Source of the DNA: a virus
Taxonomy: Duplodnaviria; Caudoviricetes
Strand: one strand, 5' to 3'
Length of the DNA: 64,000 nucleotides
Virus record (IMG/VR): IMGVR_UViG_2767802067_000002
Coordinates: 32,001 to 96,000 of that record
Shown here: positions 1-64,000 of the stretch, in pieces
Numbering within the stretch: the stretch's first letter is position 1
How the letters are laid out: each line of letters opens with the position of its first letter
Made by a program: the position numbers and the translations under genes
The notes under the pieces: model-generated
What the model saw: only the letters and a program-made list of their open reading frames with translations
Told to the model about the DNA's origin: nothing
Database searches by the model: none

Positions 1-1485
1 CGCGGCTACGGAGCCGCCGTCGCCGCCGGCCGCGGCGGCCGGGCACGGGCCGGGGGTCGGCGCCGGGGCCTGGCCCCAGAACGCCGAGTTCGTCAGGATG
101 GCGCCGGTCTCGGCGTTCTGCCACGAGTGGATCGTCCCGGTCTCGCAGATCGGGGACCACAGCTCGTCTTCGCAGACGGTGGTGGTCTCGTCCACGGTGA
201 CGACGCAGGTGTCGTCGTCCGTGGTCGCGGTGGCGCGCTGGTCCGGGCGGTCGATGTAGGCGCGCATGTCGGTGAACAGGCCGCCGCGGGCACCGCCGAC
301 CGGGTTGTTCGTCGACAGCGCCAGGGTGTAGGTGCTGCCGCCGGTCAGCGGGATCGTCTGGCTGAACTGGGTCCAGGGGTTCGGGCCACCGCTGTTGGTG
401 ACGGACGGCGGGTTGCTGACGTCATCGATCAGGTCGCCGTTCTGGGCGTCGTCCGTGTCGCCGTTGTCCAGGGTGATCCGGTGCTGCTCGCCGTTGTCGC
501 GGGCACCGTGGACGACGCGGATGATGAAGTTCGCCGAGGCCGGAGCGGTGAAGGTCTGCCAGATGGTCGAGCGGCCACCGGGCGGCGGCCCGTCCGAAGT
601 GATCTCCTGGACCGGGGTACCGCGAGGCGTCGGGGTCGTGCTCTGGCCATCCGCGACGTCCCGGCCCCAGATCTCGAAGGTGCGCCCGACGTCGTTGGTC
701 TCCCACCCGGAGTTCGCGACGTTGGTGCAGTTCGCCCGGCCGGACGGCGGGAAGCCGGGGAACGGCCCGGGGTCGTCCTGCCGGGCCAGGAGGTGGAAGC
801 CGTAATTGCCCTGCGAAACAGGCGGGTTGAGCGGCGGCGTCTCGTTGTACGCCGGGTTGATGATCATGTCCTGGCCGCCGTTGTAGACCAGTTCGATCAG
901 GTCCGGCGGGGACTGGTCCAGGCGCAGGCACTCGATGTGGATCTGCATCGGCGCGGCGGTACCGCAGATGGTCTGTCCGGCGTTCGGGTTCGTGATGGTG
1001 ACCGTGGCCGATGCCGGGACGCGCCCCTCGATGAAGGCGGTCAGGTCTTGCCGGAACTGCTCTCCGTCCGGGTCGGCCACGTCCCAGACGATGTTCGCGG
1101 CGTTCGTGACCTGGTCGACCTGCAAGCTCTGGACCGCGAACCCCGGGTTGATCGGCAGCGTGATGTCGTACTGCCGGCCGGGGTGGTCGACGGGCCCCGT
1201 CGCCGTAGTCGTGCGGTGGAACGCCACGGGCTCCAGGCAGCCGGTCTCGCCAGGGCACGGCATGAGGGTGCCCTGCGCCACGTACGCGATGCCCGTCGCC
1301 GGGTCCACGAAGGTTGGCGGGCCCATCGGGGCGCCGGCAGCGTCGTACTCCCACACCGCCATCGCGGTACCGGCAATGGTCCCGTCCGGCAGGGTGTCGC
1401 AGAGGATCGTCTGCTCGACGTCGACACCGGCCGCCCCCGTACCCCCTCCCTCGCACGGCTGCGGCTGGAACGGCGGAGTCGTCAC
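1..1485 (-). CDS. Virion structural/decoration protein (partial, runs off window start)
   Basis: Not in the ORF track because it is open at the edge. AGGAGG RBS then GTG at 1485 gives VTTPPFQPQPCEGG...VDVEQTILCDTLPDG..., with no stop seen in the part I translated. Lies downstream of the capsid genes; beta-rich and Cys-containing. Confidence 0.6.
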   Translation of the reverse strand, partial: MTTPPFQPQPCEGGGTGAAGVDVEQTILCDTLPDGTIAGTAMAVWEYDAAGAPMGPPTFVDPATGIAYVAQGTLMPCPGETGCLEPVAFHRTTTATGPVDHPGRQYDITLPINPGFAVQSLQVDQVTNAANIVWDVADPDGEQFRQDLTAFIEGRVPASATVTITNPNAGQTICGTAAPMQIHIECLRLDQSPPDLIELVYNGGQDMIINPAYNETPPLNPPVSQGNYGFHLLARQDDPGPFPGFPPSGRANCTNVANSGWETNDVGRTFEIWGRDVADGQSTTPTPRGTPVQEITSDGPPPGGRSTIWQTFTAPASANFIIRVVHGARDNGEQHRITLDNGDTDDAQNGDLIDDVSNPPSVTNSGGPNPWTQFSQTIPLTGGSTYTLALSTNNPVGGARGGLFTDMRAYIDRPDQRATATTDDDTCVVTVDETTTVCEDELWSPICETGTIHSWQNAETGAILTNSAFWGQAPAPTPGPCPAAAAGGDGGSVAA

Positions 1486-1524
1486 GGCATCCTCCTGGAG
1501 GAGTTGGGCGGGGTCGTCGGCACG

Positions 1525-2019
1525 TCAGCCTCCGTGCACGCGGGTGCGGTGCATCGCCAGGCCGCGGTCGCCGCTGAACGACTTCTGGCAGTCCGCGCAG
1601 ACGAACTCGGCAGCGTCGTCCTGGTCCTCGGTGGCGGGCTGCTCCTCGACCGGGACGTCCTCCAGCGGCGCGAAGTCCGGCCCGTCGAGCGGGACCGCGT
1701 CGGGCTCGTGCGCCTCCGGGGGAAGCTCGGGCAGCGCCTCGCCGGGTCCGGACTCCTGCTCGGCGCCCGGCGCCGTCTCGGGCGGCGCGCTGCCCGGCTC
1801 CGTCTCGGCCGGGGCCGCCGCGTCCTGCCGCGGCACGTACGGCTGCCCGTCGACCAGGGCGCCGAGCAGCAGCTCCTCGGGCACGTCGGCGAACAGTGCG
1901 GCGGGTACGCCGAACGACGACGGGCCGACGGTGCGGAGCTTCGGCCGCTGGGCGACCGCCCAGGCCGCGAACGGCTGCCGGAGCTCGGCGGCGGGCTGGA
2001 TGGACAGGTTGCTGCTCAC
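1525..2019 (-). CDS. Phage head-module protein with C-terminal C2H2 zinc finger
   Basis: Follows the capsid genes; acidic Pro-rich linker; ends FVCADCQKSFSGDRGLAMHRTRVH. Confidence 0.7.
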   Translation of the reverse strand: MSSNLSIQPAAELRQPFAAWAVAQRPKLRTVGPSSFGVPAALFADVPEELLLGALVDGQPYVPRQDAAAPAETEPGSAPPETAPGAEQESGPGEALPELPPEAHEPDAVPLDGPDFAPLEDVPVEEQPATEDQDDAAEFVCADCQKSFSGDRGLAMHRTRVHGG

Positions 2020-2029
2020 AGGTGGCTCC

Positions 2030-2854
2030 TCAGCACAGGGTGACGCGGACCGCCGCGGCGCGGCAGCAGGCGATCTCGACGACGAAGGTCTGCTGGGCCT
2101 GGACCCGGCGGTCGTTGGTGCGCAGGTTGACGCTCTCCGCGTCCTTGAGCGGTACGACCTCGACTTCGTCCCGGCGGACCCGGACCGGGCTGGTGGCGTA
2201 CAGCCACGCCTCGCCCGGGTCCGCGGTGGTGCAGTCGGGCGGGCCGACGTTGACGCTGTAGCCGGCGCCGAGGACGACGCAGGACCCGGCGAGGGTGCGG
2301 GGCCCGCCGGTGTCGACGCCGATGATGACGGAGCGCTCGGACAGCAGCGCGCCGGCGCCGACCGGGATGTGCAGCACGCCGGCGCCGCCGTACTCGGTGC
2401 CGAGCCAGGTCTCCAGGATCCCGATGCCCTGAGCGACCGTCACCGCCCCGGCCGCCGGGGTCTGGTCCTCGGCCATCGGGCACAGCACGTCGCGCAGGAA
2501 CCACTCCTCCAGGGCGCGCTGGGCGCCCATCCGAAGCGACTCCTTCACGTGCGCGACGGCTTCCTCGTACGGGTAGCCGATCGTCGTGCACTCAGTGCCG
2601 GACACGATCGTCACCGGCGCGGCCGAGCAGGTCCCCGGCTTGTCGTAGACGACGTCGCCGGGCTCGGGCTCCCCTTCGGGCGGGCACCAGGTGGTGTCGT
2701 GCGCGTCGGCGCAGCTGAGGGGCCGCCAGTCGGTGCCCAGCATCTCGTGCGGGTCGGCGGAGTCGATGATCTCGGTGCAGCCACCGAGGAGGCCGTAGGG
2801 CAGCGGCTCCCCGGGGGCGGCGGTCACGTACTTGCGTAGCCCGGCGTCGGGCAT
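2030..2854 (-). CDS. Minor capsid/head-associated protein
   Basis: Immediately downstream of the major capsid gene; GGAGG RBS; Cys-rich 274 aa typical of actinophage/phage-plasmid head modules. Confidence 0.6.
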   Translation of the reverse strand: MPDAGLRKYVTAAPGEPLPYGLLGGCTEIIDSADPHEMLGTDWRPLSCADAHDTTWCPPEGEPEPGDVVYDKPGTCSAAPVTIVSGTECTTIGYPYEEAVAHVKESLRMGAQRALEEWFLRDVLCPMAEDQTPAAGAVTVAQGIGILETWLGTEYGGAGVLHIPVGAGALLSERSVIIGVDTGGPRTLAGSCVVLGAGYSVNVGPPDCTTADPGEAWLYATSPVRVRRDEVEVVPLKDAESVNLRTNDRRVQAQQTFVVEIACCRAAAVRVTLC

Positions 2855-2938
2855 TGCGGGCCTCCATCGTCGTCAGGACGGTGCGCCCGGTCCCGGCACG
2901 GAGCAGAGCCGGGCCCGGGCGCACCGCGTGCGGGGCCG

Positions 2939-4576
2939 TCAGGCGACGGGGCAGGACAGGGTCTTCTGCGCACCGGTCGAGCCGTCGGCGCAGACCGGCA
3001 CGGTGACGAGGCGGGTGTCGACCGACCTGTCCACGAGAGCGACGCACTCCTCGCTGAAGGTCGCCGTGTAGTCGTTCTTGCTGAACTTCACGGAGTCGTG
3101 GACCACGCCGAGGTTGATCTCCGCGCCACGTCCAGCCTGGAGAGAACCAGCGGGGTAGATCAGGAAGCTGACCTCGTCGGGCCACGCGGTGGCCGGCGTC
3201 GCGCCGCCGATCTCACCCGGCTGCGCCGGGGTCAGACCGCGCGCCCACTGGATCCGGGTGCCGAGCGGCGTGTACAGGTCCTGGACCATGCCGATGTCGA
3301 CCTGGTCCAGCCCGACGCCGTTCCGGCGCGCCAGGTCGGCCAACATCATGTTCCTGCTCCACCACGGGAACACGACCTCGAGCGCGGTTCCTTCGCAGAG
3401 CGAGTGACGCTCGATCATGTCCGCCGCGGTGAGGGCGACGGCGCCGTGCAGCGCCGAGACGGTGCCCATCGTCGCGGTCAGTGCGACCGAGGTCGCGGTG
3501 GCCACGGCCTGCTCGAACAGCTCCTGCTTGATGCGGATCTCGTGCGCGACCATCTGGTTGCGCAGGTACCAGGCGACGAGCTCCGGGAAGTGCCGCTGCG
3601 TCAGGATGCCCGCTTCCAGGCAGATCCCGACCGCCTCGCAGCGGACTTCCAGCGGCTGCGGGCACGGGATCTTGAAGCACGGCTTCGTGGCGCCCGCGAT
3701 GTCGTCGGCCTCGGTGTGCACCCAGGTCATCGCGGCGACGTCCAGCGTCGGCGGCTTGTAGTAGCGGATACCGCCCCTGGCGAGCTGCGTCTCCGGCAGG
3801 TCCCACAGCATGTCGGGGCAGGCCACGTCGGCGATGTCGTAGACCATCTCCGACACCGCGCACCAGCCGCCGGACGCGACCAAGTCCCCCTTCGGCAGGC
3901 GCCGCTGGTTGGAGGCGGTGAGGGTCACCGAGGTGCCCTCCGGGATGGAGCCGGCGTCGGTGACGATCAGCTCGTCCGGGTACGGGTGCGAGTAGCTGGC
4001 GACCTGGCTGCTGCCGCCGTTGATGGTCTTGAGGGCGTTCGCGCGGGCGATGACACCTGCGGTCAGGTCGTCGAAGTTGATGGTGCTGCCCGGCTTGTGG
4101 CCGGGGACGTCGACCGACGCGGTGATGCGGGTCGCCGGCTTGTTCTCCTCGGGGAGGACGCGGCGCTGGCCCGCGCGGACCGCACTGAGGTTCAGACGGG
4201 GCCTCGCCGGCGGGGTCGCGGCCGCGGTCGCCGCCGCTTCCGGCTCCGGCTCGGGCTCGTCGGACGCGGTCGCCTCGGTTTCCGTCTCGGCCTCCGGCTC
4301 GACCTGGGCGGCGGGCTCCTCAGCCTGGCCGCGCACCTGGGCGGCGAGAGCATCGATCTCGGCGGCGGCCTGCTGCGCCGCGTCCAGCCGGGACGCCTGC
4401 TCGGCGCGGATGTCGTTGACGGCCGCCGCGATGGCGCGCATCTCGGCCAGGTCGTCCTGGCTGATGCTGGTGCTGTTGGAGCGGGAGTCGAACGCGGCGA
4501 CCGCCGCGTCCAGGAGTGCGCCGAGCTCGTCGTCGGTCAGCGCGCTGTAGCTCTCGGGGAGCTCGAACGGGTCCAT
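2939..4576 (-). CDS. Major capsid protein with N-terminal scaffold-like coiled coil
   Basis: Start MDPFELP after GGAG; coiled-coil N-terminus; LVASGGWCAVSE and RGGIRY motifs typical of actinophage major capsid proteins; synteny. Confidence 0.8.
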   Translation of the reverse strand: MDPFELPESYSALTDDELGALLDAAVAAFDSRSNSTSISQDDLAEMRAIAAAVNDIRAEQASRLDAAQQAAAEIDALAAQVRGQAEEPAAQVEPEAETETEATASDEPEPEPEAAATAAATPPARPRLNLSAVRAGQRRVLPEENKPATRITASVDVPGHKPGSTINFDDLTAGVIARANALKTINGGSSQVASYSHPYPDELIVTDAGSIPEGTSVTLTASNQRRLPKGDLVASGGWCAVSEMVYDIADVACPDMLWDLPETQLARGGIRYYKPPTLDVAAMTWVHTEADDIAGATKPCFKIPCPQPLEVRCEAVGICLEAGILTQRHFPELVAWYLRNQMVAHEIRIKQELFEQAVATATSVALTATMGTVSALHGAVALTAADMIERHSLCEGTALEVVFPWWSRNMMLADLARRNGVGLDQVDIGMVQDLYTPLGTRIQWARGLTPAQPGEIGGATPATAWPDEVSFLIYPAGSLQAGRGAEINLGVVHDSVKFSKNDYTATFSEECVALVDRSVDTRLVTVPVCADGSTGAQKTLSCPVA

Positions 4577-4705
4577 CGGCCGTGTCTCCAGATCAGTCGG
4601 AGAGATGGCCCGGCCCAAAACCAGCAGCGCTCCCGGAAATAGTAGCCGCCCCCGGGTTCCGGGGGCGGCTCCTGTCAAGCAGGTGCGCGGCGCGGGCCGC
4701 GACGG

Positions 4706-4888
4706 TCAGGCCGTCTTCGGGGCGATCTCCGTGCTGCCCTTCGGCCGGGCGATGCTCCCCGGGTAGCGGAGCGCGACCGCCTTCGCCGTCGCCTGGGTGC
4801 CGCCCGGGAAGAGGACCTTGCCGTTGCCGCCGTCGGCGACGACCTCCCACTGGTTGCTGCTGCCGCCCTTGTTGCATCCGCAGGCCAT
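4706..4888 (-). CDS. Small head-module protein (MACGCNKGG)
   Basis: Small CxC protein between protease and capsid, a common arrangement in actinophages. Confidence 0.6.
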   Translation of the reverse strand: MACGCNKGGSSNQWEVVADGGNGKVLFPGGTQATAKAVALRYPGSIARPKGSTEIAPKTA

Positions 4889-4890
4889 GG

Positions 4891-7800
4891 TCAAACTCCG
4901 TTCTCGGTGGTGCCGGACATGCCGGCGGTGGTCTTCTGGCGAATCGGGGCGAGCGCGGCGGCCAGCTCGGCGACCTCGGCGCGGGCCGCCTGGCGCTGCT
5001 CCATGGCCTCGGCGAGACGGTCGACGAATCCGGGGTCGGACATGGCCGCGGCGACGACTTCGGCGACGTCCTCGACGGACACGGACACGTACGTGTCCGC
5101 CCCGTGTCCGGACACGGTGTCCGGACGGTGTCCGCCCAGGTCAGGGTGGATGTCCTCGGCGATGGCGGACACGTCCGCCGGGATGTCCGGGACGTGTCCG
5201 GACACGGTGTCCGCCGTGTCCGCGAGGACGGCGGAGGCCGCGAGGGCGAGGTTCGAGCGCTCGGCGACGGCGGACGCCAGCAGCGGCGAGGAGTGCCCGG
5301 GCACCGGCACGGACAGCACCGCGCGCAGCTCCCACTGGCCGCCCCGCCGCTTCTGCCGCAGGTGGTAGCTGGGCTGGCACGCGGCGAACACCAGACGGTC
5401 CCAGTCGGACAGCCACGGCCCGGCCGCGCCGCTGAACCACATGCCCCGCTCGTTCATGCCGACGGTCACGATCCCCGCCACGGTCCGGGTGTCGTCGAAC
5501 TGGCAGCTCGCGGTCTCGCACTCGGCGCCGTCGCGGTGGTGGCCGACGTTCATGGTTAGCGCACCGGCCTTCACGCTGCCGCCGTCGTCCAGCGGGAACT
5601 TCTTCCGCAGGAAGTGGCTCAGGTCGATCTCGCCGAGCGATTCGATCGTCACCTTCTTCCCCGGGATGCCCGCGTGCGGCTCTCCGGCCTGCGCGACCCA
5701 GCCGTAGATCCGGCCGTTCGCGTAGTGGACGCCGCCGGACCCGGGCGGCAGCTCCTCCACGGTCGGCTCGACGAACCAGGCAGCGGGCATCGGCGGGAGC
5801 CCCTGCAACGCGGTCCACGCCGACGCCACCAGGTCCTCGTCGGAGATGTCGGCGGACGCGGTGACGGGGCCCTCCGGGTGGCTGGACGGGCCGACGTAGA
5901 CGCCGCGCGCCAGGCGCACCAGCCGGCCGGACTCGACGGCCTGGGCGAGGTGGTTGCGGACGGTGGACACCAGCAGGCCCAGGGCCTTCGCGACGTCGCT
6001 CGCGCCGACCGGCACCGGCGAGGAGCACACGAACACCACGACCTGGTCGTGGACGCCGCTGTCGTCCGCCGCCGCGGTGGCCGAAGCGGTCTCCTCCTCG
6101 ACCCACGGCGGCGCGTCCGGGGCGCCGTCGACCTCCTCGGCGATCCGCGCGTACAGCTTCTCCACGTTGGCCTTGACGGCGTCGCTGTCCTTCTCCGGCA
6201 GGTCGACGCCGCCCATGCCGCCCTGGAGCACCGACGCGACCGCGTAGACCCCGGCCGGGACGATGTGGAGCTCACCGTCGAAGACGTCCGCGAACGGCAG
6301 CTTGTACGCGCTGGCGGTCGCCGGGTCCGCCTCGTCGTCGCGCCACAGGAACCCGGCGGCGAGCTTCTTCGGGTCCACCGCGCCGTCGTCGCCGGTCGCG
6401 TAGGCCAGGATCCGCTTCTGCGCACCCGGGCCGTCCCAGCGGGCCTCGGGGTCGTCGTGGACCGGCAGGGCCAGGTCGCCGACGGCGGACGCCGCCAGCT
6501 CTCCGACCGGGTCCAGGACGATCCGGGCCCGGTTGTAGGCGGGCATCGCGACGAGGGTCGCACCGCGCAGCCGCGCCCGGGTCACCCGGATCAGGAAGTC
6601 CCCGGACTTCTCGGAGTGGATGACCAGGCCCTCGTCGGTGTCGGGGTCGCCGGCCGCCGCGGTGCGGGCCCGCTCCTCCTGGAGCGGAATCTGCATCAGC
6701 TCGACGTCCGAGGCGGTGATCGGCTCCCCGGTCGGGCGGGTGAGGACGCCGGTCCCGCCGAACGCCGCGCGCAGCGCGTCGCCGCTGATCCTCCCGTCCG
6801 GGCCGGTGATGAGCTGCACCTGGTGCTGCGTCCGGGACATGGTGACGCCGGAGGCGGTCCAGTCGCCGGCCGCGGTGGCGGTGATCGCCCACGAGCCGTC
6901 GTCGAGCCGCAGGAAGCTCGCGTGGGCGAGGCGCGCGGAGGCGGCCAGGCCGTACCAGCCGTCGTCCTCCTCCGCGACCTGGTCGGCCGGGTTGTAGGTG
7001 CGGTCGACGAACTCGACCTCGGCGTCGTCCAGGTCGACGCTGACGCCGAGCGGGGCGCCCTCGTCGAGGAGCAGCACCGCGTCGGCGGCGGCCGGGCGAG
7101 CCGGGTAGAGGACCCCGCTGCCGCCGATCCGGTCGCCGGTGCGGTTCAGCTCCTGGATGGAGCCGATCAGCTCGGCGCCCTCGTGGCCGCCGAGCATCTG
7201 CTCCGCGTACTGGAGCGGCCACGGGCCGTCGGACCAGTAGAGCGAGCCCTTCGCGAAGACCCTGCCATCGCCCGTCTGTTCGTTCTCGAACGCCAACGCG
7301 GTGTCGTCCGGGGTGGACCAGCCGCGGGTCTCGATTCCGGCGGCCGTGGCGTCTGCGGGTTCCATCGGTGTTTCCTCCTCGGTGGTGCCGAGCGGGATGT
7401 CGGCGTACTCGCCCGCGAAGGCGACGCGGAGCCGGTCGAAGGTGACCGGGCCGAGCCGGTCGGTCATCTCCTGGAGCGGCCAGCCCTCGGGGCTGTAGAT
7501 CCCGCACACGTGCGGCGCCCAGGGCGAGTGCTGGACGGGCAGCTCCGGATGGTCGTGGGTGCCTTCCAACGCCATCAGGGCGGCGTCGTGGGCGTCCTCC
7601 AGCACGGGGGCGCCGGCCGGGCGGTCGCGGTCGTCGCCGACGGCCCACACCCACGACGGGGAGGCCGACCCCGGGTTCCAGTGGTTCACGCCGAAGGCGC
7701 GGCCGGCGATCGTGCCGCCGACCGTCTTGGCGAAGGCGCGGACCTCGGCGATCAGCTCGTTGCGCTGCTCCGGGGTCCAGTCGGCGCCTTCGCCGAGGAA

Positions 7801-8775
7801 CGCGAGGGTCAGGTGCAGCTCGCCGACGTCCTCGCCGCCGGGGAACGCCAGGCGTTCGGCGTCGGCCGCGGTGGGCATCAGGGCGATCATCGCGCCGCTC
7901 AGGTGGCTGCCGTCGGCGGCAGCGGTCACGTCCGGGTCCACATCGGTTTCCCTTCGATCTGAAAACGCCGCCCGAGGGGGCTCCTGAACTTCGAAGGCGG
8001 CCGTGCGGGGCTGCGGTGCCAAAGCAATCCGGCACCGGCAGTTGATCGTGAGGTCGGGCGGGGCGGTCGGGTCGCCGGGGACGGCCATGCTGACGCCGCC
8101 GACGGTGAACGGCTCGCCGAGCAGCTGGATCTGACCGTCCGTCTCCTGGTGGGCGTCGCGCACGCGCTCGTCGTGGCGGGTGATCCACTGCTTGACGAGG
8201 GGCCGGTCCGGGCCGGTCAGGTCCCGGCCGGCTGCCTCCGTCGCGGTGTTCCAGGCCCGGGTGGCCTCGGTGCGGGCGATCCGCTCTTCGCGGGCGTCGC
8301 CGAGCTGCGCCCCCTCGCGGGCGAAGGTCTCCCGCAGGCGGGCGCGCAGCTGGTCGACGTCCTCACCGGCGGCGACGCCTTCGGCCAGGTCCCGGGCGGC
8401 AGCGGCGGCCAGGCGGTCGCCGACCGAGTTCAGCAGCCGCTCGGTGACGGTGACGTAGTCGCCCAGCGAGCGGGGCAGGGCCCGGCCGTCGTCGTACCGG
8501 CCGGGCAGGTCGTCCCAGCCAGCGGGTAGCTCGGCGTCGACCGAGTCGGCGGCGTCGTTCGCGGCGGTCTCCGCGGTGCCGAGGAGGCGCCGCATGATGC
8601 CGCCGACCCTGCTGCGCCACATCCGGGCGATCCGCGAGACCGAGAAGCGGGCGGCGACGATCTCCGTCGCGTTCCGCAGCTCGGCGGCGAACTCGTCGGC
8701 GACCTCGGCGAGCGCCTGGGCGACGGCGTCGGCGATCTGCTGCTCGGCCTGGTCCAGTTCGCGGTCACTGGCCAC
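4891..8775 (-). CDS. MuF-like minor head protein fused to 2H phosphoesterase and capsid-maturation protease-like domains
   Basis: RIARTEA...KQWITRHDERVRDAH...INCRC (MuF); LHLTL and PHVC (2H motifs); FENEQTGDGRVF, GVSVDLD and RLRGATLVAMPAY (prohead protease-like); internal wHTH. Confidence 0.75.
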   Translation of the reverse strand: MASDRELDQAEQQIADAVAQALAEVADEFAAELRNATEIVAARFSVSRIARMWRSRVGGIMRRLLGTAETAANDAADSVDAELPAGWDDLPGRYDDGRALPRSLGDYVTVTERLLNSVGDRLAAAAARDLAEGVAAGEDVDQLRARLRETFAREGAQLGDAREERIARTEATRAWNTATEAAGRDLTGPDRPLVKQWITRHDERVRDAHQETDGQIQLLGEPFTVGGVSMAVPGDPTAPPDLTINCRCRIALAPQPRTAAFEVQEPPRAAFSDRRETDVDPDVTAAADGSHLSGAMIALMPTAADAERLAFPGGEDVGELHLTLAFLGEGADWTPEQRNELIAEVRAFAKTVGGTIAGRAFGVNHWNPGSASPSWVWAVGDDRDRPAGAPVLEDAHDAALMALEGTHDHPELPVQHSPWAPHVCGIYSPEGWPLQEMTDRLGPVTFDRLRVAFAGEYADIPLGTTEEETPMEPADATAAGIETRGWSTPDDTALAFENEQTGDGRVFAKGSLYWSDGPWPLQYAEQMLGGHEGAELIGSIQELNRTGDRIGGSGVLYPARPAAADAVLLLDEGAPLGVSVDLDDAEVEFVDRTYNPADQVAEEDDGWYGLAASARLAHASFLRLDDGSWAITATAAGDWTASGVTMSRTQHQVQLITGPDGRISGDALRAAFGGTGVLTRPTGEPITASDVELMQIPLQEERARTAAAGDPDTDEGLVIHSEKSGDFLIRVTRARLRGATLVAMPAYNRARIVLDPVGELAASAVGDLALPVHDDPEARWDGPGAQKRILAYATGDDGAVDPKKLAAGFLWRDDEADPATASAYKLPFADVFDGELHIVPAGVYAVASVLQGGMGGVDLPEKDSDAVKANVEKLYARIAEEVDGAPDAPPWVEEETASATAAADDSGVHDQVVVFVCSSPVPVGASDVAKALGLLVSTVRNHLAQAVESGRLVRLARGVYVGPSSHPEGPVTASADISDEDLVASAWTALQGLPPMPAAWFVEPTVEELPPGSGGVHYANGRIYGWVAQAGEPHAGIPGKKVTIESLGEIDLSHFLRKKFPLDDGGSVKAGALTMNVGHHRDGAECETASCQFDDTRTVAGIVTVGMNERGMWFSGAAGPWLSDWDRLVFAACQPSYHLRQKRRGGQWELRAVLSVPVPGHSSPLLASAVAERSNLALAASAVLADTADTVSGHVPDIPADVSAIAEDIHPDLGGHRPDTVSGHGADTYVSVSVEDVAEVVAAAMSDPGFVDRLAEAMEQRQAARAEVAELAAALAPIRQKTTAGMSGTTENGV

Positions 8776-8980
8776 GGGGGACCTCCATCGTGGGGTGCGG
8801 GGTCGCGCCGCAGTTCAGGCACACCGCGAACCCTCCGGCGGGCTTCTTCTCGTCTCCCAGGCTGACGTCGACGGTGACGAGGTCCAGCGAGTCCGTCTCG
8901 CACGCCGCGCACAGCTGGCCGGTGTGGTGCCGCCACTCCAAGCCGACTTCGAGGGCCGGCTCCTCGGGCTCACTCGCCAA
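8765..8980 (-). CDS. Small zinc-ribbon protein
   Basis: CAAC...CLNC; overlaps its neighbours. Confidence 0.55.
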   Translation of the reverse strand: MASEPEEPALEVGLEWRHHTGQLCAACETDSLDLVTVDVSLGDEKKPAGGFAVCLNCGATPHPTMEVPRGQ

Positions 8981-9185
8981 CGGGGGCCTCCAGGACAGCT
9001 TCGGGGCAGGGCTCCGGGATCGGGCCGATGTACATCGCAGACGGGACGAGGGTCTGCGTGCCGAGGCCGGTGTGGATGGTCAGCGAGTGGAGGCCGGGGA
9101 CCCGCTGGAGGACGGTGGCTTCCAGGCCGCCGCAGTGCGGGCACAGCCCAACGCGGTGCAGCTGCTCGGGCGGGCGGTCAGGCAC
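8970..9185 (-). CDS. Small hypothetical protein (CPHC)
   Basis: Overlapping start/stop with both neighbours. Confidence 0.45.
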   Translation of the reverse strand: MPDRPPEQLHRVGLCPHCGGLEATVLQRVPGLHSLTIHTGLGTQTLVPSAMYIGPIPEPCPEAVLEAPVGE

Positions 9186-9390
9186 GGTCGGTCCTCCTCG
9201 GGCGGGGCGGGTGGTCTAGGTCGTCGCAGACCTCGCACCACTGGACGACGTCGAGGACCGACACCCCGTCGGGCGCGAGGAGCAGCAGCTCGGCGGCCAG
9301 CAGGGTGAAGGCCCGGCAGCCGGAACACCACAGCTCCCACGGCGTTCCGGTGGTGACCACGGCGGCCATGGCCTGGCGGCGGGCGCTCAC
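9178..9390 (-). CDS. Small zinc-ribbon protein
   Basis: GTG overlaps the portal stop (GTGA); CSGC...CEVC. Confidence 0.5.
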   Translation of the reverse strand: MSARRQAMAAVVTTGTPWELWCSGCRAFTLLAAELLLLAPDGVSVLDVVQWCEVCDDLDHPPRPRRTDRA

Positions 9391-11204
9391 GCGGCCACCG
9401 CCAGGGGTGCGCACGTGGCGATCGCGGCCGGGACGACGTCGTAGCTGTGGGCGACGCCGGCGGCGATCAGCTCGCGGCAGTAGTCGTCCAGGCTCGCGGT
9501 CAGGCACTCCGGGTCGACGCCGTACCGGTTGGCGATCTCGGGGACGCGCACCCACGCCCCGGCGAGGAGCCGCCACTGGTCGATCTGGTCGGCGTCGACG
9601 GCCAGCAGCGCGTGAAGGGCCGCCGGGGTCGTCTCGCGGGCCTGGGCGCGTTCGGAGCGGGGGCAGGCCGGGGTGCGGAGCAGCTTCTCGCCGGCGGCCG
9701 ACAGTGCGCCCCAGATCAGGCCGTCGGCGGCGGCGAGGAGCCCGGCGAGGTCGATGTCCGCCGCGGTGGTCGCGGCGGAGGCGGGCAGGGTGTCCGGCTC
9801 GGCGGTGGTTTCGTCGACGGGCAGCGGCCCGGATGCCTTCTCCTGCACCTGGTCCTGCGGCTGGTCCTGCGGCTGCTTGGACCGGGCCGCGATCTCGTCG
9901 GCGTTGGGGGCGTCGTCCTCGTCGAAGCCGGTCTCGCGGCGCAGCGCCGCCGCCGAGATCGCGCCGAGCTCGAACAGCTTCAACGCGGTCTCAGACCGGT
10001 TGGTGCGCACCCGCAGCGGGCTGGAGTCGTACCAGACCAGGCAGCGCCCGGCGTCCTCGACGCCGTCGGCTTCCAGGAGCGGGCGCAGCCACTGCGTGGT
10101 GAACGCGCGGCAGACCGTCTTGGCCTTCGGCTCCACTCCCAGGCGGATCGCCTCGGAGGTCAGAGCCCACTGGCCCCAGTGGTTGACGTCGCCGAGCCCC
10201 AAGACCACCTCGGCGGGGATCTCCAGGCCGGTGGCGAAGCGGCGGATCTCCTCGTCGCGCAGCTTGATCGCGAGTTCGTCGAAGTCGCTGTCGAAGCGGA
10301 TCAGCTTGAACTCGGGGATCGTCTCGGCCGGGACCTCCAGCACGATCGGCACCGTGGCGGCGGCGCTCTCCGGGTCCTTGATCGCCGTCTCGGCGATCAC
10401 CATCAGGACTTCGATCAGGTCGTCCTCGGCGGCGGCCTGGCCGGGCGCTGTCGGGAAGCGGGTGCCCTTCGGCACCAGCAGGATGCCGCGGCCGGTGATC
10501 CGGCTGCGCGCGATGGCCTTCACCGCCGCGTTCAGCAGCGCCAGCGATTCGAGCTGGTCGAGGCTGGAGCGGACCGCCGAGTCCGCTTCCAGGTAGACGT
10601 CCGGGCTGGGCTCCCACACGCGGATCGCGGCCGGGATCGAGTCGTCCAGCGGGCCCTCGGGGTCGGCGGGCGGGATCTCCACCGGCTCGCCGTCGATGAT
10701 CGCGGTCAGCTTCCCGGACTGCTGCTGGACCTCCTTGACGGACAGCACCCGCCACAGGTCCGCCGGGTCCTGGACCGAGGCGCTTTCGGGGGCGGGCAGG
10801 ATGATGACCCAGCCCTCGCCGGCGACCGTCAGGTGCGGCCCGAACTTGCCCATCAGCTCGGCCTGGCCGTCGGGCCCGCCCGCGATCTGCGCGACGTACT
10901 GGCTGGCCGGGTGCTCGGGGGGCAGCCGCTCGATCGAGCCGTCGTCGGCCCGGTAGCCCGCATACAGGGTGACGCCGGACATCGCGTTGCCCATCCAGCG
11001 CCCGGCGAACCGCACCTCGGGCACGGTGCGGTAGTAGCTCCAGGCCGCCAGCTGCCACGACTGGTCGACGGGCTTGGCCCGGCTGATCTTCCGGCCGGTG
11101 TAGCGGGCCGCGGCAGCCGTCAGCGACATGGACTCGACGCGGACCGGGACCGGCGCCCGCTTCGGCTCGGCCTTGGGCCTGGGCTTGCGCGTGGGGGCGC
11201 TCAC
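9387..11204 (-). CDS. Phage portal protein
   Basis: WQLAAWSYYRTVPEVRF, LTVAGEGW, GLEIPAEVVLGLGDVNHW and ALRRETGF motifs; position between TerL and MuF. Confidence 0.8.
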   Translation of the reverse strand: MSAPTRKPRPKAEPKRAPVPVRVESMSLTAAAARYTGRKISRAKPVDQSWQLAAWSYYRTVPEVRFAGRWMGNAMSGVTLYAGYRADDGSIERLPPEHPASQYVAQIAGGPDGQAELMGKFGPHLTVAGEGWVIILPAPESASVQDPADLWRVLSVKEVQQQSGKLTAIIDGEPVEIPPADPEGPLDDSIPAAIRVWEPSPDVYLEADSAVRSSLDQLESLALLNAAVKAIARSRITGRGILLVPKGTRFPTAPGQAAAEDDLIEVLMVIAETAIKDPESAAATVPIVLEVPAETIPEFKLIRFDSDFDELAIKLRDEEIRRFATGLEIPAEVVLGLGDVNHWGQWALTSEAIRLGVEPKAKTVCRAFTTQWLRPLLEADGVEDAGRCLVWYDSSPLRVRTNRSETALKLFELGAISAAALRRETGFDEDDAPNADEIAARSKQPQDQPQDQVQEKASGPLPVDETTAEPDTLPASAATTAADIDLAGLLAAADGLIWGALSAAGEKLLRTPACPRSERAQARETTPAALHALLAVDADQIDQWRLLAGAWVRVPEIANRYGVDPECLTASLDDYCRELIAAGVAHSYDVVPAAIATCAPLAVAA

Positions 11205-11536
11205 TGGTCGTTCCGGGTGTCGTCCCAGCGATTGATGACCACCCCGGCGCCGGCGACGGCCAGCCACTCGATGCCGTGGACGAGAACGGGGGCCTGCGCC
11301 CACTGGCCGGAGGCGAGCAGGTAGGTGGCGAGCAGGAAGCCGGCCACCCACCATCCGGTGCAGTAGACGCAGGAGATCAGGGTGAGCAGCAGGTCCCGGA
11401 CGTTCGACTCGGGCTTCTTCACGCGCCAGTCGATGACCTGGTCCCGGAGCGGGTCGAGGATCGTGTCATGGACGATCAGCTGGGTGCCGCGGTAGCAGGC
11501 GAAACCGAGCACTCCCAGCTCGGCCAGGTTCAGCAT
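11201..11536 (-). CDS. DUF1360-like membrane protein
   Basis: YRGTQLIVHDTILDPLR...LISCVYCTGWW; hydrophobic segments; directly upstream of the portal gene. Confidence 0.7.
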   Translation of the reverse strand: MLNLAELGVLGFACYRGTQLIVHDTILDPLRDQVIDWRVKKPESNVRDLLLTLISCVYCTGWWVAGFLLATYLLASGQWAQAPVLVHGIEWLAVAGAGVVINRWDDTRNDQ

Positions 11537-11616
11537 GGGGTTCGCCCCTCGGGTCGGGTTCCTCCGAAAACGAGGGGGCATCGTAGGGCAAACAGCGAAA
11601 TCCCGTCAGAAACGAA

Positions 11617-11644
11617 CGATCACGCTGCAATTCGGGCGTGATCG
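11617..11644. promoter_or_regulatory. Inverted repeat CGATCACGC-N10-GCGTGATCG upstream of the head operon
   Basis: Perfect 9-bp arms in a less GC-rich gap upstream of the DUF1360/portal genes. Confidence 0.35.
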
Positions 11645-11648
11645 GACG

Positions 11649-11888
11649 TCAGAACAGGGACGTCGGCTCGTCCGGCTCGGGCTCGACACCGGGGATCTCC
11701 AGCTGCGCCCCGGGGCCCGGCATGTCGATGATCTCCAGCGACTCCTTGCAGGACACCAGCACGCCGCCGACCCGGCGCTCGTCCGGGGCGTCGTGCCGCC
11801 ACAGCCGGCCCTTGGACGGTCGTCCGGCGACCGGCCCAACCGCGACGTCCTTGGGGCAACTTGGGCACTTCACCCGGGGCAGCTTCAC
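11649..11888 (-). CDS. Small zinc-binding protein
   Basis: CPSC...LWRH...C; ends PTSLF. Confidence 0.6.
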   Translation of the reverse strand: MKLPRVKCPSCPKDVAVGPVAGRPSKGRLWRHDAPDERRVGGVLVSCKESLEIIDMPGPGAQLEIPGVEPEPDEPTSLF

Positions 11889-12087
11889 ATCCGCAGTGTG
11901 ACCGGCCGGGCGCAGCGAGTACAGCCGCGTCCGGCCGACCGCTATGCTTCCCGCCTCCGGGGACGGCGGTCGGCTTGACGCCAGTGCCCATGGGAAGCGC
12001 CGAGATTGATCCGCACTCGGTGGCCGCCGTCCCCGGTCAGCCGGCCAAGACGCTCCAGGCCCGGGCGGGCCGCCGACCCTAGCGCCG

Positions 12088-12420
12088 TCACCGGGACGCC
12101 GCCGCGGCCTCCTGCCGCTCCTTCCACAGCCGCTCGTACGCCAGGTGGCAGGACCAGTACGTCCAGCCGGTGACGGACAGGTAGGCCGGGAGCATGCCGT
12201 CCGCCTCGTGCCACTCGTGGACGACCTCGCCGTCCGCCGTGCCGTCGTCGAGGACGTACGCCGACTCGAACTGCGCGTTCCCGGCGACAGTCGGCCTGCT
12301 GCCGGTGAGGGCCCAGCGGCGGCGGTACGTCTTGCCGTCCGGCCCGGTCTTCGTCACCGGCCCGGGGATGGGCCCGAAGTACGCCCACGTCGGGTCGGTG
12401 GTCTTGTCGTGTTCGGTCAT
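12088..12420 (-). CDS. Hypothetical protein
   Basis: AAGGAG RBS before MTEHDK; normal codon usage. Confidence 0.6.
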   Translation of the reverse strand: MTEHDKTTDPTWAYFGPIPGPVTKTGPDGKTYRRRWALTGSRPTVAGNAQFESAYVLDDGTADGEVVHEWHEADGMLPAYLSVTGWTYWSCHLAYERLWKERQEAAAASR

Positions 12421-12525
12421 GCGGTCAGTCTCCTTCGGCAGGCGGGGCGGCACCCCGGGGTTGAGCCAGGCACCGGGGGGCGCAGCGAGGCGCGGGCCGG
12501 GGCTGGGGTGCGCCCCGGCCGCCCG

Positions 12526-14109
12526 TCACCGGCCGATCCGCCGCCCGTACAGGCCCGCCGCCGGGCTCTGCTGCCCGCTGCCGGTCGGCTGCGGGGCGGT
12601 CGGCAGCGGCGCGTGCACGATCGCGCCCTTGTTGGCCTCCGGGATCAGGCCGTACGCCAGGACGCACGAGGCGTCGATCCGGCCCGGCGAGTCCGGGTCG
12701 GTCGGCATCCACGTCGCCCACTCCTTCTCCAGGTCGGTGAACACCCCACGCAGCCGCACCCGGTCCTGCACCATCAGCTGCGCCACCGGCTCCGCCCTGA
12801 GCAGCTTCCCCTGCTTCGCGCGGACGGGCAGGATCGCCGGCATCAGCTCGGTCTCCGGGATCTCCCCGGCCCGCTGCAACGCCTCCCACGAGTTCGAGAT
12901 CGCCAGGACGGCCATGTCCCGGCCGAAGTTCCACTCCACGTAGATGATCGAGGCGTTCTGCTCGTGGGCGAGCTTGCACGCCGCGGTGGACCACGCGGCC
13001 GACGACATCGGCGCCGACACGTCGTGCGTGATCCACACCCGCTTGTCGTCGCCGAGGAACCCGGCGACGACGCCCGCGGTGTCCCGGCCGCCGCCGGACG
13101 GGTCGATCGACACCGCGATCTTCTGCGGCGTCACCCCGCTGCCGTGGTCGCGGATCAGCCGCAGCAGCTCCCACGACACCAGCGCGCCTTCGGCCGGCTG
13201 CGGGTCGCCCTGCGCGAGCGAGTGCCAGTCCCGGACGATCGACGTCTTCTTCATGTCCGCCCACCAGGCCAGCAGCGCCCGCCGGTCCCTGGTGCGGATC
13301 TTCGGGTGCGGCAGCGGGTCGCCGTCGCGGCGCCCGAGCGGGTCCGGCCCGAACTTGCTCGGATTCGCGATCGCGGGCAGGTGGATGACCTTCCACCGGC
13401 CGCCGTCCTCCAGCCGCCCCTCGTCCTCCAGGCGCCGCCCAGCCCAGTCGTCCGGGTGCCAGCGGGTCTGGATCCCGACGACCGCGTTCCGGTCCGGCTG
13501 CAAGCGCTTGAGGGCCGTGGACGAGTACCAGTCGTGCAGGGCGGTGCGGGACGCCTCGCTCTCCGCGTCGGCGCGATCCTTGTGCGGGTCGTCGATGATC
13601 AGCAGGTTCGCGCTGTGGCCGGTCAGGCCCTTGCCGACCGACACCGAGCGGACGCCGCCGCCGAGAGTCACCGACCAGTCCTGCATCGCCCCGGACCCGG
13701 CCTTCATCCGCAGGTCGTACTCGTCGCCGTACTCCTCGACGTACGACCTGATCGTCTTGCCGCGCTTGAGCGCCAGGTCGTCGCCGTACGACGTCACCAC
13801 GACCGCGTCCGCCGGGTACAGGCACAGCCACCAGAACGGGAACCACTCACCGACCGACGTCGATTTGCCGACCTGGGGCGGCGTGAAGATCATCAACCTG
13901 TCGTATTCACCCCGGGTGACGCCGGCCAGCGCATCGCCGATCAGCCGCAGGTGCGGGCGCATCCGGAACGTCGGGTCGAGGCCGCGTGCCAGGGTGACCG
14001 GGTCGCGCAGCAGGTCCCGGCTCATCGCCCTCTTCGCGGCCTCCAGCCGCTGGAGCACCGTGGCGTCGTCCAGATGCTCCAGCCCGTCGGCGGCGTCCCG
14101 TGTCCTCAC
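12526..14109 (-). CDS. terL: Terminase large subunit
   Basis: Walker A PPQVGKST, Walker B LLIIDDP, coupling motif IQTRWH, nuclease acidic motifs SIDPS and SPGRIDA. Confidence 0.92.
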   Translation of the reverse strand: MRTRDAADGLEHLDDATVLQRLEAAKRAMSRDLLRDPVTLARGLDPTFRMRPHLRLIGDALAGVTRGEYDRLMIFTPPQVGKSTSVGEWFPFWWLCLYPADAVVVTSYGDDLALKRGKTIRSYVEEYGDEYDLRMKAGSGAMQDWSVTLGGGVRSVSVGKGLTGHSANLLIIDDPHKDRADAESEASRTALHDWYSSTALKRLQPDRNAVVGIQTRWHPDDWAGRRLEDEGRLEDGGRWKVIHLPAIANPSKFGPDPLGRRDGDPLPHPKIRTRDRRALLAWWADMKKTSIVRDWHSLAQGDPQPAEGALVSWELLRLIRDHGSGVTPQKIAVSIDPSGGGRDTAGVVAGFLGDDKRVWITHDVSAPMSSAAWSTAACKLAHEQNASIIYVEWNFGRDMAVLAISNSWEALQRAGEIPETELMPAILPVRAKQGKLLRAEPVAQLMVQDRVRLRGVFTDLEKEWATWMPTDPDSPGRIDASCVLAYGLIPEANKGAIVHAPLPTAPQPTGSGQQSPAAGLYGRRIGR

Positions 14110-14795
14110 TCGGCGCCCTGGTCCTCGTCGTCGCCGTCCGGCCCGGCCGGGTACGTCTCCTCGTCGTCCTCGTCGGCCTGGCCGCCACCGACGGCCGCGA
14201 CCTGGTCGTCCTCGTCATCGGCGCCGTCGATCGCGGCGAGCCGGCGGTTCACGGACTCGGCGAGATCCGAGAGCTGCTTGCGGCGCTGCTCCTCCGGCAT
14301 CTGCGCGAACGCCGCGAGCTGCGCCGCCAGCGGGTTCCCGCCCTGGCCGCCGGTGATGGCGATGGTCTCCGTCGGATCGCCGAACAGCACCCGGCGCTGG
14401 CGCATGGTCACGTCCAGCAGGCGGATGAAGTCCCCGGGGCTCAGGTCGTCGGCCCGCAGGGTGCCCAGGCGCTGCGCCAGCTTGCCGATCGCTGCGCCCA
14501 AGATCTTCGCGTCCGACTCGGCGGCCTTGCGCCGCTCCTCCAGCCACGTCGCCTCGTAGAGCCGGTCCAGGTGCCGGTCCCACGCCTCGACGCGCTCGCG
14601 CCAGCGGAACTCCGCCGCGACGTTCCTCACGTGCCCGGGCGCGAGTGTCAGCTTCTCCGCAGCCTTCACCAGGGTGCGGGCGCGGCCGAGGTCCCGGTAC
14701 GTGACGAATTGCCCGTGTTTGCGGGCTGACTCTCCGGGCTGACGCTCCCAGGGGTCCAGGGTGGCGGTCAGGGTGATCGGCTGTGCGGTGCTCAT
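14106..14795 (-). CDS. terS: Terminase small subunit
   Basis: PWERQPGES...F..YRDLG..R...WRERVEAWD signature; overlaps the TerL start. Confidence 0.8.
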   Translation of the reverse strand: MSTAQPITLTATLDPWERQPGESARKHGQFVTYRDLGRARTLVKAAEKLTLAPGHVRNVAAEFRWRERVEAWDRHLDRLYEATWLEERRKAAESDAKILGAAIGKLAQRLGTLRADDLSPGDFIRLLDVTMRQRRVLFGDPTETIAITGGQGGNPLAAQLAAFAQMPEEQRRKQLSDLAESVNRRLAAIDGADDEDDQVAAVGGGQADEDDEETYPAGPDGDDEDQGAE

Positions 14796-15754
14796 GGCTG
14801 GGCGTCACCCTGCGGGGCGGGGGCGTCGGGCTGGGCGGGCACCGTGCTGGGCTCCCAGTTGCTGCCGGACAGGTACTCGCCGGCCAGGCGCTCCAGCAGC
14901 AGGTAGCCCTTGCCCTGCGGGATCTCGCCGCGTCCCTCCGCTGCGGCGATCGCCTTGTTCAGCGTGACGGCGGCGGTGGCGGGGAGGTGGCGGGCTCCGA
15001 TGACGGTCTCCAGGCCGACCTGCCCGTTGTGCAGCGCTTCCCAGGCGGGGGTCTGGTAGCCGGCCTGCAAGTCGGTGAGGTGCTGCTCGACGATCGCGAG
15101 GATGGCGTGGAGCGCGGTCGCGACGTTGCCCACCTTGTGGGCGGCGTGCGTGGAGGCGAGCGTGTCGAGGGTCTGGGCGTAGTCGGCCCGGGCGGCGAGC
15201 CAGGAGACGTTCTGGCTGAGGCGGGCGAGGTCGAAGGCTTCGCGGGCCGCTTCGAGCTCGGACGGCAGGAACACGAGGCTCACGGTGGCGAAGTCGAGGT
15301 TCGCCTCCGACAGGCCCTCGGGGGAGACTTCGGCGAGGAGCTGGAGCACGTCGTCGTCCAGGCCGGAGTAGGCCCGCCAGTCGACGTCCTCGATGGCGTC
15401 GTACAGCTGCTTGAGGGTCGCCGGGTCGTCCTTGCCGGTGATGGCGTTGTGGGAGAGCTGGCGGGCGATCAGCTCGTCCTTGTGCTGCGGGTCGGAGATC
15501 AGCATGACGTCGATCTCTTCGAGGCCGGCGGCCACCGAGGCGTCGCAGCGGTGGTTGCCGGACAGGACGAGCTCGCGGCCTTCCTCGTACTCGCCGGCGC
15601 CGCCGTAGATCAGGGGGACGCTGGTCAGGCAGCCGTCGGCCTTGACGTTGGCCACCAGCCGGTCGAACTCCTCCTTCGTCTGGTAGTGCGCGTTCACCTG
15701 GAGGCGGGTGAGGAGCCGCGGGTCGCGGCGGACCAGGCGGGGCTTGATCGTCAT
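14792..15754 (-). CDS. ParB/Srx-like N-terminal domain protein of the terminase-linked DNA modification module
   Basis: True start MTIKPR overlaps the upstream stop (ATGA); NAHYQ...LVANVKADG...VLSGNHRC...QLSHNAITG. Confidence 0.8.
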   Translation of the reverse strand: MTIKPRLVRRDPRLLTRLQVNAHYQTKEEFDRLVANVKADGCLTSVPLIYGGAGEYEEGRELVLSGNHRCDASVAAGLEEIDVMLISDPQHKDELIARQLSHNAITGKDDPATLKQLYDAIEDVDWRAYSGLDDDVLQLLAEVSPEGLSEANLDFATVSLVFLPSELEAAREAFDLARLSQNVSWLAARADYAQTLDTLASTHAAHKVGNVATALHAILAIVEQHLTDLQAGYQTPAWEALHNGQVGLETVIGARHLPATAAVTLNKAIAAAEGRGEIPQGKGYLLLERLAGEYLSGSNWEPSTVPAQPDAPAPQGDAQP

Positions 15755-17109
15755 CGGTTGAGGTCCTTTCCGTGCTTGCGCTTCCACAGGTCGAGGGCGC
15801 CGTCGAGGTCGTAGGTGCCGAGGGGGCCGCCGTACTGCAGCTGGTAGGCGTGGATGCCGTCGCCGGGGTCCTTCGCGCTGGCCTGGGTGCGCTTCTGGAG
15901 CTTCACGCCGGGGATGCCGCGGCCGTACTTCGCCGAGTTGGGCCGGTCGGTGAACGCCGTGGTGGACCAGGCGTCGATCCGCTTGGACAGGGACCGCTGA
16001 ACGAGGAGCTGCGCCTCCTTTGTGGAGGCGGCCATGACGATCAGCTTGGCCAGGCGCCGGTACCGCGACCACGACACCGGGAAGTCGGACATCAGGTAGG
16101 CGCAGTTCGGGTCGAACTTCGGCGGCAGGTAGGCGAACGCGCCGATCAGCTTGCCGTCGACGGAGACGCCGCAGGCGAGCAGCGGGCTGCCGGGCAGGAT
16201 GCTCTTGGACATGAACTGCGAGCGGATCGCGGCGAACTGGCCGCCGGTCAGGACGTGCAGGGCCATCCGCTCGCCCAGTTCCTCGTCCTGGCCGATCTTC
16301 GGCATCTTGATCGTCTCGATGGGCTGGTGGGGCCGGACGATCCGGCGGGGTCCGGAGGCGGCGTACACGTAGATCGGCAGGCCGCGGTTGGCGGTCTGGA
16401 CGACGCCGGCGAGCTGCGGGCGCAGCTCCGGGCGTTCGATGTGCAGGCCGAGGACCCAGTGCGGCCGGTCCTGGACCTGCTCGATGATCCGCTCCTTGCC
16501 TTCCTCGGTGAGGTCGCCGAACGTCGGCTCGGGCCAGGCGAACGCGGCGTCGATCGGGGCGAACTGGGCCTGGTAGTCGCCCGAGTAGAACGGCGGGAAC
16601 ATCACCACCGGCGCCTCGGGCGGCACCTCCTGGTCGAGGTAGTCGCGGACGTCGCCGGCGAAGAACCCGCCGAGCTTCGTCTGCAAGCCCTTGAGCTTGG
16701 TGGCGGTCTTCTCGTGCATCCGGGGCCACTGGTCCTGCGTCGCGGCCATCATCCGCCGGTAGTAGGCGCCCTCCTTGCCGACGAACTGGAGGAAGCGGGT
16801 GCCGAGCATCAGCGTCGCCATCAGGTCGGTGCGGTCATCCAGGTACGGGTGGAGCCAGCCCAGCTCGTCCTCGTACTCGGGGCGCAGCGTGAACTCCAGC
16901 GGCTGCCCGGCGAGGAACCAGCCGAGGGAGCACGAGTACGCCTGGATGTCGTTGCCGTGGACGCGGCGGGCGTCGCCGAAGCGGGAGTGGAGCACCCGCT
17001 CGATCGTGAAGTTGCCGGAGCAGCCGACGTAGATGTCCTCCCCGGGCCACTCGCCGGCGTGCTCGTAGATGATCGAGCGGAGCGGGGCGGGGATCGAGCC
17101 ACGGAACAC
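15751..17109 (-). CDS. Amino-methyltransferase-like domain fused to Mom-like GNAT domain (putative DNA base modifier)
   Basis: AGGAGG then GTG at 17109; motif I-like YVGCSGNF; motif IV-like MFPPFY; C-terminal GVSVDGKLIGAFAY...YLMSDF...RLAKLI...TTAFTD..SAKY, a GNAT/Mom-like pattern. Confidence 0.65.
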   Translation of the reverse strand: MFRGSIPAPLRSIIYEHAGEWPGEDIYVGCSGNFTIERVLHSRFGDARRVHGNDIQAYSCSLGWFLAGQPLEFTLRPEYEDELGWLHPYLDDRTDLMATLMLGTRFLQFVGKEGAYYRRMMAATQDQWPRMHEKTATKLKGLQTKLGGFFAGDVRDYLDQEVPPEAPVVMFPPFYSGDYQAQFAPIDAAFAWPEPTFGDLTEEGKERIIEQVQDRPHWVLGLHIERPELRPQLAGVVQTANRGLPIYVYAASGPRRIVRPHQPIETIKMPKIGQDEELGERMALHVLTGGQFAAIRSQFMSKSILPGSPLLACGVSVDGKLIGAFAYLPPKFDPNCAYLMSDFPVSWSRYRRLAKLIVMAASTKEAQLLVQRSLSKRIDAWSTTAFTDRPNSAKYGRGIPGVKLQKRTQASAKDPGDGIHAYQLQYGGPLGTYDLDGALDLWKRKHGKDLNR

Positions 17110-17180
17110 GTCGGCCTCCTGGTGCGCCTGGGGAAGGGCGCCGGCCAGCGGCTGACCTGCACCGGCCCGCGCGGCCAGGA

Positions 17181-17201
17181 ATGATGACACATCAGACGTG
17201 G
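17181..17201 (-). promoter_or_regulatory. Repeated promoter/operator motif GATGTGTCATCAT, copy upstream of the modifier gene
   Basis: 13-bp exact direct repeat with 17429-17441; contains the palindrome TGATG-N3-CATCA. Confidence 0.55.
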
Positions 17202-17278
17202 GCGGACGTTACTGGACAGTCCTGGACGGTTCCGGACGATCGTGGACGCCCGGCGCCGGTCGCCGCGGCCCGGAACGG

Positions 17279-17310
17279 GCGAAGCCCCCGCCGCGGGGCG
17301 GGGGCTTCGC
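17279..17310 (-). terminator. Hairpin terminator/processing stem after tRNA-Gly
   Basis: 14-bp perfect stem GCGAAGCCCCCGCC/GGCGGGGGCTTCGC directly 3' of the tRNA. Confidence 0.7.
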
Positions 17311-17315
17311 TGGGG

Positions 17316-17387
17316 AGCGCCAGCCAGGATTTGAACCTGGGCCTCTCAACCTGGAAGGCGAGCGTGCTCACACTGCACTACCGGCGC
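17316..17387 (-). tRNA. tRNA-Gly(UCC), atypical
   Basis: GCGCCGG/CTGGCGC acceptor stem, U73, GTGC/GCAC D-stem, CTTCCAG anticodon loop, CCAGG-TTCAAAT-CCTGG T arm. The D-loop lacks GG and the anticodon stem is mismatched or bulged. Confidence 0.8.
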
Positions 17388-17428
17388 ACGCCCGGCTGCG
17401 ACGCTGCACGCTCAGCCGGACAGGACAG

Positions 17429-17452
17429 ATGATGACACATCGGACGGTGGGG
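17429..17452 (-). promoter_or_regulatory. Repeated promoter/operator motif GATGTGTCATCAT, copy upstream of tRNA-Gly
   Basis: Identical 13-mer to 17181-17193, about 40 nt upstream of the tRNA 5' end. Confidence 0.55.
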
Positions 17453-17641
17453 CCGGTAACGGATCACGTACGGAGCGTGTCCGGCGGGCCCTGTGGCGGC
17501 CTGTCGGGCGGGTCGTGGGAGGGGGGAGGGCATCGGGGGGTGGCACTCTTAGACGTGCCGGAGGGGCCTTGCGGGGGCTTCACCCCTCCGATCCGGGCCG
17601 GACCTTCTGGGCAGTCGGGCGGCGCGGGAGCTGGAGAAGGC

Positions 17642-17678
17642 CGAAGGGCCAGGGCGCTCGGTCCACCCTGGCCCTTCG
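17642..17678 (-). terminator. Hairpin downstream of the PAPS-reductase-family gene
   Basis: 13-bp stem CGAAGGGCCAGGG/CCCTGGCCCTTCG. Confidence 0.55.
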
Positions 17679-17694
17679 CCGCGCTCGGCGCCGG

Positions 17695-19710
17695 TCAACC
17701 CTCCCAGCAGGCGACCACCATCCCGGCCGCCGGGGCGGGTGCGGTCGCGGCCTCGGCGATGATCTCGGCCATGCTCACGTCCAGGCGGAAGCGGTGGCCG
17801 GTCATCTCCTCCGCGAGGGCATAGCGGGCGGCCAGCGCGGGCTGCAGGTGGGCGGCACGCACGAGCGCGGCCCGGGAGGCCAACACGCAGTTGCCCGTCA
17901 TCAGGTCCTCGGCCAGCGCGAACGCCTGGGCGCCGGGGACGACCGCGCAGTACACCTCCTCGACCCGATCGGTCGGGGTCACCTCGTCGACCACCCACAG
18001 CCTGTCGTGCGCTTCGCGGACGGTGGCCTTCTCGGCAATCCGGTCGCGGTGGGCGTCGATCTTCCAGAACCAGTCCGGCAGGTCGGTGGCGTCCAGCGTG
18101 ATCGTGTAGAGCGGCGTGGCCGCCTTGCCCGTCCCGACCCGCATCGACGTCCTCACCGGCCCGTACCCGACGCCGCACACCGCGGCGACATCCCGGATCA
18201 CCTGCATCGACTCCTTGCTCGCCGAGGCCATCCGGGCGGAGCCGTGCTCGGTCACGGTTCCGTCGGCCGCGAAGTAGCCAGCGAGCCAGGACAGCAGGAA
18301 CGACCGGGACTCCCGCAAGTCCGGGCCTTCCTTCCAGAGCCGGGGCAGGCCGTAGATCCTCAGTGCGTCCTTGCCGTTCAGCCTGGTCGGCTTGGGCCGG
18401 TGCGCGGCGAAGTAGGGCAGGATCGCACCGTCCTTCTCAGCCAGGTGGATGTCGAGGCATGCGGGGCGGTCGCCCGACCCCTTCGTCCCGTCGCCGTACA
18501 CGAAGCCCTGCGCGACCGCGAACGGTACTTCCCCGCCCTGGGCCAGCGACTGCGCCTTCACGCTGCGCAGCCTGGTGCCCAGGGTCAGCTCGCTGGTGAC
18601 CAGCTCGACCGTCACGTCCTCGTAGCCGTTGTGGCGGCCGTCCTTCTTCGGCGGCCGCAGCTTCCGGTCCCAGGTCAGCCACCGGTGCTCGGCGGTGGCG
18701 TGGACGATCCGGGTCTGCCGCCCGCGGTGCATCGTGATGCGCCACAGCCGCTGGACGCCGAACGCTCGGACTTCCACCTCCTTGAACGATCCGGCCCCGC
18801 TCAGCCCGTACGGAGTGACCTTCGGGATCAGCAGCTCATGTCGCCCGCCGGCGAGCTCCGCGATCGGGCGCAGCCCGGCCCGGGTCACGACCTCGGTCTC
18901 ACCGGCGAGGCAGAACACGCAGCTCAGGCGCGGCATCCCAGCCTTGTAGGCGGGGTGCGGGCGGGTGCCCGCGACGAAGATCGCGGCCCAGACGTCCGCC
19001 GTTGACCAGCCGTGGATAGGCAGCCAGGTGTCCACCCACCGCAGGGTGTTCGACGCACCGTGCTGCATCCGGTCCTTGGCCGGGATCTTCTTCGGTTTGA
19101 GCCCGGCGGCCTCGGCGGCCTTGGCGGCCTCCTTCGCGGCCTCGGTGGCCTTCCGGCGCCGCTGGCACTCCGCGCACGGGCAGGTCTTCGAGCCGTCGTG
19201 GCAGAAGGGCACGAGCTTGCGCCGGGCGGCGCTCTCGTCCGCGCGCAGGCCCATCACGTTGAGGATCCGGACCACGCCGACGTGGCCGGCGGCCCGGGCC
19301 TCGTTCACCAGCATGGTGATCAGCTTCCGGATCGGCCCGCGCTTAAAATCCGATGTACACCACCTGTTGTCGGCCGAAGGCCACATGCCGCGTTCTTCGA
19401 CGCGCTCGATCAGGTTGGAGCCGACCCGCTGCACCGTCTCGAACCGCAGGCCGTAGTGCCGGGCGTGCTCCTCGGCGAGCTCCCGCACCCCGGGCCACTC
19501 GACGATCCCGAGGTCCGCGTGCACCACCACGACCCGGTCCGCGACGCCGGCCGCCGTGGCGTGCAGCATCAGCTCCGCGAGCATCGCCTGCGAGTCCTTG
19601 CCCCCACTGACGTTCGCGATGATCCACCGGTACGAGGCGAGGTCCGGCACCTCGGGGCGCAGCTCGACCAGGTCGAACGCGGCCTGCCCGGGGATGACTC
19701 GTCGCGCCAT
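17695..19710 (-). CDS. PAPS reductase-family (PP-loop) protein containing an intein
   Basis: GAAGGAGG RBS; start MARRVIPG; SGGKDS PP-loop; RWCTSDFKRGP; MGLRADESAAR; HPAY..GMPRLSCVF/CVLA. Confidence 0.85.
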   Translation of the reverse strand: MARRVIPGQAAFDLVELRPEVPDLASYRWIIANVSGGKDSQAMLAELMLHATAAGVADRVVVVHADLGIVEWPGVRELAEEHARHYGLRFETVQRVGSNLIERVEERGMWPSADNRWCTSDFKRGPIRKLITMLVNEARAAGHVGVVRILNVMGLRADESAARRKLVPFCHDGSKTCPCAECQRRRKATEAAKEAAKAAEAAGLKPKKIPAKDRMQHGASNTLRWVDTWLPIHGWSTADVWAAIFVAGTRPHPAYKAGMPRLSCVFCLAGETEVVTRAGLRPIAELAGGRHELLIPKVTPYGLSGAGSFKEVEVRAFGVQRLWRITMHRGRQTRIVHATAEHRWLTWDRKLRPPKKDGRHNGYEDVTVELVTSELTLGTRLRSVKAQSLAQGGEVPFAVAQGFVYGDGTKGSGDRPACLDIHLAEKDGAILPYFAAHRPKPTRLNGKDALRIYGLPRLWKEGPDLRESRSFLLSWLAGYFAADGTVTEHGSARMASASKESMQVIRDVAAVCGVGYGPVRTSMRVGTGKAATPLYTITLDATDLPDWFWKIDAHRDRIAEKATVREAHDRLWVVDEVTPTDRVEEVYCAVVPGAQAFALAEDLMTGNCVLASRAALVRAAHLQPALAARYALAEEMTGHRFRLDVSMAEIIAEAATAPAPAAGMVVACWEG
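17890..18912 (-). mobile_element. Intein with LAGLIDADG homing endonuclease (341 aa)
   Basis: N-terminus CLAGETEV; block B ATAEH; GFVYGDG and LAGYFAADG; C-terminus VYCAVVPG...TGN|C. Splicing restores the extein motif RLSCVFCVLA. Confidence 0.9.
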
Positions 19711-19769
19711 CTGCTCCTCCTTCGGGGTGGGGGCCGGGACCTTACGGCCCCGGCCCGGCTGTCGGTCGG

Positions 19770-20066
19770 TCAGCTCGCCTGGTAGGCGGTCAGGTCGCTG
19801 TCGGGGGCCAGCGCGAGGCCCAGGCGGGCGAGCAGCCGGTCGACGGCCTCGCGGGCGGTGGCGCCCCGGGCCGTGTCGACGCGACCGAGGGCGTCCATCG
19901 CTTCGACGCCGAGCTCCTCGAGGACCCGCGCGCGCCGGACCGGGTCGGTCGGAGCGGGCGCGGCGTCCCACAGGGTGTAGCCGGCGCCGTCGCGGCCGAC
20001 GATGACGAACTCGCGCTCGCCGGGGTCGGCGGTGCCGGTCGCGGGGGTCTGGGCGGTGGTGCTCAT
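19770..20066 (-). CDS. Hypothetical protein
   Basis: GAAGGAG RBS; cassette bounded by hairpins. Confidence 0.65.
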   Translation of the reverse strand: MSTTAQTPATGTADPGEREFVIVGRDGAGYTLWDAAPAPTDPVRRARVLEELGVEAMDALGRVDTARGATAREAVDRLLARLGLALAPDSDLTAYQAS

Positions 20067-20138
20067 CGGGCTCTCCTTCGTGGTGGTGGGTGGGGGTCGG
20101 GGCGCGGCCGGATTCCCGCCCGGCCGCGCCCGGCGCGG

Positions 20139-20612
20139 TCAGGCCGCGGTCGCCAGGCAGGCGGCCAGCACCTCCCGCGCGGTCTCGTCGACCGAGGTCG
20201 CGATCAGGTCGGTGACCGTCTCGGGGCACAGCGGGTACGGGTACTCGCCGCCGGTGTACCGGTCGCCCTTGCCGAGCAGCCGGTCGGCCTCGTCGCTGGT
20301 CAGCGCGGTGCCGTCCGCCAGGTTCCAGGCCCACAGGCCGTGCGCGCCGTCGTCGTTGACGTCCGGGACGGTCACGGCCACGACGGCGGGCGCGTCGTCG
20401 TCCAGCGCGGTGGCGATCGTGTCGAGCAGCCGGCCGAGCTCCAGCCGGTCGAAGCCGACCTCCCACTCGGGGCCGAGCTCGCCGACGGCCTGGGCGAAGC
20501 CGCCGCGCTCGGCGATGACCGCGAGGGTGATCCGGGCGTCGTCTTCGAAGACGACGTTGAACGCGGCGGTGACGACCTGGGCGGCCCGGGCGATGGTGGA
20601 GGTGCTGCGCAT
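20139..20612 (-). CDS. Hypothetical protein
   Basis: Start MRSTST after GAGG; C-terminal part of the 20139..21617 ORF. Confidence 0.65.
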   Translation of the reverse strand: MRSTSTIARAAQVVTAAFNVVFEDDARITLAVIAERGGFAQAVGELGPEWEVGFDRLELGRLLDTIATALDDDAPAVVAVTVPDVNDDGAHGLWAWNLADGTALTSDEADRLLGKGDRYTGGEYPYPLCPETVTDLIATSVDETAREVLAACLATAA

Positions 20613-20752
20613 CGTGATCCCTCTCTGGGTGGTCGTGTGGGAGGCTGTGGGGGTCGCGTTCGCCTGGGGTCGAGGTACCTGGTGGGGCGGGCGCGACCAG
20701 CGCGGCCGACGGATTCCCACGCTTTTGCGCCCGTCGGCCGCGCACCTGCCGG

Positions 20753-21871
20753 TCAGGCCGCGGCGGCCTCGTCGCCGTTCTCCTCGGCGGCGAACATCGC
20801 GTCGAGCTGTCCCAGCTGGTCGACCTGCTCGGCGGTGAGCGCACCGTCCGGGTCGCCGACCGTGTCGTACAGTTCGACCGCCGTGCGCAGCGCGCCGCGC
20901 ACTCCGAGCCCGCCGACCAGGCGCAGCGGGCCGTCGAGGTCGCCGTCGTAGTCGGCGAACAGGCCGGCGAGCTTGGTCACCTGCCCGACCTGTGCGCTGC
21001 TGAGCTGGTCGTACGGGTCGCCGTAGGAGCCCAGCAGCTCGACGGCCGCGCGCACCGCGCTCAGCACGCCCACCGCGCCGAGCAGTTCGAGCGCCCCGGC
21101 GATCGGCCGGGTGGTCGCGGCGCGCGGGGTGCCGGGCAGGGCGACGGTGAACACCCCAGTGCCGCGCCCCTCCTCCTCCCAGCCGAAGTCGCCCAGGATC
21201 TCCTCGTCGGTCCGGACGAAGGTCAGGGTGTCGGTCAGGTAGCCGTTCGCGTCGAAGGCGAGCTTGTCGAACGCGCCGTCCTGGGGCTCCGTCCACACGG
21301 TCTCGGTGCCCTGGTGGACGGCGGCCAGGGCCAGGCCCTTGGTGCGGACCGTGATGTCGGTCGCGTCCGGGTACTGCTCGCGGACGGCCATGCCGATCAT
21401 CGCGAGCCCGGCCTTCATCATGGCCTCGCGGGCGCGCTGCGCGTCCTCGAACGCCCACTCGTAGCTGCCGGTGATGTCGTCGGCCTCCGCCTGGGCAGGG
21501 GCCGGGGCGGCGGCCGCGGCCTGCTGGACGCGGTTGGCGGCGTTCCGCCGCCGGATGCGGGCGATCTCCGCGACCGCGCTCCGGACTGCGCTGCGCCGGG
21601 TGTGGCCGGTGGCCCACACCTTCTTGAAGCCGTCGACGTCCCGGACCTCCCAGCCGCCGAACGACCGGTAGACGGTCACCTGCCAGTCGGTGGCGTCCTC
21701 CGCCGGCGGGACGTCCGCCGGGAAGTCGGCGGGCACGGTGAACAGGTAGCCCTCGCGGCCGTACAGGGCGTCCGTCTCGATCGGGGCCGGGCCGGGCCGG
21801 TTCGGGCCGTACTTGGTGAGCTTGACGGCCAGGTCGATGCCGTCGGCGGTGGTGGTGGTGATGGTGGTCAT
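20753..21871 (-). CDS. Hypothetical multidomain protein
   Basis: GAGGAG RBS; middle domain paralogous to 21945..22316. Confidence 0.7.
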   Translation of the reverse strand: MTTITTTTADGIDLAVKLTKYGPNRPGPAPIETDALYGREGYLFTVPADFPADVPPAEDATDWQVTVYRSFGGWEVRDVDGFKKVWATGHTRRSAVRSAVAEIARIRRRNAANRVQQAAAAAPAPAQAEADDITGSYEWAFEDAQRAREAMMKAGLAMIGMAVREQYPDATDITVRTKGLALAAVHQGTETVWTEPQDGAFDKLAFDANGYLTDTLTFVRTDEEILGDFGWEEEGRGTGVFTVALPGTPRAATTRPIAGALELLGAVGVLSAVRAAVELLGSYGDPYDQLSSAQVGQVTKLAGLFADYDGDLDGPLRLVGGLGVRGALRTAVELYDTVGDPDGALTAEQVDQLGQLDAMFAAEENGDEAAAA

Positions 21872-21944
21872 CGGGTTCTCCTCTTGGCTGGTGGCTTGGG
21901 GGTCGGGGCGCGGCCGGATTCCCGCCCGGCCGCGCCCGGGGCGG

Positions 21945-22316
21945 TCAGGCCGCGGTCGGCAGGGGGACGGTGAACACCTCCACCTGGTGCTCGTCCTGCT
22001 CCCAGCCGAAGTCGCACAGGGTCTCGTCGTCGCCGTCCCGGACGAAGCCCAGGAGGTCGGCCAGCATGCGGTGGACGTCGTCGGCGAGCAGGTTGAAGAC
22101 CTTGGGGTCGTGGGCCCACACGGTCTCGCCGCCCTGGTGGATGGCGGTCAGCGTCGCGTTCGCGGCGTGGATCGTGATGCCGGTCGCGCCGGGGTGCTCG
22201 GCGCGGATGGCCTCGGCGATCATCGCGACGCTGGCGGTCGCCAGGGCTTCGCGGGCGTGGAGCGCGGCGGCGTAGGCCGCTTCGCTGGCGGCGATGAGGG
22301 CGGTGGTGATGCGCAT
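21945..22316 (-). CDS. Hypothetical protein
   Basis: GAGGAG RBS, directly behind a class 1 promoter/operator. Confidence 0.7.
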   Translation of the reverse strand: MRITTALIAASEAAYAAALHAREALATASVAMIAEAIRAEHPGATGITIHAANATLTAIHQGGETVWAHDPKVFNLLADDVHRMLADLLGFVRDGDDETLCDFGWEQDEHQVEVFTVPLPTAA

Positions 22317-22488
22317 CGGGTTCTCCTCTGGCGGTCTTAGTGGGTAGGCACTATGTTCAACGCCGGGGCGTCCCTGGAGTACCGGGGTGACGCCGGGTAT
22401 TTTCAGAAAATCGCAGCTCAGCGGGCATTTGTCCTCACCCGGAGCCGGGGGCGCAGCCGGACTCCCGCCCGGCCACGCCCGGTGCGGG

Positions 22489-24333
22489 TCAGGCCGCGAG
22501 GGCCAGCCAGGGGCGCCCCTGGCCCGGCGCGTACCGGCTGATCTCCTCGCCGGTGATGCACTCGGTCAGGGCGCACATCAAGATCTCGGCGACGTTGGGC
22601 GTCACCGCGTTGCCGTACTGCTTGACCCGGGCCCTCTTCGAGCCGAGCACGATGTAGTCGTCCGCGAAGCTCATCGCGCGGCCGATCTCGTGGGGCTGGA
22701 GCATCCGGAACAGGACCCGCGAGAGGTCCCACTCGCCGTCCGGGGTGATGAACGCGAACCTGTCGCGGGTCGACTGGGTGCCCATCGGCTCGCTCACCGG
22801 CTTGGCCCGGCCGTTGCCGTAGTACGGGACGAGGAGGCCGTCCCCGGGGGTCACCAGCGACTGGTGGCCCGCCGCGGTCAGGGTCCGCAGCGGCTCGCTG
22901 ACCGGGGTGCACATCTGACCGGGATCGCCGTTCGGGGTGTTGTTCCGCATCACGAACGCGGAGGTCACCAAGCCGTGGTGGTTGCCGCCGGCCGACACGG
23001 TGTGCAGCGGCTCCCGGATGTGCCTGGCCTTCTCCAGGTCGCCGCCGCCGCGCATCGGGATGATGAACGGCGCGTAGGCGAGGGCCGTCTCCAGCCTGGT
23101 CGTCTGGGTGCGCAGCGGGTCGTCCAGGCGCATCGCCTTCTTCCCGTCGCGGCCCTCGCAGGGAATCAGCAGCGGCGGGATCACCAGGCCGTCGCTCTCG
23201 CGGGTGGTGCGGGTCGCCATCGGGTCGCAGACGCTCGCGGCGCCGTTCCGCCAGGTGCCGCCGGTCGGGACGAGCAGCGGGCCCGGCTGGCCGCCGGTCA
23301 GATCGTCGCCGAACAGCGCACCCTGCTGGTCCCCGAGCGGGCCGCCGGGGGTCGGCCAGAACTTCTCGACCCCGGCCCGGATGCGGGCCATCGTGTTCGG
23401 GGCCAGCCCTTCCGGGCACTCCTCGGACTTCGGCCGGTCACCGATGGGCGTTCCTTCGATCCCCCAGTCGATCGCCGCGGCGGCCGGGAGGACGTCGGGC
23501 TCGACGACCTGGCCGCACGAGGACTTCGGGCACCGGTAGGTGTAGCTGGCGCGGTACCGGCCCATGTCCTGGCCTGGCTTGTTGAACACCTGCATCGAGT
23601 CGACCCACTCGGCGCAGTTGACGCAGAACGCCTTGGGGCGGAGCCACTTGTCCCAGTCGGGGTGGCGGCCAAGGGACTTGTGCCAGTACGCGACGTACAG
23701 CCGGTCGCGGCTCTGCGGGGCACGGTGCACGCTGCGCGGGTCGGCGTGCATCGAGTTCAGCGCGATGACCCGCACGAAGTAGCCGAGCTTGCGGATCTCG
23801 TTCAGCCACTGGTCCCAGTCGACCCAGCTCCTGACGTCCGTCACGTTCTCGACCACTCCGGCCTTGACCAGGCCGCCGCGCTCGATCACCCCGCGCAGGT
23901 AGAGCGGCACCTCCTCCATCAGGGCCCGCGACTCTTCCTCCTCCTTCGTGGGGCCGACCGGCTGCCCGTTCTCGTCGAGGAGCGCGGCCTCCTGCTCGGC
24001 GTACAGGCTCAGCAGGTCACCCTGCATCGCCTTGTCGAAGTCCCGCTTCTTGCCCTTGGCGGATGACCAATTGGTGCACTCTGGGGAGGCCCAGAACAGG
24101 TCCGTAATCTCCCACGCCCAGACCGGGGCCTTGCGGATGTCGCCCCGGTAGTGGGCGACGCCGGGGAAGTTGGCCTCGTGGCTGTCGATGGCCTGCTTCC
24201 AGTGGTTCGCCGCGCGGGCCACCCGCAGGCCGGGCACCGCGTGCATGCCCTGGGACGAGCCGCCTGCCCCGCTGAACCAGTCTTGGACCGTGAGCTCGTT
24301 CTGGTCGGCCCACTTCGTCCGCATCGCTGCCAT
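22489..24333 (-). CDS. DNA (cytosine-5) methyltransferase
   Basis: Motifs DWFSGAGG (I), ASPECTNWS (IV), VVENV (VI), PQSRDRLY (VIII), RMLQPHE (IX), KQYGNAV (X); no cognate REase nearby. Confidence 0.92.
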   Translation of the reverse strand: MAAMRTKWADQNELTVQDWFSGAGGSSQGMHAVPGLRVARAANHWKQAIDSHEANFPGVAHYRGDIRKAPVWAWEITDLFWASPECTNWSSAKGKKRDFDKAMQGDLLSLYAEQEAALLDENGQPVGPTKEEEESRALMEEVPLYLRGVIERGGLVKAGVVENVTDVRSWVDWDQWLNEIRKLGYFVRVIALNSMHADPRSVHRAPQSRDRLYVAYWHKSLGRHPDWDKWLRPKAFCVNCAEWVDSMQVFNKPGQDMGRYRASYTYRCPKSSCGQVVEPDVLPAAAAIDWGIEGTPIGDRPKSEECPEGLAPNTMARIRAGVEKFWPTPGGPLGDQQGALFGDDLTGGQPGPLLVPTGGTWRNGAASVCDPMATRTTRESDGLVIPPLLIPCEGRDGKKAMRLDDPLRTQTTRLETALAYAPFIIPMRGGGDLEKARHIREPLHTVSAGGNHHGLVTSAFVMRNNTPNGDPGQMCTPVSEPLRTLTAAGHQSLVTPGDGLLVPYYGNGRAKPVSEPMGTQSTRDRFAFITPDGEWDLSRVLFRMLQPHEIGRAMSFADDYIVLGSKRARVKQYGNAVTPNVAEILMCALTECITGEEISRYAPGQGRPWLALAA

Positions 24334-24425
24334 CGTTTCGCTCTCTTCCCGCTGGGGTCGGTGGTGGGTTGGCCGGCCGGGCGGGATTCCCGCCCCGCCC
24401 GGTCGGCGGGGGTGGTGAGGGTAGG

Positions 24426-24521
24426 TCAGCCGCGGCGCGCGGCGCTGGTCTGGACGACGCTTCCGCGCAGCCTCTCGGGGAGGCCCCCGAGGCTCGGGGC
24501 GCTGTCGCTGGTGGCTCGCAT
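24426..24521 (-). CDS. 31-aa micro-ORF
   Basis: GAAGGA RBS then MRATSDSAPSLGGLPERLRGSVVQTSAARRG*; first ORF behind a class 2 promoter. Confidence 0.4.
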   Translation of the reverse strand: MRATSDSAPSLGGLPERLRGSVVQTSAARRG

Positions 24522-24683
24522 GTTCTTCCTTCGCTGGTGGGTTGGTGTGTTGTTGATCTACTTCCATCATTCCCAAGTGGATTTGAGCTAACCCATTTGA
24601 CCAAATGGATTTAGGAAAGATTCGGGGCTCGCAGGCGAACGGGCGGCGGGCATTGTGCCCGCCGCCCGCCTCCTGGCGCTCGG

Positions 24684-25802
24684 TCAGGCCGCGGCGCTGG
24701 TGCGGCGCTCGGCGCGGCGGGCGCGGTCGCGCTCGCGGCGGCAGGTGCGGCAGGTCCGGCGGCTCTTGTGCCGGTAGGTGTTCGCCTCGTCGTAGGCGTG
24801 GCCGTTCTTGCAGCGCTCGACCGGCTCCGGGTGCTGCTCGGCACCGCACTTCGGGCACTGCGCCTCGTGCGCCTCGGGGAACGCGCCGCAGTCGCAGGAC
24901 CAAGTCTCGATGCACCAGGTCCAGCCGCTGCCGCCGCCGATGGCGTACAGGCCGTCGGCGTCGCGGGCGATGATCTCGACCGTGCGCTCCGGGTCGCGCT
25001 CGTCGTAGTGCTGCCAGCCGACGAGCATCACGACGGCCAGGGCGTCGCCGCCGAGGCCGCCGTCGATGACGTGGACGGTATCGAAGGTGCCCGCGCCGTA
25101 CTGCTCGTTCAGGCGGGCGGTGTCGGCCGCGAGCTGGCGAGCGGCGTCCAGGGTGAAGCGCGGGCTGACGTAACTGTTCCGGGTGGCGGGCGGGGTGACC
25201 CGGGCCGGTGCGCTGATGACGTCGGTGTCGATGCACACCCGGGTGTCGATGTCGCCGGCGGGCTCGGGCTTCGCGGCCCGTGCGGCGGCCTGCTGCTCGG
25301 CGGCCTGGTTCGCGGCGTACTGCTCGGCCTTCTCGTCGGCAGGCATCTCGCAGTCCTCGCGGAGCTGGCCGCAGCCCGAGCAGTGGGTCTCGTGCCAGTC
25401 GGTGCCGTCGTCGCAGTCGACGCACCACCAGGACGCCGCGTACCAGCACCACTCCCAGCCGCCGATGCCGTACAGGCCGTCCTCGTCGGGCTCGATGATG
25501 TCCGTGCATTCCTCGGGGCCGGAGTCGGGGAGGTACTGCCAGGAGACCTTGGTGACGATCGCGCGCGGGGTGCCGTCCGGGTTGGTGCCGCCTTCGACGA
25601 TGTGGACGGTGTCGACGCAGTCGCGGCCGAACTCCTCGGCCTGCTGGTCGAGGAACTTGGCGAGCTTGCGGACGGTGGTCAGGTCGAAGCAGGGTGACAG
25701 CCAGCCGTTCCACCGGTTGGTCGGGTCGACCATGGCCGGGAAGTCGGGGCCGTCGAGGGTCACGAGGGTGGCGACACGGTTGGGGTAGCGGGTGGAGGTC
25801 AT
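24684..25802 (-). CDS. Hypothetical protein with tandem duplicated domain and C-terminal Zn motifs
   Basis: Two copies of P.F.L...R.LA...DTVH...DGLY.IGG..W.W; C-terminus CKNGH...CRTC. Confidence 0.75.
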   Translation of the reverse strand: MTSTRYPNRVATLVTLDGPDFPAMVDPTNRWNGWLSPCFDLTTVRKLAKFLDQQAEEFGRDCVDTVHIVEGGTNPDGTPRAIVTKVSWQYLPDSGPEECTDIIEPDEDGLYGIGGWEWCWYAASWWCVDCDDGTDWHETHCSGCGQLREDCEMPADEKAEQYAANQAAEQQAAARAAKPEPAGDIDTRVCIDTDVISAPARVTPPATRNSYVSPRFTLDAARQLAADTARLNEQYGAGTFDTVHVIDGGLGGDALAVVMLVGWQHYDERDPERTVEIIARDADGLYAIGGGSGWTWCIETWSCDCGAFPEAHEAQCPKCGAEQHPEPVERCKNGHAYDEANTYRHKSRRTCRTCRRERDRARRAERRTSAAA

Positions 25803-25884
25803 CGTTCGCTCCTGCTGGGGTCGGTGGTGGGTGGCCGGCCGGGCGGGATTCCCGCCCCGCCCGGTCGGCGGAGGTGAGTGGGGG

Positions 25885-26376
25885 TCAGGCGGTGGCGTCG
25901 GCGGGCGCGGCCTGGTCGTCGCGGGCGCGGCCGCAGTTCTCGCAGGTGGCGGTGTGCCACTCGTCGCGCAGGCCGCAGGCGCACTGCCAGGACGCCGTCT
26001 CCCAGGCCCAGTGGTTGCCGATCCAGTACCGGCCGGTGCGGTCCGGGGTGACGATGCGGGTCGCGGCTCGCGGGCTATTGACCGCGCGGTCCCAGGTGAT
26101 GACCATGACGACGGCCATCGGGACGGACGGGTCCTCGTCCTCGTCCTCGTCGTCGAAGTCGCGGGGTGCGGGGTCGTTGCCGCTGTCGTCGCCGAGGACG
26201 TGGACGGTCACGGTGCCGTCGTGGCCGGCGCGCTCGGCGAGGGCCTGCGTGGCGGTGGCGAGGGCGCGGGCGTCGGCCAGGGAGAAGGCGTGAGCGCGGT
26301 CGGGGGCGTCGAGGTCCACTTCGGCGTTCACGACCTGGTCGCCGTCCAGGAGGAGGCGGGTGGGGGTGAGGTGCAT
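25885..26376 (-). CDS. Hypothetical protein (divergent paralog of the 24684 domain)
   Basis: FSLADARALA...TVHVL...PDRTGRYWIG..WAW; C-terminal CAC...CENC. Confidence 0.7.
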   Translation of the reverse strand: MHLTPTRLLLDGDQVVNAEVDLDAPDRAHAFSLADARALATATQALAERAGHDGTVTVHVLGDDSGNDPAPRDFDDEDEDEDPSVPMAVVMVITWDRAVNSPRAATRIVTPDRTGRYWIGNHWAWETASWQCACGLRDEWHTATCENCGRARDDQAAPADATA

Positions 26377-26440
26377 GGCGTTCTCCTCTGTCGGGGTCTG
26401 CGGTTGCTGGTGGGCTGTGCTGGATGGGGCTGGCGGTCGG

Positions 26441-26896
26441 TCAGAACAGGGCCGGCTGAGCGAGGGCCGGGGCGGGGGCGGGGCGGCGGATGCGCGGCTT
26501 GGCGCCGAGCTCGGGGACCTGCTGGCCGGTCCGCTCGGTCCACCAGCTCGCGAAGTGCTGGCGGTGGCAGAAGTTGCCGGGCTTGCTCAGAACGTCGAAG
26601 CACAGGAGGACGAGCGGGGTGTCTCCGGCGCCGATCGCGTCGCCGATGGCCTCCAGTTCGGCGCGGACCTTGGCGACGCCGACCTTGTCGAGCTGGTCGC
26701 GGTAGCGGAGCTCGTAGGCGTCCTCGGCGAGGTCCGCGGCGAGGAGCCCCCAGCTCGGGGTGAGGGTGCGGGCGTGCCCGGCGACCGGCTCGAAGAAGGA
26801 CCGGGCCGCCCCGGCCGTGGTGCGCACGGGGACGCCCATCGTGAGCCGGTACTCCTGGTAGGTGCAGGTCGCGAGGTTCAGCTGGCCAGGGAGCAT
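26441..26896 (-). CDS. DUF488-like protein, paralog 1
   Basis: LTPSWGLL...YELRY...LVLLCFD...FCHR..FA.W motif pattern. Confidence 0.65.
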   Translation of the reverse strand: MLPGQLNLATCTYQEYRLTMGVPVRTTAGAARSFFEPVAGHARTLTPSWGLLAADLAEDAYELRYRDQLDKVGVAKVRAELEAIGDAIGAGDTPLVLLCFDVLSKPGNFCHRQHFASWWTERTGQQVPELGAKPRIRRPAPAPALAQPALF

Positions 26897-27019
26897 CGCG
26901 CGTCCTTCCTGTCGGGGTCTGTGGTGGTTTGTGGTGCTACCAAGATCATTTCCCGTGGGGCCCTGGCTAACCCATTTGGCCAAATGAATTTGACAAAGAG
27001 TTCGCCAGGAACCCGCAGG

Positions 27020-27406
27020 TCAGAGGGCTTCCGGCTCGAACGGGATCAGCGGGAACAGGCCGTCCGTCGCGTACCAGCACCACTCGTGGCCGCCGACCGC
27101 GTACCGGCCGTCCGCGTTCGGCCGCAGGATCTCGGCGGCCTCCTCGGCGCGCTCGCCGCCGAGGTACATCCAGCACACGACCAGCACGACCGCGTGCGCG
27201 GTGCCGCTCACGTCGCCGTCCAGCACGTGCACCGTGTCCACCGAGCCGTGCCCGTACCGGGCGGCCTCCTCCTGGCTGGCGGCCGCGATCTCGCGCACGG
27301 TCTCCAGGTCGAACCAGGGCTTCACGTAGCCGTCGCGCTGGTCGGCGGGGTCCACCATCGCCGGGTACCGGTCGCGGTCGTTGCAGCACACCAGGGTCTG
27401 GATCAT
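27020..27406 (-). CDS. Hypothetical protein (single copy of the 24684 domain)
   Basis: YPAMVDP...PWFDLETVR...DTVHV...DGRYAVGGHEWCWY. Confidence 0.75.
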   Translation of the reverse strand: MIQTLVCCNDRDRYPAMVDPADQRDGYVKPWFDLETVREIAAASQEEAARYGHGSVDTVHVLDGDVSGTAHAVVLVVCWMYLGGERAEEAAEILRPNADGRYAVGGHEWCWYATDGLFPLIPFEPEAL

Positions 27407-27482
27407 CGGTCTCTCCTCCGGTTATGGGTCCGGCCGGGTCCGGGGCTCGCGCCCCGGCCCGGCCGGCTGGTCTGGCGGTCGG

Positions 27483-27947
27483 TCAGTCGAGCGGCAGGGT
27501 CGCCGCGAGGCCCAGGTCGACCCGGTAGGCGGGGCGGCCGCCCCGGCTGGGCAGTGCGGTGCACACCGGGCGCCAGGTCGGCGCCGTCGACTCGTCCAGG
27601 TACTGCGTCCACTCGGTGACGTCGTGCAGGCCCACCTCGGCGTCCTCGACACCCGGGGTGGTCGCGAACGTCAGCTCCTCCCAGCCGCCCGTCCAGTAGC
27701 GGCCGGTCAGGGACAGCTCGCCGTCCGCGCCCTGGACCAGCTCGGCGTGCGCGGCGTCGAAGCCGGCGCCGGGCTCGCAGTTCGTCAGGATGTCGCGCAC
27801 CGCGGCGGCCAGGACGACGAGCATCACGCGGCCCAGCCGCTGGCGGTCGCCCTGCTCCTCGATGAGAACGGCGTCGACCGCAGCGCCGATCGCCTCGCCG
27901 TCGGGCAGGTTGTAGGCGGGGGGCTGGGTGGGGCTGTGGGCGGGCAT
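27483..27947 (-). CDS. Hypothetical protein
   Basis: AGGAGG RBS before MPAHSPT. Confidence 0.65.
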   Translation of the reverse strand: MPAHSPTQPPAYNLPDGEAIGAAVDAVLIEEQGDRQRLGRVMLVVLAAAVRDILTNCEPGAGFDAAHAELVQGADGELSLTGRYWTGGWEELTFATTPGVEDAEVGLHDVTEWTQYLDESTAPTWRPVCTALPSRGGRPAYRVDLGLAATLPLD

Positions 27948-28033
27948 TGGGCCTCCTGTGCGGGGTCGGGTGGGGTGAGGGAAGCCGGCCGGGCCGGGGC
28001 GCCGCTTGGGGGTGCCCTGGCCCGGCCTGGCGG

Positions 28034-28477
28034 TCAGAGATCGAACAGGGTGGGCGGCGCGGCGGGCGCCTGCCGGGGCTGGGCGCCCAGCTCGGGGATC
28101 ACCTCGCCGGTGACCTCCTCGTACCACCGCGAAAACTGGTTCCGGTGGCACCAGTTGCCGGGCTTGCTGAGCACGTCGAAGCAGAGCAGGACGAGCGGGG
28201 TGTCGCCCGCCCCGCTCCGGCGGGCGATGAACTCCAGCTCGGCGCGGATCGCGTCGATGCCGGTCGCGTTGAGCATCCGCCGGTACTGGAGCTCGTAGGC
28301 GTCGGCCGGGAGGCCGTTGCGGGCGGCGTCGACCAGGTCGCGGCTCGGGGTGATGCTCTGGGCGTGGCCGGCGACCGGCTCGGTGAAGAACCTGGCTCCT
28401 CCGACCGTGGTCCGGACCGCCAGGCCCATCGGGGGCCGGTACTCCTGGTAGGTGCAGGTCGCGAGGTTGAGGATCAT
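28034..28477 (-). CDS. DUF488-like protein, paralog 2
   Basis: Clearly similar to 26441..26896 (LNLATCTYQEYR...LVLLCFDVLSKPGN.CHR). Confidence 0.65.
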   Translation of the reverse strand: MILNLATCTYQEYRPPMGLAVRTTVGGARFFTEPVAGHAQSITPSRDLVDAARNGLPADAYELQYRRMLNATGIDAIRAELEFIARRSGAGDTPLVLLCFDVLSKPGNWCHRNQFSRWYEEVTGEVIPELGAQPRQAPAAPPTLFDL

Positions 28478-28640
28478 GCTGGGCGGTTCCTTTCGGTGCT
28501 GCTGGTGGTGGGGGGTCATCTTGGGGCCTTTCGCGGTTCGGGGTGGCGGTGTAGTGGGTAGCCACTATGGCCAACGCCTGAGCCGCCCTGTGGTTCCGGG
28601 AGGACCCCGGGGGTTCGCTGCAAAACCGCAGGTCACCGGC

Positions 28641-29471
28641 TTACGCGGCGATGCCGAACAAGCCGAGCTGGAGCGGCTGGCGCTGGAGCCAGTCGTAGGT
28701 GCGGAGCGGGCCGCCCGCGTACCCGGGGATGAACACCAGGCAGGTCCGGACGTTCGTCCCGCAGACCGCGAAGCTGTCCTCGGGCAGAGCCTCGATCTCG
28801 CCGCCGACCTCCTCGACCATCGCGCGGAACTCGACCGAGGCGCGGTCGCTCCACCACATCAGGCCCTGGGACATCACGGAGACCAGGATCCCGTCGTCCT
28901 TCATGAACCCGATCGCGTGCTTGATGTGGTCCAGGCCCCTGGCGAAGGGCGGGTTCATCACGATCCGGTCGAAGCCCTCCGGGTAGTCCAGTGGGTCCAG
29001 GGAGAGGAAGTCGTCGCGGATCACCGCCCGGCAGTCGCCCTGCCGGCGGAGGACGTCGGCGCGCACGGGGTCGATCTCGACGGCGTCGACCAGGGCGCCG
29101 CGCCTGGCGAGCTCGGCGGTCAGGGCGCCCGACCCGGCCGAGGGCTCCAGGACGGTCGTCCCGGCGTAGACGCCGGCGAGGTCGCAGATCTGCATGGTCA
29201 GGCTCGGCGGGGTCGGGAACCAGCCCTGCTCGGTGCGGGTGGGGAACTCGCCGGCCGTGAGGCACTGCCGCATGTGCTCCTCGACCCGGTACGGGAAGAC
29301 GTGGGCTCGGACCGCCGTGCGGCTGTCCCAGCGGCCGCCCATCTCCTTGAGGACGCGGTCCACCTGCTCGTACACGGGGCGGTCGAGCTCGAAGGGGATG
29401 CGCACCCGGTCGTCGCGGATCTCGGTGCGCGGGTCGGTGAGGACGGCCAGGGCGTCGCTGGGGAATCGCAT
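28641..29471 (-). CDS. SAM-dependent amino (N6-adenine-like) DNA methyltransferase
   Basis: WFPTP, motif I VLEPSAGSG, motif IV VMNPPF. Confidence 0.85.
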   Translation of the reverse strand: MRFPSDALAVLTDPRTEIRDDRVRIPFELDRPVYEQVDRVLKEMGGRWDSRTAVRAHVFPYRVEEHMRQCLTAGEFPTRTEQGWFPTPPSLTMQICDLAGVYAGTTVLEPSAGSGALTAELARRGALVDAVEIDPVRADVLRRQGDCRAVIRDDFLSLDPLDYPEGFDRIVMNPPFARGLDHIKHAIGFMKDDGILVSVMSQGLMWWSDRASVEFRAMVEEVGGEIEALPEDSFAVCGTNVRTCLVFIPGYAGGPLRTYDWLQRQPLQLGLFGIAA

Positions 29472-29571
29472 GGGGCTCCGATCTCTCTCGGCTGGGGGTG
29501 GGGTGGGGCGCACCGCGGTTCGGTCGGGGTGCGCCCCTGGGTGGCCTTAGTGGCTACCCACTATGTGAGGG

Positions 29572-30189
29572 TCAAGCGGAAATCCGGGTGTAGACGAGCT
29601 GCCAGAACTTGTCGACCGGAATGCCGTACTGGGCGGCCCGGGCGTACCCGAGGGTGATGGTGCCGGGGGCGACCTTGAGCTGCTGGAAGTCGGCCGGGAA
29701 CTGGGCGTCGACCAGTTCGGCGAGATCGGCGCCGGCGATGGTGCCGACCTGCTCGGGCTCGACGTGGCGCTCCTTGCGGAACGCCACGGTCTCGATCTTG
29801 TAGGTGGCGTCCGTGTCGACGTCCAGAATCGGGGTGCTGACCTTGGTGTAGATGCGCCGGCGGGTCATCTGGCCGTTCTTCTTGCTGGGCAGCGTCCAGC
29901 GCACGGTGATGGTGGAGGAGCCCTCCTCCTGCTCGATCACGTTGTAGGGGGCCACGAGGCAGGCGTAGAGCTCGGCGCGGAGGTCGGCGCCGGACACGTA
30001 CTGCTCTCCGCTGGAGTCGCTCTTGCCGTCGAACCACACCTCGCCCTGGGAGAGGTAGACCGCGGCGGTGTCGATCGCGTAGCTCTCCAGGACGGCTTCG
30101 ACCATCTCGCGGATGCCGGGGCGGCCGACGGCCGAGCGGGGGATGGTGTGGCGGATGATGGCGGCCGCGGCGGGAGTGGTGGTGCGCAT
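29572..30189 (-). CDS. Hypothetical protein
   Basis: AAGGAG RBS behind a class 1 promoter. Confidence 0.7.
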   Translation of the reverse strand: MRTTTPAAAAIIRHTIPRSAVGRPGIREMVEAVLESYAIDTAAVYLSQGEVWFDGKSDSSGEQYVSGADLRAELYACLVAPYNVIEQEEGSSTITVRWTLPSKKNGQMTRRRIYTKVSTPILDVDTDATYKIETVAFRKERHVEPEQVGTIAGADLAELVDAQFPADFQQLKVAPGTITLGYARAAQYGIPVDKFWQLVYTRISA

Positions 30190-30372
30190 TGGGGCTCCTT
30201 GGTGAGGCGGGATGGCTTAGTGGGTAGCCAATATGACTAACGCTTGAGGGGGCTTGTGGTGCCGGGTGGATCGCGGTGAATTCGCAGGGGAGGGCGGGTG
30301 GTGGGGCGCGCCCCGGTTCGGTCGGGACGCACCCCGTGGGGCCACTCATAGTGGCTACCCACTATCAACAGG

Positions 30373-33300
30373 TCAGGCGGCGGCCAGCTCCGGGTTGATC
30401 CGGATGATGGAGCCCTCGCGCACCGAGGCGATGGCCTCGGCCTTCCGCATGTTGGCCTGCGCCTTGGAGATGACGTCGGCCAGGTGCTTGAGGCGCAGCG
30501 AGTAGCCGCCGACTCCGCCGGGGGTGCCGGCGAGCAGCAGGGCCAGCTCCTCCGGGTCGGCCGCGGCCAGGTCGGCGAGCACCTGGCCCGCGCCGCTCAT
30601 GCTGTCGACCCGGCCGACGAGCTTCTTGCGCTCGCCCTGGATGCGCTCGCGCTCGGACTCGGGGAGGTGCGCCGCACCTCCGGGCAGCAGCTCGCCCTGC
30701 TGGTCCTTCGTCTGCCGCGGGGCCTCGTCGGCGAGGACGAAGAAGCTGCCCTGGTCGGCCTGCCGCTTCTCCTCGGAGTGGGCGGCCTGGGCGAACGCCT
30801 CGGCGTCGCGGACGGTCTTGAACTCGCCGCGCGCCCACTTCCCGAGGAACCGCTGCTGGTTGTCGGGGCTGAGCTGCGCGACGTACCAGGAGAGGCCGAC
30901 CGGCAGGTGGCCCTTGGCGAGGGCGTCCTGCGCGGCGTCGCTGAGCTTGAGGAGGTCGATCCGCCAGCCCACGTACTGGACGGACTTGCCGACCATCTTC
31001 GCGACCTGGGCGGGCTCGTAGCCGTGCTCGTCCACGAGGCGCTTGAAGGACTTCGCCTCCTCCATCGGGGTCATGTCCGCGCGGGCCGCGTTCTCGGCGA
31101 CCTGCTCGGCCAAGGTCTTGCCCGCCTCGGCCTCCCCGCCGCTTCGGACGACGGTCTTCATGTGGGTGAGGCCGGCGAGCTGCGCGGAGTGCCACCGTCG
31201 CTCGCCCACCACGATCACGTAGCGCTTGACGCCGATCTTGCGGACGGTGATCGCCTGGAGCTGGCCGAGCTCCTTCATCGACTCGGCGAGCTCCTGGATC
31301 TTGACCGGGTCGAACTCCTCGCGGGGCTGGTCCGGGTCGGGCTCGATCTGCTCGATCGGGATCAGCTTGTGCGTCTCGCGCACCTCACTGGCGGCCGCTT
31401 CGACCTTCTCGGCGGCCACCTCGCGGCGCTTCTGGACCCGGGTGGGCTCGATCGGCTCGGCGGCCTTCTTCGCGGCGCGCGGCTTGGCGGGGGCCGCCTT
31501 CTTCGCGGCCGCCGGCTTGGCGGGCGCGGCGGCCTTCTTCGCGGCGCGGGGCTTGGCGGCCTTGGTGGCAGGGGTGGCGGTCATGGCGCTGGCCTTCTGG
31601 GTGGGGTGGTGGGTGGCTACACCATCATCATTTCCGGAAGTCGACTTGTCCAAACCAATTTGAGCAAAGTAGTTGCCGCAAATCCGCAGGTCAGAGGCCG
31701 CGCCAGCCCCCTGCTCGACCTCGTCGGCGGGCTCCTCGATCGGCTCGACCAGGGTCGGTTCACCGGCGGGCACGCGGAAGAGCTGGCCGTTCGGCCGGAC
31801 CGCCCAGTCCTCGCCGTCCGCGAGGCCGAGCTGCGCCATGTTCACCGGCTTCCCGCAGGCGTCGCAGCCGAAGTCGCCGCGCTCGCGGGCGCGCACCGGG
31901 GCGCTCTCGTCGCAGTGCGCACAGACCATCGGGACCAGGTCGTCGCGGTCCTCGCCGGGTCGTGCGGCCGGGGCCGGCTGGGCGGCGCCCACCGCGACCG
32001 CGTAGGCGTTCGCGTAGGGGGCCAGCTTGTTGCGGGAGTCGTTGCCCCGATAGAGGGAGCGGATCGGGTCCTGCCGGAAGCCCTTCACCCAGACTTCCAG
32101 CGGCTCGGGCGCGTAGTGGCCGTCGGTGCCGCCGAGCTCGTAGGAGACGTGGCCGCTGTACGCGGCGCGCTCGAACTCCTCGGCGCCCATGGCCAGCGGC
32201 TTGTTCTCGCCGAGCAGGGCCTGGAACCAATCCGCGTAGGGGGTGGTGGCGTTGGGCATGGCGCTGGCCTTCCGGGTGGAGTGGTGATTGGTTACACCTC
32301 CATCCTTTCCGGAAGTCGACTTGTCCAAACCAATTTGAGTAAAGAAGTTACCGCAAATCCGCAGGTCAGAGGCCATCTCCGGCTCCGGCTCGGCCTTCGC
32401 GGCGGGCTCCTCCGTGACGGGCTCCGGCTCGACCGGCGGGACGTCGGGCGCAGCCGGCTGCCCGGCCGGGACCGGCTCCGGCGCCTGCTGCTCGGCCGCC
32501 GCCGGGACCGGCTCGATGGCGCACACGATGCCCTGGCCCGGCGAGCCCTTCCAGCTTCCCCGGTGCCGGTAGCCGTGCTCGGCCAGCACCGCGGTCACCT
32601 GGGCCAGCAGGGCGCTCGACCACACCGACTCGGTGTACTTCCGTCCCTCCGCCGCCCGGATCGTCACCGGCTCGTGCGCGCCGTGCGGCTTGCCCACCCC
32701 GTTCAGCCAGGACAGCGCCGCCTCCGTGGCGTCCCACCGGCACTCGACCTTCACCCGCTTTGGCACCTTCGGGTCGGCCCGCTTCTTCGGCGCCTTCGGC
32801 TTCGCCGCTGCGGCCTCGCGCAGGGCGCTCGCCGGGTGCGCCGCCGACGCCTCCCGGGCCGTCTTGAGGCCGGGGACCTTCCCGTCCGCCATGTAGGCGT
32901 CCATCGTCGCCTCCGGGCACCGGCCCTTGACCTTCGTGTAGTCCGCCGTGTGCGTGCCGACCAGGCCGTCCTGCGTGGCGTCCGCCACGGTCAGCACGTT
33001 GCCGGACAGTCGCAGGTTCCACGCGATCGACAGCGACTTTGCGTTCACCCGGGCCACCTGGTGCCAGGTGCCGATGTAGCAGACGTAGTCGCCCGGCACG
33101 AAGTCCTCCGGGCGCCAGATCTTGGCGCCGGCGGCCTCGGCGTCGGCGACGACCCGCCGCCAGTAGCCGAGCTCGTCGGCCAGGTCCAGCAGGTCCAGGT
33201 CGTTCGCCGCGAGGACGTCGACCAGCACCTCGGGCCCGATCTTCCCCGCGATGGCGCTCTTCACTGCCTTGCTCTGCTGGCGGTGCAGCCCGCGCTCCTC

Positions 33301-33924
33301 GGCCTCCAGCTTGGCGATCCGGCGCAGGGTGACGCCCGGGTCCTTGCGGTGCTGCTCGTAGTGCTCGGCGGACACCGCGCGGTCCGCCCAGTGCCGGAAG
33401 CGGTCGGCCGCCTCGATCGACTTCCGCATGTGCGAGTCGATCCGCTCGGCGTCCTTCTCGGCGCGGCGCTGGCTGTGGTGGCCGACGAGGATCGGCTGCC
33501 CGAAGGGGATGTGGCGCACGATGTCCCCGGCCGCCTTGTGGCGGGCGTCGGACTCGGCGGCGGCCCGGCCCGCGTAGCCCTCGAAGCGCTCGGCGCGGTC
33601 CTCGGCCCGCTCGGTGCGGTCGTCCTCGGCCTCGGCGAAGGACCGGCGCACGTACTCGTCGACCTCCACCGTCACCGGGTAGCCGGCGGCCTCCAGGGCC
33701 CGCTGGATCTCGTTGATCTTCCAGCTGGCCCGCTTGTCGCGCGAGTTCCGCAGGTACAGGCCGACCGTCCTGGACGAGCGGACGCCGAGCGGGTGGACGA
33801 TCTCCCAGACGCCGTCGCCCGGGCTGGAGCCGTCCAGCAGGGTGCCCGCCTCGCGGGTGTGCGTGATCGTGATGTGCGGCTTCGGCCGGGCGCTGTCGGC
33901 CGGGGTCTTCTCGGTGCTCTCCAT
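30373..33924 (-). CDS. DUF3560-unknown-ParB fusion ORF (1183 aa) with internal in-frame starts at 32259 and 31584
   Basis: IPFGQPILVGHHS (DUF3560); PDPDQPR...GQLQAI...GERRW...ENAAR plus HTH (ParB CTPase); no stop across the two internal promoter cassettes. Confidence 0.8.
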   Translation of the reverse strand: MESTEKTPADSARPKPHITITHTREAGTLLDGSSPGDGVWEIVHPLGVRSSRTVGLYLRNSRDKRASWKINEIQRALEAAGYPVTVEVDEYVRRSFAEAEDDRTERAEDRAERFEGYAGRAAAESDARHKAAGDIVRHIPFGQPILVGHHSQRRAEKDAERIDSHMRKSIEAADRFRHWADRAVSAEHYEQHRKDPGVTLRRIAKLEAEERGLHRQQSKAVKSAIAGKIGPEVLVDVLAANDLDLLDLADELGYWRRVVADAEAAGAKIWRPEDFVPGDYVCYIGTWHQVARVNAKSLSIAWNLRLSGNVLTVADATQDGLVGTHTADYTKVKGRCPEATMDAYMADGKVPGLKTAREASAAHPASALREAAAAKPKAPKKRADPKVPKRVKVECRWDATEAALSWLNGVGKPHGAHEPVTIRAAEGRKYTESVWSSALLAQVTAVLAEHGYRHRGSWKGSPGQGIVCAIEPVPAAAEQQAPEPVPAGQPAAPDVPPVEPEPVTEEPAAKAEPEPEMASDLRICGNFFTQIGLDKSTSGKDGGVTNHHSTRKASAMPNATTPYADWFQALLGENKPLAMGAEEFERAAYSGHVSYELGGTDGHYAPEPLEVWVKGFRQDPIRSLYRGNDSRNKLAPYANAYAVAVGAAQPAPAARPGEDRDDLVPMVCAHCDESAPVRARERGDFGCDACGKPVNMAQLGLADGEDWAVRPNGQLFRVPAGEPTLVEPIEEPADEVEQGAGAASDLRICGNYFAQIGLDKSTSGNDDGVATHHPTQKASAMTATPATKAAKPRAAKKAAAPAKPAAAKKAAPAKPRAAKKAAEPIEPTRVQKRREVAAEKVEAAASEVRETHKLIPIEQIEPDPDQPREEFDPVKIQELAESMKELGQLQAITVRKIGVKRYVIVVGERRWHSAQLAGLTHMKTVVRSGGEAEAGKTLAEQVAENAARADMTPMEEAKSFKRLVDEHGYEPAQVAKMVGKSVQYVGWRIDLLKLSDAAQDALAKGHLPVGLSWYVAQLSPDNQQRFLGKWARGEFKTVRDAEAFAQAAHSEEKRQADQGSFFVLADEAPRQTKDQQGELLPGGAAHLPESERERIQGERKKLVGRVDSMSGAGQVLADLAAADPEELALLLAGTPGGVGGYSLRLKHLADVISKAQANMRKAEAIASVREGSIIRINPELAAA

Positions 33925-33989
33925 CGTCTTCCTCTCGCTCGTGGCATGGGGCGGCCCGGCCCCCGGGCTGGGGCCGGGCCGGTGGCCGG

Positions 33990-34373
33990 TCAGAACAGCG
34001 GGTCCTGCCCGTCGGACGGGGCCGGGCCGGAGGGGGCCGCGTCGAGCCGGGCCCGGTCGAGCTGGGCGCGCATCTCGCGGATCGCCGCGGCGACCCGCTC
34101 GCCGAAGGCCGCCAGGTCCTCGCCCTCCTCCGGGCGCATGTCCCGGCTGGTGCTGAGGTTGCCCTTGGCGACGGTCACCCCGATCAGGTCCTCGTCGAGG
34201 GCGTCGTCGTAGATGCCCGCGAAGATGACCTCCAGGACGCCGTCCTCGATGACCTCGCGGTGTCCGAGCTCTCGGCCCGTCCAGCTGGGGCCGAGGAGGC
34301 GGGCGACGTAGGGGGCCAGGTCGCACAGGTAGAAGGTGGTCGCGGCCGGGTCGGGCGTGGCGGTGGCGGTCAT
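33990..34373 (-). CDS. Hypothetical protein
   Basis: AAAGG RBS; ends QDPLF. Confidence 0.65.
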   Translation of the reverse strand: MTATATPDPAATTFYLCDLAPYVARLLGPSWTGRELGHREVIEDGVLEVIFAGIYDDALDEDLIGVTVAKGNLSTSRDMRPEEGEDLAAFGERVAAAIREMRAQLDRARLDAAPSGPAPSDGQDPLF

Positions 34374-34437
34374 GGCGGGGCCTTTCTGGGCTAGTGGGCA
34401 GGGGCCCGGCCCCCGAGGTGGGGGCCGGGCGGGCCGA

Positions 34438-34875
34438 TCAGAGCTCGATCGGGGCGTCGATCCAGGTCGCGCTGGTCGTGGGGGTCAGGCCGAGCGCGTC
34501 GGTCGCGACCCGGAGGCGGGCGTCCCACGCGGGGTCGACGGCCGGCTCGTCGTCGTCCATCTCGATCTGGCTGGCGACCAGGAAGTAGCCGGTGCCCAGG
34601 CCCGGGATCTCCATGAACCCGACCTGGACGCCGACCCGGGCGTCCGCCTCGCGCACGCGGGCCCAGTAGCCGGCCCAGTCGCCCGTCACCTCGGGCATGG
34701 CCTCGGTGAAGCTGGCGAGGCGGGCGCGGAGGGCAGCCTGCATGGCGTCCACCAGGTCCTCCTCCTCGTACCAGTCGGTGGCCAGGTCGCCGCTCTCGGT
34801 GGTCTCGGCGGCCTTCCAAGCTCCGGGGCCGCCGAGGTAGATCGCGTAGCTCTTGGTCTCGGTCGCGTAGCGCAT
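34438..34875 (-). CDS. Hypothetical acidic protein
   Basis: AAGGAG RBS behind a class 2 promoter. Confidence 0.7.
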   Translation of the reverse strand: MRYATETKSYAIYLGGPGAWKAAETTESGDLATDWYEEEDLVDAMQAALRARLASFTEAMPEVTGDWAGYWARVREADARVGVQVGFMEIPGLGTGYFLVASQIEMDDDEPAVDPAWDARLRVATDALGLTPTTSATWIDAPIEL

Positions 34876-34985
34876 GGGGGCTCCTTGGCTCTTGGGGTGG
34901 TGGCTTGTTGTCCTACTTTCATCATTTCCGGAAATCCATTTGGCCAAACCAGTTTTACAAAATGGATTTCCGGAGTTTTCGCAGG

Positions 34986-35615
34986 TCAGGCCGCCTGTCC
35001 GGGCTCCTCCGGTGCGGTCAGCCAGTCTGCGATGTACTCGACGCAGGCGGGCACCCCGGTCTCGATCGGGGTGGACAGGGCCAGGCGCTCCGCGTGGTCG
35101 CGGCCGACGGCCAGGACGAACCACTCGCTCCCGCCCAGCTCCGCGAGCGGCATGTCCACGCAGGTGTCCGGCAGGTCCCAGCCCTCGGCCGCCGAGGTGT
35201 CCACGTAGATCACCGCGTAGCTCCCACCCGGCCCGTCGACCTCCAGCCAGCTGTTGCCGACGTCCTCGCCGTGCTGGGCCGTGATCCCGTACTCGGCGAG
35301 GGCCAGGCGCATCACGTCCGCCGGGGTCCGCAGCATCGCCCGGTCGGCCGCGAACTCGGCGCGGGCCTGGCCGGCCGCGGCGTCCGCGCTCACGGCCGCG
35401 TACTCCAAGACCTGGAGGTTGCCCTGCTCGGTCACCGCCTGGTCGAGCAGTTCCTGCTTGCGCTCGGCGCGGGTGGCCGGGTCGGCCGGGGCGGCCTCGA
35501 CGTGGAGCACGTCGCGCTCCGGCTCCCGGAGCCCGAGCCAGAAGTCCGGGTGGGTCGGCTCCTCGTCGTTCACCACGAGGAGGAACGTGCAGGGGGCCTT
35601 GGTCATCTCGCGCAT
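34986..35615 (-). CDS. Hypothetical protein
   Basis: GAGG RBS behind a class 1 operator. Confidence 0.7.
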   Translation of the reverse strand: MREMTKAPCTFLLVVNDEEPTHPDFWLGLREPERDVLHVEAAPADPATRAERKQELLDQAVTEQGNLQVLEYAAVSADAAAGQARAEFAADRAMLRTPADVMRLALAEYGITAQHGEDVGNSWLEVDGPGGSYAVIYVDTSAAEGWDLPDTCVDMPLAELGGSEWFVLAVGRDHAERLALSTPIETGVPACVEYIADWLTAPEEPGQAA

Positions 35616-35722
35616 GGGGTGCGCCTCTCTCTGGGCTTAGTGGGTAGGCACTACGTCCGCCGCGTGGCTGGACGCAGGGAATCGCGGCCCGGGCCGGTCG
35701 CCCGGGCCGCCGGTGCTGCGCC

Positions 35723-36187
35723 CTACTCGGCGGGGCGCTCGCAGTCGTCGTGCCGGTCGCACCGGCAGGACCCGCAGCCGACGCACATCTCGATCGCCTG
35801 GGTGTCGCAGGCGGGGCACCCGCCGGTGGCCTCGGTCTCGGCCTCGTCCTCGGCGAGCAGGCGGTCGATCTCCGCCTCGCGCGCGGCGGCCCTCTCGCGG
35901 ACCACCTCGTCCTGGGCCTCCAGCGCGGCCTTCGTCCAGGTCTCGATCAGCATCTTCCCGGCCGCGGCGGCGGCGTCGCCGGGGGTGAGGCCGTCGGCCA
36001 GGCCGCGGGTGTACACCGCCGCGATGGCGGCCACCGAGTGGTCGTTGGTGAAGTGCTCGGTCAGCATCTCCCGCGACAGGTTCGGGTTCAGCTCGTTCAG
36101 CCACTTCGCGGTCCAGCCGGCGATGCGGCCCACGGCGTCGCCGAGCTGGGCGGGGTCGGTGGGGAAGGCGATGGTGCTCGCGGTCAT
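35723..36187 (-). CDS. Hypothetical protein with Cys-rich C-terminus
   Basis: CPAC...CVGCGSCRC...HDDC. Confidence 0.65.
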   Translation of the reverse strand: MTASTIAFPTDPAQLGDAVGRIAGWTAKWLNELNPNLSREMLTEHFTNDHSVAAIAAVYTRGLADGLTPGDAAAAAGKMLIETWTKAALEAQDEVVRERAAAREAEIDRLLAEDEAETEATGGCPACDTQAIEMCVGCGSCRCDRHDDCERPAE

Positions 36188-36253
36188 GGTGCGCGTCCTC
36201 TCTGGGTGGGGCCGGCCGGGCGGGCGCCCGGCCGGTCGGGGTGCGGGCTCGGG

Positions 36254-36523
36254 TCAGAGCACGCGGGTGGCGGCCATCGCGGCCTCGACGATCTGGATGG
36301 TCTGGCCCCAGGCGGCCGGGACGTCCAGGAACTCGGTGTTGCCCCAGGCCGCGCAGTAGGTGATCCGGGCCCGGCCGGGCTGGTCGCCGGCGGGCAGCTC
36401 GATCGTCCAGTCGTAGCCCTCGTGGCTGACCACGGTGCGCGGCCCGAGGTTCGTCCGGATCCAGTAGGTGGAGCTCGCGGCGGCGGCGAACACGGCGGTG
36501 GCGGTCTCGGCGGTGACGGTCAT
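36254..36523 (-). CDS. Hypothetical protein (paralog of 36620..36994)
   Basis: Shared TA.AV.AAAA...GY.WT..L.AG...ARIT...DV.A pattern. Confidence 0.7.
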   Translation of the reverse strand: MTVTAETATAVFAAAASSTYWIRTNLGPRTVVSHEGYDWTIELPAGDQPGRARITYCAAWGNTEFLDVPAAWGQTIQIVEAAMAATRVL

Positions 36524-36619
36524 GGCGCTGGCCTCTCGGACTTGGGGCTTAGTGGGTAGGCACTATGTTCAACGCGGAACCCGCCCTGGAGTACCGGGGT
36601 GACGCGAAGAAATCGCAGG

Positions 36620-36994
36620 TCAGGCCATGTTTTCGGCGACCAGCCCGGCGCGCCGCTGGCCGGGCAGCAGGCCGCGCGCGGAGGCGGGCCGCTCGCCGGC
36701 GGCCAGGCTCGCGACGATCGCTGCCGCCTGCTCCCCGGTGGCCCGGACGTCGACGGGCTCGCAGCCGCCGAGTCCCTGCCGGTGGGTGATGCGGGCCTGG
36801 GCCGGGATCGCGCGGCCCTTGCGGTCGGTGCCCGCCGGGACCAGGGCGACCGTCCAGCCGTAGCCGTCGCGGCCGACGATGGCTTCCAGGCCGCCGTCGA
36901 CCGGGCGCCAGGTGCCGCGCGCGGCGGCCGCGGCGAGGACTGCGGCGGCGGTGGCGATGTCGACCCGGGTGCGGCGGGGGGTGGGGATGCGCAT
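36620..36994 (-). CDS. Hypothetical protein
   Basis: GAGG RBS; paralog of 36254..36523. Confidence 0.65.
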   Translation of the reverse strand: MRIPTPRRTRVDIATAAAVLAAAAARGTWRPVDGGLEAIVGRDGYGWTVALVPAGTDRKGRAIPAQARITHRQGLGGCEPVDVRATGEQAAAIVASLAAGERPASARGLLPGQRRAGLVAENMA

Positions 36995-37086
36995 GGTGCT
37001 GTCCTCTCGGCTGGAACGGGGCCGGCCGGGCATGATGCCCGGCCGGAGCCTTTCGTGGCTACCCACTACGCGGTGGGCGCGCAGAA

Positions 37087-37455
37087 TCAGTCGGCGTCGA
37101 TCTCGAAGTTCTCCGTGGCGACCAGGAAGCGGCGCTGCCCTTCCAGCTCGGCCAGGGACGCCGCGGTGACCACCAGGCTGGTGCTGGAGGAGAACCCGCA
37201 GCCGATCACGGCCTCCGTGGCCTCCTGGCGCGTCTTTGCCAGGGCCTCGCGGATGCCCATGCGCTCGGCCCGCTTGCTGAGCTTGATCCACGGCTTGGCC
37301 TTCGCCTCGGCGGCCAGCACCTCGTCCATCAGGCCGGGCAGGAAGGCGCCGGGCGCGGCCAGCGCGGTGGTCAGGCGGGCGCGGGCGTCGGCCGCGGCGG
37401 TGAAGGCGCGAGCGCCGAGGGTGGCGATGCGGTCGGTGGCGGTGGTGACGTTCAC
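37087..37455 (-). CDS. Hypothetical protein
   Basis: AAGGAG RBS and GTG start behind a class 2 promoter. Confidence 0.65.
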   Translation of the reverse strand: MNVTTATDRIATLGARAFTAAADARARLTTALAAPGAFLPGLMDEVLAAEAKAKPWIKLSKRAERMGIREALAKTRQEATEAVIGCGFSSSTSLVVTAASLAELEGQRRFLVATENFEIDAD

Positions 37456-37639
37456 GGCTGACTCCTTGGTCGGTGCTTGGTGGCTTGTTGTTCTACTTTC
37501 ATCATCCCCGGTGACCCATTTGACCAAACCAGTTTTACCAAATGAGTTTCACGTATTTTCGCAGGTCAGCGACGCTGCGCCCGGTCGCGCCGCCCCGCGT
37601 CGGCCCCTGCGCATAGTGGGTGCCCACTATGCTGGCCGC

Positions 37640-37909
37640 ATGGCCTCCACCCCCCTGCCCGAGCCGTTCGCCGCCCTCGCCGAGCTCATCGCCGGCGGCC
37701 CCACGATGCACACCGCCGCCCAGCTCGGCGAAGCCCTCAACGCCGTTCCGCAGCTCCAGCGCTGGCTGCGCGAGCAGCGACAGGACGTCTTCCAGGCGCT
37801 CAAGACCACCCACTCCAACGGTGAGATCGCCACGCACCTCGGCCTCACCACGCAGCGGGTCGCGGACATCGCCTCCGGGCACTCCCACACCAAGGCGCCG
37901 AAGCGCTGA
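37640..37909 (+). CDS. Small HTH repressor (candidate regulator of class 1 operators)
   Basis: SNGEIATHLGLTTQRVADI HTH; leaderless -10 TATGCT overlapped by the most symmetric operator copy (37612-37631). Confidence 0.8.
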   Translation: MASTPLPEPFAALAELIAGGPTMHTAAQLGEALNAVPQLQRWLREQRQDVFQALKTTHSNGEIATHLGLTTQRVADIASGHSHTKAPKR

Positions 37910-37960
37910 CCGCTGCGCGCCGCACCGGCCCAGGCCCGGACGCTTCGTAGGCTCGGGCCC

Positions 37961-38215
37961 ATGAAGGACACGACCGCATTCGTCCTGGCCTGTGGGATCG
38001 CCGGCGCGTCCGGCGTCCTCTGGAAACTGATCATCACCTGGGGCCAGGTCCGCATCACCCGGGTGGAGACCGACAACATCCACGCCCGCGCGGACCTCGC
38101 GCGGGCCGACCGGCCGGCCCCGCCGGTACCTGGCCGCTACGCCCCGCCGCAGAGCGGCGGCGACCTCGAGTCCGGTCCGCTCTCCAACGTCCGCATCACC
38201 CGCCCCGGGGACTGA
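37961..38215 (+). CDS. Small membrane protein
   Basis: N-terminal hydrophobic helix; follows the repressor gene. Confidence 0.5.
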   Translation: MKDTTAFVLACGIAGASGVLWKLIITWGQVRITRVETDNIHARADLARADRPAPPVPGRYAPPQSGGDLESGPLSNVRITRPGD

Positions 38216-38295
38216 CCCCGGCACGGAGAAGCGCCCGCCTCCGCCCCCGGTTCGGTCGGGGTGGTGGCGGGCGCTTCGCTGTCGCCGGCGGCCGG

Positions 38296-38736
38296 TCAGA
38301 TCAGGGCGGCCACGGCGGCCCGGAGGGCGGCGACGTCCTCGTACACGATCTCGACGCAGCCGAGGCGGCCGTCCTCGCGGCCCTCCTCGTAGCGGTACAG
38401 CTCGGCGGTGATGACGAGGCGGCCGTCGACGCCCTCGGCGCGGGCGGTGGTGCGCGGCTCGCCGCCCTCGGCGATCCAGCGCGGGTAGCCGGGGTGGCCG
38501 AGGATCTGGTCCAGCATGGCGATGAACGCCTCGGGCGTGCCGGGGACCTGCGTCCTCTCGGCGTCGACGATCACCCAGGAGGCGTCCAGCTCCTCGGGGG
38601 TGGCCACGCCCTCCTCGAAGCGCTCGCGGCTGGTCGCCGCGTTGTAGACCGTCGCGTAGAGGTACGCGGACTCGCCGCGCATCTCGATGTTCCACCAGGG
38701 GGTCATCGCGGGGGTGGGGTCCAGGCAGGCGCCCAT
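38296..38736 (-). CDS. Hypothetical protein
   Basis: GAAGGAG RBS. Confidence 0.7.
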   Translation of the reverse strand: MGACLDPTPAMTPWWNIEMRGESAYLYATVYNAATSRERFEEGVATPEELDASWVIVDAERTQVPGTPEAFIAMLDQILGHPGYPRWIAEGGEPRTTARAEGVDGRLVITAELYRYEEGREDGRLGCVEIVYEDVAALRAAVAALI

Positions 38737-38777
38737 CGGGTTCTCCTTCGGTCGGGCGTGATCAGGCTATCGGTGGG

Positions 38778-40304
38778 TCAGGCGGCGATCAGGTCGAACA
38801 GGCCAAGCTGCTCCGAGCCGCTGGGGACGGCCGGGAGCGGTGCGCGCTCCGGCCGGGCCGGGGTGCGCGGGTTTGGCAGGGCCGGGCGGGGCTCCGGGTT
38901 GGCGGCTTCCTCGCGGAGCTCGCGGACCACGGTCGGCGCGAGGCCGTGCCGCGCGGCCTCGTCGTCAGTGGGCGCCCAGCCGGCCGGGCGGGGCGCGACC
39001 GGGTTGCGGATGCCCTCGACCTTGGCCCAGGCGGCGCGCATCCGGGCCTGCCGCTCCTCCCAGGTGAGGAGCTGGTCCAAGGCGTCGTGGAACGCCTGGC
39101 TGGTGGCGTCGCGGGCGGCGTCCTCCTCGCGGCGCTCGCGGTCCCGGCAGAGGGCTTCCTGGCCGCCGAAGAGCGGGACGAGCGGCATCAGCTCCTCGTA
39201 CCAGGGGCGGCGGGGCTCCTTGTTGGCCTCCCAGCGCTTCCAGACCTCCACGGCGCGGCGGCCGTCGGCGGTGAGGGCGACCGGCCTGCAGCCCGCCGCG
39301 TCGGCCGGGGCGGTGGTCAGGAATCCGGCGCGGGTGAGCGGGAGGAGGCGGCGCAGGTCGAGGCGGCGGCCGGGGCGGCCGGGCGCGGACATGTGGCGCA
39401 GGACGTCGCCGGGGTCGATGCGGAGCTGGCCGCCTGCGGCGGTGAGCATCAGGTCAGCCTGCGTGCTGGTCCAGTTGAGCGCTTCGGCCTGGCGCCGCTC
39501 CATCCGCTCCCGGGCCTCCTGGATGACCGCGGCCTTGCGCCGGTCCTCCTCCTGGCCGCCGATGAGCGGCTGGAGCTCCGTCCGCTCCTTGATGGCCGGG
39601 TCGGGCCGCCAGCGCCTCCACAGCTGGAGTGCGTGCCGTCCGTCCTCGGTGGTGCTGATGCGCTTGCTGCCGGGGCCGTACGGCTCGGTGATGGCGAGGA
39701 ACCCGGCGTCCACGAGCGGGGCGACGCGCTCGTCCTCGACGACCCGTCCGATCTCGCCGGGCACCGGGCAGTGCCGCAGGGCGCCCTGCTCGTCGCGGTC
39801 GTAGAGGAGCCGCACCGAGCCGGCCGCGTCCATCAGGGCGGCCTGGCCGATCGACCAGTCCAGGGCGTACGCCTGACGGCGCTCGGCGATGGCCATCGCG
39901 GTGAGTCCGGCGTCCGGGTCCGGCTGCGCCTCCGGCTCGGCCGCGGCAGGCACCTCGGCGGTCGAAGCGGTCACCGGCTCGGCCTCGGCCGCTGGCGGGG
40001 TGTCTCGGATGCGGGAGCCGTAGTTCGCGATGGTGGCGAACGGCCGGGGCTTGCCGTCGATGTAGCGCACCGAGACGCGGAACGAGAAGCCGTCCTCGTT
40101 GGCCAGCTTCTCGATCTCGTCGGCGTGCTCGGTGGCGACCTCGTCCGCGCGGCGGGTGAGGAGCAGGGCGAAGGTGCCGATGCGCTCGCCGTTGCGGTAC
40201 TCGCCCGTGACGCGGAAGTCGCCGCCCTTGCCCTGGGTCAGGCCGAGGGAGCGCAGGACGCGGGCGAGGGCCACGGCCGGGGTCTTGGGAGGCTGGGGGG
40301 TCAT
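38778..40304 (-). CDS. Hypothetical protein with internal tandem domain duplication
   Basis: ERRQA.AL.W...QA.LM.AAG...PL..AGFL...T.DGR.A...W.RW...PL.GGQE occurs twice; behind a class 1 promoter. Confidence 0.75.
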   Translation of the reverse strand: MTPQPPKTPAVALARVLRSLGLTQGKGGDFRVTGEYRNGERIGTFALLLTRRADEVATEHADEIEKLANEDGFSFRVSVRYIDGKPRPFATIANYGSRIRDTPPAAEAEPVTASTAEVPAAAEPEAQPDPDAGLTAMAIAERRQAYALDWSIGQAALMDAAGSVRLLYDRDEQGALRHCPVPGEIGRVVEDERVAPLVDAGFLAITEPYGPGSKRISTTEDGRHALQLWRRWRPDPAIKERTELQPLIGGQEEDRRKAAVIQEARERMERRQAEALNWTSTQADLMLTAAGGQLRIDPGDVLRHMSAPGRPGRRLDLRRLLPLTRAGFLTTAPADAAGCRPVALTADGRRAVEVWKRWEANKEPRRPWYEELMPLVPLFGGQEALCRDRERREEDAARDATSQAFHDALDQLLTWEERQARMRAAWAKVEGIRNPVAPRPAGWAPTDDEAARHGLAPTVVRELREEAANPEPRPALPNPRTPARPERAPLPAVPSGSEQLGLFDLIAA

Positions 40305-40396
40305 CTGGCTCCGTTCATGGTTAGTGGGTAGGCACTATGTCCAACGCTGGGGACACCCTGGGGTACCGGGGAATCGCGGTGGATCGCGGGCCGCCC

Positions 40397-40600
40397 GGAC
40401 ACGGTGTCCGGACATGTCCGCCGGTGTCCGCCGGACATCTGCGGACACTGTCCGCGCTGCGCCCGTTTCCGCAGGTCAGGCGTGTCCGGACACTGTCCGG
40501 ACAACCGGCGCCCGGGTGTCCGCCCGGGCGCCGGCCGCCCAGGCGTCAGCCCGAGGCGCGGACACTGTCCGGACGTCCGGCGTCCGCGTGTCCGGACACG
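40397..40600. repeat. TGTCC/GGACA repeat cluster (one of six; the others at about 5076-5221, 42611-42662, 55298-55325, 56970-57205, 57718-57815)
   Basis: Many direct and inverted copies around the palindrome TGTCCGGACA. Confidence 0.8.
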
Positions 40601-41118
40601 TCGAAGAGGGCGAGCGGTCCGGTCGGCGGGAGCGGCTGGTCCTGCGGGGCGGGGCCCTCGACGTCCCACTCGATCCGGGCGTCCTTCCAGCCCATCTCGC
40701 GCATCTCGGCGAAGGAGAAGGCGGACCGCCAGCGCTGGCCGCCCATGTCCATCGTGAGCTTGCCGCAGGGCCACAGGTGGCAGTCGACGGCCTGGCCGCC
40801 GACCGGGTGGACGCGGAACCGGCGGGTGCCCTCGGGCAGCTCGGGCGCGACGCGCACCGGGGCGGGGCGGCGGATCTGGAACACCTCGCCGGCCGGGTAG
40901 GAGCGCGGGTCGCAGGTGTCGAAGGCGAGGATCACCCAGCCCGGGTGCTCCGGGTCCGTGGTGGGGTCGGCGAGCAGGATCGACAGGGCGCCGGCGGCGG
41001 ACACGGTGTCGCCCTTGCGCATGTCGGCGGCCGGGGTGCAGCGCTCGTCGGGGAAGTGCTCGCCGCGCGGGGCGATGCAGCGGGGGGTGCAGGGTCCGAG
41101 CGCGAGGTAGACGGTCAC
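40546..41118 (-). CDS. Hypothetical protein
   Basis: AAGGAG RBS and GTG start; the C-terminus runs into the repeat cluster. Confidence 0.55.
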   Translation of the reverse strand: MTVYLALGPCTPRCIAPRGEHFPDERCTPAADMRKGDTVSAAGALSILLADPTTDPEHPGWVILAFDTCDPRSYPAGEVFQIRRPAPVRVAPELPEGTRRFRVHPVGGQAVDCHLWPCGKLTMDMGGQRWRSAFSFAEMREMGWKDARIEWDVEGPAPQDQPLPPTGPLALFDVSGHADAGRPDSVRASG

Positions 41119-41186
41119 GGCTGGTGGCTCCTTGCTGGTGGTGGTCCGGGCGCCCGGGCCGGCTGCCCGGGCGCCGCGAGGGGTGG

Positions 41187-41828
41187 TCAGGCGGACAGCA
41201 CGGCCTCGGCGTGGCGGGCGGTCTCCTGGCTGTTCACGAGCCGGGCCCGGGTGGCGGCGGTGAGCGCCGCGTCCAGGTACAGGCCCTTGAGGACCCGGGT
41301 GTTCAGGCCCTCGGTCGCCGCGTACCGGTGGGCCATGGCCATCCGTCCGGCCGTCGAGATCCACACCCGGTCGCTGTACGGCTGCTCGGCCAGCCAGCCG
41401 CGCTGGAGCAGGATCTCCGTCTGGACGCGCGGGATCGCGCAGAGGCCGGCGAGGATCTGCACCGGGTGCCCGTGCCCGTCGCGGACGACCCGGGCGCGGT
41501 GCTCGCTGCGGGCGATGATCTCCAGATCCTCGGCCTGGCGGCCGGTCAGCTTCCGGGCGTGCGCGACGACGTCCAGGCGCACGAAGCTGCCGGGGCGGCG
41601 CTCGCTGTGGATCGTCAGGGCACCGGTCACGTCCGGGACGATCCGCTGGCCGCGGTTGCGGGCGATGTCCACCCGCAGGTCCGTCTCCCGGCCGGTCAGG
41701 TAGCCGAAGTCGTAGCTGCCGCTGGCGGTGAACGGCGACTCCTTGAACGCCGCTCCGGTGAACCCGGTCGGGGCGTACGAGCGCGGGGTGAGGATGTGGG
41801 TCCGCTTGAACCTCGTGTTGGGGTGCAT
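41187..41828 (-). CDS. Hypothetical protein
   Basis: AGGAG RBS before MHPNTRF. Confidence 0.65.
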   Translation of the reverse strand: MHPNTRFKRTHILTPRSYAPTGFTGAAFKESPFTASGSYDFGYLTGRETDLRVDIARNRGQRIVPDVTGALTIHSERRPGSFVRLDVVAHARKLTGRQAEDLEIIARSEHRARVVRDGHGHPVQILAGLCAIPRVQTEILLQRGWLAEQPYSDRVWISTAGRMAMAHRYAATEGLNTRVLKGLYLDAALTAATRARLVNSQETARHAEAVLSA

Positions 41829-41845
41829 GGTGGTCGGTCTCCTGT

Positions 41846-42535
41846 TCAGCGGCTGGTGTAGGGCTTGAGGGCCCTGTCGGCGGTCTTCGTGAGGTGGGCG
41901 GCGGTGCGCTGGCCGGGCAGGGCGCCGGAGACCCGCAGGACGTCGGCGATCCGGTCGGCGGGGACGATGCGCACGCCGTCGACGGTGAGCTCGCGCACGG
42001 CCTGGCCGTTCGCGCCGACGAGCGGCGCGCCGTCCATCACCGCGATCGGCGTGACCGGGACGCCGAGGACGCCGGCGACCGCGCGGGCCTCGTGGCGCAG
42101 GCCGTCGAGTCGGCCGGTGACGTCGCGGTCGCCGTGGAACAGGCGTCCGCCGCTCACGGTCACCGGGTAGTGCCTCGACCAGCGCTTGGCGTCCGGGAGG
42201 AACACCCGGCCGGTCGGGCTGATGGCCAGGCAGTCGACGTTCGCCCGGCCAGTGGGCAGCGCGCGGTCGAAGCGCAGCGTCCACTTATCGCGGATGAGCG
42301 GGGCGAGGCGGTCGGCAACGCGGCGTTCGCCTTCGGCTCCGGCCGCCCAGCGGGCGGCCTGCTTCCCGGCGTCGGTCTGGATGCCGAGTGCGGCGGCCAG
42401 GCGCACGCGCAGGGTCCGCAGCTCGCGGGCGCGGGCGGCGGCGGAGGCTCCGGCACCGGTCCCGCCGCTCTGGCCGTACCGGTGCCAGGCCCAGACCGCC
42501 GCGGCGATCAGGGCGAGCACGAGCAGTCCTGACAT
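41846..42535 (-). CDS. NERD-domain (PD-(D/E)xK-like) protein with N-terminal membrane anchor
   Basis: GAEGERRVA...DR...ANVDCLAISPTG.VF..DAK.W. Confidence 0.8.
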   Translation of the reverse strand: MSGLLVLALIAAAVWAWHRYGQSGGTGAGASAAARARELRTLRVRLAAALGIQTDAGKQAARWAAGAEGERRVADRLAPLIRDKWTLRFDRALPTGRANVDCLAISPTGRVFLPDAKRWSRHYPVTVSGGRLFHGDRDVTGRLDGLRHEARAVAGVLGVPVTPIAVMDGAPLVGANGQAVRELTVDGVRIVPADRIADVLRVSGALPGQRTAAHLTKTADRALKPYTSR

Positions 42536-42667
42536 GGGCGTCTTCCTCTTTTCGGGGGTCGGCTGAGGGGCCCTGGCCGGGCCCCTCACCGGGGTGGGTG
42601 GTCAGGTGGGTTGTCCGTGGGTTGTCCGGGACGCGGGGCGGACACTGTCCGCCCCGTGTCCGGGCGG

Positions 42668-43030
42668 TCAGTTGCGGTCGGGGTCCTCGCCGCCGTGGGC
42701 CTCGATCAGGGCGCGGACCGCGTCGACCGGGACGGTGAGGAACAGGCGGCCGTCGATCTTCGCGGTGATGTGCGCGGCGACCAGCACCGCCGTGTCGACC
42801 TCCGTGCGCCAGTCGGCGCCGGCCGGGGCGTCCAGGCCCGGGAAGAGGTAGACCTCCAGGCTGGTGAACGGGCCCGCGTAGTCGTCGGGCACGCCGTTCT
42901 CGCCGGGGGCGGGCTCGCAGGCCGCGCGCGGACCGGCGGCGAGGGACAGGCTGTTGCCGTCCGCGAGGCGGATCGTGCGGGCGCCGTAGCCGGTGCCCTG
43001 GGCGGCGGTCAGGTTGAGGAGCTGGGTCAT
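42668..43030 (-). CDS. Hypothetical protein
   Basis: GGAG RBS; ends LIEAHGGE. Confidence 0.65.
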   Translation of the reverse strand: MTQLLNLTAAQGTGYGARTIRLADGNSLSLAAGPRAACEPAPGENGVPDDYAGPFTSLEVYLFPGLDAPAGADWRTEVDTAVLVAAHITAKIDGRLFLTVPVDAVRALIEAHGGEDPDRN

Positions 43031-43064
43031 CGCGGGGGTCTCCGTTCTGCGGGGTGAGGGCAAG

Positions 43065-43673
43065 TCAGCGGGCGGCGACGGTGACCGCGTTGATGAAGGC
43101 GGGCGCGAGGCGGTCGACGAACTGGGCGGCCTGCTCGCGGACGTGCGCGCGAGCGGCGAGGCGGGCGGCCTGCTGGTCGCCGCGCTCGTCGACGTGGCCG
43201 CAGGTGCAGCGGGCGGCGGTCTTGACGGCCTCGGCGTAGTGGGCGGCGGCGACCAGGCCGAGGCCGCCCGCGAGGGTCAGGCGGACCTTGCGGTGCGCGC
43301 CGTACTCGGCGACCAGGCCGCGGGCCAGCAGGCGGGCGGTCGCGCCGGGCGCGATGGAGTTCATGAACGTGTGGATCGCCTCGCCGCTCGCGCCGCTCTC
43401 GATCCAGGCGTCGCCGGTGGCGACGATCGCGAGGTAGGGCAGGACCGTGGCGTCCAGCGGTTCGGGGGTCGCGGCCGGGGTGAGCTCGATCGAGCGGATC
43501 GCGACCGCGCCGCCGCCCGCCGGGCGGGACCAGGTGATCCGGGCGCCGCCCTCCGGGGTGGCCTCGATCGCGGCGTCCTGCTGGCGGGCGCGCCGCAGCA
43601 GCATCAGGGCGTGGGCCTCGGCGGCGATGCCGGGGGTGGAGCCTCCTGCGTGGGTGACGACCTCGACGAACAT
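43065..43673 (-). CDS. Hypothetical protein
   Basis: AGGAG RBS; CTCGH...H Zn-like motif. Confidence 0.65.
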   Translation of the reverse strand: MFVEVVTHAGGSTPGIAAEAHALMLLRRARQQDAAIEATPEGGARITWSRPAGGGAVAIRSIELTPAATPEPLDATVLPYLAIVATGDAWIESGASGEAIHTFMNSIAPGATARLLARGLVAEYGAHRKVRLTLAGGLGLVAAAHYAEAVKTAARCTCGHVDERGDQQAARLAARAHVREQAAQFVDRLAPAFINAVTVAAR

Positions 43674-43751
43674 GGCGTTCTCCTGTCCTGGTGGGGGTGG
43701 CCGGCCGGGCGGGATTCCCGCCCCGCCCGGCGGCCGGGGGGTTGGTGGGGG

Positions 43752-44171
43752 TCAGGCCGCGATGCCCAGGGCGATCGGGGCGCTCTGCTCGGCGGTGGCC
43801 CGCACGGTCAGGGCGATCACCGCGATGCGGTGCTTGCACATGTGCTGGCCGCGCAGCCCGGCCTTGCAGGTGCAGGCGGCGCGCGCGGTGCGGTAGGTCT
43901 GGCTGCCGTCCTCGCTGACCACGAGGAAGACCTCGTTCTTGCCGCTCTTGCGGAGCGGCTGGACCGCGCCCTGCTCCAACATCTCGACGGCCTTCTCGAC
44001 GAGGGCCGGCTTGAAGGCGGCCATCGCGGGCGCCTTGGTGGCCTTGCGGACCCGGCCCCTGCACTTGGGGCCGAGCCCGTCCGGGCTCGCGTTGCGCAGG
44101 ATCCGGTGGCACTTGATGCAGCGCTGCTGCTCGGGCTGGGCGGGGGCCTTGGTGGTCGCGGTGCTGGCCAT
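43752..44171 (-). CDS. Zn-finger (CxxC...GLGPKC) plus SWIM zinc-finger protein
   Basis: CIKCHR.L...GLGPKC and CTC...CKH.IAV. Confidence 0.75.
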   Translation of the reverse strand: MASTATTKAPAQPEQQRCIKCHRILRNASPDGLGPKCRGRVRKATKAPAMAAFKPALVEKAVEMLEQGAVQPLRKSGKNEVFLVVSEDGSQTYRTARAACTCKAGLRGQHMCKHRIAVIALTVRATAEQSAPIALGIAA

Positions 44172-44379
44172 GTGGGGGCCCTCGCTCTCTTGGGGTGGGG
44201 TGGCGTGTGGTTCTATTCACATCATTTCCGGAAGTCGATTTGACTAACCCAGTTTTCCCAAGTTGGTTTGGCAAAGAGTTGGCAAAGGCTCTCCGGGTCG
44301 GGCATGACGGAGCCCCGCCCCCGGGGTCGGGGACGGGGCTCCGTCGGCCGCCGCACGGCGGCCGGTGGCTGGCGCGCGG

Positions 44380-44760
44380 TCAGGCGAGCGCGGCGGCCAG
44401 GGCGGCCTCGTCCTCGCAGCCGAAGATCGGGCGGACCACGCACGTCCCGTCGCAGTAGTCGGTCTCGCCCAGGCCCACGTCCGGGTTGTCGTCGTGGCCC
44501 TCGCACTCCTCCCAGTCGCCGCGGGCGGTGCTCATGACCCGCACGGTGACGCCTCGGACGTCGAGCACACCGACGCCCTCGATGTCGGCGCGGGAGCGGA
44601 GGTCGCCGACCTCGTGGACCATCTCGCGGTCCTCGCCGTCGCCGATGGGCTGGCCAGCGGCACGGGCGACGGCCCAGACCAGATTGCGGAGCTCGCCGCC
44701 GTCCTTCGCGGTGAAGGTGCGGCTGATCAGGGCGGGGTGGCTGACGCGGATCTCGTACAT
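44380..44760 (-). CDS. Hypothetical protein (CEGH...YCDGTC)
   Basis: AGGAGG RBS. Confidence 0.7.
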   Translation of the reverse strand: MYEIRVSHPALISRTFTAKDGGELRNLVWAVARAAGQPIGDGEDREMVHEVGDLRSRADIEGVGVLDVRGVTVRVMSTARGDWEECEGHDDNPDVGLGETDYCDGTCVVRPIFGCEDEAALAAALA

Positions 44761-44828
44761 GGGGGTTCCTCCTGGTGGGATGGGGCGGGCCGCCGGGCGG
44801 GCGCCCGGCGGCCGGTGGGCGGGGCCGG

Positions 44829-46325
44829 TCAGGCGCGGGTGCTGGCGCCGGTGAAGGCGCGGATCCAGGCGTCGACCTCGCGGGCGATGCGCTCGGCGTC
44901 GGCGCGGGCGTCGAGGTGGCCGGAGAAGTTCGGGCCGATCTCGGTGACGTAGTCGCCGTCGGCGCCGTGGAGGTGAGCGGACCAGGGCTCGTCGTGCTCG
45001 GCGGTGGGTCGGTCGGCCTGCTCGCCGGCGTAGATCAGGATGTGCGGGCCGCCGAGCGCGTCGCCGTGGTCGTCAACCTGCCGGTCCAGGGCGACGACCA
45101 GATGGGTCATGCCGGTGCCCTCGTCGTTGAGCCAGCAGCGCCGGTCGAGCTTGGCGAGCTCGGCGATGACCAGGTCGCCTTCGGTCGGCGCGGCGGCGCG
45201 CTGGGCGGTGACGAAGAAGCCGTCCGAGTGGGCGGTCCAGCCCGCGGCGGTGAACTTGGCGGCCATCGCGGTCAGGCGCATGCCTCCGGTGGCACCGCGC
45301 CGGACGTTGGCGAGCTGGCCGGCCTCCATCCAGAACCCACGGACCTCGCCTTCGGCGCGGGGCTCGACGAAGAAGCCATGGACGTCCGGCCCGGCATCCT
45401 CGGGGTCGAAGTCGTCGTCGAGCCGGGCGGGGGGCATGGGCAGGAGCGCGGCGCGGGCGGCGACCACGTCGGGGTGGGTGTCGTGGCGCGGGTAGGTGCC
45501 GAGCGCGGCCGGGGCCGGCTGCGGCTGCTGGAACGCGAGCTGCCAGTGGTTCGGGGCGAGCGGGATGTCGACCTTGGCCATGCTCGGCTCCACCCGGTTG
45601 GCGAAGGCGTCGGCGAGCGCGTCGAGAACGGATTCGCCGCGCCGCCCGCCGGCCGGGGTCCAGTGCGGTTCGGGCATCGGCGAGGCGGTCAGGGCGGGCA
45701 GGTGGGCCAGCGCCGGGTGCGCGGCCGGGGCCTGGGCGGTGACGTCGCGGACCGCGCTGGCGGTGAGGCCGTAGCTGGCGGCGTGCTGGACGGCCAGGTC
45801 GCGGCTGTGGAAGCTCGGCCAGTGCTCCTCGGAGCCGACCATGGCCAGGTATCGGCCGCGGGTGGTGGTCCCCTCGTCGGGGTCGGCCGGGGCGGGCAGG
45901 TGGCGGGCGTCGATCGGGAAGCCGTACTGACCGGCGAGTTCGGTCGCGCGGCCCAGGCTCCGGCCGTATCGCTCGGCGTCGATCGGGCCGGCCGGGAGGT
46001 TCAGGTCGCCGCGCTCCTGGGTGATGGCGACCGGCCGGTTCCCGATCAGGACGCCGATGACGCCCTCGCTGGGGATGACCAGGACGTCGCGGTCGCTGAT
46101 GTCGGTGCGCCGCTCGATGTCGGCGCGCATCTCCTTGCTGCTGCCGAAGAAGTGGGTGTTCGGCATGTCCGCGTACGCGGCGTCGATCTCGGCCTCGGCT
46201 TCGGCCAGGGCGCGCTCGGCGTCGACCTCGGCGACGGTCTCGCCGAAGAGGAGGGCGGCCTTCGCGAGCGGGGAGTGCGCGGCCAGGTACTCGGCGTAGC
46301 TCGCGCGGTCGGTGCGGTCGGTCAC
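44829..46325 (-). CDS. Hypothetical multidomain protein
   Basis: First gene behind the class 2 promoter at 46366. Confidence 0.7.
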   Translation of the reverse strand: MTDRTDRASYAEYLAAHSPLAKAALLFGETVAEVDAERALAEAEAEIDAAYADMPNTHFFGSSKEMRADIERRTDISDRDVLVIPSEGVIGVLIGNRPVAITQERGDLNLPAGPIDAERYGRSLGRATELAGQYGFPIDARHLPAPADPDEGTTTRGRYLAMVGSEEHWPSFHSRDLAVQHAASYGLTASAVRDVTAQAPAAHPALAHLPALTASPMPEPHWTPAGGRRGESVLDALADAFANRVEPSMAKVDIPLAPNHWQLAFQQPQPAPAALGTYPRHDTHPDVVAARAALLPMPPARLDDDFDPEDAGPDVHGFFVEPRAEGEVRGFWMEAGQLANVRRGATGGMRLTAMAAKFTAAGWTAHSDGFFVTAQRAAAPTEGDLVIAELAKLDRRCWLNDEGTGMTHLVVALDRQVDDHGDALGGPHILIYAGEQADRPTAEHDEPWSAHLHGADGDYVTEIGPNFSGHLDARADAERIAREVDAWIRAFTGASTRA

Positions 46326-46483
46326 TGGGGGCCTCTCGGTGGGGTGGTGTGGAGTGGTACACCTCCATCATTTCCTCAAATCCATTTGGCTAACCCAGGT
46401 TTCCCAAGTTAATTTTCCGAACTTCTCTCGAACCTGCATCCCAAAGCGGGTTTGCCCAAGCCGGTTCGTGGCACACTCCAGGC

Positions 46484-47014
46484 ATGCCGACCGATCACGC
46501 CACCACCGCCCCGCCGTACGAGCCCAGCGCCGCCCTGACCGGCGCGCTCAAGGCGTGGCACGACTCCGTCGAGGAGGAGGAGCGGCTTCGCCATGCCGCC
46601 CGCAAGGCCGTCGCCGACGACCTCCGCGAGTACCGCATCCCCGTGGCCGAGATCGCCGAGCACGTCCCGTGGACCACCGCGACGATCCACGGCATCACCA
46701 ACGAGTACGGCGTCGGCGACCTCATCCGCAGCAACGCCCCTGGCCACGCCGACCGCCCGAAGTACAAGCCCAGCCCCGCGCTGGCCGCCGCGCTCAAGGC
46801 GTGGGCTCAGTCCGTCACGGACGAGGAGATCGCGCGCAAGACCGCCCGCGAGGCCGTCGCCGACGACCTCAAGGCGTCGATGATCTCCAACTCGGAGATG
46901 GCCGAGCACGTCCCGTGGACCGAGGAGACCGTGCGCGTCATCGCCAAGGAGTACGGCGTCCCGGGCGGGCGCCGCCGCAAGACGCGGACGCTGCGCTCCA
47001 AGCTCGCCGGCTGA
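46484..47014 (+). CDS. Tandem-duplicated HTH regulator (candidate repressor of class 2 promoters)
   Basis: Two copies of Y.PS.AL..ALKAW..SV..EE..R..AR.AVADDL...E.AEHVPWT..T...I..EYGV; divergent from a class 2 cassette. Confidence 0.75.
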   Translation: MPTDHATTAPPYEPSAALTGALKAWHDSVEEEERLRHAARKAVADDLREYRIPVAEIAEHVPWTTATIHGITNEYGVGDLIRSNAPGHADRPKYKPSPALAAALKAWAQSVTDEEIARKTAREAVADDLKASMISNSEMAEHVPWTEETVRVIAKEYGVPGGRRRKTRTLRSKLAG

Positions 47015-47025
47015 CCCCGGGCAGC

Positions 47026-47068
47026 ACGAAGGGCCGTACCCCTAACCGTTAGGGGTGCGGCCCTTCGT
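47026..47068. terminator. Bidirectional hairpin terminator
   Basis: 20-bp stem between convergent genes. Confidence 0.75.
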
Positions 47069-47089
47069 CGCGACCGGCGCGGCCCGCGG

Positions 47090-47329
47090 TCAGCCGAAGA
47101 CGTGGTGCCAGACCCAGGAGGCGGCGAGGAGCGCGACGACCGCGAGGACGGCCTTCCACTCCTGGGAGGTCTGCGGGAGGAACGGCTCGTTCGCGACCAG
47201 GCACTCGCCGTCCGGGAAGTCGCCGCCGTGGGCGCGGGCCCGGTGCTCGGCGCCGTGCTCCCGGGCTCCGGCGGCCGTCAGGAACGCGCGTGACGTGAGA
47301 CCGCACTTCTCGCAGCGGTAGGCCGGCAT
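47090..47329 (-). CDS. Small Zn-binding membrane protein
   Basis: YRCEKC...H...H and a C-terminal TM helix; GGGGAG RBS. Confidence 0.6.
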   Translation of the reverse strand: MPAYRCEKCGLTSRAFLTAAGAREHGAEHRARAHGGDFPDGECLVANEPFLPQTSQEWKAVLAVVALLAASWVWHHVFG

Positions 47330-47559
47330 TGCTGCTCCCCCCTTCTCCGGGGCGTGATCACTCCGTGTGACTCCACGATAGCGCGCTGCGCAAGAGGGAA
47401 GGGGCGCTCTGGCCGCGAGAGCTGAGGCCGGAGCGCCCCTTCCGGGGTGGTCGCCGGGGTGGTCGCCGGGCAACCGGAGGCGGTTGATGCCGTCAACCGG
47501 CAACGGTAGATGCGCAGGTCAGGGGCCATGGTCGATGGGGCAACCGGGTCCGATCGGGC

Positions 47560-48828
47560 TCACGCGACCTGGTCGGGGGAGGGGCCCTTGACGAGGTGCA
47601 GAATCCGGGCCATCGCGGGCTGCTCGGCGGCCGGGACGGGGGCCTCTGCGAGGGGTGCCGCGGGGGCCGGGACGGGGGCCTCTGCCGGGGGTGCCGCGGG
47701 GGCCGAGACCGGGGGCGCGGCAGGGGCCGGGGCGGGGGCCACGGGGGCGGCCGGAACGGGGGCCGGGGCGGGGGCCACGGGGGCGGCCGGAGGGGCTGCG
47801 GGGGCGGCCGGGGCGGGTGCCCCGGGGGCGGCCTGGGCGGGTGCCCCGGGGGCCGGCGGGACGGCGGCCCGAGCGGCCACCTGCTCGGGCCAGAAGGAGG
47901 TGCCGATGAGGTGCGGCCCGGGGGCGTCGGCGAACATGGCCAGACACTCCTCCGGGGACCGGCTGAGGGCGCGCTTCAAGGCGTCGATGTGGATGCCCCA
48001 GGTGTTGCCGAACCCGCGGATCTGCATCTTCTGGACGGGGATGCGGTAGCGGGCGAGGACCATGCGCAGCAGGGAGACGTCCCACCCTGGGGGCATGGCC
48101 TCGACCAGGGCGGAGAGGTGCACGCCCTTCCGGCCGGCCGCGACGGCGGCCAGGACCTCGGAGAGGGCGTGCCGCATCAGGGCCTCCTCGGCCTGCGCGA
48201 AGGTGAGGGCCGGGACCGCGGGGGAGTGGCACTCCCCCGCCGCTTCATGATCGTTTTCGGCGTCGGCCTCCTCCTCGTCGTAGTACTCCCACTCCCCGTC
48301 CTCGTCGCCCTCCGCGTCTTCCTCGGTGTCCTCCTCCTCGGCCTCCTCCTCCTCGTCCTCCTCGGCAGCCCGGGTGCGCGGCTGGCTCAGGCTGACGCCG
48401 GCGGCGGCGAGGTACCAGGCGACGATCAGCACGCCGATGATGTAGCCGTGCCAGGGAGTGAGGAGCGCCCAGAGGAGGCCGCCGAACGCGCCGCCGGTGC
48501 CGACCGCGGCGGCGACGCACAGCGCGGCGATCCCCAGGCCCTCCAGGGTGTCGGCGATGGACTTCCCCTTCGCCTTCGCCTTGCCCTTTCCCTTGGCGGC
48601 CTTCGTCTTCGGCTTGCCCTCCTCCCCGTCCTCCTCCTCGGCCGGCTTGTCCTCCTGCTGCATGTTGGCCGCGGCCCGGAGCGCGCGGATCAGGAGCAGC
48701 AGGAGCAGCTTGGCCAGGACGACGGAGCCGCGGAGAACGGCGATCGGGCCGAGGGCCCGGAGGACGGCGCGGGCGTCGAGCTCGTCCTCCGGTGCAGCCT
48801 CGGTGGTGGTGGTCTCCCCCTTCGTCAT
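47560..48828 (-). CDS. Membrane protein of the transfer/spread region
   Basis: TM helices, acidic tract, GVHL..L domain, Pro/Ala tail. Confidence 0.6.
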   Translation of the reverse strand: MTKGETTTTEAAPEDELDARAVLRALGPIAVLRGSVVLAKLLLLLLIRALRAAANMQQEDKPAEEEDGEEGKPKTKAAKGKGKAKAKGKSIADTLEGLGIAALCVAAAVGTGGAFGGLLWALLTPWHGYIIGVLIVAWYLAAAGVSLSQPRTRAAEEDEEEEAEEEDTEEDAEGDEDGEWEYYDEEEADAENDHEAAGECHSPAVPALTFAQAEEALMRHALSEVLAAVAAGRKGVHLSALVEAMPPGWDVSLLRMVLARYRIPVQKMQIRGFGNTWGIHIDALKRALSRSPEECLAMFADAPGPHLIGTSFWPEQVAARAAVPPAPGAPAQAAPGAPAPAAPAAPPAAPVAPAPAPVPAAPVAPAPAPAAPPVSAPAAPPAEAPVPAPAAPLAEAPVPAAEQPAMARILHLVKGPSPDQVA

Positions 48829-48831
48829 GGG

Positions 48832-49242
48832 TCAGCCCAGCTTTCCGGACATCTTGATGATCGCGTTCACGGCCGTGCCGCCGAGGCCACCGGCGGCTTG
48901 GGCCGAGACGGCCATGCTGATGCCGAGGACGGCAGGGACGATCATCTTCTTCCACTTGAAGCAGAGCGCGGTGATCCCGAGGCACAGGACGACGCCACCG
49001 GGCCCGACGTTGCCGACCCCGCCGTCTCCGAACACGGAGGAGGGGATCTCGTTGACGTTGTTGGCGAAGTCCAGCCACATGCTCCCCGCGGCGATCCAGA
49101 GACTCCCGGTGACGAAGCCAAGGCCGGTAGCCGTGTCCCGCTTGAGGCTGATCCGGTCGCTACCGCGCAGTCCGGCGATGAGTGCGAGGGAGGACCCGGC
49201 GGCGAAGCCGGTGGAGGTGATCGCGCCGATCATCTGGCTCAT
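48832..49242 (-). CDS. Small multi-TM protein of the spread region
   Basis: GAAAGG RBS; hydrophobic and Gly-rich. Confidence 0.65.
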   Translation of the reverse strand: MSQMIGAITSTGFAAGSSLALIAGLRGSDRISLKRDTATGLGFVTGSLWIAAGSMWLDFANNVNEIPSSVFGDGGVGNVGPGGVVLCLGITALCFKWKKMIVPAVLGISMAVSAQAAGGLGGTAVNAIIKMSGKLG

Positions 49243-49256
49243 GGTGCGGGTGCCTT

Positions 49257-50576
49257 TCAGAGGGTGGGGCCGGGGGCGTACAGGAGGGTGGCGACGGCGG
49301 CCGTGGCGAGGGGGATGCGGAGGATGAAGCGGACCAGGGCGCCGCGGTGACGGACCCTCCGGTCCACCAGGAAGTACAGGCCGCCGTTGACGATCCCGGC
49401 GGTGAGGATCAGGGAGACGGCGTTGGGGCCCAGGCCCCATTCGGTGCCGTACTGGTTGACCCAGCGGACGCCGACCGGGGCGAGGTTGCGGGCGAGCTCC
49501 CCTGCGGCGAGGGTGCCGACGAACCGGGCGATGAACGGGTACGGGAGGACGTGCTGCACGGCCTGGTGGCCGAGGAGCTTCCACGCGCCGTACCAGCCGG
49601 CCAGGTTGAAGGCGAGGCCGAAGGTGCCGACGATGCCGTGCTCGGCGGCGGGCATGAAGCCGGAGACGTAGTCGGAGCCGCCGACGCCGTAGCCGATCGC
49701 GGCGGCGGCGCCGTTGAACAGCACGAACCGCGTGCGCTTGTCCTTCGGCTTCCAGCTGCCGCCCGTCTTCGACTCGGACTTCGCGGCCGGGGCGGCGGGG
49801 GCGCCGGCGGTCGGGGGCTGGCTCGGCTTCGGCGGGACGGGCGCGCCCGGGGCCTGGCCTCCGTCCGGGGGCGCCGGGGTGGCGGAGGGGGCGTTCTTCG
49901 CGAACGCCTTCACCTTGACGGAGGACCACCAGGGGAAGACGGCCTCCGGCTCCTGCTGCTCCTCCTCGGGCTCCTCGTCGTCGTCCGGCTCCGGCTCCGG
50001 GGCGGGGGCGGGGGCGGGGGCGGGCTCCGGCTCGGGCTGCGGGGTCAGGTCGACGGTCTCCCCCGGGCGCGGGTACCGGCCGCCGCCGACGATGTGCCCC
50101 TCGGGAAGGTCGTACTTCTGGGTGCGCACCTCGGCGGGCGGCTCGGTGGGCTGCGCCGGGATGACCGGGGCCGGGGCCGCCGGGGGCTCCTCCTCAACGG
50201 CGGCCGGCTCGGCGGCCTCCTCTTCGGCGGGCTGAGCCGGGACCGCGGGCAACTCGGCGGGCTGAGCCGGGACCGCGGGCAACTCGGCGGGCTGCGCCGG
50301 GATGGCCGGGGCCGCCGAGGGCTCGGGGTCGACCACGATCATCGGGCCGAAGGCGTCGCCGACGGCGTCGTGGAAGGCGTCCGTCGCGTCGGCCGCCACC
50401 ATGCTGGTCAGCAGGGCATCGACCTCGATCGGGACGGCCCGGGCCGTCCCGACGGCCTGCTCGACGACCGTAGCCGCAGCCTCGACGACGGCCAGGTCCG
50501 CGGCGGCGTCCGCCGCGTCGTCCTCGGCCATCCCGGCGAGCAGGTCGTTCACGTCGCTGGGCGGGGTGGCGCTCAT
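49257..50576 (-). CDS. Pro-rich protein with C-terminal TM helices (spread region)
   Basis: PAQPAELPAV repeats; about 4 TM segments. Confidence 0.65.
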   Translation of the reverse strand: MSATPPSDVNDLLAGMAEDDAADAAADLAVVEAAATVVEQAVGTARAVPIEVDALLTSMVAADATDAFHDAVGDAFGPMIVVDPEPSAAPAIPAQPAELPAVPAQPAELPAVPAQPAEEEAAEPAAVEEEPPAAPAPVIPAQPTEPPAEVRTQKYDLPEGHIVGGGRYPRPGETVDLTPQPEPEPAPAPAPAPEPEPDDDEEPEEEQQEPEAVFPWWSSVKVKAFAKNAPSATPAPPDGGQAPGAPVPPKPSQPPTAGAPAAPAAKSESKTGGSWKPKDKRTRFVLFNGAAAAIGYGVGGSDYVSGFMPAAEHGIVGTFGLAFNLAGWYGAWKLLGHQAVQHVLPYPFIARFVGTLAAGELARNLAPVGVRWVNQYGTEWGLGPNAVSLILTAGIVNGGLYFLVDRRVRHRGALVRFILRIPLATAAVATLLYAPGPTL

Positions 50577-51745
50577 GCCGTCTTGCTCCTCTTCTTCGGA
50601 GTCGGGTTCTCGATCCGGCGGCGGGTGCGCGGCACGGTCTCGGCGTAGGTCCGGCTGGGGCCGTGGACGCTGGCGACGTGCGCGATCAGGTCGTCGTCGC
50701 TGATGGCCGGGTTGACCGCGAGGGCGGCGCGGATGGTAGCCGCGACGGACGGGGTCCCGCCGACGGCCTGGAGGGGCGGTGCGGCCGGGGCCGGCTGCGG
50801 CGCGGGCGCGGCCGGGGCGGGCGGGGCCGCCGGAGCGGCGGGCGCGGCCGGGGCAGCGACCGAAGCGACCGGCGCCGGAACCTGCGCGGCCGGAACGGGC
50901 GGAACGGGCGGGGCGGGCGGCGCGGGCACCGGAGCCGGAGCGGCGGGCGCCGCCGGTGCCGGGATGGCCGGTGCCGGGACGGGCTGGAGCTCGGGCTGCG
51001 CCGGGATCGGCGCGGCCTCGAGTACCGCCGGTGCGGCAGCCGGGAGCTCCGGCGCCGGGGCGGGCCGGGGCGGCTCGATGGCCCGCGCGGCCTCCGGGCC
51101 GTAGACCGCGGCCAGGTACGCCTGGACGCCGTCGAGGCGCTGCTGCTCCCCCAGCACGACCCGGTTGACGGCCAGCTCCTCGCGCTTCTGCTGGAGGAAG
51201 GAAGCGGCGCCCTCACCGAGCGGCACCGCGAACATCCGCATCACCACCAGCCACATCCCCTTCGCGAGGATGCTGACGCCGCCGCCGATCACCCCGGCCG
51301 CGACCTTCTCCTTGCCCACGCCGTGGGTGATGACCGAGGCGACGACGACCGCCAGCGCGAGGAAGCCGCCGACCATCGCCGGCTTCGCACGCGCAGGGTC
51401 GTAGCGCAGCAGCCACTCGATCACCTGGAGACCGATCCACGTCAGCTCGAAGAGAGCCGCCGCGCCGTAGGCGATCCAAGGCGTCACCACCCCGGACAAC
51501 TGGTCGCCGATGCTCGCCGTCGACCAGGCCACCGACACGGCGGTCATACCGACCGCGAGGCCGACGACCGCCCGCAGCCCGATCGCGTCGAAGTTGCGCG
51601 GCGGTACCGGCTCCCACTCCTGGTAGGTCTGCGGGGTGAGCCGGGTCTCGCCGCCGATCGTCGTCTCGACCATCCGCTGCCGGGTCACCAAGCGGTACTT
51701 CACGCCAGGGACGCGGGGCTGCTCGGTCGGGGTCTCGGTCGTCAT
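50573..51745 (-). CDS. SpdB-like spread protein
   Basis: Four TM helices (AWSTASIG...AALFELTW), coiled coil, Pro/Ala linker and C-terminal helical domain, as in Streptomyces plasmid Spd proteins. Confidence 0.65.
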   Translation of the reverse strand: MTTETPTEQPRVPGVKYRLVTRQRMVETTIGGETRLTPQTYQEWEPVPPRNFDAIGLRAVVGLAVGMTAVSVAWSTASIGDQLSGVVTPWIAYGAAALFELTWIGLQVIEWLLRYDPARAKPAMVGGFLALAVVVASVITHGVGKEKVAAGVIGGGVSILAKGMWLVVMRMFAVPLGEGAASFLQQKREELAVNRVVLGEQQRLDGVQAYLAAVYGPEAARAIEPPRPAPAPELPAAAPAVLEAAPIPAQPELQPVPAPAIPAPAAPAAPAPVPAPPAPPVPPVPAAQVPAPVASVAAPAAPAAPAAPPAPAAPAPQPAPAAPPLQAVGGTPSVAATIRAALAVNPAISDDDLIAHVASVHGPSRTYAETVPRTRRRIENPTPKKRSKTA

Positions 51746-51838
51746 GCTGCTGCGCCCTTCGCGCTCGGTCCTACAGGGTGCGGCCGGGCCCACGGGGGTG
51801 GGCCCGGCCGGTGAACAGGGCGGGCAGGCCGGGAAGCG

Positions 51839-52060
51839 CTACCGGCCGCCGAAGCGGCGCTGCTCGCCCGCCTGGTGCGCCGCGCGACCCGCGCGGTCCG
51901 CCGCGCCGACCGCCTTGGAGCGGCGCCGGTTCTCCTTGGTCTCCCGCGCCTGGCGCTTCTCGCGGTCCTTCCGGGTGGCCCGGTCGGAGGCGGACTCACG
52001 GCCGGAGTAGGCGGTGGCCGCGGTCTCGCCGTCGTTGCCGCCGAACAGCCAGTCGAGCAT
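51839..52060 (-). CDS. Small basic plasmid/AICE protein
   Basis: MLDWLFGGND...YSGRESASDRA pattern, typical of Streptomyces transfer regions. Confidence 0.65.
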   Translation of the reverse strand: MLDWLFGGNDGETAATAYSGRESASDRATRKDREKRQARETKENRRRSKAVGAADRAGRAAHQAGEQRRFGGR

Positions 52061-52218
52061 CAGAGACCCACCGATCCGGCGGCCTCGTTGCCGTGGCTCT
52101 GCGCGCCAGCGAGCTGATCGCGCGCGTCCACCGACCGCTGCTCGCGCTGCTCAGGGGTGCCGTACGCCTGACGGGCGAGCTCGTGCTCGCGGGCCGCGCC
52201 CTCGGTGATGTCCGCCAT
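52060..52218 (-). CDS. Small hypothetical protein
   Basis: Overlaps both neighbours by TGATG; GGAGG RBS. Confidence 0.5.
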   Translation of the reverse strand: MADITEGAAREHELARQAYGTPEQREQRSVDARDQLAGAQSHGNEAAGSVGL

Positions 52219-52667
52219 CAGGCCGCCACCTCCGCGCGCGGGCCCTTCGAGCCACCGGGGGCGGGCTGGTCCTTCGGACCGCGCGGGCCCTCCGCCAAGT
52301 CCTCCGGGCCCTTCGCCGGCTGCTCCTTGCGCGGGTGCGGGAACCCGGGGATCGACGGGATCACCGGCTCGTTGTCCGCCTCGGTCCACTCGTAGCCGGC
52401 CGCGCGGGCCGCCTTGAGGAGAACCAGCGCGTACTCGCCGCGGGTGATGCCGCCCGTGATCTCCGGGAGGAGACGGAGGGCGATCTGCGCGAGCAGCCCG
52501 GCCTCCGCCTCGGCGTCGACCGCCTTGTACGCCTCGGCGAACAGCAGGCCGTACACCGAGCCGCCCAGCGCGGCACCCGGGTACGCGGTGCGCAGCGTCT
52601 CGGCGACGCGCGCCAGAACGGCACCGGCCGCCTCTTCGGGGGGCGTGATCACATCGGTAAGGTTCAT
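52218..52667 (-). CDS. Hypothetical plasmid/AICE protein
   Basis: AGGAG RBS; TRGEYALVL motif; first gene of the spread operon. Confidence 0.6.
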   Translation of the reverse strand: MNLTDVITPPEEAAGAVLARVAETLRTAYPGAALGGSVYGLLFAEAYKAVDAEAEAGLLAQIALRLLPEITGGITRGEYALVLLKAARAAGYEWTEADNEPVIPSIPGFPHPRKEQPAKGPEDLAEGPRGPKDQPAPGGSKGPRAEVAA

Positions 52668-52705
52668 GCGTCTGCTCCTGGTGACTCAGGGGTGGACGTC
52701 CCGGC

Positions 52706-52802
52706 CCGTGTGCAACCACGGGGCGGGGTTGTTAGGCGCTGCCCGGTGTGCAACCACCGGGCAGCGTCGTTTTCAGCGACCCTGGCCTCCGTGTGCAACC
52801 AC
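52706..52802. promoter_or_regulatory. Triple repeat GTGTGCAACCAC in the divergent promoter region
   Basis: Copies at 52708, 52746 and 52791, each with short inverted flanks. Confidence 0.65.
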
Positions 52803-52882
52803 GTCGGCCGGGGTGACCGCTGATGAGTACGAGACTACCCACCTGCTTGCGCTGGCGCAAGCAGGTCTGAGAGGATGGAGCC

Positions 52883-53200
52883 GTGTCCGACTCCCCGAAC
52901 GAGCGTCAAGCCGGGGCCGAAGAGGCGCAGTTGAAGCTCTGCACCATCCCGGAGATGCCCGATCTCCTGGCGGAGGCCGGTCTCAAGCGCCTGACCGAGG
53001 CGCGCATCCGGCAGCTTGCCGCCACCCCCGAGTTCCCTGGCCCCGTCTGGGAGCGGGGCAACCTGCGCCTGTTCAACTGGCCCCCAGTGCTCGAGTACTT
53101 CCGCGAGCGCAAGCTGCGCCCCGGGGAGCGGACTGACCTCAAGCGAGATCAGGAGGCTCCCCCCAGCGATGAGCACCACGACAAGGCAGGACCCCAGTAG
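52883..53200 (+). CDS. Excisionase/AlpA-like HTH regulator
   Basis: LTEARIRQLA..PEFPGPV...RLFNW..V..YF; divergent from the spread operon. Confidence 0.65.
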   Translation: MSDSPNERQAGAEEAQLKLCTIPEMPDLLAEAGLKRLTEARIRQLAATPEFPGPVWERGNLRLFNWPPVLEYFRERKLRPGERTDLKRDQEAPPSDEHHDKAGPQ

Positions 53201-53798
53201 CGAGACGAGGCGCGCGGCGGTGTACCGGCTGTACGCCGCCGACGGCGCGCTGCTCTACATCGGCTCCTCGTACGACCCCGAAGGACGCTGCAAGGGCCAC
53301 CAGCGCACAGCGTGGTGGCCCTTGGTCGAGCGCCGCACGGACGAGTGGTACGACAGCCGTGACATCGCGTACGGGGAGGAGCGCCGCGCGATCAAGGAGG
53401 AGAACCCGGCGTACAACTTCGCCTGCACCGACCAGCACACCGGCCCGGCGCAGGTCCAGGTCGTGCGCCAGGCCGGGGCCGCCGAGGAAGAGGCGCAGCG
53501 CTTCATGGCCGCCGTAGAAGTCCTCAAGCAGATGAAGGACCCGGCGGCGCAGGCACGCGCCATCACCCAGGTCTTGCAGGCCCAGCCCGGCGCAGTGAAG
53601 GCCCTCAAGGGGATTCGGCGCGAGTACGTCCTCAGGCAGCGCGCCGCCAAGATCACGTTCCGGGCCATCGCGGCCGACCTCGGCGTCTCCGTCGGCACCG
53701 TCCAGGACATCGTGCGCGGCTACTCCGGCTCGTACCAGGACCGGCCCCGCACGGGGGCCGGGAAGGTGTCGGCGTCCGAGACGCCGCCGTCCAAGTAG
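53169..53798 (+). CDS. GIY-YIG nuclease-like domain fused to HTH
   Basis: AVYRLY...LLYIGSS..PEGR...H...E..AIKEENPAYN; C-terminus TFRAIAADLGVSVGTVQDI. Confidence 0.8.
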   Translation: MSTTTRQDPSSETRRAAVYRLYAADGALLYIGSSYDPEGRCKGHQRTAWWPLVERRTDEWYDSRDIAYGEERRAIKEENPAYNFACTDQHTGPAQVQVVRQAGAAEEEAQRFMAAVEVLKQMKDPAAQARAITQVLQAQPGAVKALKGIRREYVLRQRAAKITFRAIAADLGVSVGTVQDIVRGYSGSYQDRPRTGAGKVSASETPPSK

Positions 53799-53898
53799 TT
53801 CACCACCTCGGCGGCGTCGACGCCGCCCGGCGCGGCCCCGGCATGCCCAGTGGCCGCTACCCTCTGCACCCACCTCAGCACAGAGAGCAGGTTCCACC

Positions 53899-54402
53899 AT
53901 GCGCAGGATCACCGCCGCGGTGCTCGCGGCCGCCGTCTCCGTCGGTCTGCTGGCCGGCTGCAACGGCGCGAAGCCGAGCAAGTCGAAGCCGTCGTCGTCC
54001 GCGTCGAAGAAGGCGAAGCCGGCGCCGTCGAAGTCGAAGGCGAAGTCGAAGGCGAAGTCGAAGGCGAAGCGGGCGTTCAAGCCCGGGGAGGTCGGCGATG
54101 ACGACGGGTTCGCCTCGGTGGTGTCGGCCGGGTACCAGGATCATGCGGTGTGGGGGGCGCACGCCTACGTCGTGCAGTGGTCGATCACGTCGACGGACGA
54201 CGACACCGAGTCGTACATGGCGAAGCTGACGTTCGCCGATCGGGACGGGAACACGCTCGGCAGCACGGCCGTGACCGCCTTGGACTTGGCGGCGGGTGCG
54301 ACCGCGGAGGGCGAGACGGCGCCGCTGGGTGCGGAGATCCAGTCGGGCCGGGCCGGGGACATCGTCTCGGTGCGGGTGACGCACATCGAGGAGCTGACCT
54401 GA
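53899..54402 (+). CDS. Lipoprotein
   Basis: Signal peptide with LLAGC lipobox, SKAK linker, beta-sandwich-like C-terminus. Confidence 0.75.
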   Translation: MRRITAAVLAAAVSVGLLAGCNGAKPSKSKPSSSASKKAKPAPSKSKAKSKAKSKAKRAFKPGEVGDDDGFASVVSAGYQDHAVWGAHAYVVQWSITSTDDDTESYMAKLTFADRDGNTLGSTAVTALDLAAGATAEGETAPLGAEIQSGRAGDIVSVRVTHIEELT

Positions 54403-54713
54403 CGTGGATGTCGACTGGGTGGAGGTGGTCTGTGCTGGCCGGCGGCGGGTGCTGTCCGGTGCGTCTGGTGAGGCGGTGGACGAGGTAGCGGCGCTGGTGC
54501 AGGGCCTTGCTGGTGGTCGCGGCCCGGGCGGCGTGGACGGCCGCCCGGGCGGTACGGCCCAACCGGCTGGGGAGAGTACCTGATCCGGCCGTCCATGCAT
54601 TCGAGAGTGGCCCCTGCCCTTCTGGGCGGGGGCCACTGGCGTTTCCGTCGCGGGGTGTCCGCGCTGGTCGGGGCGGGCTCCGGGTGTGCTGGGCGGCCCT
54701 AGACTGATCACTC

Positions 54714-55250
54714 ATGAGCAATGACCGGGACGCCCTGCTGGCGCAGATCAAGGACAAGGCCGTCGTGCACGGCAAGGTCACCCTCTCCTCCGGCCTGGAG
54801 GCTGATTACTACGTGGACCTGCGCCGGATCACGCTGGACGCGGAGGCGGCGCCGCTGGTCGGCAAGGTGATGTTGGACGCGGCGGCGGACCTGGAGTTCG
54901 ACGCGGTGGGCGGGCTGACTCTGGGCGCGGACCCGGTGGCGGCGGCGATGCTGCACGCGGCGGCGGCGCGCGGTCGGAAGCTGGACGCGTTCGTGGTGCG
55001 GAAGGCGGGCAAGGCGCACGGGTTGCAGCGCCGGATCGAGGGCCCGGACGTGAAGGGCCGCCGGGTGCTGGCGGTGGAGGACACCTCGACGACCGGCGGT
55101 TCGGTGCTGACCGCGGTGGAGGCGCTGCGCGAGGCGGGCGCCGAGGTGGTGGGTGTCGCGGTGATCGTGGAGCGCGGCGCGGCCCCGGCGATCGCCGAGA
55201 CGGGCCTGCCGTACGTGACCGCGTACACCTTGGACGACCTGGGGCTGTGA
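54714..55250 (+). CDS. pyrE: Orotate phosphoribosyltransferase
   Basis: TLSSG..ADYYVDLR, VRK..K.HG, PRPP motif LAVEDTSTTGGS. Confidence 0.92.
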   Translation: MSNDRDALLAQIKDKAVVHGKVTLSSGLEADYYVDLRRITLDAEAAPLVGKVMLDAAADLEFDAVGGLTLGADPVAAAMLHAAAARGRKLDAFVVRKAGKAHGLQRRIEGPDVKGRRVLAVEDTSTTGGSVLTAVEALREAGAEVVGVAVIVERGAAPAIAETGLPYVTAYTLDDLGL

Positions 55251-55331
55251 GCCCGGGTCGGCGGCCCCCTCCCCTTCCGGGGTGGGGGCCGCTGTCGTGT
55301 CCGGACACTGTCCGGACGGTGTCCGTGCTGG

Positions 55332-55811
55332 TCAGGCGCGGTGTCCGGGCCCGGCGGCGACGGCGGCGGCGAGGGCGATCCATCCCTTGTGCCACGCCTG
55401 GTCGAGGAGGGCTCCGGCGCGGTGGTCGCGGGTGAGCCATCCGCCCTTCCCCGCGCGGTGGGCGGCGCGGACGAGCAGCGGGGCGTCGGGGCCGGTCTCG
55501 GCCCAGTGCCCGGCGCAGCGGTCGGCGGCGTAGTGCGTGAGCGCCGAGACGGCCAGGCCGGCGGCGGCCCGGGCCGGGCTGATGCCGAGGCCGAGGTAGC
55601 GGTTCGCGGCCCAGAGGGCGAGCGCCTGGGTGGCGGTGTAGCTGGCGACGTGGCGTGCGCAGGCGGCGGCGCCGGCCGGGCCGCGGTGGCCCTTCGCGGC
55701 GGCGTCCTCGTCCCGCTGGACCAGGTAGTCACCGATCTCGTGGGCGGCGGTCAGGGCGGCGTACGCGGCGGCGGCGCGGGTGGCCGCGGTGGTGGTGGGC
55801 TGGGCGGGCAT
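55332..55811 (-). CDS. DUF3307-like membrane protein
   Basis: HEIGDYLVQ...HV..Y...THYAADR...LDQAWH. Confidence 0.7.
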   Translation of the reverse strand: MPAQPTTTAATRAAAAYAALTAAHEIGDYLVQRDEDAAAKGHRGPAGAAACARHVASYTATQALALWAANRYLGLGISPARAAAGLAVSALTHYAADRCAGHWAETGPDAPLLVRAAHRAGKGGWLTRDHRAGALLDQAWHKGWIALAAAVAAGPGHRA

Positions 55812-56004
55812 GGTGGCTCCTTCGAGCTGACGTGTCATCAGTTTCCCGGCTGCTGCCGGGTGGTGGTGCCCAGTGCTGGGCGCTGGGGGCGTGGCGGGGC
55901 TCACGCGGAGTTGGGCCGGGCTTCTGCGGCAGATGGCGCAGAAGCGGCCTTGACTCGTGACGGCGGGTCAGGGAGATTGGCCGTAGCGTGATCACTTCTT
56001 GCTC

Positions 56005-56088
56005 GGGCGAGTGGCGGAACCGGCAGACGCAGCGACCTTAAAAGTCGCGGCCGCTCGCGGCGTGTGGGTTCGACTCCCACCTCGCTCA
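56005..56088 (+). tRNA. tRNA-Leu(UAA), bldA-type
   Basis: GGGCGAG/CTCGCTC acceptor, A73, GCGAC-CTTAAAA-GTCGC anticodon arm, long variable arm, GTGGG-TTCGACT-CCCAC T arm. Confidence 0.92.
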
Positions 56089-56105
56089 CGGCTCCCGGAA
56101 ACGGT

Positions 56106-56143
56106 GAGAGGCCCCCGCAGGCGGCGGGGGCCTCTCGCTTTTT
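56106..56143 (+). terminator. Intrinsic terminator after tRNA-Leu
   Basis: 13-bp stem followed by TTTTT. Confidence 0.8.
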
Positions 56144-56191
56144 GGTGCCGCTGACCTGCGGCTTTGTAGGGGCGGTTCTACTTTTGGGCCC

Positions 56192-56782
56192 TCATTTGAG
56201 GGGGTTCCAGCCGGGTGGCGGGGGCGGGGTGCTGGTCTGGGCGACGACCATCAGGGCGTGCGGGCCGACCGGCGGGCCGTCGCCGTGCGGGCCGGTGCCC
56301 CAGGTGTTCGTCGCGATGGTGCGGCAGTGGAGCAGCAGGCGGTCCGGGTTGGGGACCAGCTCCACTTCGTGGGTGAGGCCGGGGAAGAGGAGGTGCGTCC
56401 ACGCGCCCCGGGTGGTGGAGGGCAGCCACATCTCGGCGGCGATGAGGCGGACCGCGGGCGGGATGCCGGGGGCGGTGTCGGTGACGCAGGCCGCGAGGAG
56501 GCGGGTGCCGTCGGCGGTGGGGAGCGGGATGCGCAGCGCGGTCATGCGCTGGCCGGCGAGCGGGCGGCCGAGCTGGTCGTAGCTGCCGGAGAGGTGCGCG
56601 GCGTCCGGGGGGACGGACCGGCCGCGGATCGTCCACGGGTCGCTGCCCGGCGTGGAGAACGGCTCCCTGGGCGGCGCGTGGAAGGTGAAGGCGGGCGGGG
56701 CGTCGGGCTGGAGGACGGTCAGGCGCAGGGCGTCCGGCCGGAAGTGGAGCGGCGTCTCCTCCTCGTCGGTGGGGTGGGTCAT
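56192..56782 (-). CDS. Hypothetical protein
   Basis: AGGAGG RBS and ATGA overlap; paralog of the middle domain of 56779..58314. Confidence 0.65.
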   Translation of the reverse strand: MTHPTDEEETPLHFRPDALRLTVLQPDAPPAFTFHAPPREPFSTPGSDPWTIRGRSVPPDAAHLSGSYDQLGRPLAGQRMTALRIPLPTADGTRLLAACVTDTAPGIPPAVRLIAAEMWLPSTTRGAWTHLLFPGLTHEVELVPNPDRLLLHCRTIATNTWGTGPHGDGPPVGPHALMVVAQTSTPPPPPGWNPLK

Positions 56783-58314
56783 TCGAACCCTCCTGTGGTG
56801 TCGCAGGCCGACGGGCCGGCGTCGTGGGCGGGTGCCGGGTCGCACGCGGGCGGGACGGCCTCGGTGGGCCCGGCGATCAGGTCGACGGGGATCTCCAAGG
56901 CGGCGGCAAACGCGGCGGCGAGCTGTCGGCGGCGGGTCTCGTCCTCGAGTCCGCTGGTGTTGATCACGATGTCCGGACACTGTCCGCCGCCGTGTCCGCC
57001 GGTGTCCGGACACCGGTTGTCCGCCGTGTCCGGGCGGCAGGTGTCCGGGCAGTCCGGGCCCGCGTCCGGACACGGTTGTCCGGGCGGTGTCCGGGCGGTG
57101 TCCGCCCTGGTCGGGAACGTGCAGCCGGTCCCGCCCTCGCCGATCACGGGCAGGCTGCGGACATGTCCGCCGGTGGCGTGTCCGGTGTCCGGGCGGGTGT
57201 CCGTGGCCGACGGGATCGCGGCCGCCACGGTGGTCAGCGGCCCCGTGCGGGGGCCGACCGGTGCCGAGCACTGGAACCGCATCAGGTCGTCGTCGATCTC
57301 CGGTCCGGACGGGCCGGAGAGCCCGCCGAACGTCGCGTGGACCCACTCGCCGGGCAGCTCGGCGGGAGCCCAGAGCTCCACGCTGACCATCCGCATCTTC
57401 GGCGGGTAGTCGGCGCCGGGGACGGTGCACATGTCCAGCAGGCGCAGGCCGTCGTCGACCGGGAGGGCGATGTCGAGGACCACCGTCATGTCGCCGGCCG
57501 TCGGTGCGGGCCGGGTGAAGGCGTCGGCCGGGGCCCGGGTGACGACACGGCCCGCGGTCGCCCACGGGTCGGTCTCCGGCGTGGTGAACGGGTCGGGCTC
57601 CGGGAGGTGGACGACGAGGGCGGTCGTCGGCGAGCCGTCGGTGCCGAGGACGGTCACCCGGACAGCGGTCGGCCGGTGTCGGAACGGGAGCCGGAGCGCT
57701 CCGTTGTCCCGGCGCTGCGTCCGGACGGTGTCCGCCCTGGTCGCGGGCAGGGCGCGGGCGTGTCCGCCGGGGGCGTGTCCGGCTGTCCGGACGCTGTCCG
57801 CCGCCGTGTCCGGACGCGGCGGCTTCGCGTACGAGGACTGGTAGCCGAGGGCGACGAGCGCGGCGTCGACGGCGTGCCAGATCAGGCTGTTGCGGGCGAC
57901 GCCGTGAACGGCGCCGGAGGCGTCGCGGGGCAGCGTGCCGATCATGGCGAAGACCGCGTCCCACGCCGGCTGGCGCGGGTCCTGGCCGCGCGCGGAGATC
58001 GTGGCGGCGCTCGGGCCGGTGCGGCGGACGGGCTCGACGGCCTGGGCGAGGACGTCGAGCGCGGCTTCGGCTTCCCGGCGCCTGCGGGACGGGACGCCGG
58101 TGTCGCAGCACGCCTCCCGGCCCCAGGCGAACCGATCGGGGTCGAGGCGGGCGCCGTGGTAGCGGCAGGCGGCGGGCAGGTCGCCGAGGGCCTGGCGCAG
58201 CAGCGGCATGGCGTGCCGGGTGCAGGCCGCCGCCGCCTCGGCGGATTCCAGCCGGTCGTAGAGCTCGTCGAGCTGGTCGCTGGTGAGGTCGTCGAGCGGG
58301 ATGCGGCCGGTCAT
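56779..58314 (-). CDS. Mosaic phage protein
   Basis: Start MTGRIPLDDLTSDQLDELY; contains two TGTCC repeat clusters. Confidence 0.6.
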   Translation of the reverse strand: MTGRIPLDDLTSDQLDELYDRLESAEAAAACTRHAMPLLRQALGDLPAACRYHGARLDPDRFAWGREACCDTGVPSRRRREAEAALDVLAQAVEPVRRTGPSAATISARGQDPRQPAWDAVFAMIGTLPRDASGAVHGVARNSLIWHAVDAALVALGYQSSYAKPPRPDTAADSVRTAGHAPGGHARALPATRADTVRTQRRDNGALRLPFRHRPTAVRVTVLGTDGSPTTALVVHLPEPDPFTTPETDPWATAGRVVTRAPADAFTRPAPTAGDMTVVLDIALPVDDGLRLLDMCTVPGADYPPKMRMVSVELWAPAELPGEWVHATFGGLSGPSGPEIDDDLMRFQCSAPVGPRTGPLTTVAAAIPSATDTRPDTGHATGGHVRSLPVIGEGGTGCTFPTRADTARTPPGQPCPDAGPDCPDTCRPDTADNRCPDTGGHGGGQCPDIVINTSGLEDETRRRQLAAAFAAALEIPVDLIAGPTEAVPPACDPAPAHDAGPSACDTTGGFE

Positions 58315-58946
58315 GCGGTCGCCGCCGGGCGGAGGTGGACGATGGCGTGCGCCAGGAGGACGTCGGCGGTGTCGGCGAGGGTGCTCCGGCCTTCCACGTA
58401 CATGTCCGGCAGGACCACGCCCAGGATCTTGGCGACGTCCTCGCGGGTGGCCCGGGTCGGCCAGCCTCCGGCCGGGGGCTCGCTGTCCCACCGCGGGTAG
58501 ATGTCGGCCTGGGCGATGAGCCGGCCCGCGAGGTCCCGGTGGTGGGCCGGGTCCAGGCGGTCCGCCTCCGGGCAGCGCTCCAGCATGGCGAGGACGTCCT
58601 CCTCGATGGCCGGGGGCCGCTCGATCGCGGGCGTGATGAGCAGCGGCACCGGGATGGCGTCCGGGTGGGCGAGGAGCTGGGCGACCTGGTCGGCGGGGTC
58701 GGCCAGGGCCTCGTCCCAGCGGTAGTCGCAGCGGGAGCAGCAGCGCTCCAGGCGTTCGGGCAGGGGGCCGCGCTGGTCGGTGCGGCCGTTGAACTCGGAG
58801 CGCTGCCGGGGCAGGGGCGGCCGGTAGTAGGTCAGGGCTCCGGCCCAGCGGCACTTCGGGCAGGGCGGCTCGTCGCCGCTGAACGGCGGCAGCGGCACGG
58901 CGGCCTGGTCGGCGCGGTCCGGCGCGGTGAGGAGGATCTGTTCCAC
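58311..58946 (-). CDS. Zn-ribbon phage protein
   Basis: CPKC...ERLERCCSRCDYRWDE; AAGGAG RBS. Confidence 0.65.
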   Translation of the reverse strand: MEQILLTAPDRADQAAVPLPPFSGDEPPCPKCRWAGALTYYRPPLPRQRSEFNGRTDQRGPLPERLERCCSRCDYRWDEALADPADQVAQLLAHPDAIPVPLLITPAIERPPAIEEDVLAMLERCPEADRLDPAHHRDLAGRLIAQADIYPRWDSEPPAGGWPTRATREDVAKILGVVLPDMYVEGRSTLADTADVLLAHAIVHLRPAATA

Positions 58947-59000
58947 GGGGTTCTCCTTGCGGGGTGGGCCCGGCCGCGGTGCGCGGCCGGGCTCGGGTGG

Positions 59001-59225
59001 TCAGTTGTCGGTGAGGGTGACGCCGTTGCGGGCGAACGCCCGGACCACGGCGGGGTGGTCGGCGAAGTGGGCCAGCGAGTCGTACTCGGTGTCCCAGTCC
59101 TCTTCGCGCAGCACGCCGATCACCTGGGCGAGGACGTCCTCCGTGCGCTTGGGCTCGGCGCCGGTGTCCACCAGGAGCCGGGCGATCGGGTCGAAGAGCT
59201 TGGGTCCGGCGGAGCTCCATCCCAT
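59001..59225 (-). CDS. Small phage protein
   Basis: GGAGG RBS; MGWSSAG...EDWDTEYDSL. Confidence 0.7.
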   Translation of the reverse strand: MGWSSAGPKLFDPIARLLVDTGAEPKRTEDVLAQVIGVLREEDWDTEYDSLAHFADHPAVVRAFARNGVTLTDN

Positions 59226-59228
59226 GGG

Positions 59229-59570
59229 TCAGCCCTCCATGGGGGTGTGGACGGACTCCCGCAGGTGGCGGGCGGCGAACTGGACGGCGTCGCGGACCTC
59301 GCGGCTGGTCCACTCCTCGGGGCCGACCTTCCCCTCGCGCATCGCCTGGGCGACCTCGTCCATGTGGTCGGCGTTGGCCGGGGTGACGTACCGCCAGATC
59401 GCGGCGGCGGCGGCGCCCCAGGCGCGCTGGATGGCCTCGGGGAGGTCGCCCCAGGCGGGCATCGGGTCGCCGAGGAAGTTCCGGCCGCCGGTGGCGTTGC
59501 CGTAGGCGGCGTAGGCGAGCGCGGCGGCCGTCGCGAGGTCGGCGGGGACGGGCTGGGCGGTGTCGGTCAC
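59229..59570 (-). CDS. Small phage protein
   Basis: AYAAY...NFLGDPMPAWGDLP..IQRAW. Confidence 0.7.
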   Translation of the reverse strand: MTDTAQPVPADLATAAALAYAAYGNATGGRNFLGDPMPAWGDLPEAIQRAWGAAAAAIWRYVTPANADHMDEVAQAMREGKVGPEEWTSREVRDAVQFAARHLRESVHTPMEG

Positions 59571-59573
59571 GGG

Positions 59574-60137
59574 TCAGTTCTCCTTGAGGGCGGTGTCGAT
59601 GGCGTGGCGGGCGTCCCACTGGGCGTCTTCCATGCCGCGGGTGTACTGGTAGTTGCCGGGGTCGAGCTGCCGGTGGCGGGCGTCCCGCTCGTCCTCGGTC
59701 TCGCCGGGGTGCTGGTCGAGGGCGCGCACGGCGGCGACGGCGGCCCGCAGGCGGGCGTTCTCGGCTTCCGCGGTGGCGGCGCGGCGGGCCTGGTGCCCGA
59801 CGTTGTCCCGGGTGGTCAGGGCGCGGCGCTTCCACCGGGCGGCCTGCTTGAGGACCGCGGTGATCTCGCGGCGGTGGCGGTGGTAGGTGTCCAGCAGCCG
59901 GCCGTTGTGGCGCAGGAGGCGTTCGGTGCGGCCGTCGGGGTCCGGGTTCTGGCGGTCGGTGAGGTAGCCGTCGCGGTCGAGGGCGGCGAGGGCGTAGTGG
60001 AGCAGGTCGCGCAGGTCCGGGATGCCGTCGGTGGCGTCGAGGGCGTCGGCGGCGCCGGTCACGGCGGAGTCGAGGGCGCCGTCGGGCAGCTCCGGCAGGG
60101 GCGGTGCGGCGTGGTCGAGGGTGCTGGGGCGGGTCAT
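59574..60137 (-). CDS. Hypothetical coiled-coil protein
   Basis: AAGGAG RBS; ATGA overlap. Confidence 0.6.
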   Translation of the reverse strand: MTRPSTLDHAAPPLPELPDGALDSAVTGAADALDATDGIPDLRDLLHYALAALDRDGYLTDRQNPDPDGRTERLLRHNGRLLDTYHRHRREITAVLKQAARWKRRALTTRDNVGHQARRAATAEAENARLRAAVAAVRALDQHPGETEDERDARHRQLDPGNYQYTRGMEDAQWDARHAIDTALKEN

Positions 60138-60439
60138 CCGGAGTTCTCCTTGGCGGTCATGACCGGGCAGTCGTGGTCGTGGAGGGTGCCGCAGCTGGTC
60201 CACCAGCGCTCGCAGGCGCAGGAGCGGGCCATGAGGGAGGCCACCAGCAGGTCGAGGTTCAGCTGTTCGGGGATGCGGGGGCGGCGTCCGTTGGTGGCCA
60301 TGCGCGGCTTCGGGCGGGCGGGCGGCCGTTGGGGGATGGCGTACCGGCCGAGGGCGAAGAACAGCCAGCCGGCGGCGCGGTGCGCGGCGGCGAGCAGGAG
60401 TCGGGGAAGGGCCGCTGCGGCGCGGGTGAGGGCGTTCAC
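60134..60439 (-). CDS. Hypothetical protein (CAC..WW.SC...H..C)
   Basis: GTGA overlap; Cys/His-rich tail. Confidence 0.55.
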   Translation of the reverse strand: MNALTRAAAALPRLLLAAAHRAAGWLFFALGRYAIPQRPPARPKPRMATNGRRPRIPEQLNLDLLVASLMARSCACERWWTSCGTLHDHDCPVMTAKENSG

Positions 60440-60864
60440 GGGGCGACGGCCGCGGCCAGGCCGTTGCGGGCGGCGGCCTCGTGGATGAGGCGGGCCAGGT
60501 TCAGCGTGTGGACGTTCTCCCGGGCGGCGAGCCAGTCGCGGCGGCGGGTCTCGTCGTGGGGGAAGGTCGCGGCGACGCCGGCGACGGCCGCCTGGTAGGC
60601 GTTCAGCTCGTCGTCGAGCATCGCGGCGACCGCGAGGCCGAAGTCCGGGTTGGCGAGGGCGAGGTAGGGCAGGTCGACGTCCTCGCCCGGCTGGTCGGCG
60701 GAGCGGTCGGCGACGATGTTGCCGTTCTCGGCGTACAGGACGTCGCCCTGGTCGGCGGGCCCGGTGCGGTCGATGGCCCACGGGGTCGGCGCGGGCACCT
60801 TCGCGGCGCGTGCGGCGGCGCGGAGCAGGTCGGCGGCGGAGGCGATGCTGTCGGCGTAGTCCAC
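60436..60864 (-). CDS. Hypothetical phage protein (PTPW...YLALANP)
   Basis: GAAGGG RBS; ead/ea22-like pattern. Confidence 0.6.
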   Translation of the reverse strand: MDYADSIASAADLLRAAARAAKVPAPTPWAIDRTGPADQGDVLYAENGNIVADRSADQPGEDVDLPYLALANPDFGLAVAAMLDDELNAYQAAVAGVAATFPHDETRRRDWLAARENVHTLNLARLIHEAAARNGLAAAVAP

Positions 60865-60924
60865 GGTGTGGTTCCCTTCGTGCGGGGCGGCCACCGCCCG
60901 GTGCGGGCGGTGGCCGCATGGGGG

Positions 60925-61617
60925 TCAGGACGGGTCGGCGGCCGGGGCGGGCTCGGTGCCGGGGGTGAGGGCTTCGCGGCAGGCGCGGCACAGCGGGTGC
61001 TTGGCGTCGTGCTCGGCGGAGATCGGGCCGGTGGCCGGCACGCGGCAGACAGTGAGGCCGTCGTCCTCCAGGACGTGCTTGGTCTGGGGGAAGGCGGCGG
61101 TGGCGTCGTGGACACGCATCCGCTCGGGGGCGGGCTCGGGCAGGTACGCGAGGACCACGAGCGGCCTCTCGCCGGAGCCGTCGCAGCGGCGGCCGTACAG
61201 GTCCGGGCGGTGGACGGGGAGCCGGCCGCGCTTCGTCAGGTGAAATCCCTGGGTCGGGCCCATCGGGCAGCGGTCCCCCTCGGGGCAGACCCCGAGGCCG
61301 ACGAACGCCGGGTAGTCGGTGAACCCGGCCTCCATCATCGTGCGGATCCTGGCCCGCTCGATCTCGCCGCGGTCCGGCCCAGGCAGGGGCGGGAACTGGA
61401 GGACGGGGGTGCCGTAGGCGGCCAGCCGCTCGCGGGCCTCGGCTAGGAGCGTGGTCAGCAGGTCCACCTCGGCGAGGAGCTTGACGGCGTGGACGTCGGC
61501 GACGCGCATCCCGGCGGCGAACCGCTCCCCACCGGCGGGGACGCCGGTCCACTTCCCGGAGACCGCGAGTTCCACGTCGGCGCGGATCGCGGCCAGTTCT
61601 TCGGCGGTGAGTCCCAT
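60925..61617 (-). CDS. Hypothetical phage protein
   Basis: GAGG RBS; Cys/His motifs. Confidence 0.6.
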   Translation of the reverse strand: MGLTAEELAAIRADVELAVSGKWTGVPAGGERFAAGMRVADVHAVKLLAEVDLLTTLLAEARERLAAYGTPVLQFPPLPGPDRGEIERARIRTMMEAGFTDYPAFVGLGVCPEGDRCPMGPTQGFHLTKRGRLPVHRPDLYGRRCDGSGERPLVVLAYLPEPAPERMRVHDATAAFPQTKHVLEDDGLTVCRVPATGPISAEHDAKHPLCRACREALTPGTEPAPAADPS

Positions 61618-61820
61618 CAGCTCTCACCTCGGGCGGCGGCAGTGGTGACGTCGACCAGGGCGGCGACGAACGCCTGCAGTCCGGTGGCGGGGATCACGAT
61701 GCCCGCCGGGGTGGTTGTGACGCGGACACCGGGGCCCATGCCGGTGTCCGGGACGGGGGCGAGGCCGATGGTGCCCCCGTCGGGGCCGGTGCAGGACCAG
61801 TCCGGGACGAGGCCGCTCAC
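61617..61820 (-). CDS. Small protein (paralog of the repeat in 61817..62398)
   Basis: GPGVRVTTTPAGIVIP matches the repeats of its neighbour. Confidence 0.55.
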   Translation of the reverse strand: MSGLVPDWSCTGPDGGTIGLAPVPDTGMGPGVRVTTTPAGIVIPATGLQAFVAALVDVTTAAARGES

Positions 61821-62398
61821 CGGGCACCGCCCTGGTGCTGCTCGGCGGCGCGGGCGGTGGTGAGGAGCCAGCCGGTGACGAGGGGCAGGGCCGCGAGCGG
61901 GATCGAGCAGCCCGCGGGGCTCGTGACGACGTGGACGGCCGGGGTGCCGTCCGGGAGCGCGGACCACTTCATGCGGACGACGTCCTTGTCCGCGTCCACG
62001 TAGTGGTACCCGGTGAGCTTGCTGTACGGGCCGGGCTCCGGCTCGCCGATCTCCACCGGTCCGTGCTCGTCGGCGCCGGTGGCGCTCTGGCCGACGGTGC
62101 GCAGCTCGCGGACGAACCAGCCCGCGGCTTCGGCGGGGATCAGGCAGCCGGCCTTGCGGGTGACGATGTGGATGCCGGGGCCGAGGGCGGGGATCACGGC
62201 GGTGAACACCGCCAGCTTGTCGCCGTTGGCGTCGGTGTAGGCGTAGGCGGGCCCGCCGGTTCGGGGCGGGATGACGGCGATCAGTTCGGTGGTGCGGCCT
62301 TCGCCGTCGGTGACGCGGATCATGCGGTGCTCCGGGGTCGTGTGGTTGGCTGGGCGGGCGCCCGCCCCGGTTCGGTCGGGGCGGGCTGCCTCGTTCAC
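61817..62398 (-). CDS. Hypothetical protein with internal duplication
   Basis: Y.DA..D...P..H.VT..AGC.IP occurs twice. Confidence 0.6.
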   Translation of the reverse strand: MNEAARPDRTGAGARPANHTTPEHRMIRVTDGEGRTTELIAVIPPRTGGPAYAYTDANGDKLAVFTAVIPALGPGIHIVTRKAGCLIPAEAAGWFVRELRTVGQSATGADEHGPVEIGEPEPGPYSKLTGYHYVDADKDVVRMKWSALPDGTPAVHVVTSPAGCSIPLAALPLVTGWLLTTARAAEQHQGGAR

Positions 62399-63234
62399 GG
62401 GGTGGCGGGCTGGACGAGGAAGACGCGGTCGTGGCTGATCCAGACCTCGTCGCCCGGGCCGGGGCGCAGGCTGCCCGCGCTACCGGTGGTGCAGCGGACC
62501 TTCACCCGGTCCTTGCCGAGCTTGATGACGGGGCCGAGGATCGTGGCCTGGTAGCGGCCGGACGTGGTCCCGCCGACGGTGTCGCCCTCGTATCCGGTGC
62601 GGCCCGCGGCGTCCCGGAAGGACGGCCGGGGCGCGGGCTCCGAGGTGACGGGGAGCCGGTGCATGTGTTCCTTGCAGTCGGCGCAGCGGCGGCTCTGCCA
62701 GCGCTGCCCGTCTTCCTCGTACTCGGAGGTGATCTCCCACGACTCGTGGGGGCACGGGAGCTCCGCGCCGATCTCCTTGGCGTACTGGGCGAGGAGGGCG
62801 GCGGCCCACTCGCGGGCGTCCTCCGGGTGCGCGCCGGTCTCCTCGTAGAGGTCGACGAGGCGCTGCACCGCGGTACGGTCCGCGGCCTGCTCCTCGGGGT
62901 CCTCGTAGTGCGCCTCGACGGGCCGCCACGCGGTGACGACGATCGGGACCTCCTCGACCTCGACGGCGGTGACGGTGTCGCCGGTCCAGCCGTGGTTCTC
63001 CGGTGCGCCGCCGCCGACCTCGAAGTCCCCGAGGTCCAGCTCGGCCTCGTAGGTGACGGTGTAGGTCCGGTTGTCGCCGTCGGCGTCGCGGAACACCACG
63101 GCGCGCTCCTGGCTGTACTTGAGCGTGTAGAGCTTCTGGTCGTCGAGGATGACGTCGCCGTCGATGTCGTCCGGGCTGCCGGGCGGGACGCCGAGGGCGC
63201 CGAGCTCGGCGTGGGTGAACTCTCGGGTGATCAC
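62395..63234 (-). CDS. Hypothetical phage protein
   Basis: GAGG RBS and GTG start VITREFT. Confidence 0.65.
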   Translation of the reverse strand: MITREFTHAELGALGVPPGSPDDIDGDVILDDQKLYTLKYSQERAVVFRDADGDNRTYTVTYEAELDLGDFEVGGGAPENHGWTGDTVTAVEVEEVPIVVTAWRPVEAHYEDPEEQAADRTAVQRLVDLYEETGAHPEDAREWAAALLAQYAKEIGAELPCPHESWEITSEYEEDGQRWQSRRCADCKEHMHRLPVTSEPAPRPSFRDAAGRTGYEGDTVGGTTSGRYQATILGPVIKLGKDRVKVRCTTGSAGSLRPGPGDEVWISHDRVFLVQPATP

Positions 63235-63449
63235 GGTTGGTTGTCCTCTCGGTCGGGGTGCTGCTCGGGCTGGCAGGGCGGCGTCTTGTCGCCCTGGAGG
63301 GTGTTCCAGGACTGCTCGCCGCGGGTCCACTCGGTCCACCACTGGCGGCCGTAGGGGTTCGGGCGGCGGATGGCCAGCAAGTCGCAGGCACCGCAACGCT
63401 TGCGGTGGCTGCCGACCTCGGCCCAGCGGTGGCGGGTCGCGGCGGTCAC
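63231..63449 (-). CDS. Small Zn-binding protein
   Basis: HRW...CGAC...TPPC; GTGA overlap. Confidence 0.55.
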   Translation of the reverse strand: MTAATRHRWAEVGSHRKRCGACDLLAIRRPNPYGRQWWTEWTRGEQSWNTLQGDKTPPCQPEQHPDREDNQP

Positions 63450-63838
63450 CGGCCGGCCGCCGGGGAGGTGCAACCACGTCCGGTCTTCTGGCAGGTGCGG
63501 GCGGCGAGCAGGACGTCGCCGGCGGCCACCCACTCCTGGTAGCGGGCCTCGTCGGAGGGGCGCCGCTCGTCCTCGTCGATCGCCTCCAGCCGGCGGAGGG
63601 CTTCGCCGCCGATCAGGTCGGCGCCCTCGGCGAGGATCGCGTCGCGGAACGCGACGTCCTCCGGGCGTTCGGGGGCGGTGACGGTCGGGGCGGGCGGTGC
63701 GGTGGGCTCGGGCCAGCCGAGGACGTCGCGGATCTCGTACGCCGAGTAGCGCTGCTCGGAGACGAGGCGGCCGTTCTCCCAGGTCTGGCCGGCGGCGAGG
63801 AGCGCGGCGAGGGCGTTCAGCCGGTTTTCGGTGGTCAT
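63446..63838 (-). CDS. Hypothetical protein
   Basis: AAGGGAG RBS. Confidence 0.6.
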   Translation of the reverse strand: MTTENRLNALAALLAAGQTWENGRLVSEQRYSAYEIRDVLGWPEPTAPPAPTVTAPERPEDVAFRDAILAEGADLIGGEALRRLEAIDEDERRPSDEARYQEWVAAGDVLLAARTCQKTGRGCTSPAAGR

Positions 63839-63863
63839 CTTCGTGGTCTCCCTTGGTGGTTGG

Positions 63864-64000
63864 TCAGGCCGCCGCGTGGCGGCCTCGGGTCCGCCGGAGC
63901 CCTTCGGCGTCTCGGCGGCAGATCGCGCAGTTCGCGGAGCCGTCCGGCTGGAGGCGGAGCGCGGCGCCGAGGACGTGCCCGCGGGTGCAGGTGTCGCGGA
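63864..64000 (-). CDS. 3' end of a gene with CxxGH...CxxC motif (partial)
   Basis: ...DTCTRGHVL...NCAICRR...RHAAA*. Confidence 0.5.
   Translation of the reverse strand, partial: RDTCTRGHVLGAALRLQPDGSANCAICRRDAEGLRRTRGRHAAA

What the first reader, a model, noticed from the sequence alone, without database searches (positions are those of the whole stretch)
14792..17452. Candidate dedicated non-proteinogenic tRNA-Gly feeding a terminase-coupled Mom-like DNA hypermodification enzyme
Seen: an isolated tRNA-Gly(UCC) sits directly upstream of an MTase-like/GNAT fusion gene, followed by ParB-like, TerS and TerL, all overlapping by ATGA/GTGA. The tRNA keeps the bacterial GlyRS identity elements (G1:C72, C2:G71, G3:C70, U73, C35, C36). 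It lacks the D-loop G18G19 (loop AGUGUGA), has a mismatched or bulged anticodon stem (CUCGC/GUUGAG) and an A51:U63 T-stem pair. The tRNA and the enzyme are each preceded by the same 13-mer. Established: phage Mu Mom is a GNAT-fold enzyme and, as I recall, has been reported to transfer glycine from Gly-tRNA-Gly to adenine N6 in DNA. Staphylococcal non-proteinogenic tRNA-Gly species used by FemXAB lack G18G19 and carry weak EF-Tu pairs such as A51:U63. Inference: this element encodes its own aminoacylatable but ribosome/EF-Tu-evading glycine carrier to supply packaging-linked DNA glycylation against restriction.
Basis: partly seen in the sequence, partly recalled or inferred. Interest (0 to 1): 0.92.

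Follow-up and report, generated by a model that had tools for sequence, protein, structure and literature searches.

The report
Phage DNA-modifying kit with private tRNA-Gly
A prophage carries, just before its DNA-packaging genes, a glycine tRNA that looks built to be charged but not used by ribosomes; it travels with a methylase-like/acyltransferase-like fusion enzyme across many unrelated phages, which suggests that these phages make their own glycine carrier to chemically decorate their DNA, although no modification has been measured.

Summary
The locus is a prophage cassette: tRNA-Gly-like RNA, Dam-like/GNAT fusion (PF22555+PF22559), ParB-like, TerS, TerL.

The linkage is conserved. In 159 non-redundant homologous loci (32-87% identity), a glycine-identity tRNA lies within 400 nt upstream in 125 and anywhere in the locus in 137. 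These RNAs keep the GlyRS determinants, while position 34 drifts (U/C/A/G), ribosome-facing bases decay, and the EF-Tu-tight G51:C63 pair is avoided (154/160). Predicted EF-Tu binding here is about 2 kcal/mol weaker than for host tRNA-Gly.

Not found in the literature or in earlier scan notes: true Mom-family (PF25680) genes of other phages also carry such tRNA-like elements (35/50 clusters). That ties this RNA class to an enzyme family in which Mu Mom has proven Gly-tRNA chemistry.

Caveats: the GNAT is not a Mom member (no Pfam hit, catalytic residues differ). The methylase motif IV is FPPF. Terminase coupling and loss of G18G19 are not universal, and tRNA-less homologues exist. DNA as the acceptor is inferred.

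This scan has noted the same kit before on other DNA. I found no paper describing it.

The parts
17429..17441 (-). 13-mer; probable extended -10 promoter element (TGn-CATCAT) of the tRNA transcript
   Evidence: homologues have TG-n-TAnnAT-like boxes at about the same distance upstream of their tRNAs (read by eye); the consensus sigma-70 scan found no site; promoter role inferred
17388..17422 (-). 5' leader hairpin before the tRNA; a similar hairpin with a GAGCAGCGGCG-type loop recurs in Streptomyces homologues
   Evidence: fold -21 kcal/mol, z -2.7; homologous leaders
17316..17387 (-). tRNA-Gly-like RNA (anticodon UCC at 17353-17355): GlyRS identity set intact, no G18G19, one extra U in the anticodon stem, T-stem C49:G65/C50:G64/A51:U63, CCA not encoded
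17278..17310 (-). strong GC hairpin right after the tRNA (terminator- or processing-type, no U-run)
   Evidence: -33.4 kcal/mol, z -5.6; similar hairpins after homologous tRNAs
17181..17193 (-). second copy of the 13-mer, about 70 nt before the enzyme start; probable second promoter
   Evidence: both copies persist with 1-2 mismatches in the 93%-identical relative L420; no copy between tRNA and gene in 85 more distant loci
16294..17109 (-). N-terminal Dam-like SAM-binding domain (PF22555): motif I GCSGN, D54 and D153 conserved; motif IV is [F/Y]PP[F/T] instead of DPPY
   Evidence: (EcoDam 2ore Z 11.2, T4Dam Z 11.2, DpnM Z 11.0); inteins in homologues insert right after FPPFY
15751..16272 (-). 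C-terminal GNAT domain (PF22559) of the 452-aa fusion protein 15751-17109; lacks the CoA pyrophosphate-binding R-x-x-G-x-G loop
   Evidence: pLDDT 95; Mom 8bv8 Z 10.9, rmsd 3.1, 141 aligned, tied with generic GNATs
14792..15754 (-). ParB-like protein without a ParA partner, directly downstream in 149/156 homologous loci; probable accessory or activator
   Evidence: precedent PMC13229309
14106..14795 (-). terminase small subunit
   Evidence: phrog_6299 E 1e-20
12526..14109 (-). terminase large subunit
   Evidence: phrog_38 E 2e-76; Terminase_6N/6C

Best explanation
A prophage late-gene module for post-replicative modification of phage DNA. The tRNA-like RNA is processed and given CCA by host enzymes, then charged with glycine by host GlyRS. 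Its T-stem binds EF-Tu weakly and its D-loop and anticodon arm are unconstrained, so it forms a glycyl-tRNA pool that largely escapes translation. The GNAT domain of the fusion enzyme uses this pool as acyl donor, as Mu Mom uses host Gly-tRNA, and puts the glycyl group on a DNA base, most likely adenine N6. The Dam-like domain binds DNA and flips the base, and possibly uses SAM to methylate the adduct. The ParB-like protein is a partner or activator. The modified DNA is packaged and resists restriction. The private tRNA boosts supply but is not obligatory. Shown here: gene anatomy, folds, linkage, and the conservation pattern of the RNA. Inferred: expression, charging, EF-Tu escape, glycyl transfer, DNA and adenine as acceptor, anti-restriction.
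For: Linkage in 125/159 non-redundant loci within 400 nt (137 anywhere), down to 30-40% protein identity (38/62); only 8 non-Gly-type hits among about 217 model matches. tRNA and protein divergence track each other (Mantel r 0.70, permutation maximum 0.12), and the cloverleaf is kept by compensatory changes (97% paired, 17/21 pairs co-vary). C35/C36 are present in 145/145 seven-base loops, while position 34 is U87/C28/A28/G2, U33 is kept in only 107, position 37 is a pyrimidine in 43, and 12 loops have 6 or 8 bases. The wobble base differs (UCC vs ACC) between this locus and its 93%-identical relative. 148/160 RNAs have at least one defect in core positions, against 0/10 host tRNA-Gly. G51:C63 is absent in 154/160. 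EF-Tu ddG from PMC3239215 Table 2: window +0.9, family mean +0.60, host mean -1.03 kcal/mol; the staphylococcal non-proteogenic T-stem gives +0.6 by the same table. GNAT fold without a CoA loop (108). Mom is the nearest named family by profile (hhalign 84.5%, E 7e-6, N-terminal half) and by ESM features (0.89, lead only). Bona fide Mom genes (10/10 sampled over the PF25680 cut-off) have adjacent Gly-identity tRNA-like elements in 35/50 clusters of viral loci and in 7/7 loci of a related clade. Mu Mom transfers glycine from Gly-tRNA-Gly to adenine N6 (PMC13219725). The N-terminal domain has a DNA-adenine-methylase fold. The host genome has its own tRNA-Gly set, UCC included, and GGA is only 18/325 Gly codons in seven phage genes.
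Against: No biochemical or expression data. The enzyme is not a Mom member: no PF25680 hit, single-sequence hhalign 2%, and a structural Z for Mom tied with unrelated acetyltransferases. Mom's essential R111 and D149 appear, by manual motif register, to be D342 and F386, and the S124-equivalent is Ala in this copy (Ser in 72% of the family); S124A kills Mom. Mu Mom works with any host tRNA-Gly isoacceptor (PMC13219725), so a private tRNA is not needed for the chemistry. A 42%-identity subclade in three genomes of the same genus has no such tRNA nearby, and 22/159 loci showed none under the strict test. The fold points to DNA as acceptor but does not prove it. The counts come from related phages and are not independent events.
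Confidence: 0.68

Rival explanations
1. The tRNA is a dedicated glycyl donor for the GNAT, but the acceptor is not DNA adenine. It could be another base, a base modified earlier, or a protein or small molecule (for example ParB, terminase or a capsid protein).
For: tRNA-dependent GNATs also acylate peptides, lipids and proteins (PMC13219725, Fig. 5). The catalytic residues differ from Mom's. The Dam-like domain lacks the adenine-binding D/N of motif IV.
Against: The GNAT is fused to a DNA-adenine-methylase fold. It sits in a ParB/terminase locus of the kind where phage DNA modifiers cluster (PMC4738411, PMC13229309). The nearest named family is Mom.
Confidence: 0.15
2. The RNA is a decoy or substrate rather than a donor: it titrates or regulates the GNAT (TacT-like acylation of Gly-tRNA-Gly) or a host tRNA-Gly nuclease, in a toxin-antitoxin or counter-defence role.
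For: TacT recognises U73 and G71 of Gly-tRNA-Gly (PMC9976931), the very positions that are conserved here. A decoy would also tolerate drift in the decoding parts.
Against: The GNAT lacks the acyl-CoA pyrophosphate loop. The same RNA class flanks true Mom genes, where Gly-tRNA is the donor. C35/C36, a GlyRS element, is invariant. Homologues without the RNA exist, which fits poorly with an antitoxin.
Confidence: 0.08
3. An ordinary phage tRNA-Gly that supports translation (codon supply or rescue from host anticodon nucleases) and merely hitch-hikes at a late promoter next to an unrelated modification enzyme.
For: Many phages carry tRNAs. Some family members look near-canonical (12/160 have no core defect). 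Taptic's gene is annotated simply as tRNA-Gly(TCC) (PMC5356062).
Against: Free drift of position 34 including ACC, 6- and 8-base anticodon loops, loss of U33, U8 and G18G19, and near-total avoidance of the tight EF-Tu T-stem. The host has all Gly isoacceptors. Linkage persists across distant phages, including where it is the only tRNA in the genome.
Confidence: 0.05
4. The tRNA is an attachment-site remnant or a pseudogene with no function.
For: This copy has a bulged anticodon stem and no encoded CCA.
Against: It lies inside the prophage, is unlike any host tRNA, occurs in cultured phages without an integrase, and is held under structural selection. The bulge is shared with the nearest relative.
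Confidence: 0.03

Closest known systems
Phage Mu Mom (Pfam PF25680, PDB 8bv8; PMC13219725)
   Same: GNAT fold without a CoA-binding glycine loop; remote N-terminal profile similarity; late phage gene; proposed Gly-tRNA-Gly donor and DNA acceptor. Many PF25680 members outside the Mu group also have an adjacent Gly-type tRNA-like element.
   Different: Distinct Pfam family (PF22559); different invariant residues (R296, D342, K355, TTAF, S392-K394-Y395-R397); fused to a Dam-like SAM domain; paired with ParB; brings its own tRNA, whereas Mu Mom uses host tRNAs and Mu-like loci have none.
Staphylococcal non-proteogenic tRNA-Gly (NP1-3) for FmhB/FemA/FemB (PMC7826273, PMC3239215)
   Same: GlyRS identity set kept; A51:U63 and weak predicted EF-Tu binding (+0.9 here vs +0.6 kcal/mol); serves a GNAT-fold aminoacyl transferase.
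   Different: Phage-borne and co-inherited with its enzyme; free wobble base and variable loop length; the proposed target is DNA, not peptidoglycan; no sign of common descent was tested.
Pfam PF22555 DAM-like-phage1 + PF22559 GNAT-phage-like ('putative antirestriction adenine methyltransferase' in database names); ParB-terminase modification loci (PMC4738411)
   Same: The protein is a plain member (342 and 186 bits), and the ParB-terminase context is as described for other phage DNA modifiers.
   Different: No function has been shown, and the linked tRNA is not mentioned in any paper I found. Motif IV argues against a plain m6A methylase.
ParB-dependent phage thymine dioxygenases (PMC13229309)
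   Same: An orphan ParB-like gene is tightly linked to a phage DNA-modifying enzyme.
   Different: Unrelated catalytic domain; the activator role of ParB here is untested.

Membership tests
Mom (PF25680) | Match to the Mom profile | tested here: not met
   No PF25680 hit at E<=10 for the GNAT domain, while Mu Mom scores 253 bits
Mom (PF25680) | GNAT fold | tested here: met
   AF2 pLDDT 95; 8bv8 Z 10.9, rmsd 3.1, 141 aligned, tied with other GNATs
Mom (PF25680) | Catalytic H58/Y59, R111, S124, D149, Y159 | tested here: inconclusive
   By manual motif register the equivalents are Q298/F299(Y), D342, A354 (S in 72%), F386, Y395; no residue-level superposition was available; R111 and D149 look not conserved
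Mom (PF25680) | Transfers glycine from Gly-tRNA to dA N6 giving 6-NcmdA | not testable with these tools
   Needs LC-MS and an in vitro assay
PF22555/PF22559 DAM-like-GNAT fusion | Both profiles above cut-off | tested here: met
   342 and 186 bits against cut-off 27
Dam-type N6-adenine methyltransferase | Rossmann MTase fold with SAM-binding motifs I-III | tested here: met
   EcoDam/T4Dam/DpnM Z 11.0-11.2; GCSGN, D54, D153 conserved in 87-99% apart from G29 (72%)
Dam-type N6-adenine methyltransferase | Catalytic motif IV [D/N/S]PP[Y/F] | tested here: not met
   First position is F (60%) or Y (31%) in 133 family members
Bacterial tRNA-Gly (GlyRS substrate) | U73, G1:C72, C2:G71, G3:C70, C35, C36 (PMC9976931) | tested here: met
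   All present; invariant in the 42-sequence alignment
Elongator tRNA-Gly | G18G19, regular 5-bp/7-nt anticodon arm, tight T-stem G49:U65/C50:G64/G51:C63 | tested here: not met
   No G18G19, extra U in the stem, T-stem CG/CG/AU; 0/157 family RNAs have the tight triple
Non-proteogenic tRNA-Gly (functional class) | Weak EF-Tu T-stem including A51:U63 | tested here: met
   Predicted ddG +0.9 vs about -1.0 for hosts
Non-proteogenic tRNA-Gly (functional class) | Charged in vivo, excluded from ribosomes, preferred by its transferase | not testable with these tools
   No RNA run holds the locus; needs biochemistry
Acetyl-CoA-dependent GNAT (RimI/TacT type) | Motif A R/Q-x-x-G-x-G/A pyrophosphate loop | tested here: not met
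   Residues 345-356 have no conserved glycine; the consensus is Y-x-R-L-S-K-L

The most novel reading that the evidence does not exclude
Phages and other mobile elements have repeatedly evolved private, ribosome-excluded tRNA-Gly molecules as cofactors for DNA hypermodification, shared between the Mom family proper and the distinct Dam-like/GNAT fusion family. The fusion enzyme makes a base not yet described, such as a glycyl-adenine adduct further methylated by the SAM domain with its rebuilt FPPF pocket.
Probability: 0.35. Interest if true: 0.92.

Novelty: new variant of a known kind. Interest (0 to 1): 0.8.

Why it matters
If correct, this gives a function to an uncharacterised phage enzyme family (over 500 clusters at 50% identity with E<=1e-30). 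It also gives a non-translational answer, for one class, to why phages carry lone odd tRNAs. It extends dedicated non-proteogenic tRNA-Gly from staphylococcal cell-wall synthesis to viral DNA chemistry, and predicts a possibly new modified base. It is directly testable because cultured phages on laboratory hosts carry the kit (Mycobacterium cluster W; Gordonia phages Clawz and Soos, where the tRNA is unannotated). The same RNA class next to true Mom genes was not noted in the Mom paper.

Tried and rejected
Sequence search against PDB gave only spurious CaMKII matches. Foldseek did not list Mom among the shown rows; VIA-align did, tied with generic GNATs. The sigma-70 promoter and terminator scan found nothing. 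The exact 13-mer is not conserved beyond the nearest relatives, so I rejected it as a family-wide regulatory site. I first took the anticodon-stem insertion as private to this copy. It is shared with L420 and absent in strain X2, so it is a small-clade trait and not an assembly error. No RNA run holder was listed (no evidence either way). Iyer et al. 2013 NAR could not be retrieved, so I cannot exclude that it discusses this locus type. Literature searches found no description of the tRNA linkage. Relaxed ARAGORN (-ps80) on GC-rich DNA gave only noise. An att-site or pseudogene origin and codon-usage compensation were considered and rejected (see rivals).
Full report
1. What is there. The window lies inside a large prophage of a high-GC actinobacterium (G000:C11; the closest protein relative is from Kitasatospora), with major capsid and terminase genes downstream. 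On the minus strand the order is: 13-mer, leader hairpin, tRNA (17316-17387, Rfam 49.9 bits), strong hairpin, second 13-mer, a 452-aa protein (15751-17109) made of PF22555 DAM-like-phage1 and PF22559 GNAT-phage-like, a ParB-like gene, TerS and TerL, joined by ATGA/ATGA/GTGA overlaps. In addition, CCA is not encoded; many host tRNAs of this genus lack it too. The host has ordinary tRNA-Gly UCC, CCC and GCC genes.

2. The tRNA travels with the enzyme. I collected 242 homologous loci from viral, genome, metagenome and cultured-phage collections and built a covariance model from 42 linked tRNAs. Of 159 non-redundant loci with enough upstream DNA, 125 have a glycine-identity tRNA within 400 nt upstream and 137 have one somewhere in the locus. 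The counts by protein identity are 38/62 at 30-40%, 26/29 at 40-50%, 14/16 at 50-60%, 14/14 at 60-75% and 33/38 above 75%. At the level of 60%-identity clusters the figures are 25/40 and 32/40. Other tRNA types are rare in these loci. RNA divergence follows protein divergence (Mantel r 0.70), and the cloverleaf is held by compensatory changes. In Mycobacterium phage Taptic it is the only tRNA of the genome and lies directly before the enzyme (PMC5356062). Gordonia phages Soos and Clawz carry unannotated copies at the same place. The link is not obligatory: a 42%-identity subclade in three genomes of the same genus has no such RNA nearby. Relatives are not independent samples, so these counts show co-inheritance, not 125 separate events.

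3. What selection keeps and what it lets go. In the 42 RNAs picked by ARAGORN call and proximity, the invariant columns are G1, C2, G3, C70, G71, C72, U73, C35, C36 and the G53:C61 pair. Apart from the last pair, this is exactly the bacterial GlyRS identity set (PMC9976931). C35/C36 hold in all 145 seven-base loops, but position 34 is U 87, C 28, A 28, G 2. U33 is kept in only 107, position 37 is a pyrimidine in 43, and 12 loops have 6 or 8 bases. The nearest relative (93% protein identity) has ACC where this copy has UCC, with the same bulged U. A34 in bacterial tRNA-Gly is very unusual (own knowledge). 148/160 RNAs carry at least one defect in core positions, against 0/10 distinct host tRNA-Gly from related genomes. 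Loss of G18G19 is typical of the near clade (38/39) but not universal (99/160). The consistent family trait is the T-stem: G51:C63 is missing in 154/160 and G49:U65 in 157/160. With the additive EF-Tu values of PMC3239215, the window RNA scores +0.9 kcal/mol, the family +0.60 and the hosts -1.03. The staphylococcal non-proteogenic T-stem (PMC7826273) gives +0.6. This is the pattern expected of an RNA that must be glycylated but not delivered to the ribosome. It is a prediction, not a measurement.

4. The enzyme. AlphaFold gives two confident domains. The N-terminal one matches EcoDam, T4Dam and DpnM (Z 11.0-11.2) and keeps the SAM-binding motifs, but motif IV reads [F/Y]PP[F/T] in place of DPPY. 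Plain adenine methylation is therefore doubtful. Inteins insert right after this motif in several homologues, which suggests the site still matters. The C-terminal domain is a GNAT. Mu Mom is among the top structural matches (Z 10.9, rmsd 3.1, 141 residues) but is tied with generic acetyltransferases. It does not hit Pfam Mom. Deep profiles align over the N-terminal half (84.5%, E 7e-6), and Mom is the next named family in the ESM atlas (0.89, a lead). Like Mom, it lacks the glycine loop that binds CoA. By manual register, Mom's R111, S124, D149 and Y159 correspond to D342, A354 (Ser in 72% of the family), F386 and Y395. So it may work like Mom, but it is not a Mom. ParB follows directly in 149/156 loci. 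A detectable terminase follows within the fetched flank in at least 82/130, and cluster W phages keep the cassette away from the head genes. The core unit is therefore tRNA + enzyme + ParB, and packaging linkage is common but secondary. ParB-like activators of phage DNA-modifying enzymes are known (PMC13229309).

5. Independent support from true Mom genes. A control search for PF25680 turned up a Mom gene with ParB and a Gly-type tRNA-like element directly upstream (L169). Six relatives, in elements next to a Cas1 gene, all have it (7/7), while six Mu-like loci have none. Eighty viral loci found with core protein motifs only are bona fide Mom genes (10/10 sampled score 83-160 bits). They have an adjacent element, mostly at or overlapping the 3' end of the gene, in 35/50 clusters at 90% identity and 10/14 at 50%. 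These 41 distinct RNAs keep G1:C72, C2:G71, U73 and NCC, show the same wobble drift (U18/A13/C9/G1), mostly lack G18G19, and often carry a T-stem bulge. Mu Mom is proven to use Gly-tRNA-Gly as donor for DNA adenine (PMC13219725). Finding the same RNA class next to both families is the best indirect evidence that the RNA is a glycyl donor and that the PF22559 GNAT does related chemistry. The Mom paper does not mention linked tRNA genes.

6. The 13-mer. It occurs only twice in the genome, persists with 1-2 mismatches at both places in the nearest relative, and corresponds in position to TG-n-TAnnAT-like boxes in front of homologous tRNAs. It is most likely an extended -10 promoter element duplicated in this small clade (inference), not a family-wide operator.

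7. Verdict. The best explanation (0.68) is a DNA-modification module with a private, translation-shy glycyl-tRNA donor. Rivals are another acceptor (0.15), a decoy or toxin substrate (0.08), an ordinary translational tRNA (0.05) and a relic (0.03). The parts have precedents (Mom chemistry, staphylococcal non-proteogenic tRNAs, ParB-terminase modification loci). The combination is not in any paper I could find, but this scan has reported the same kit several times on other genomes. My reading was formed before I consulted those notes. No modification, charging or expression has been shown.

Noticed in passing
L169:2102-2179 (-), L334-L339 about 2955-3104 (+): A clade of true Mom genes in elements next to a Cas1 gene (some with a PolB-like gene, casposon-like) has ParB, then a Gly-type tRNA-like element that gene callers translate as the Mom N-terminus.
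   Followed up: partly
L340-L419: In many viral Mom loci the Gly-type tRNA-like element overlaps the last 60-170 nt of the Mom reading frame; several have C3:G70 or a bulged T-stem and are probably missed by standard tRNA finders.
   Followed up: partly
L309:1501-1575 and L326:1501-1573: Orphan members of the same atypical tRNA-Gly class in two chromosomes of the same genus with no Dam-like/GNAT gene within 1.5 kb: one between a dioxygenase/HD-domain gene and a NUDIX-like gene, the other (5-nt anticodon loop) beside a LanC-like and a cyclodeaminase-like gene. Gene labels were read from the translations.
   Followed up: partly
window 56005-56089 (+) and 54714-55250 (+): The prophage region carries a tRNA-Leu(UAA), the only UAA-anticodon tRNA that ARAGORN finds in this assembly (bldA-type specificity), next to a second pyrE copy 90% identical to the host gene on contig C4.
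   Followed up: partly
window 17695-19710 (-): PAPS-reductase-family gene with an apparent intein/LAGLIDADG insertion directly upstream of the tRNA; possibly a further DNA-modification gene.
   Followed up: no
window 22489-24400 (-): C5-cytosine methyltransferase-like gene (TIGR00675, E 3e-14, below cut-off) in the same prophage.
   Followed up: no
P0012, P0015, P0018, P0027, P0039: Inteins inserted immediately after the FPPFY motif of the Dam-like domain in several homologues.
   Followed up: partly
L047, L063, L209, L243, L244: Tandem pairs of the Gly-type tRNA upstream of the enzyme in some distant phage homologues.
   Followed up: no
L171 (G000:C1:218636-219406): The host genome has a separate PF25680-matching gene (74 bits) with no tRNA in 1.5 kb of flank.
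   Followed up: no
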